From positions 9,479,388-9,499,387 of the forward strand of contig NC_057753.1 in assembly GCF_004010195.1 (NCBI RefSeq): a stretch of 20,000 nt of DNA. Reading direction: 5' to 3'. The notes under the pieces are model-generated. The model worked only from the letters and a program-made list of their open reading frames with translations, did no database searches and was not told where the DNA came from. This document shows positions 1 to 20,000 of this stretch, in pieces. The DNA is from Chiloscyllium plagiosum. Lineage: Eukaryota. The translations under genes and the position numbers were made by a program. Position 1 is the stretch's first letter. Each line of letters starts with the position of its first letter.

Positions 1-97
1 CCCTGTGCCTCGACGTTTTTTTCCTTTTGAAGTTTGCTCAACTTTGTATGTCTTTTTTCCAGGGTAGAGGAAATCCAAAACTAGAGGACAGTGTTTT

Positions 98-128
98 CGG
101 GTTGGGTTGGGTTGGGTTGGGGGTGGGG
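98..128 (+). repeat. (GGGTT)n/(GGGGT)n microsatellite expanded inside the LINE
   Basis: Direct reading: gggttgggttgggttgggttgggggtgggg. Confidence 0.9.
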
Positions 129-239
129 AGATTTAAAAGGATCCCAAGGGGTAACTTTTTCACGCAGAGGGTGGGTGCGTGTATGGAATAAACTGCTGGG
201 GGAAGTGGTGGAGGCTGGTACAATGACAACTTTTAAAAG

Positions 240-450
240 TCATGATTTGGAAATGTGGGTGTTGAACTGGGGTGAACAAGGTTTAAAAAAAAAATCACAA
301 CACCAGGTTATAGTCCAACAGGTTTATTTGGAAGCACTAGCTTTCGGAGCGCTACTCCTTCATCAGGTGATTGTGGAGAATAAGATTGTAAGACACAGAA
401 TTTATAGCAAAAGTTTACAGTGTGATGTAACTAATATATATTGAAAAAGT
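240..450 (-). mobile_element. Penelope-like terminal repeat, family B (hammerhead-bearing)
   Basis: Same repeat as 8581-8705 (opposite strand) and 17478 onward; shares cacaacaccaggttatagtccaacaggttta and contains a hammerhead core. Confidence 0.7.
335..369 (-). ncRNA. Minimal type I hammerhead ribozyme motif (intact core)
   Basis: Minus strand reads cac-CTGATGA-a-ggagt-agc-gctcc-GAAA-gcTA-gtg: conserved core, stem II, palindromic AGCT stem III, 3-bp stem I (cac/gtg). Confidence 0.75.
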
Positions 451-873
451 TTTTGGGGTTATGTTTGGCGTGGACTAGTTGGACGAAGGGTCTGTTTCGG
501 CGCTGTCGGACTGTGCGACTCTATATCTGCAAAGAACCTAGAAATTTAATTCCAGCTTTCAGGGGCACTGAGATATTATGTTATGAGACAGTGTTATAGG
601 TTATCTTTATTAACTCGTTCACCCGCTCGCTATATCCATTAATACCGGATTTCCATTCATTCATAAAACCGCAGTTCTATAGTATCCAAAATTTTAAAAC
701 AACTTTTTCAAACCCATCACTGCATTTCCACACCTTATCAGCCCCTACCACAAGCAGTGTTTACCTCAGCATACAGAACAATACTGTCCCCATCAAGTCT
801 CCACTAAACATTACCTGTTAAATACCTTTTAAAGTATGTCCCTTTAAGAAACTAACTGACAAAATAGCGCTTT

Positions 874-1260
874 CACTGTTTTGATCACACAGCACTGACC
901 CTTGATGTGAAGGGCAGTGCTTGTCACTGGCCACCCGGGTGTTTTCCTATCTTCCTGGTGGTGGAAATTGAATAAAGATTGGTGCACTTTGTGTCTTTCA
1001 CTGTGTCTCACACCTGCACACACACACCATGGGTGCTGGGGATAAAATAAGCACTACCGCACTTAGGGGGTAGTGTGGGGGTTAAAAAAGAAAGGAAAAA
1101 AAAATATATATAAAAAAAAAGTGAAAAAAAAATAAACAGGAGAAACAGGGGAAAAATTTTAAAAAAGGGAAGTGTCACTGCCCTCTAATAAAGAAAAGAA
1201 GAAAAAAAAAGACAAAAAAAAATATAAACAGGAGATTTTTGATTTAGTCCCTACCAAGAA
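874..1260 (+). mobile_element. 5'-truncated non-LTR retroposon 3' end (probably L1/Tx1-type) with A-rich tail and 15-bp target-site duplication
   Basis: acaaaatagcgcttt at 859-873 and 1261-1275; AATAAA at 971-976; hairpin cactacc/ggtagtg at ~1052-1075; A-rich tail 1084-1230. Family assignment is inference. Confidence 0.75.
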
Positions 1261-1498
1261 ACAAAATAGCGCTTTTATGAAATTGCGCGAATGAATGAAG
1301 CTCGTACCGGCAAATAGCAAATAAATCTCACCACCCAGCTGCAGTAATCAGTTTAATATCATTTATTCTATTATTACAATTTTTAACTTCGAGCACATAG
1401 GCCTAGTATTAATATTTTAACATTTACTCATTTAAGTGAAAAGACAAACGAACTAACACCTGATTATGCAAGCAGACTGGTCAGACATCCCATCAGGA

Positions 1499-1701
1499 AT
1501 CCAGATCGGAATGGTGCTGGAAAAGCACAGGAGGTCAGGCAGCCTCCAAGGAGCAGGAAAATTGACTTTTCGGGCAAAAACCCTTCATGAGGAGGGATTT
1601 TCCTGGTCCTCGGAATCTGTCTGACCAGTTATGCTTTTCCAGCACCACTCTAATCTTGACTCTGATCTCCAGCATCTGCAGTCCTCACTTTCATCTAATG
1701 T
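1499..1701. mobile_element. Fold-back Penelope-derived element, family A, with 12-bp target-site duplication
   Basis: Diverged inverted arms (gtgctggaaaagca ... tgcttttccagcac); atcccatcagga at 1487-1498 and 1702-1713; homologous to 6742-6938 and 12678-12900. Confidence 0.8.
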
Positions 1702-1994
1702 ATCCCATCAGGAGTAGCAGCCAGCATTTAGCACGTTTTTAACCCATCTCCTGTCTGCCAGGCCAGAAGTCCTTCAAACCATTGTGTACTACAGATTAAA
1801 AATGTAACACAAGAGTAATGATAAGTAAGAACTGTGTAAAAAGGGGCTCTTGTAAGAACTGTATTTCGGGATTCAATTGCCGCCTCGACCTTGTGCTGTG
1901 AATGCTGAATAAAGAGGCTAATTTCACCACTCACCGATTTCAGTCGTTATTTGAACATGATCCCACACCAGTTTAAAGTTGAGTCAGTTTTGGC

Positions 1995-2110
1995 AGACTG
2001 GCCTTCATCAGTCAGGGCTTTGAGTCTACAAGCTGGGAAGTTATGTTGCAGTTATACAGGATGTTGGTGAGGCCGCACTTGGAGCATTGTGCTCAGTTTT
2101 GGTCACCTTG
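1995..2110 (+). mobile_element. CR1-type ORF2 fragment
   Basis: Translates as AFISQGFESTSWEVMLQLYRMLVRPHLEHCAQFWSP, matching SFIGQSIEYRSWEVMLWLYRTLVRPLLECCVQFWSP in ORF 11779-12120. Confidence 0.85.
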
Positions 2111-2297
2111 GTGTCGTGTGACTTCTGACTTCAACTCTGGGTTTGTGTCAAATTTGATGGGATACTTTATCCAGTTCAGTATATTTAAACAGTATCACTT
2201 GGAGGGAAGCATTTGAAACCTTTCAGGAGGTGAGCTCAACTAGATTGAGCTCTACAAAAAGTTATTTGGACTCAATTTTACACCAGGACTGGTAGTC

Positions 2298-2503
2298 AGA
2301 TGTACAGAACAGAAACAGTTCTGGACTCCCTCACCTCCAAGGAAAATAGTGTTTATCCTATCCATGCCCTTCATGATTTTAGAAGCCTCTATAAGGTCAC
2401 CCCTCAGCCTCTGATGCTCCAGGGAAAACAGCCCCAGTCTGTTCAGCCTCTCCCTGTAGCTCAAACCCTCCAACCCCCAGCAACATCCTGGTAAATCGTT
2501 TCT
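2298..2503 (-). mobile_element. CR1-type LINE 3' fragment with internal deletion
   Basis: ORF EGLSYRERLNRLGLFSLEHQRLRGDLIE, the CR1 ORF2 C-terminal motif. Confidence 0.9.
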
Positions 2504-2668
2504 GATGGAGAAATTAACATTTCGGGTAGAACCCTTCAGTCCTGAACGGATAATACTTGAAATGCTGACTTCTCCACCTCCTGGTGCTGCCTGGCTTGCT
2601 GTGTTCTCCCAGCCTCCTGCTTGTCTACTTCGGATTCCAGCATCCAGAGTTTTTTTTTTGTTTCTAAT
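2504..2668 (+). mobile_element. Penelope-like terminal repeat, diverged family, partly palindromic
   Basis: catttcgggtagaacccttcag followed by ctgaa...gaaatgctgacttctcc; downstream tgctgcctggcttgctgtg...ccagcatc resembles the family A arm. Confidence 0.55.
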
Positions 2669-2796
2669 GAATAGTAGAGCAGGCTCAATGGGCTAAATGG
2701 TGTAACCTCTGCTCCGATGGTCTTGCGGACTTAGGTTTGTGTGAGAACGTGTAGTCCTGGGCTCAATGAGCAGCAATGCCCACTGGAAGCAAAGTT

Positions 2797-3155
2797 CATA
2801 GAATCACAGAAACCCTAAAGTGGAAACAGGCCCTTCGGCCCAACAAGTCCGCACTGATCCTCTGAAGAGTAAACCACCCAGATGCATTCTCCTACTCTAT
2901 TACTCCACATTTCCCCCCTGATTAATGCACCACATCTACACATCCCTCAGCACTATGGGACAATTTAGCTTGGCTAATTCATCCTAACCTGCACATCTTT
3001 GGACTGTGGGAGGAAACTGGAACATCTGGAGGAAATCCACACAGACATGAGGGGCGAACATGCAAACTCCACAGCACTGACTGTCACCCTGAGGGTGGAA
3101 TCGAACCCAGGTCGCTAGCCCCGTGAGACAGCAGTGCTAACCACTGAGCCACCCT
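2797..3155 (-). mobile_element. HE1-like V-SINE (tRNA head, V domain, LINE-derived tail), near full length
   Basis: Minus strand: ggtggctcagtggttagcactgctg (A box), gggttcgattcc (B box), tgtggagtttgcatgtt (V domain), tail ttgggccgaagggcctgtttccac. Confidence 0.9.
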
Positions 3156-3281
3156 TGAGCCAGCTTGGGGTTGGGGGGAGGAGAAGTCTGGCAGAAATCA
3201 AAATAAGACCCACAGACTCTCCCACTACCCCCACCATCAGAATGGGCAGGGGTTCAGTCCTGGCGGCAACCCACAGCAGCA

Positions 3282-3560
3282 TCACCGGGAGTGCTGGTGC
3301 CTCTGCAAGCTGCAGGGGAATGTGAATATTCACCTGCACTCAGGGCAGCTGAACAGCCTCTCCCCAGTGTGGACCTGCTGGTGCCTCAGCAAGTGGGAGG
3401 GACTGTTGAAGGCCTTCCCACACTCGGGGCAGAAGAATGGTCTTTCCCTGGTGATACTGCACCGATAAGACTCCAGAGCAGATGGGTCAAAAAAGCCTCT
3501 CCTGCAGTCACCGCACTTTCACGGTTTCTCCACGGGGCCAGATTCTTCGGGTTTCTCCAT
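3282..3560 (-). pseudogene. C2H2 zinc-finger pseudogene (3 fingers), paralog of 15753-16889
   Basis: Manual translation: [91 protein letters not shown]-to-stop at 3519-3521, second internal stop, lost His ligands. Confidence 0.9.
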
Positions 3561-3809
3561 GGCCGAAGCTTCAGCCGCCACACAAACACATGTACCGTCT
3601 CTCCCTGCCGTGAATTCCTCTTTCCAGGCTATATACCTGTTTCAGGCTCCACACTCAGTGCACTGCAACAGTAGGGTCTCTCATCCAGTCCCATTGATGC
3701 GGAAAATGTACTCAAACAGGAACCAAAAAGCTTTGCTCCTTCTCACAGAATCACAGTCAAAAATCACTGCAGTCCCAGTGTCCCAATGTCACTGTCAGAC
3801 ATTGATGTG

Positions 3810-3930
3810 AAAGTGAGGACTGTAGATGCTGGAGAGTCAGTCTAAACGTGTGGCACTTTTCCAGCACAACAGGTCAGGCAGCGTCCGAGGACCAAGAGAG
3901 TCGATGTTTCGGGCATAAACACTTCATCTG
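3810..3930 (-). mobile_element. Single family A Penelope-like arm, shared with the paralogous locus at 15388-15510
   Basis: aaagtgaggactgtagatgctggag...caggtcaggcagc...gtttcgggcataaacacttcatctg; identical flanking context in both copies. Confidence 0.75.
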
Positions 3931-4046
3931 TTGATTTTGAATCTCTCTCTCTCTCCCCCTCTAATTCTCCTGAAGGTGCTGATGCAGAATCTTACAAAAG
4001 GCAGCAAAGTAAAAACGTCAGGACTGCCATCTCTGAATTTTAGGTA

Positions 4047-4568
4047 AAAACAATGATTGCAGATGCTGGAAACCAGATTCTGGATCAGTGGTGCTGGAAG
4101 AGCACAGCAGTTCAGGCAGCAACCAAGGAGCAGCGAAATCGACATTTCAGGCAAAAGCCCTTCATCAGGAATAAAGGCAGAGAGCCTGAAGCGTGGAGAT
4201 AAGCTAGAGGAGGGTGGGGATGGGTAGGGGAGAAAGTAGCATAGAGTACAATAGGTGAATGGGGGAGGGGATGAAGGTGATAGGAGAGGGTGGAATGGAT
4301 AGGTGGAAAAGGAGATAGGCAGGTAGGACAAGTCTGGACAAGTCATGGGGACAGTGCTGAGCTGGAAGTTTGGAACTAGGGTGAGGTGGGGGAAGGGGAA
4401 ATGAGGAAACTGTTGAAGTCCACATTGATGCCCTGGGGTTGAAGTGTTCCGAGGTGGAAGATGAGGCGTTCTTCCTCCAGGTGTCTGGTGGTGAGGGAGC
4501 GGTGGTGAAGGAGGCCCAGGACCTCCATGTACTTGGCAGAGTGGGAGGGGGAGTTGAAATGTTGGGCC
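4047..4568 (-). mobile_element. 5'-truncated Penelope-like retroelement: GIY-YIG endonuclease C-terminus, 3' UTR and hammerhead-bearing repeat
   Basis: AQHFNSPSHS...LEEERLIFHLGTLQPQGINVDFNSF fits the PLE ORF C-terminus; hammerhead core at ~4138-4172; segment absent from the paralog at ~15119. Confidence 0.85.
4138..4172 (-). ncRNA. Minimal hammerhead ribozyme motif (family A)
   Basis: Minus strand: attc-CTGATGA-a-gggc-tttt-gcct-GAAA-tGTC-gat. Confidence 0.65.
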
Positions 4569-4759
4569 AACTCCACCTGAAAGTTAATATCTTTCATGAC
4601 ATTGGGATACTGCTGAGAGTGAGCAGTGCACCTTCTTGAGAAACAACTAGACATAAAATGGTTAACGTCCCTGGGGGTTGGTGAATGAGACATCAAGGCA
4701 TTGACACCAACACCAGAGAGCAACTGAATATACAGACGTGGCAAACATTGGTGGCAGGC

Positions 4760-5345
4760 TAGAGTTATAGAGATATACAACACAGAAACAGTCCCTTTGG
4801 TCAAACTTGACCATGCCGACCAGATATCCGAACCTAATTTGGCCCTAATTTGCCAGCATTTGGCCCATATCCCTCTGAGCCCTTCCTATTCATTTACCGA
4901 TCCAGATGCCTTTTAAATGTCAGAATTGCACCAGCCTGCATTACTTCTTCTGGCAGCTCATTCCTTACATGCACCACCTTCTGCATGAAAATGTTGCCCC
5001 TTGACTCCCTTTTAAATCTTTGCCCCCCTCACGCTAAACATATTACCCTCTAGTTCTGGACATCCGCCATTCCAGGGAAAAGACCTTGTCTGTCTACCCT
5101 ATCCATGCCAGTCATGATTTTATAACTGTGTATCAGGTCACCTTGCAGCTTCCGGCGCACTAGTGAAAACAGCTCAAACCCTGAAACCCTGGTAACATCC
5201 TTGTCAATCTTTTCTGAACCCTTTCAAGTTTCACAACATCGTCCTGATAGGAGGGAGACCAGAACTGCACATAATATTCCAAAAGTGGCCTAACCAATGT
5301 TCTGTGCAGCCACAACACAACCTCCCAACTCCTATACTCAAAGGA
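4760..5345 (-). mobile_element. CR1/HER1-type LINE 3' end, decayed
   Basis: Reverse-complement similarity to 9055-9572 and direct similarity to 11450-12050. Confidence 0.9.
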
Positions 5346-5444
5346 TTGGGAAAGTTTTCAAAGCCCACAAAAGACAACAGGAAAGAATGGAGGGACAAGC
5401 TGAACTGTTGAGGGTCAGCTTGGAAGTATCAATGCCTGAGGGCA

Positions 5445-5496
5445 GGGGGTGGGGTGGGGTGGGGTGGGGTGGGGTGGGGTGGGGGTGGGGGTGGGG
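5445..5496 (+). repeat. (GGGGT)n microsatellite, G-quadruplex-capable
   Basis: About ten G4-5 runs separated by single T. Confidence 0.95.
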
Positions 5497-5534
5497 AAGG
5501 AAGCCAAATGTGCTGGAGCCAGGGGGAAAACAAG

Positions 5535-5827
5535 AAATTAGAATGCCTGCAATGTGGAAACAGACCCTTCAGCCCCACATGTCCACACCGACCCTCCGAA
5601 GTGTATTCCACTCAAACCCAGTCCCCTACCCTAGGACTCTACATTTACTCCTAACTAACCCATCCTGAACACTATGGACAACTTAGCACGGCCAATTCAC
5701 CCTAACCTGCACACACTGGGAGAATGTAGAAACTCCACACAGACAGAGTCACCTGAGGCTGGAATCGAATCCGGGTCCCTGGCGCTGTGAGGCAGTAGTG
5801 CTAACCACTGAGCCACCACGCCTTCCC
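5535..5827 (-). mobile_element. HE1-like V-SINE with internal deletion
   Basis: Same head (ggtggctcagtggttagcact) and tail as 2797-3155. Confidence 0.9.
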
Positions 5828-6002
5828 TTTCCATTCCCTACCAAGTCACATAGCTCAAGTTCAAGCAAAGCACTGTGTTTAATTTTAGCTTCACATTCAC
5901 TGAACCTTCCTCCCGTGTAATACACTATTTCCCTCCCCTACCTCATCCCTGGGAAATGCAAAGAGTTGTGAAACTCTGGAGCTGGGTGACTGCCACATTG
6001 AA

Positions 6003-6340
6003 TTCTTACAGTGCGGGAACAGGCCATTTGGCCTAACAGGTCCACACAAACCCTCCAAAGAGTAACCTGCCCACACCTATTCCCTTACCACTCGACACTT
6101 ACCCCTGATTAACGCACCCACCCTGCACACTCATGGGCATTTAGCATGGCCAATACATCCTAACCTGCACATCTTTGGATTATGGGAGGAAACTGGAGAA
6201 CCTGGAAGAAACCCACACAGACATGGTGGGGGGGGGTAGAACGTGCAAACTCCACACAGACAGTCGCCCCAAGGAATTGATTCCGGGTCCCTGACGCTGT
6301 GAGGCAGCAATGCTAACCACTGAGCCATGGTGCTGCCCCT
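6003..6340 (-). mobile_element. HE1-like V-SINE, near full length
   Basis: Minus strand gggcagcaccatggctcagtggttagcattgctgcctcacagcg, V domain and tail. Confidence 0.9.
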
Positions 6341-6741
6341 ATGTGCTGGAAGAGGTGGAGGCTGGGACCTCTATTGACTGTACCGCACAATGAATTGTTG
6401 AATAAGGTTAAATCGCATGCGATCCGGGGAGAGCTCGTCAACTGGGTACAAAATTTAGGAGCGCATTGCTACAGATGCTGGAATCTCTCCTGAAAACAAC
6501 AAATGCTGGAGATCACAGCGGGTCAGGCAGCGTCTGTTAGGTTCTTTTTTGGAGTTTCTCACACACTTGACGCCATTGCAACACCAACTTCTGTGAACAA
6601 GCAACCAAATGCATTAAACACAGTACAGTACAGGCTTTCTGGAGGCACCTTTAATGGGGTCATGGCAAAAGCTCTCTCTGAACAAAGGAAACAATTCAAG
6701 TTGATTAAAACTTGGGCAATCTAGGTGACCCCCCCTTTGAT

Positions 6742-6938
6742 GAGAAAGTGAGGACTGCAGATGCTGGAGATCAGAGCTGAAAATGTGTTGCTGGAAAAGC
6801 GCAGCAGGTCTTGCAGCATCCAGGGAACAGGAGAATCGACGTTTCGGGCAAGGGCTTATGCCCGAAACGTCGATTCTCCTGTTCCTTGGATGCTGCCTGA
6901 CCTGCTGCGCTTTTCCAGCAACACATTTTCAGCTCTGA
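6742..6938. mobile_element. Young fold-back Penelope-derived element, family A, with ~16-bp target-site duplication
   Basis: 80-bp inverted arms 6771-6850 and 6859-6938 with 3 mismatches; tga(c)7-8tttgat at 6726-6741 and 6936-6952. Confidence 0.9.
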
Positions 6939-7467
6939 CCCCCCCCTTTGATCCCCATCACAGGCATGTGAGGTTGAGTCAAAGTGAGGCACTCAACAAA
7001 GAAAGCTTATCCCCTTTATCCAGGTCAGTTGCAATGCCCTGATACACTGGCCACTCCCCCACAGTCACATGCTTCTTAAGACAATCCCCAGTTACTCACA
7101 GTCACATGGTACCCCAGGTACAATGGCAGGATGAGCTCATCCTCTGAGTTAACGCTCATGCTAATGCCCCAATCCTGGGGAATCGTTAAACAGATGACTT
7201 CCTTACTCAGTGATTTCCCCAAGACAATGAAGGTATGAGATACCTCTGGCCAGAAAGCATTTCTGAATGAAAGAGATTGAATTGATGGTTAACTTGACAA
7301 TAGCAGGGGAGGAATGTCGAAATGAAGTGCAAATTACAATGGATAGTCATCAGCATTCTTTCATGGCTGTGTCCCCACCCAAAAACAGTGCAGTTTAACG
7401 CTCTAATAGTACATTAATGTACAGAGAGATATTCCTATTTAATCTTTTAACATCACACATCCACACA

Positions 7468-7512
7468 GACAGAGCAAGCTAACATTTCAAGTCCAGATAA
7501 CTCTTCGTCATA
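7468..7512 (-). mobile_element. Decayed hammerhead-bearing Penelope-like fragment, family C
   Basis: Minus strand: tgacga-agagt-tatctgg-actt-gaaa-tgttagc. Confidence 0.45.
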
Positions 7513-7961
7513 GAGATGTATAAAGTCATGGGAGGTGTACATAAGATGAATGGCAGGGGCTTTTCCCTGTGCTGAAACCTTAACACCTTACTGAAATGCA
7601 TATACACCAAATCTTTACGCTCATCCACCTGTTTCATCACCTTCTCAAAAGAACTCAGTAAGGTTTGAGAGGCACGAACTACCCTTCACAAAACTGTGTT
7701 GAATATCCCTAATCAACTTTTTCCTCTCTAGATGATGATTATAAACCCTATCTCTTATAATCCCAACCAAAGTAAGGTTCACAGATATATACTCCCCTTC
7801 TTGAACAAGTGAACAACATCAGCTATCCTTCAGTTCTCTAGCACTATTCCTGTAGACAATGATGACAAAGACTCAACAATCTCCTCCATGGCTTCCCACA
7901 GAACCAGAGGATAAATTCCATCTGGCCCAGGGGACTTATTGTTAACACCTCCTCCATTTGT

Positions 7962-8193
7962 GGGCAGCACAGTGGCACAGTGGTTAGCACTGCTGCCTCA
8001 CAGCGCCAGAGACCCGGGTTCAATTCCCACCTCAGGCAACTGTGTGGAGTTTGCATGTTCTCCCAATGTCTGCGTGGGTTTCCTCCGGGTGCTCCGGTTT
8101 CCTCCCACAGTCCAAAAACATGCAGGTTAGGTGAATTGGCCATGCTAAATTACCCGTAGTGTTAGGTGTAGGGGAATGGGTCTGGGTGGGTTG
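7962..8193 (+). mobile_element. HE1-like V-SINE lacking its 3' tail, nested in the LINE
   Basis: gggcagcacagtggcacagtggttagcactgctgcctcacagcgccagagacccgggttcaattccc, V domain; LINE sequence resumes at ~8194. Confidence 0.9.
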
Positions 8194-8580
8194 CACTTCA
8201 ATCCCAACTAGTCTAGCAGCATATATCTCAGTATTCTCCTCGACTACGTTGTATATTTCCAGTGTGAATACTGATGAAAAGTTTTCATTTAACACTTCCC
8301 CTCTCTCCTCTGACTCCACACATAACTTCCCACTACTATGCTTGATTGGCCCTAATCTTACTCTCGTCATTCTTTCATTCCTGATATAGCTATAGAAAAC
8401 CTTAGGGTTTTCCTTTATCCTATCCGCCAATGACTTCTCACATCCCCTCCTGGCTCTTCTTAGCTCTCTCTTTAGTTCTTTCCTGGCTAACTTGTAACTC
8501 TCAAGCACCCTAAATGAGCCATTATATCTCATCCTAACAAAAGCCTTCTTTCTCTTGCCAAGAGATTCAACTTCCTTAGC

Positions 8581-8705
8581 AGGTGATGAAGGAGCGTCGC
8601 TCCGAAAGCTAGTGTGCTTCCAATTAAACCTGTTGGACTATAACCTGGTGTTGTGTGATTTTTAACTTTGTACACCCCAGTCCAACACCGGCATCTCCGA
8701 ATCAT
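8581..8705 (+). mobile_element. Penelope-like terminal repeat, family B, starting at the hammerhead core
   Basis: gTGATGA-a-ggagc-gtc-gctcc-GAAA-gcTA-gtg then cttccaattaaacctgttggactataacctggtgttgtg; reverse complement of 240-370. Confidence 0.75.
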
Positions 8706-9053
8706 TCTAAATCTTGCACAATTGCATTGTAATTGCCTTACTATAACTCATGCCCTGCGGTATATACCTATCCCTTTCCATCACTAAAGTAAACATAACT
8801 GAATTGTGGTCACTATCACCAAAGTGCTCACCTATCTCCAAACCTGGCCGGGTTCATTCCCCAGTATCAAATCTAATGTGGCCTTGCCCCTTGTTGGCCT
8901 ATCTATATACTGTGTCAGGAAACCCTCCTGCACATCCTTCCTCAAACATCCTCAAACATCCTTCCTGCAACCGTAATACTGTCCTTGACTAACAATGCCA
9001 TACCACCCCGTCTTTCACCATATTCTCTGTTCTTATGGAAACATCTTAAGTCC

Positions 9054-9572
9054 TTCAACTATTGGAAAGATGTTGTGAAACTTGAAAGGGTTCAGAAAAG
9101 ATTTACAAGGATATTGCCAAGGTTGGAGGATCTGAGGTACAGGGAGAGGCTGAACAGGCTGGGGCTGTTTTCTCTGGAGCGTCGGAGGCTGAAGGGTGAC
9201 TTTATGGAGGTTTACAAAATTATGAGGGGCATGGATAGGATAAATAGACAAAGTCTTTTCCCTGGGGTCGGGGAGTCCAGAACTAGAGGACATAGGTTTA
9301 GGGTGAGAGGGGAAAGACATAAAAGAGACCAAAGGGGCAACTTTTTCACGCAGAGGGTGGTACGTGTATGGAATGAGCTGCCAGAGGATGTGGTGGAGGC
9401 TGGTACAATTGCAACATTTAAGAGGCATTTGGATGGGTATATGAATAGGAAGGGTTTGGAGGGATATGGGCTGGGCGCTGGTAGGTGGGACTAGGTTGGG
9501 TTGGGATATTTGGTCGGCATGGACAGGTTGGACCGAAGGGTCTGTTTCCATGCTGTACATCTCTATGACTCT
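9054..9572 (+). mobile_element. Younger 5'-truncated CR1/HER1 insertion, ORF2 C-terminus still open, complete 3' tail
   Basis: Uninterrupted KDVVKLERVQKRFTRILP...GNFFTQRVVRVWNELP...FKRHLD...GRWD* ending at 9494; tail ctctatgactct. Confidence 0.92.
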
Positions 9573-11217
9573 AACCTGTTAAAACCATTCCTGTCCCTAC
9601 TCTACCGATGTCTCTAAAATGGCCATAACATTGAAATCCCAGGTATCAAACTATGCTGCAAGTTCACCCACCTTATTCCAGATGCTCCTGACGTTGACAT
9701 AGACACATTTCAAACCAATTTCTTGCCTGCCGCTGCCTTATCATAATCTTGAAGTCTTAGTTCTGACTTCACTCCTCTCATTCTCCCGTATACTCAAACT
9801 ACAATTTTGGTTCCCATTCCCCTGCTGAATTAGTTTAAACCCAGCCAAAGAGCATTAGCAAATATTCCCCCATCATCCCAGGATATTGGTGCCCCTCAGG
9901 TTCAGATGAAGACCATCCTGTTTGTCAAGGTCCCACCTACTCCAGAAAGAGCCCCAATTATCCAGGAATCCAAAACCCTCCCTCCTGCACCATCCCTGTA
10001 GCCATGTGTTCAACTCTTCTCTCCCTGTTCCTCACTTTGCTGGCATGTGGCATGGGCAACAAACCAGAGATAAAAACTGTTTGTTTGAGCTCTAAGCTTC
10101 AAGCCTAAGCTCCCTGAATTTCTGCTTTAAGTCCCCATCTCTCTACCTACCTATGAAGTTGATGTCTATGTGGACCACAACTTGTGCTGCTCCCCCTCAA
10201 GGATCCTGAAAAACATGATCAGAGACATCACAAACCCTGGCACCTGGGAGGCAACACACCAACCATGTGTCTCTCCCGTTCCCACAGAACCTCCTATCTG
10301 TCCACCTAACTATGAAGTCCCCAGTGACTAATGCTCTGCTCCTCTTCTCTTCTCTTCTGAGCAACAGGAACAGACTCTATGCCAGAGAGCTGTGCCCCAT
10401 AACTTACTAGGGTAAGCAATCTCCCCCAACAGTATCCAAACAGTATACATTGTTGTTCAGGGGAACGGCCACAGGCGATCCCTGCACTGCCTGCTGGTTC
10501 CCTTTCTGTCCCCTAACAGTAATCCATCTGCCACCTTCTTTTACCTGAGGTGTGACGACCTCCCTGTAACTCCTCTCAATGATCAGAAGTTCATCCAGCT
10601 CCAGCTCCAGTTCCACTTCCCCAACACAGTTTTCGAGGAGCTGGAGAAGGGTTCACGTCCCCCAGATGCTGTCAACAGGGACACTACTGGTGACCCTTAC
10701 CTACCACATTCTGCAGGAGGAACATTCAACTGCCCTCACCTCCATTCCCACTGTTCTAAATCATCAACAAGACTACTGAAATACTAAAGAAAAAGATACC
10801 AGTCACCTTACCAATTGGCACACAGAACCTTTGTTTTTGATTGGAAGAGGACTATGGGTGGGAGATACTACCCGAGTAGTGTCACTTACACTTCAGCAGG
10901 GGGATGGGAACCAAAATTGTAGTTTGAGTATACGGGAGAATGAGAGTAGTAAAGTCAGAACTAAGATTTCAAGATTGTGATAAGGCAGTGGTAGGCAAGC
11001 CTCACTTACCCAGCAGTCCTGTGTCTGCTCCTGCTCAGTGTGCGCTCCACCTATACACAAGGCAAACCTTTTTATCTTTTAAAATTTAACTTGCCGTCAG
11101 GCCTCTGGTACTTGCTGTCACTCCTCCCACTCCAACTGCCACCAAAAGCAAAAAAACTGAAGAACGCTAAACTCCCGAAGTAAGCTTTTATATCTTTTTA
11201 AATTTACCTTCCTGTCA

Positions 11218-11396
11218 TGGAGACCAAGTCATTGAGGGCATTTGAGACAGAGATATGTTCTTGATTAGTAAGGGGATCAAGGGTTAGGAAGAGAAGGCAG
11301 CAGAATGGGGTTAAGAAACATATCAGTCACAATTGACTGGTGGAGCAGACTCGATGGGCCAAATGGTCTCATTCTGCTCCTGTGTATTACGGTCTG
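11218..11396 (+). mobile_element. 3' end of a second CR1-clade LINE family
   Basis: ggagcagactcgatgggccaaatggtctcattctgctcc terminal hairpin; related fragment at 2675-2725. Confidence 0.6.
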
Positions 11397-11449
11397 AAAA
11401 CTGGCAGATTACTGAAGTGGTTTTCACAAACAATTTCAGAGTCCTGAAA

Positions 11450-13927
11450 AAGAGTCATAGAGTCACAAATGTACAACACAGAAACACACCCTTCAGTCCA
11501 ACTCAACCATGACAAACAGTTATCCTGACCTAATCTGGTCCCATTTGCCTGGCCATAGCCCTCTAAACCCTTCCGATTCATGTGCCCATCCAGATGCCTT
11601 TTAAATGCTGTAATTTTATCAGCCTCCACCACTTCCTCTGGCAGCTTATTCCACACACACACACCACCCTCTGCGTGAAATAGTTGCCCCTGAGGTACCT
11701 TTTAAATCTTCTCCCTCACCCTAAACTTACTCCCTCTATTTCTGGACTCCCCGACCCCAGGGAAAAGACTTTGTCTATTTATCCTATCCATGCCCCTCGT
11801 GATTTTGTAAACCTCCCTAAGGTCACCCTCCGCCTCTGATGCTCCCAGGATAACAGCCCCAGTCTATTCAGCCTCTCCCTTTTGCACAAATCCTCCGACG
11901 CTGGCAACATCCTTGTAAATCTTTTCTGAATCCTTTCAAATTTCACAACATCCTTTCGATAGGAAGGAGACCAGAATTGCACGCAACATTCCAAAAGTGG
12001 CCTAACCAATGTCCTGTACAGCCACAACATGACTTCCCAACTCCTATACTCGATGCTCTGACCAATAAAGGAAAACATACCAAATACCTTCCTCACTATC
12101 CTTTCGACCTGTGACTCCACTTTTAACTAACTATGAACCTGCACTCCAATGTCTCTGTTAAGCAACACTCCCTAGGACCTTACCATTAAGTGTATAAGTC
12201 CTGCTTGGATTTGTTTTTCCAAAATGCAGCACCTCACATTTATCTGAATTAAACTCCATCTGCCACTCCTCAGCCCATTGACCCACCTGATTACCTGTTG
12301 TAATCTGAGGTAACCTTCTTCCCTGTCCACTGCACCTCCAATTTTGGTGTCATCTGCAAATTTACTAACTATACCTTTTATGCTCAGATTGAAATCATTT
12401 ATATATGACAAAAAAGTAGTGGACCCAGCACTGATCCTTGTGGCACTCCACTGGTCAAAGGTGTCCAGTCTGAAAAACAACCCTCCACTACCACCCTCTG
12501 TCTTCTACCTTAGAACCAGTTCTGTATCCAAATGGCTAGTTCTCTCTGTATTTCATGAGATCTAACCTTGCTAACTGTGTCCCACGGAGAACCTTGTCGA
12601 ACACCTTACTGAAGTCCATATAGATCACGTCCACCGCTCTGCTCTCAATGCTCTTTGTTACTTTTTCAAGAAACTCAGTGTTGAGAGTTTGGTGCTGGAA
12701 AAGTACTGCAGGTCAGGCCACATCCGAGGAGCTGGAGAATCAATGTTTCAGGCTTCAGCCCTTCATCAGGAATAAGAATGAAGTGCATATGCCCAAAACG
12801 TTGATTCTCCTGCTCCTCGGATGCAGCTTGATCTGCTGTGCTTTTCCAGTACCACTCTAATCTAGACTCTGACCTCCAGCATCTGCAGTCCTCACTTCCT
12901 CCTTTCAAAACCCGCAATCAAATTGATGAGACATAACATGATTTCCCACGCACAAAGCCATGCTGACTATCTCTAATCAATCCTTGCCTGTCCAAATATG
13001 TATAAATCCTGTCCCTCAGGATACCCTCCAAAAACTTGCCCACCGATGTCAGGCTCACCGATCTATAGTTCCCTGGCAATTCCTTACACCTTTCTTCAGT
13101 AGTGGTACCACGTTAACCAACCTCCAGTCTTCCGGCATCCCTCCTGTGACTATCAATGATACAAATATCTCAGCAAGGGGCCCAGCAATCACTTCCCTAG
13201 CTTCCCACAGTGTTAGGGTACCCCTGATCAGGTCCTGGGGATTTATCCATCTTTACCTGTTTCAAGACATCCAGCACCTGCTCCTCTATAATAAGGAAAT
13301 CTTTCAAGATGTCACCATCTATTTCCCCACATTCTACAGTATATTTTCCATGCCCTTCTCCACAGTAAACACTGATGCGAAATACTCGCTCAGTATCTCC
13401 CCCATCTCCTGTGGCTCCAAACAAAGGCAGAATTTCGAGGGGCCCTATTCTCTCCGTAGTTACCCTTTTGCCCTTAATGTATTTATAAAAGCCTTTTGGA
13501 TTCTCCATAACTCTATTTGCCAAAGCTATCTCATGTCCGCTTTTCACACTCCTGATTTCCCTCTTAAGTATGCTCCTACTGCCTTTATAGTACAGGGATT
13601 CACTCAATTTCTTTCATCTGTACTTTTTACATGCTTCCTTCTTTTTGTTAACCAAAACCTCAACTTCTCTAGTCATCCAGCATTCCCTAAACCTACCAGC
13701 CTTTCCTTTCACCCGAACAGGAATATACTGTCTCTGAACTCTCATTATCTAATTTTTGAAGGCTTCCATTTTCCAGCCATCCCTTTACCTGCGAACATCT
13801 GTTCCCAAGCAGCTTTCATAAAATTCTTGCCTAATACCATTAAACTTTCCTTGCTCCAATGTAAAACCTCAGCCTTTAGATCTGGCCTATCCTTTTCCAT
13901 CACTATTTTAAAACTAATAGAATTATG
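11450..13927 (-). mobile_element. CR1/HER1-type LINE ORF2 (reverse transcriptase) and 3' tail, frameshifted, running into the gap
   Basis: [24 protein letters not shown] (RT catalytic motif, ~12340-12410), LYRTLVRPLLECCVQFWSP, DKSPGPD, ENPKGFYKYIKGKR. Confidence 0.95.
12678..12900. mobile_element. Fold-back Penelope-derived element, family A, inside the LINE RT region
   Basis: Inverted arms ggtgctggaaaag ... cttttccagtacc; minus-strand core CTGATGA-agggc-tgaa-gcct-GAAA at ~12740-12772; degenerate duplication tttcaagaaactca / tttcaaaacccgca. Confidence 0.8.
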
Positions 13928-14427
13928 NNNNNNNNNNNNNNNNNNNNNNNNNNNNNNNNNNNNNNNNNNNNNNNNNNNNNNNNNNNNNNNNNNNNNNNNN
14001 NNNNNNNNNNNNNNNNNNNNNNNNNNNNNNNNNNNNNNNNNNNNNNNNNNNNNNNNNNNNNNNNNNNNNNNNNNNNNNNNNNNNNNNNNNNNNNNNNNNN
14101 NNNNNNNNNNNNNNNNNNNNNNNNNNNNNNNNNNNNNNNNNNNNNNNNNNNNNNNNNNNNNNNNNNNNNNNNNNNNNNNNNNNNNNNNNNNNNNNNNNNN
14201 NNNNNNNNNNNNNNNNNNNNNNNNNNNNNNNNNNNNNNNNNNNNNNNNNNNNNNNNNNNNNNNNNNNNNNNNNNNNNNNNNNNNNNNNNNNNNNNNNNNN
14301 NNNNNNNNNNNNNNNNNNNNNNNNNNNNNNNNNNNNNNNNNNNNNNNNNNNNNNNNNNNNNNNNNNNNNNNNNNNNNNNNNNNNNNNNNNNNNNNNNNNN
14401 NNNNNNNNNNNNNNNNNNNNNNNNNNN
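13928..14427. other. Assembly gap (500 N)
   Basis: Run of N; the round length suggests a placeholder size. Confidence 1.
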
Positions 14428-14830
14428 ATGGATAGGGTCAAGAAACAAGGACTTTTCTTTGGGATGGGGGCAGTCCAGAACTCAAGGTTAATATGTTTAG
14501 GGAGAGATGTAAAAGAGACCTCAGGGGCAAGTGTGTGGTGTGTGTATAGGATCAGCTGCCAGAGGAAGTGGTGGAGGATGGTACACTTACAACAGTTAAA
14601 GGGCATTTGGATGGCCATATGAGTACATAGAGATGTACAGCACAGAAACAGACCCTTCAGTCCAATTTGTTCATGCTGACCAGATAGCTAACCCAATTTA
14701 GTCCCACCTGCCAGCACATGGCCCACATAGGAGCCAAGTAATGGCGAATATGACTAGATTAATTTAGGATATCTGGTCAGCTTGGACAAGTTGGGCCAAA
14801 GGATCTGTTTCGGTACTGTACGATGCTAAT
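14428..14830 (+). mobile_element. CR1-type 3' end with an antisense CR1 tail nested at ~14625-14728
   Basis: Similarity to 9232-9572; the nested part matches the reverse complement of the same tail. Confidence 0.8.
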
Positions 14831-15335
14831 CGTTCTTCGATGAATGCAGAACTGTGGTTGTGAAGACTGAACTTTCACAGCAGATTTCAAGAATGTTTTG
14901 CCCTTACTGGGAGCAGAAGAGCTTGACTGAAGTGTGTCGGTGTTAATGCCTTGATGTTTCATTTTGCTCCCACCTTCCTGAGGACATTGACCATTTTGTG
15001 TCTGGTTGTTCCTCAAGACGCTGAATTGCCACACTTTGTTTTTTGCTTCCCAAAATCAGACCTGCTCACTCTCAGCAGTAGCCCAGTGTTGTGAAAGACA
15101 TTAACTTTCAGGTGGAGTTATCCAAAATTCAGAGAGATGTCAGTTTTGACGGTTTTGCTTTTCTGCCCCTGTAAGATCCTGAATTAGCATCTTCAGGAGA
15201 ATTAGTTAGAGCGGAGTGAGAACAGAGGGGGAGAGAGTTCTTTCAATTTTGTGGAATAAGAAAAGAAAAGAAGGTTCCGCAGAAAGTAGAATTGCTCGTT
15301 CTGAATTTCTACCCTGGACTGAGAGACTTGTGAAA

Positions 15336-15348
15336 TCTCTTTTTGCAG
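15336..15348 (+). promoter_or_regulatory. Candidate splice acceptor for the zinc-finger coding exon
   Basis: tctctttttgcag: pyrimidine tract plus CAG, ~400 nt upstream of the ATG. Not verified by transcript data. Confidence 0.45.
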
Positions 15349-15387
15349 AATATTTGAAGATCTGAAGACAGAAATTTCAAAATGAAC

Positions 15388-15510
15388 AGATGAAGGGCTT
15401 TGCCCGAAATATTGACTCTCCTGCTCATTGGATGCTGCCTGACCTGCTGTGCTTTTCCAGCGTTGCACTTTTCGATACTGACTCTCCAGTGTCTGCAGTT
15501 CTCACTTTCA
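15388..15510 (+). mobile_element. Single family A Penelope-like arm with altered hammerhead core
   Basis: cAGATGA-a-gggc-ttt-gccc-GAAA-tattgactctcctgctc...gatgctgcctgacctgctgtgcttttccagc. Confidence 0.75.
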
Positions 15511-15752
15511 CGTCAATGGCTGACAGTCACTCGATTCATCGGGAGCGCAATGGTTTTCAACTGATTCTGTGAGAAAGAGCAAAGCTTTTTGGTTCCTGTT
15601 TCAGTACATTTTCAGCGTCAGTGGGTCTGGATGAGAGACCCTACTGTTGCAGCGCACTGAGTTGGAGAGTGTAACAGCTGTACAGCCTGGCAAGAGGAAT
15701 TCACGGGAGGGAGGGCCTGTACACGCATTTGTGTGCAGCTGAGGCTTCGGCC

Positions 15753-16889
15753 ATGGCGAAACCCGAGGAATCCCGGCCAGTGGAGAAACCATGGAAGTGC
15801 GGTGACTGTGGGAAAGGCTTTTGTGCCCCATCTGCCCTGGAAACTCATCGGCGCAGCCACACTGGGGAGAGACCATTCTCCTGCCCCGTCTGCAGGAAGG
15901 GCTTCAGTAGTTCCTCTGCCGTGCTGACCCACCGGCGGGTCCACACGGGGGAGAGGCCCTTCAGCTGCCCTGAGTGTAGGAAGGGCTTCAGCAATTCCTC
16001 CTCCCTGCTGAGGCACCGGCGGGTCCACACAGGGGAGAGGCCCTTCAGCTGCCCCAAGTGCGGGAAGGCCTTCAGCGATTCCTCCACACTGCTGAAGCAC
16101 CAGCGGGTTCACACCAGGGAAAGGCCCTTCAGCTGCCCCGAGTGCGGGAAGTGTTTGACCCAGGCCTCTGACCTGCTGACCCACCAGCGGGTCCACACAG
16201 GGGAGAGACCCTTCACCTGCCCCGAGTGCAGGAAGGGCTTCAGCAATTCTTCTGACCTGCTGAAGCACCAGCGTGTCCATACGGGAGAGAGGCCCTTCAG
16301 CTGCCCCGAGTGCGGGAAGGCTTTCAGTGATTCCTCTGCCCTGCTGAGGCACCGACGGGTCCATACAGGGGAAAGGCCCTTCAGCTGCCCTGAGTGCGGG
16401 AAGGCTTTCAGCAATTCCTCTGACCTGCTGACCCACCGGCGGGTCCACACAGGGGAGAGGCCGTTCTCCTGCCCTGAGTGTGGGAAGGCATTCATCAATT
16501 CCTCCAACTTGCTGACCCACCGGTGGATCCACACCAGTGAGTGGCCCTTCAGCTGCGTCATATGCGGGAAGACCTTCAGGAATTCCTCCACCCTGCTGAG
16601 ACACCGGCTGGTCCACACAGGCGAGAGACCTTTCAGCTGCCCTGAGTGCGGGAAGGCCTTCAGCGATTCTTCCACCCTCCTGAGGCACCGGCGGGTCCAC
16701 ACGGGGGAGAGGCCGTTCCCCTGTGTCGACTGCGGGAAGGCCTTCAGCAACTCCTTCAACCTGCGGACCCACCGGCAGCTGCACACAGGGGAGAGGCCGT
16801 TCACGTGCTCTCAGTGCGGGAAGGGCTTCACCCGTGCCTTCCACCTACGGAGCCACCAGCGAGTGCATGTGCCATCACTCGGGGATTGA
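15753..16889 (+). CDS. Tandem C2H2 (Kruppel-type) zinc-finger protein, 378 aa, 13 fingers, no effector domain in this exon
   Basis: ATG in good Kozak context (gccATGG); 13 CxxC-x12-HxxxH units mostly joined by TGERP; all zinc ligands intact; in-frame TAA upstream at 15672-15674; TGA at 16887-16889. Confidence 0.93.
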   Translation: MAKPEESRPVEKPWKCGDCGKGFCAPSALETHRRSHTGERPFSCPVCRKGFSSSSAVLTHRRVHTGERPFSCPECRKGFSNSSSLLRHRRVHTGERPFSCPKCGKAFSDSSTLLKHQRVHTRERPFSCPECGKCLTQASDLLTHQRVHTGERPFTCPECRKGFSNSSDLLKHQRVHTGERPFSCPECGKAFSDSSALLRHRRVHTGERPFSCPECGKAFSNSSDLLTHRRVHTGERPFSCPECGKAFINSSNLLTHRWIHTSEWPFSCVICGKTFRNSSTLLRHRLVHTGERPFSCPECGKAFSDSSTLLRHRRVHTGERPFPCVDCGKAFSNSFNLRTHRQLHTGERPFTCSQCGKGFTRAFHLRSHQRVHVPSLGD

Positions 16890-17198
16890 AGGAGTGCCGT
16901 TATGAACTGGAAATTCCACCTCGTTCTGGGGATTCCTGTGTTTGAATCCCAATACAGCAGATGGCGGAATTGGAATTTGGTTAGAAATCTGGAGTTAGAA
17001 TCTAATTATGAAACTATTTTCACGGGGGGTGTGGATCCAATTACAAAGGGGTAACTCGGTGACCAATAGTAAAGAAAGTGAGGTTTGGGGGGGGGGGGTT
17101 AGGGAGTGTGCGCGCTTTAACCTTGATGTTTAAAAAGCAGCTACTTTTTCTATGCCTTTTCGCTGGGGGGATCTGAAGCTGTAACAAAGTTGGATCAC

Positions 17199-17204
17199 AA
17201 TAAA
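17199..17204 (+). terminator. Candidate polyadenylation signal of the zinc-finger gene
   Basis: AATAAA ~310 nt after the stop; ATTAAA at 17239-17244. Confidence 0.35.
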
Positions 17205-17477
17205 GGTTATCTCAACTTACCACCGGGCTCAGACTCTCATTAAAGGCTTTGTGCCCCAAGGGGTTTTGTTTTAAAGCTGGTCATTTCTTTCAGCCTCCAG
17301 CACTAAGTTTCCAATGTCACTTATCAGATGGAACAGTGAATGAATAGCTAGTATCGTTAGAAATTGTAAATTTTTCAGGAGTGCAAAGTGTGTTGTTTCC
17401 TTGGCATGCTAAAGTGTAACGGCAGCTCCGGAGATGTGCGCTGTGTTCACTAGAAACTGTGGAAGTTTCTAGTGTAT

Positions 17478-18150
17478 CGGACTTGGGTGGATAAAGTTAA
17501 AATCACACAACACCAGGTTATAGTCCAACTGGTTTATGTGGAAGCACTAACTTTCGGAATGCTGCTCCTTCATTGGGTAGCTGTGGAGCAGGATCATAAG
17601 ACACAGATTTATCGCAAAAGATCACAGTGTCATGAAACTGAGAGGATATATTGAACAAACCTAGATTGCTGTTAAGTCTTTAATCTTTTAGAGTGGGTTG
17701 CAGATTTTGGTTCATTAATATGTAAATCCCAGAACATCTTTTAAGTCACATTCTCGAGATCACTTAAGGTTTTATATACAAAAAAGTGACATCTCAGCTC
17801 AGACAATGCATTAAAGGTGTGTGGTTCAAGTCTCAGTATCCCAATCATGAATCAGACTGGTTCTATTTCCAAAGTAGGAATTTATAAAATAGCACATGGA
17901 TTGACTGCCTGCAGACTGTGTGCTTTTTGAAGAAAATTGAACGTATCTGCAAATATAATTCTGCCAATACAAATTATCTCCATAGAGTTATGTGTGTGTG
18001 TGTGTGCATGAGAGAATGTGGTTGTGTGCATGTGAGTTTGTGCGTGAGAGTGCACGTAAGAATGTGTGCATTCTTGGTAAATTGTGAGTGTAATGGAGTA
18101 TATGTGTGTTTGTGAGAGAGAGCATGTGTATGAGAGAGGTATGAATAAAC
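17478..18150 (-). mobile_element. Longer family B Penelope-like 3' region with decayed hammerhead and degenerate (TG)n
   Basis: 17478-17660 aligns to 255-450; decayed core at ~17545-17578; TG-rich tract 17990-18140. Confidence 0.65.
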
Positions 18151-18908
18151 GTGAGGGGTTATGTTTTGCTAAAAAAAGGAAGGGCAAGACTTGTACAGTT
18201 AACGGTAGTGCTTTGGGTCATATTGCAAAATAGAGAGACATGGGTGGGGGTGTGTTCAGGTACATATTCTTTGAAAGTTGCATCACTGGTAGACATGGTG
18301 GTTAAGGAGGCATTTAGCACCATTGCCTTCACTGTTCACACCATTGAGTATAGGAGTTGGGACATTATGTTAAGGTTGCACAGGAAGTTGGTGAGGCCAC
18401 TTTCTGGGTACTGAGTATGGTTCTGGTGGCCTTGTCAGAGGAAGAATTCTATTAGAGAGGGTTCGGTAAATATTTACCAGACGTTGCCAGGACTGGAGGG
18501 TTTGAGTTTGAAGGACAGGCTGGGACATTTTTCAATGGGTGACCTCATTGAGATTTATAAAATCATAAGGAGTGGAGGTAAGGAGATTAGCAAAGGCTCT
18601 TCCTTAGCATAGCGGAGCTTAAAACTTGGGGCATATTTCTTTAAGGTGAGAGGAGAGAGATTTAAGAGGAACCTGAGGTGCAATGTTTTGACAGTGTTGT
18701 TTGCATGCAGAATGAACTTGCTGAGGAAGTGGTAGATGCAGGTACAGTTGGAACATTTAAATGACAATTTGCATGGGTACATGAATAGAAAGGTTTAGAG
18801 GGATATGGGCCAAATGCAGGCAAGTGGGACCAGGTTAATTTAGGAATCCTGGTCTGCATGGACGTGTTGGAGCGAAGAGACTGTTTCTGTGCTGTATACC
18901 CCTATGAA
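18150..18908 (+). mobile_element. Old CR1-type LINE 3' portion
   Basis: SLKVASLVDMVVKEAFSTIAF...IEYRSWDIMLRLHRKLVRPL; tail ttggagcgaagagactgtttctgtgctgtat. Confidence 0.85.
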
Positions 18909-18992
18909 CCAGAAGTGATTTTATTGAAAGCAGTAGAATTCTGAAAGGGGCTTGACAGGACAGATGCAGATAAAATGCTCCTTTGTGGGAGG

Positions 18993-19225
18993 AGTCATGG
19001 AATGCCAACGATGTGGAAGCATGCCATTCAGCCCATGTATTCTAACTGGCCCTCCGAAGAGTATCCCACCCATAACCAGCTCCTTACTCTGTATTTCCCA
19101 TGGCTAACCCATCTCACGTGCACACCCCTGGGCACTATGGGTAATTTAGCATAGCCAATCCACCCTTACCTGCACATCCCTGGGCGCTATGGGTAATTTA
19201 GTACGGCCAATCCACCCTAACCCAT
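18993..19225 (-). mobile_element. HE1-like SINE 3' portion with ~52-bp tandem duplication
   Basis: ccctgggcactatgggtaatttagcatagccaatccaccct occurs twice (~19126-19166 and ~19177-19218). Confidence 0.75.
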
Positions 19226-19559
19226 ACCCTTATCTATAACTTATCTTCTCAAGAATGTAATTTAAATGCAGAGCTTTTCTAAGAAAATGTCTGGTTCAAC
19301 ATTTGGACGTAGAATCTCCACCTATTGTCTCTCAAAGGGATATTTCTGCGAATAAATAGGGCAACGTCTCTTCGAATTGTACATTCATTTAGGTAAGACT
19401 GCGTCACTTTGCATAGTGAGCTATCCCTATGAATGTGTTCACACCCCTTTGAAATTCTTTATTTGCAGAAATAGCCCTTTAAAATGTCCATGTCCCTTTA
19501 AAATGCACATTTCCCCATTGAGATATGACGATGTTTTATTATTATGTCGGAATATCTGT

Positions 19560-19824
19560 TTAAATTGAGCCGTGAGCTGTCCCAATGTAGACGGGGCTCC
19601 TGGAAACGTGGCAGTGTCCCCCCTGCAGCTGCAGAGCGAGACAGGAGAGTTTGTTTTTGTGAATGAGCAGTTGTAGCGCGAGGTGGCTGTTGCTTGGTGA
19701 CGGTGAGGCTCCCCCGGCCCCGCCCATCCCCCCCGTGCAGACGTCACGCGGGGGCGAAGGCGAAGGCGGTTGGGAGGAGAAGTCGCTCGAGCGAGGAAGC
19801 GGCGGGAGGGCGGCCGTTAGGAAA
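19560..19824 (+). promoter_or_regulatory. CpG-island promoter / 5' UTR of the QSOX gene
   Basis: Abrupt rise in GC and CpG; CCAAT 19582-19586; GC box ccccgccc 19718-19725; CRE-like gacgtca 19740-19746; YY1-like aaaatggcg over the ATG. Confidence 0.7.
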
Positions 19825-20000
19825 ATGGCGCCGTGCGGCCCGGGGCAGACACCCGCCACTGGGCACCGCCGCCTTCCTGGCGCAGCTGCTGTGTCACGCC
19901 CACACCGGCCGGCTGTACAGCAGCCAGGAGCCGGTGAGCATTCTGGAGGCGGAGGGGGTTAAGGGCCTGTTTGGGAACTCGTCGGCCGCCTGGGTGGTGG
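19825..20000 (+). CDS. QSOX1: Quiescin sulfhydryl oxidase, exon 1 (partial; signal peptide and start of thioredoxin domain), with apparent frameshift
   Basis: Frame including 19916 reads LGTAAFLAQLLCHAHTGRLYSSQEPVSILEAEGVKGLFGNSSAAWVV. This aligns without gaps to recalled QSOX1 LYSPSDPLTLLQADTVRGAVLGSRSAWAVEF, just before the WCGHC motif; NSSAAW also resembles QSOX2, so the paralog call is tentative. Confidence 0.8.

Follow-up and report, generated by a model that had tools for sequence, protein, structure and literature searches.

Minimal type I hammerhead ribozymes were described in 2014 in the pseudo-LTRs (pLTRs) of metazoan Penelope-like elements (PLEs), with reported counts of about 4,000 in coelacanth and 9,000 in Xenopus (Cervera and De la Pena 2014, PMC4209133). 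The consulted sections of PMC3846280 and PMC8557442 characterize PLE insertions by 5' truncation, an inverted pLTR, a 30-40 bp tail and a target duplication. In the green anole, the Poseidon element PAc carries a hammerhead in its pLTR; according to the accessible part of PMC11167929, the uncleaved RNA is the insertion substrate and no RNA ends were seen at the cut site. Papers on the whale shark note a Penelope expansion, and their available portions do not mention hammerheads. A search of openly accessible papers and preprint texts found no published shark case of a Penelope hammerhead.

The 20,000-nucleotide stretch of Chiloscyllium plagiosum DNA analysed here (the window) is a shark example of these known Penelope minimal hammerheads, and its arrangement is ordinary for PLEs as far as the consulted parts of PMC4209133 describe them. 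It shares with those motifs the core, the extra base between 9 and 10.1, the G10.1-C11.1 pair, the palindromic 15.2-16.2, the short helix I, several families per genome, and mostly single truncated copies with pairs on opposite strands; the difference is that no shark was found in the portions of that text and supplement examined. Judged from this window, the hammerhead load of the shark looks higher than the coelacanth and Xenopus counts. One longer fold-back arm, a head-to-head junction and target duplications are shared with endonuclease-positive PLEs in the accessible parts of PMC3846280 and PMC8557442, whereas the shark inserts measure only about 150-230 bp and their duplications 14 nt, compared with 8-10 nt in the rotifer examples. 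The pLTR hammerhead is likewise common to PAc, but PAc is a Poseidon element, while the protein relatives of family A have a Neptune-type linker; furthermore, PAc comes with biochemistry (PMC11167929, part consulted), whereas the shark copies are known here from sequence alone. Non-LTR retrozymes, in the available excerpts of PMC7229834 and bioRxiv 10.64898/2026.07.22.740005, also combine a type I hammerhead with short pLTR-related repeats, but they form tandem arrays, whereas the shark copies are dispersed or inverted. We consider it very probable that the sites in the window are hammerhead-bearing 3' ends (pLTR plus tail) of several families of endonuclease-positive Penelope-like retrotransposons, of Neptune type in the case of family A.

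The original prediction listed eleven hammerhead sites at a density of about one per 2 kb. All eleven coordinates correspond to a hammerhead core or a recognisable remnant, and the density is borne out at 11 per 19,500 non-N bases, or one per 1.77 kb. The bare CTGANGA..GAAA pattern alone is at chance level (4 matches in the window against 1.68 expected; at least 4 in 20 of 200 shuffles). A structured descriptor was not limited to the core: it also asks for a 4-bp stem II with G first, pairing of the 15.2-16.2 dinucleotide, U16.1-H17, and a single pair in stem I. It gave 2, 4, 7 and 11 matches in the window at 0, 1, 2 and 3 deviations; the corresponding means in 25 dinucleotide shuffles were 0, 0, 0.2 and 2.9 and the maxima 0, 0, 1 and 8. 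At 3 deviations the descriptor admits chance, and 2 of its 11 matches lie outside the listed sites. With G-U pairs allowed, only 335 and 4138 show no deviation, and only 335 is textbook-perfect because 4138 has a G-U at 10.1-11.1 and ATGT in stem III. One deviation was found at 12740 and 7478, two at 8584, 15388 and 17545, three at 6851 and 1560, and more than three at 3900 and 2515-2570; nine of the eleven sites are damaged, by CpG decay or by cuts inside the core. The copy at 3805-3930 lies within a 79% identical inverted paralogous block and shares its junctions with 15389-15512, the insertion having been duplicated together with a zinc-finger gene flank. Since 3900 and 15388 are one insertion event, the list comprises ten independent insertions. 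Two sites, 2515-2570 and 6851-6872, each consist of two head-to-head arms, and a decayed copy at 12778-12810(+) was absent from the list. With boundaries set by us, PLE-end pieces make up about 14% of the window (Table 1). The hammerhead motifs in the window are real and abundant. An Rfam search of the window returned 15 matches at E<=10, with no hammerhead among them. A twelfth candidate at 1990-2012(-) was rejected as coding sequence inside an open frame of a LINE-type repeat, which we take to be CR1 and which has three further copies in the window (66-72% identity).

Table 1. Penelope-like features in the window (positions are those of the whole stretch).
Feature	Position	Strand	Remarks
PLE-end copy of family B, reaching upstream beyond its hammerhead	242-450	-	81-90% identical to 8584 and 17474 copies
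Intact minimal type I hammerhead, family B	335-369	-	0 deviations; predicted cut between 338 and 337; stem II GGAG/CTCC plus U-G, stem III AGCT, stem I CAC/GTG
Family A fold-back	1501-1701	.	Minus arm: decayed hammerhead 1560-1592; plus arm 1596-1701 carries tail; target duplication 1487-1500/1702-1715, 14 nt, 1 mismatch
Fourth type (GGGT/ACCC), head-to-head decayed hammerheads	2508-2660	.	Short minus arm, long plus arm; 3 core bases missing from each hammerhead; 65-75% similarity of plus arm to family A; weak 10-nt target duplication with 1 mismatch
Family A stub, damaged core and stem II	3805-3930	-	Same insertion as 15389-15512
5'-truncated Penelope-like element	4042-4569	-	GIY-YIG C-terminus, purine/pyrimidine-rich UTR, hammerhead, pLTR end
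Family A hammerhead, intact core	4137-4172	-	0 deviations; predicted cut between 4141 and 4140
Last 64 residues, PLE RT/GIY-YIG protein	4379-4570	-	67%/72% identity to P0001/P0002
Family A-related pLTR-end piece without hammerhead, not in the original list	6461-6540	-	70% to 15431-15498, 2586-2644
Young family A fold-back	6743-6938	.	Arms 94% complementary; minus arm carries tail; target duplication 6728-6741/6939-6952, 14 nt, 1 mismatch
Family C singleton, stem II GAGT/ACTT, C3 missing	7455-7512	-	1 deviation; boundaries uncertain
Family B stub, starts one base into core	8584-8705	+	2 deviations; family B alignment
Family A fold-back	12675-12900	.	12738-12773(-) core intact, stem III broken; 12778-12810(+) decayed; plus arm carries tail; target duplication not clean, 6 nt only
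Family A stub, paralog of 3805-3930	15389-15512	+	2 deviations
Family B copy, decayed core at 17545-17578	17474-17658	-	Homology to 242-450 copy reaches 17658

The stem II types originally reported, GGGC/GCCC, GGAGC/GCTCC and GAGT/ACTT, are all present, and a fourth, GGGT/ACCC, occurs at 2515. Pairing in stem II is kept between families as had been claimed: the third pair is G-C in family A and A-T in family B, and the fourth is C-G in A, G-C in B and T-A in C and the 2515 type. In all 13 tabulated copies stem II opens with G (partner C in nine, T in four), and these copies display one unpaired base between 9 and 10.1 plus G10.1-C11.1. There is no helix III and 15.2-16.2 is palindromic; the predicted palindromic stem III reads AGCT at 335 and 8584, ACGT at 6850 and 12778, and is present in CpG-decayed forms at the remaining copies. 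The exchange of ACGT for AGCT is compensated between the few families compared. The core CUGANGA plus GAAA, with U16.1-H17, is intact at 335, 4138 and 12740 and damaged at the other eight sites. In the stretch spanning stems II and III, six family A copies show 13 differences, 12 of them of the CpG type, and two such changes produced G-U pairs in the hammerhead at 4137-4172; stem damage is mostly CpG decay. The predicted cuts, after GUC in family A and after CUA in family B, agree with standard numbering. Lunse and colleagues reportedly described dimer cleavage of PLE hammerhead variants in 2017. In neither intact copy is the double-hammerhead register the lowest-energy dimer (-14.5 vs -22.7 and -3.8 vs -17.3 kcal/mol), so that the folding models lend activity no support.

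Family A belongs to an RT/GIY-YIG element, and its copies are 5'-truncated. The ORF remnant at 4379-4570 (tblastn E 7e-31), a GIY-YIG C-terminus about 210 bp upstream of the 4138 hammerhead, matches P0001 and P0002, which are Chiloscyllium RT/GIY-YIG proteins; a Pfam search with the remnant alone gave 0 families. A single ORF with RT and C-terminal GIY-YIG is seen in P0001 and in homologs of 850-950 aa, the window holding the last 64 residues only; matches to RVT_1 and GIY-YIG are below the Pfam cut-off in P0001 and above it in P0022. The CX2-5CxxC linker, assigned to Neptune/Nematis in the consulted part of PMC8557442, was found in 76 of the 79 fetched proteins with a YxGxT motif (93 proteins in all); P0001 has it and P0002 does not. 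Judged by this linker in its protein relatives, family A is probably of Neptune type, although Nematis shares the linker. The empty site of the 4042-4569 insert is present in the paralog near 15.1 kb and in contigs that join 4041 to 4569/4571. No full pLTR-ORF-pLTR partial tandem occurs in the window; this lowers the case for an autonomous copy, not that for derivation from a PLE.

The assignment of all the motifs to minimal type I PLE hammerheads holds for family A, through its GIY-YIG remnant, and for the 2515 family, through 65-70% downstream similarity. For families B and C it is putative: the pLTR location is seen for family A, and no ORF was found for B or C in the window, where tblastn of P0001/P0002 was significant only at 4255-4570. 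The window has no second copy of family C. A TG-rich stretch reaching to about 18150 may be the UTR of the family B copy at 17474-17658.

The window contains 5' truncation, an inverted pLTR, a one-sided tail and target duplication, and some copies are fold-backs in which one side bears a tail and target duplications flank the insert. One arm is about 25-30 nt longer in all three family A fold-backs. Target duplications of 14 nt flank two of the four fold-backs; among 13 candidate inserts examined, two have clean duplications, and there is none at 4042-4569. Neither arm of 6743-6938 has CUGANGA, because both start inside the hammerhead. In the fold-back at 1501-1701, the plus arm (1596-1701) begins where the cut is predicted. 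We rejected this start as a cleavage footprint and ascribe it to chance, because it is one arm of 16 and organism A reads show no pile at the cut site; the loose end at 4137 in these reads is another subfamily's sequence.

Organism A shares only 0.27 of the window's words and may thus be a relative. At 4144 and 4149 its majority letters re-establish Watson-Crick pairing (68% of summed depth in run X1, 71-79% of raw reads in X21), and among the 40 listed of 83 differences in the family reads none falls inside the core. The commonest of the listed loose ends in each of four runs is 4172, four bases before the core (603, 322, 173 and 88 records; agreement 0.33-0.54), which is the hammerhead's front edge and not its cut site. 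One subfamily is roughly estimated at 40,000-70,000 copies. In the DNA-type runs, summed depth at the ORF 3' end and at the hammerhead end was 1.4-3.4 M vs 2.0-4.0 M (X1) and 1.0-1.5 M vs 1.3-2.5 M (X2). The copies had been called mostly non-autonomous; this is right for truncated dead copies, but a separate non-autonomous family is not demonstrated, because the two depths are of the same order. No RNA dataset is listed as carrying the window stretch, and the raw RNA run consists of fragmented poly(A) single-cell data, which cannot show cut ends.

The exact 22-base family A pattern had 0 matches in metagenome contigs, and a generic pattern occurred at at least 120 loci. By blastn, none of the 120 loci listed is similar to the window at E<1e-4; they therefore inform on the motif class rather than on the shark families. 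Among their 102 distinct motifs, pairing beyond the searched pattern was found in 66 for stem I and 70 for outer stem II, compared with shuffled means of 20 and 22; 0 of 2000 shuffles reached the observed values. An ORF hit was obtained in 16 of the 120 listed loci, and in all 16 the PLE ORF is on the motif's strand.

That the motifs are chance matches in repeat-rich DNA would fit the chance-level bare core and the look-alike in LINE-type coding sequence. The probability of this is next to nil: the structured descriptor found 7 motifs against 0.2 in shuffles, they sit at the same place in homologous repeats, and their pairs are compensated between families. Chance has already been ruled out for families A and B and for the 2515 type; family C is represented by one copy. 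It is unlikely that the ~130-nt units form a SINE-like non-autonomous family of their own, in which solo-pLTR RNA would start at the hammerhead front edge and use the PLE protein in trans. The 4172 loose end speaks for it, as do 11 of 14 hammerhead-bearing arms in the window, whose starts, by eye, fall in the interval from a few bases ahead of C3 to stem II, and the excess of pLTR over ORF end, roughly 4- to 20-fold, in RNA-type runs. However, the start points in the window are ragged, several lying inside the core; three of the 14 arms continue upstream, one into the ORF; and in X1 and X2 the ORF end is covered nearly as deeply as the pLTR. In addition, the loose-end consensus opens with the same four letters in three of four runs, so that some of the pile may come from other subfamilies whose upstream UTR differs.

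Retrozymes, which originate from pLTRs, have been reported in one chondrichthyan (bioRxiv 10.64898/2026.07.22.740005, accessible part), yet we regard it as highly improbable that the copies descend, as monomers, from non-LTR retrozymes that propagate via circular RNA cut by hammerheads. The lack of tandem arrays argues against it, the hammerhead unit occurring in 0 of 14 tandem-repeat rows of the window; the copies run across the cut site instead of starting or ending there; and the retrozymes in the consulted part of PMC7229834 have canonical hammerheads in 150-450 bp tandems, whereas the window motifs are minimal. It is also very unlikely that some dispersed copies are active, host-relevant ribozymes cutting their host transcripts. 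Cores are intact at two of the eleven sites, 4138 and 3900 are on one strand, 240 nt from each other, with complementary stem III words (ATGT/ACAT), and RNA reads cover both strands of the pLTR. Against this, minimal hammerheads showed no activity as monomers and only weak activity as dimers (PMC4209133), the hammerhead of the anole PLE depended on protein (PMC11167929), both according to the parts consulted, and no cleavage was seen in 8 of 9 Xenopus dimers in the portion available; the predicted fold of 3890-4180 has no dimer, and the fold-backs are predicted to form hairpins of -41 to -164 kcal/mol.

Under the preferred reading, that of PLE 3' ends, and following published PLE work, the PLE protein would nick DNA and begin reverse transcription of its own RNA some 100 nt downstream of the hammerhead; the majority of cDNAs would end near the hammerhead's front edge, and some would turn back and build the inverted arm. 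The minimal hammerhead of the parent element, with no stable stem III, would need to dimerise or to be assisted by protein in order to cleave, and its role may be the trimming of multimeric transcripts. Cleavage is not needed for insertion, because 14 arms in the window run across the cut site. The dispersed copies would be fossils, most of them not working ribozymes because they are solitary, opposite-stranded, mutated or, in fold-backs, buried in long hairpins.

More tentatively, this shark group might hold at least 100,000 intact minimal hammerheads, most of them within ~130-nt units that have their 5' end fixed by the front edge, a possibility that we regard as doubtful. It starts from 2 intact motifs per 19.5 kb (Poisson 95% 0.24-7.2), the subfamily copy number and the 4172 pile. 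Either a short pLTR RNA would start at the front edge, or the protein-bound ribozyme would block reverse transcription there. Such a number would be at least 10 times that published for coelacanth and Xenopus and similar to the 120,000 canonical hammerheads of axolotl.

These results extend a known hammerhead class to a shark and assist the annotation of a sizeable share of repeats. With copies in the tens of thousands, a genome is a natural record of reverse-transcription stop points, and the preliminary front-edge signal is in line with the in vitro finding that uncleaved RNA serves as template. The fold-backs may have more importance as long intronic double-stranded RNA than they have as ribozymes.

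All 11 hammerhead sites of the original prediction were found in the window, with corrections, and their claimed spacing of about one per 2 kb is within the window one per 1.77 kb; one family A copy, at 12778(+), had been overlooked. The bare core pattern matches only at chance level (4 matches vs 1.68 expected; 4 were reached in 20 of 200 shuffles). A clear excess over the shuffles appears once stems are added to the core: this structured descriptor gave 2, 4 and 7 matches at 0, 1 and 2 deviations, compared to 0, 0 and 0.2 in 25 shuffles, and 11 matches at 3 deviations compared to 2.9. The zero-deviation sites are 335 and 4138 or, without G-U substitutions, 335 only. An Rfam search of the window did not have the hammerhead among its matches.

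Hammerhead families and other features of the window (window positions)
Feature	Position	Strand	Description
Family A	1560, 3900, 4138, 6851, 12740, 15388, 12778(+)		stem II GGGC/GCCC, stem III ACGT
Family B	335, 8584, 17545		stem II GGAGC/GCTCC, stem III AGCT
2515 pair	2515		stem II GGGT/ACCC; downstream 65-75% like family A
7478	7478		stem II GAGT/ACTT; singleton in window
Fold-back	1501-1701		target duplication 14 nt, one mismatch
Fold-back	6743-6938		target duplication 14 nt, one mismatch
Assembly gap	13928-14427		500 N
C2H2 zinc-finger exon	15753-16886	+	open, 378 codons, 13 C2H2 zinc-finger matches
CpG-rich exon	19862-20000	+	best PDB matches all sulfhydryl oxidase QSOX1, E 0.04-0.33

The prediction that stem II differs between families yet keeps pairing was borne out, as a comparison of stem pairs showed base pairs compensated across families. 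All family A copies have ~100 nt downstream of the hammerhead in common. Of the differences in the stem II-III stretch of six copies, 12 of 13 are CpG-type; the damage is therefore ordinary decay after insertion. Besides these repeats the window contains LINE and SINE remnants, one C2H2 zinc-finger exon and, at its right end, a CpG-rich exon, probably exon 1 of a QSOX gene. The closest named proteins are those of Chiloscyllium punctatum.

The assignment to Penelope-like elements (PLEs) holds for family A, which is tied to a PLE ORF, but not to the same extent for families B and C, for which an ORF was looked for in the window and none was found. The stretch 4379-4570(-) encodes 64 residues with 67% and 72% identity to P0001 and P0002, Penelope-like proteins from Chiloscyllium, and hammerhead 4138 lies ~210 bp past the stop codon of this ORF remnant. 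P0001 has RVT_1 and GIY-YIG matches, both under the Pfam cut-offs; in its relative P0022 both are above them. The longer relatives of P0001 (n=91) have mostly 850-950 aa. YxGxT occurs in 79 of 93 fetched proteins, 76 of which also have the CX2-5CxxC linker, described as a mark of Neptune and Nematis (PMC8557442).

As an outside check, a generic hammerhead motif search of metagenome contigs returned at least 120 loci. Among the matches listed, pairing outside the searched pattern, in stem I and outer stem II, was formed in 66/102 and 70/102 distinct motifs, compared to shuffle means of 20 and 22. A PLE ORF match was present in 16 of the 120 loci listed, always on the motif's strand and with the motif downstream in 14; none of these 120 was similar to the window. 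One metagenome contig has identical minimal hammerheads (loci L075 and L076, at ~3.9 kb and ~8.9 kb) ~5 kb apart around a PLE ORF, and holds a complete pLTR-ORF-pLTR element (pLTR, pseudo-LTR).

Head-to-head fold-backs occur at four sites of the window, and one arm is ~25-30 nt longer in all three of family A. They resemble the described PLE insertion pattern of inverted pLTR, tail and target duplication (PMC3846280, PMC8557442). In the 11 of 13 candidate inserts other than the two tabulated fold-backs, candidate target duplications were ≤11 nt and were not counted. These data show truncated PLE ends, some of them fold-backs, and decay at CpG. The predicted cut position is crossed by the copies in 14 arms; the start of the plus arm at 1596, which coincides with it, was considered as a cleavage footprint but is a single case and was taken as chance. 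None of the window's tandem repeats contains a hammerhead. An inverted repeat unrelated to the hammerhead families (9722-9829 and 10892-10999; 108 nt, 94% complementary, 1062 nt between) was also seen.

The insertions can be ordered by means of two paralogous blocks. The segments 3290-4640(-) and 15060-16020(+) are paralogous in inverted orientation and align at 79% over 662 columns. These blocks comprise the first repeats and upstream flank of a C2H2 zinc-finger gene, the copy at 3.3 kb being a truncated remnant. The stubs 3900 and 15388 have both junctions in common and represent a single insertion, which is older than the block duplication. The paralog 15060-16020 lacks 4042-4569 and thus represents the empty site of that insertion, which is most likely younger than the duplication. 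Contigs of organism A, the source of the sequencing runs, join 4041 to 4569 or 4571, an empty site there as well.

Four runs were compared with 3790-4600 at 80% likeness; of the window's words, a fraction of 0.27 occurs in organism A, possibly a relative. From the DNA-type run X1, 71,515 contigs were placed on this region. Their summed depth reaches 2.0-4.0 million in the pLTR and 1.4-3.4 million at the ORF end, compared to 640 just outside. Summed depth is not copy number; division by the depth near 60 at four single-contig joints (others 17-280) gives a rough 40,000-70,000 copies of the 4138-type subfamily. The majority letters re-form stems II and III at 4144 and 4149 (68% each), 3919 (84%) and 3921 (92%), and no core position is among the 40 differences listed of 83. 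Among the loose ends listed (2081 more exist), the commonest in each of the four runs is 4172, four bases before C3; part of this pile may be other subfamilies. RNA ends formed no pile among those listed, although a pile would not be visible in this type of library. A joint from 3840 to 4087, skipping 246 bases, was seen in 85 reads of the raw RNA run X21 and one X17 contig and was absent from X1 and the other DNA-type run, X2; it may be another subfamily copy mapping over both stubs.

Folding models, which leave out tertiary contacts and protein, placed the double-hammerhead register above the best dimer by 8 (335) and 13 (4138) kcal/mol and predicted the fold-backs as hairpins (-41 to -164 kcal/mol). 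In these models the activity of the window hammerheads finds no support. In 3890-4180(-), two same-strand family A hammerheads lie 240 nt apart, with complementary decayed stem III words (ATGT/ACAT). This is the only spot in the window that could allow a dimer in cis; its predicted fold did not form one. Minimal hammerheads have been reported as inactive monomers and weak dimers (PMC4209133). In an anole PLE, hammerhead mutants still inserted normally and cleavage required protein (PMC11167929).

The window hammerheads are like the minimal hammerheads described in 2014 in motif, in the presence of several families and in the occurrence of solo copies and opposite-strand pairs; that description gives ~4,000 copies for coelacanth and ~9,000 for Xenopus (PMC4209133). 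A Penelope expansion is reported for whale shark introns (10.1101/443036), and PLEs and retrozymes across vertebrates, including one chondrichthyan, in a 2026 preprint (bioRxiv 10.64898/2026.07.22.740005). No published shark PLE hammerheads were found in the literature searched, and the preprint's supplements may name shark families. The present case is a shark instance of the already known PLE minimal hammerheads. Judging from the literature, reverse transcription would begin downstream of the hammerhead, with uncleaved RNA as the template. This is best read as a ribozyme at the service of the parent element, the dispersed copies being passengers.
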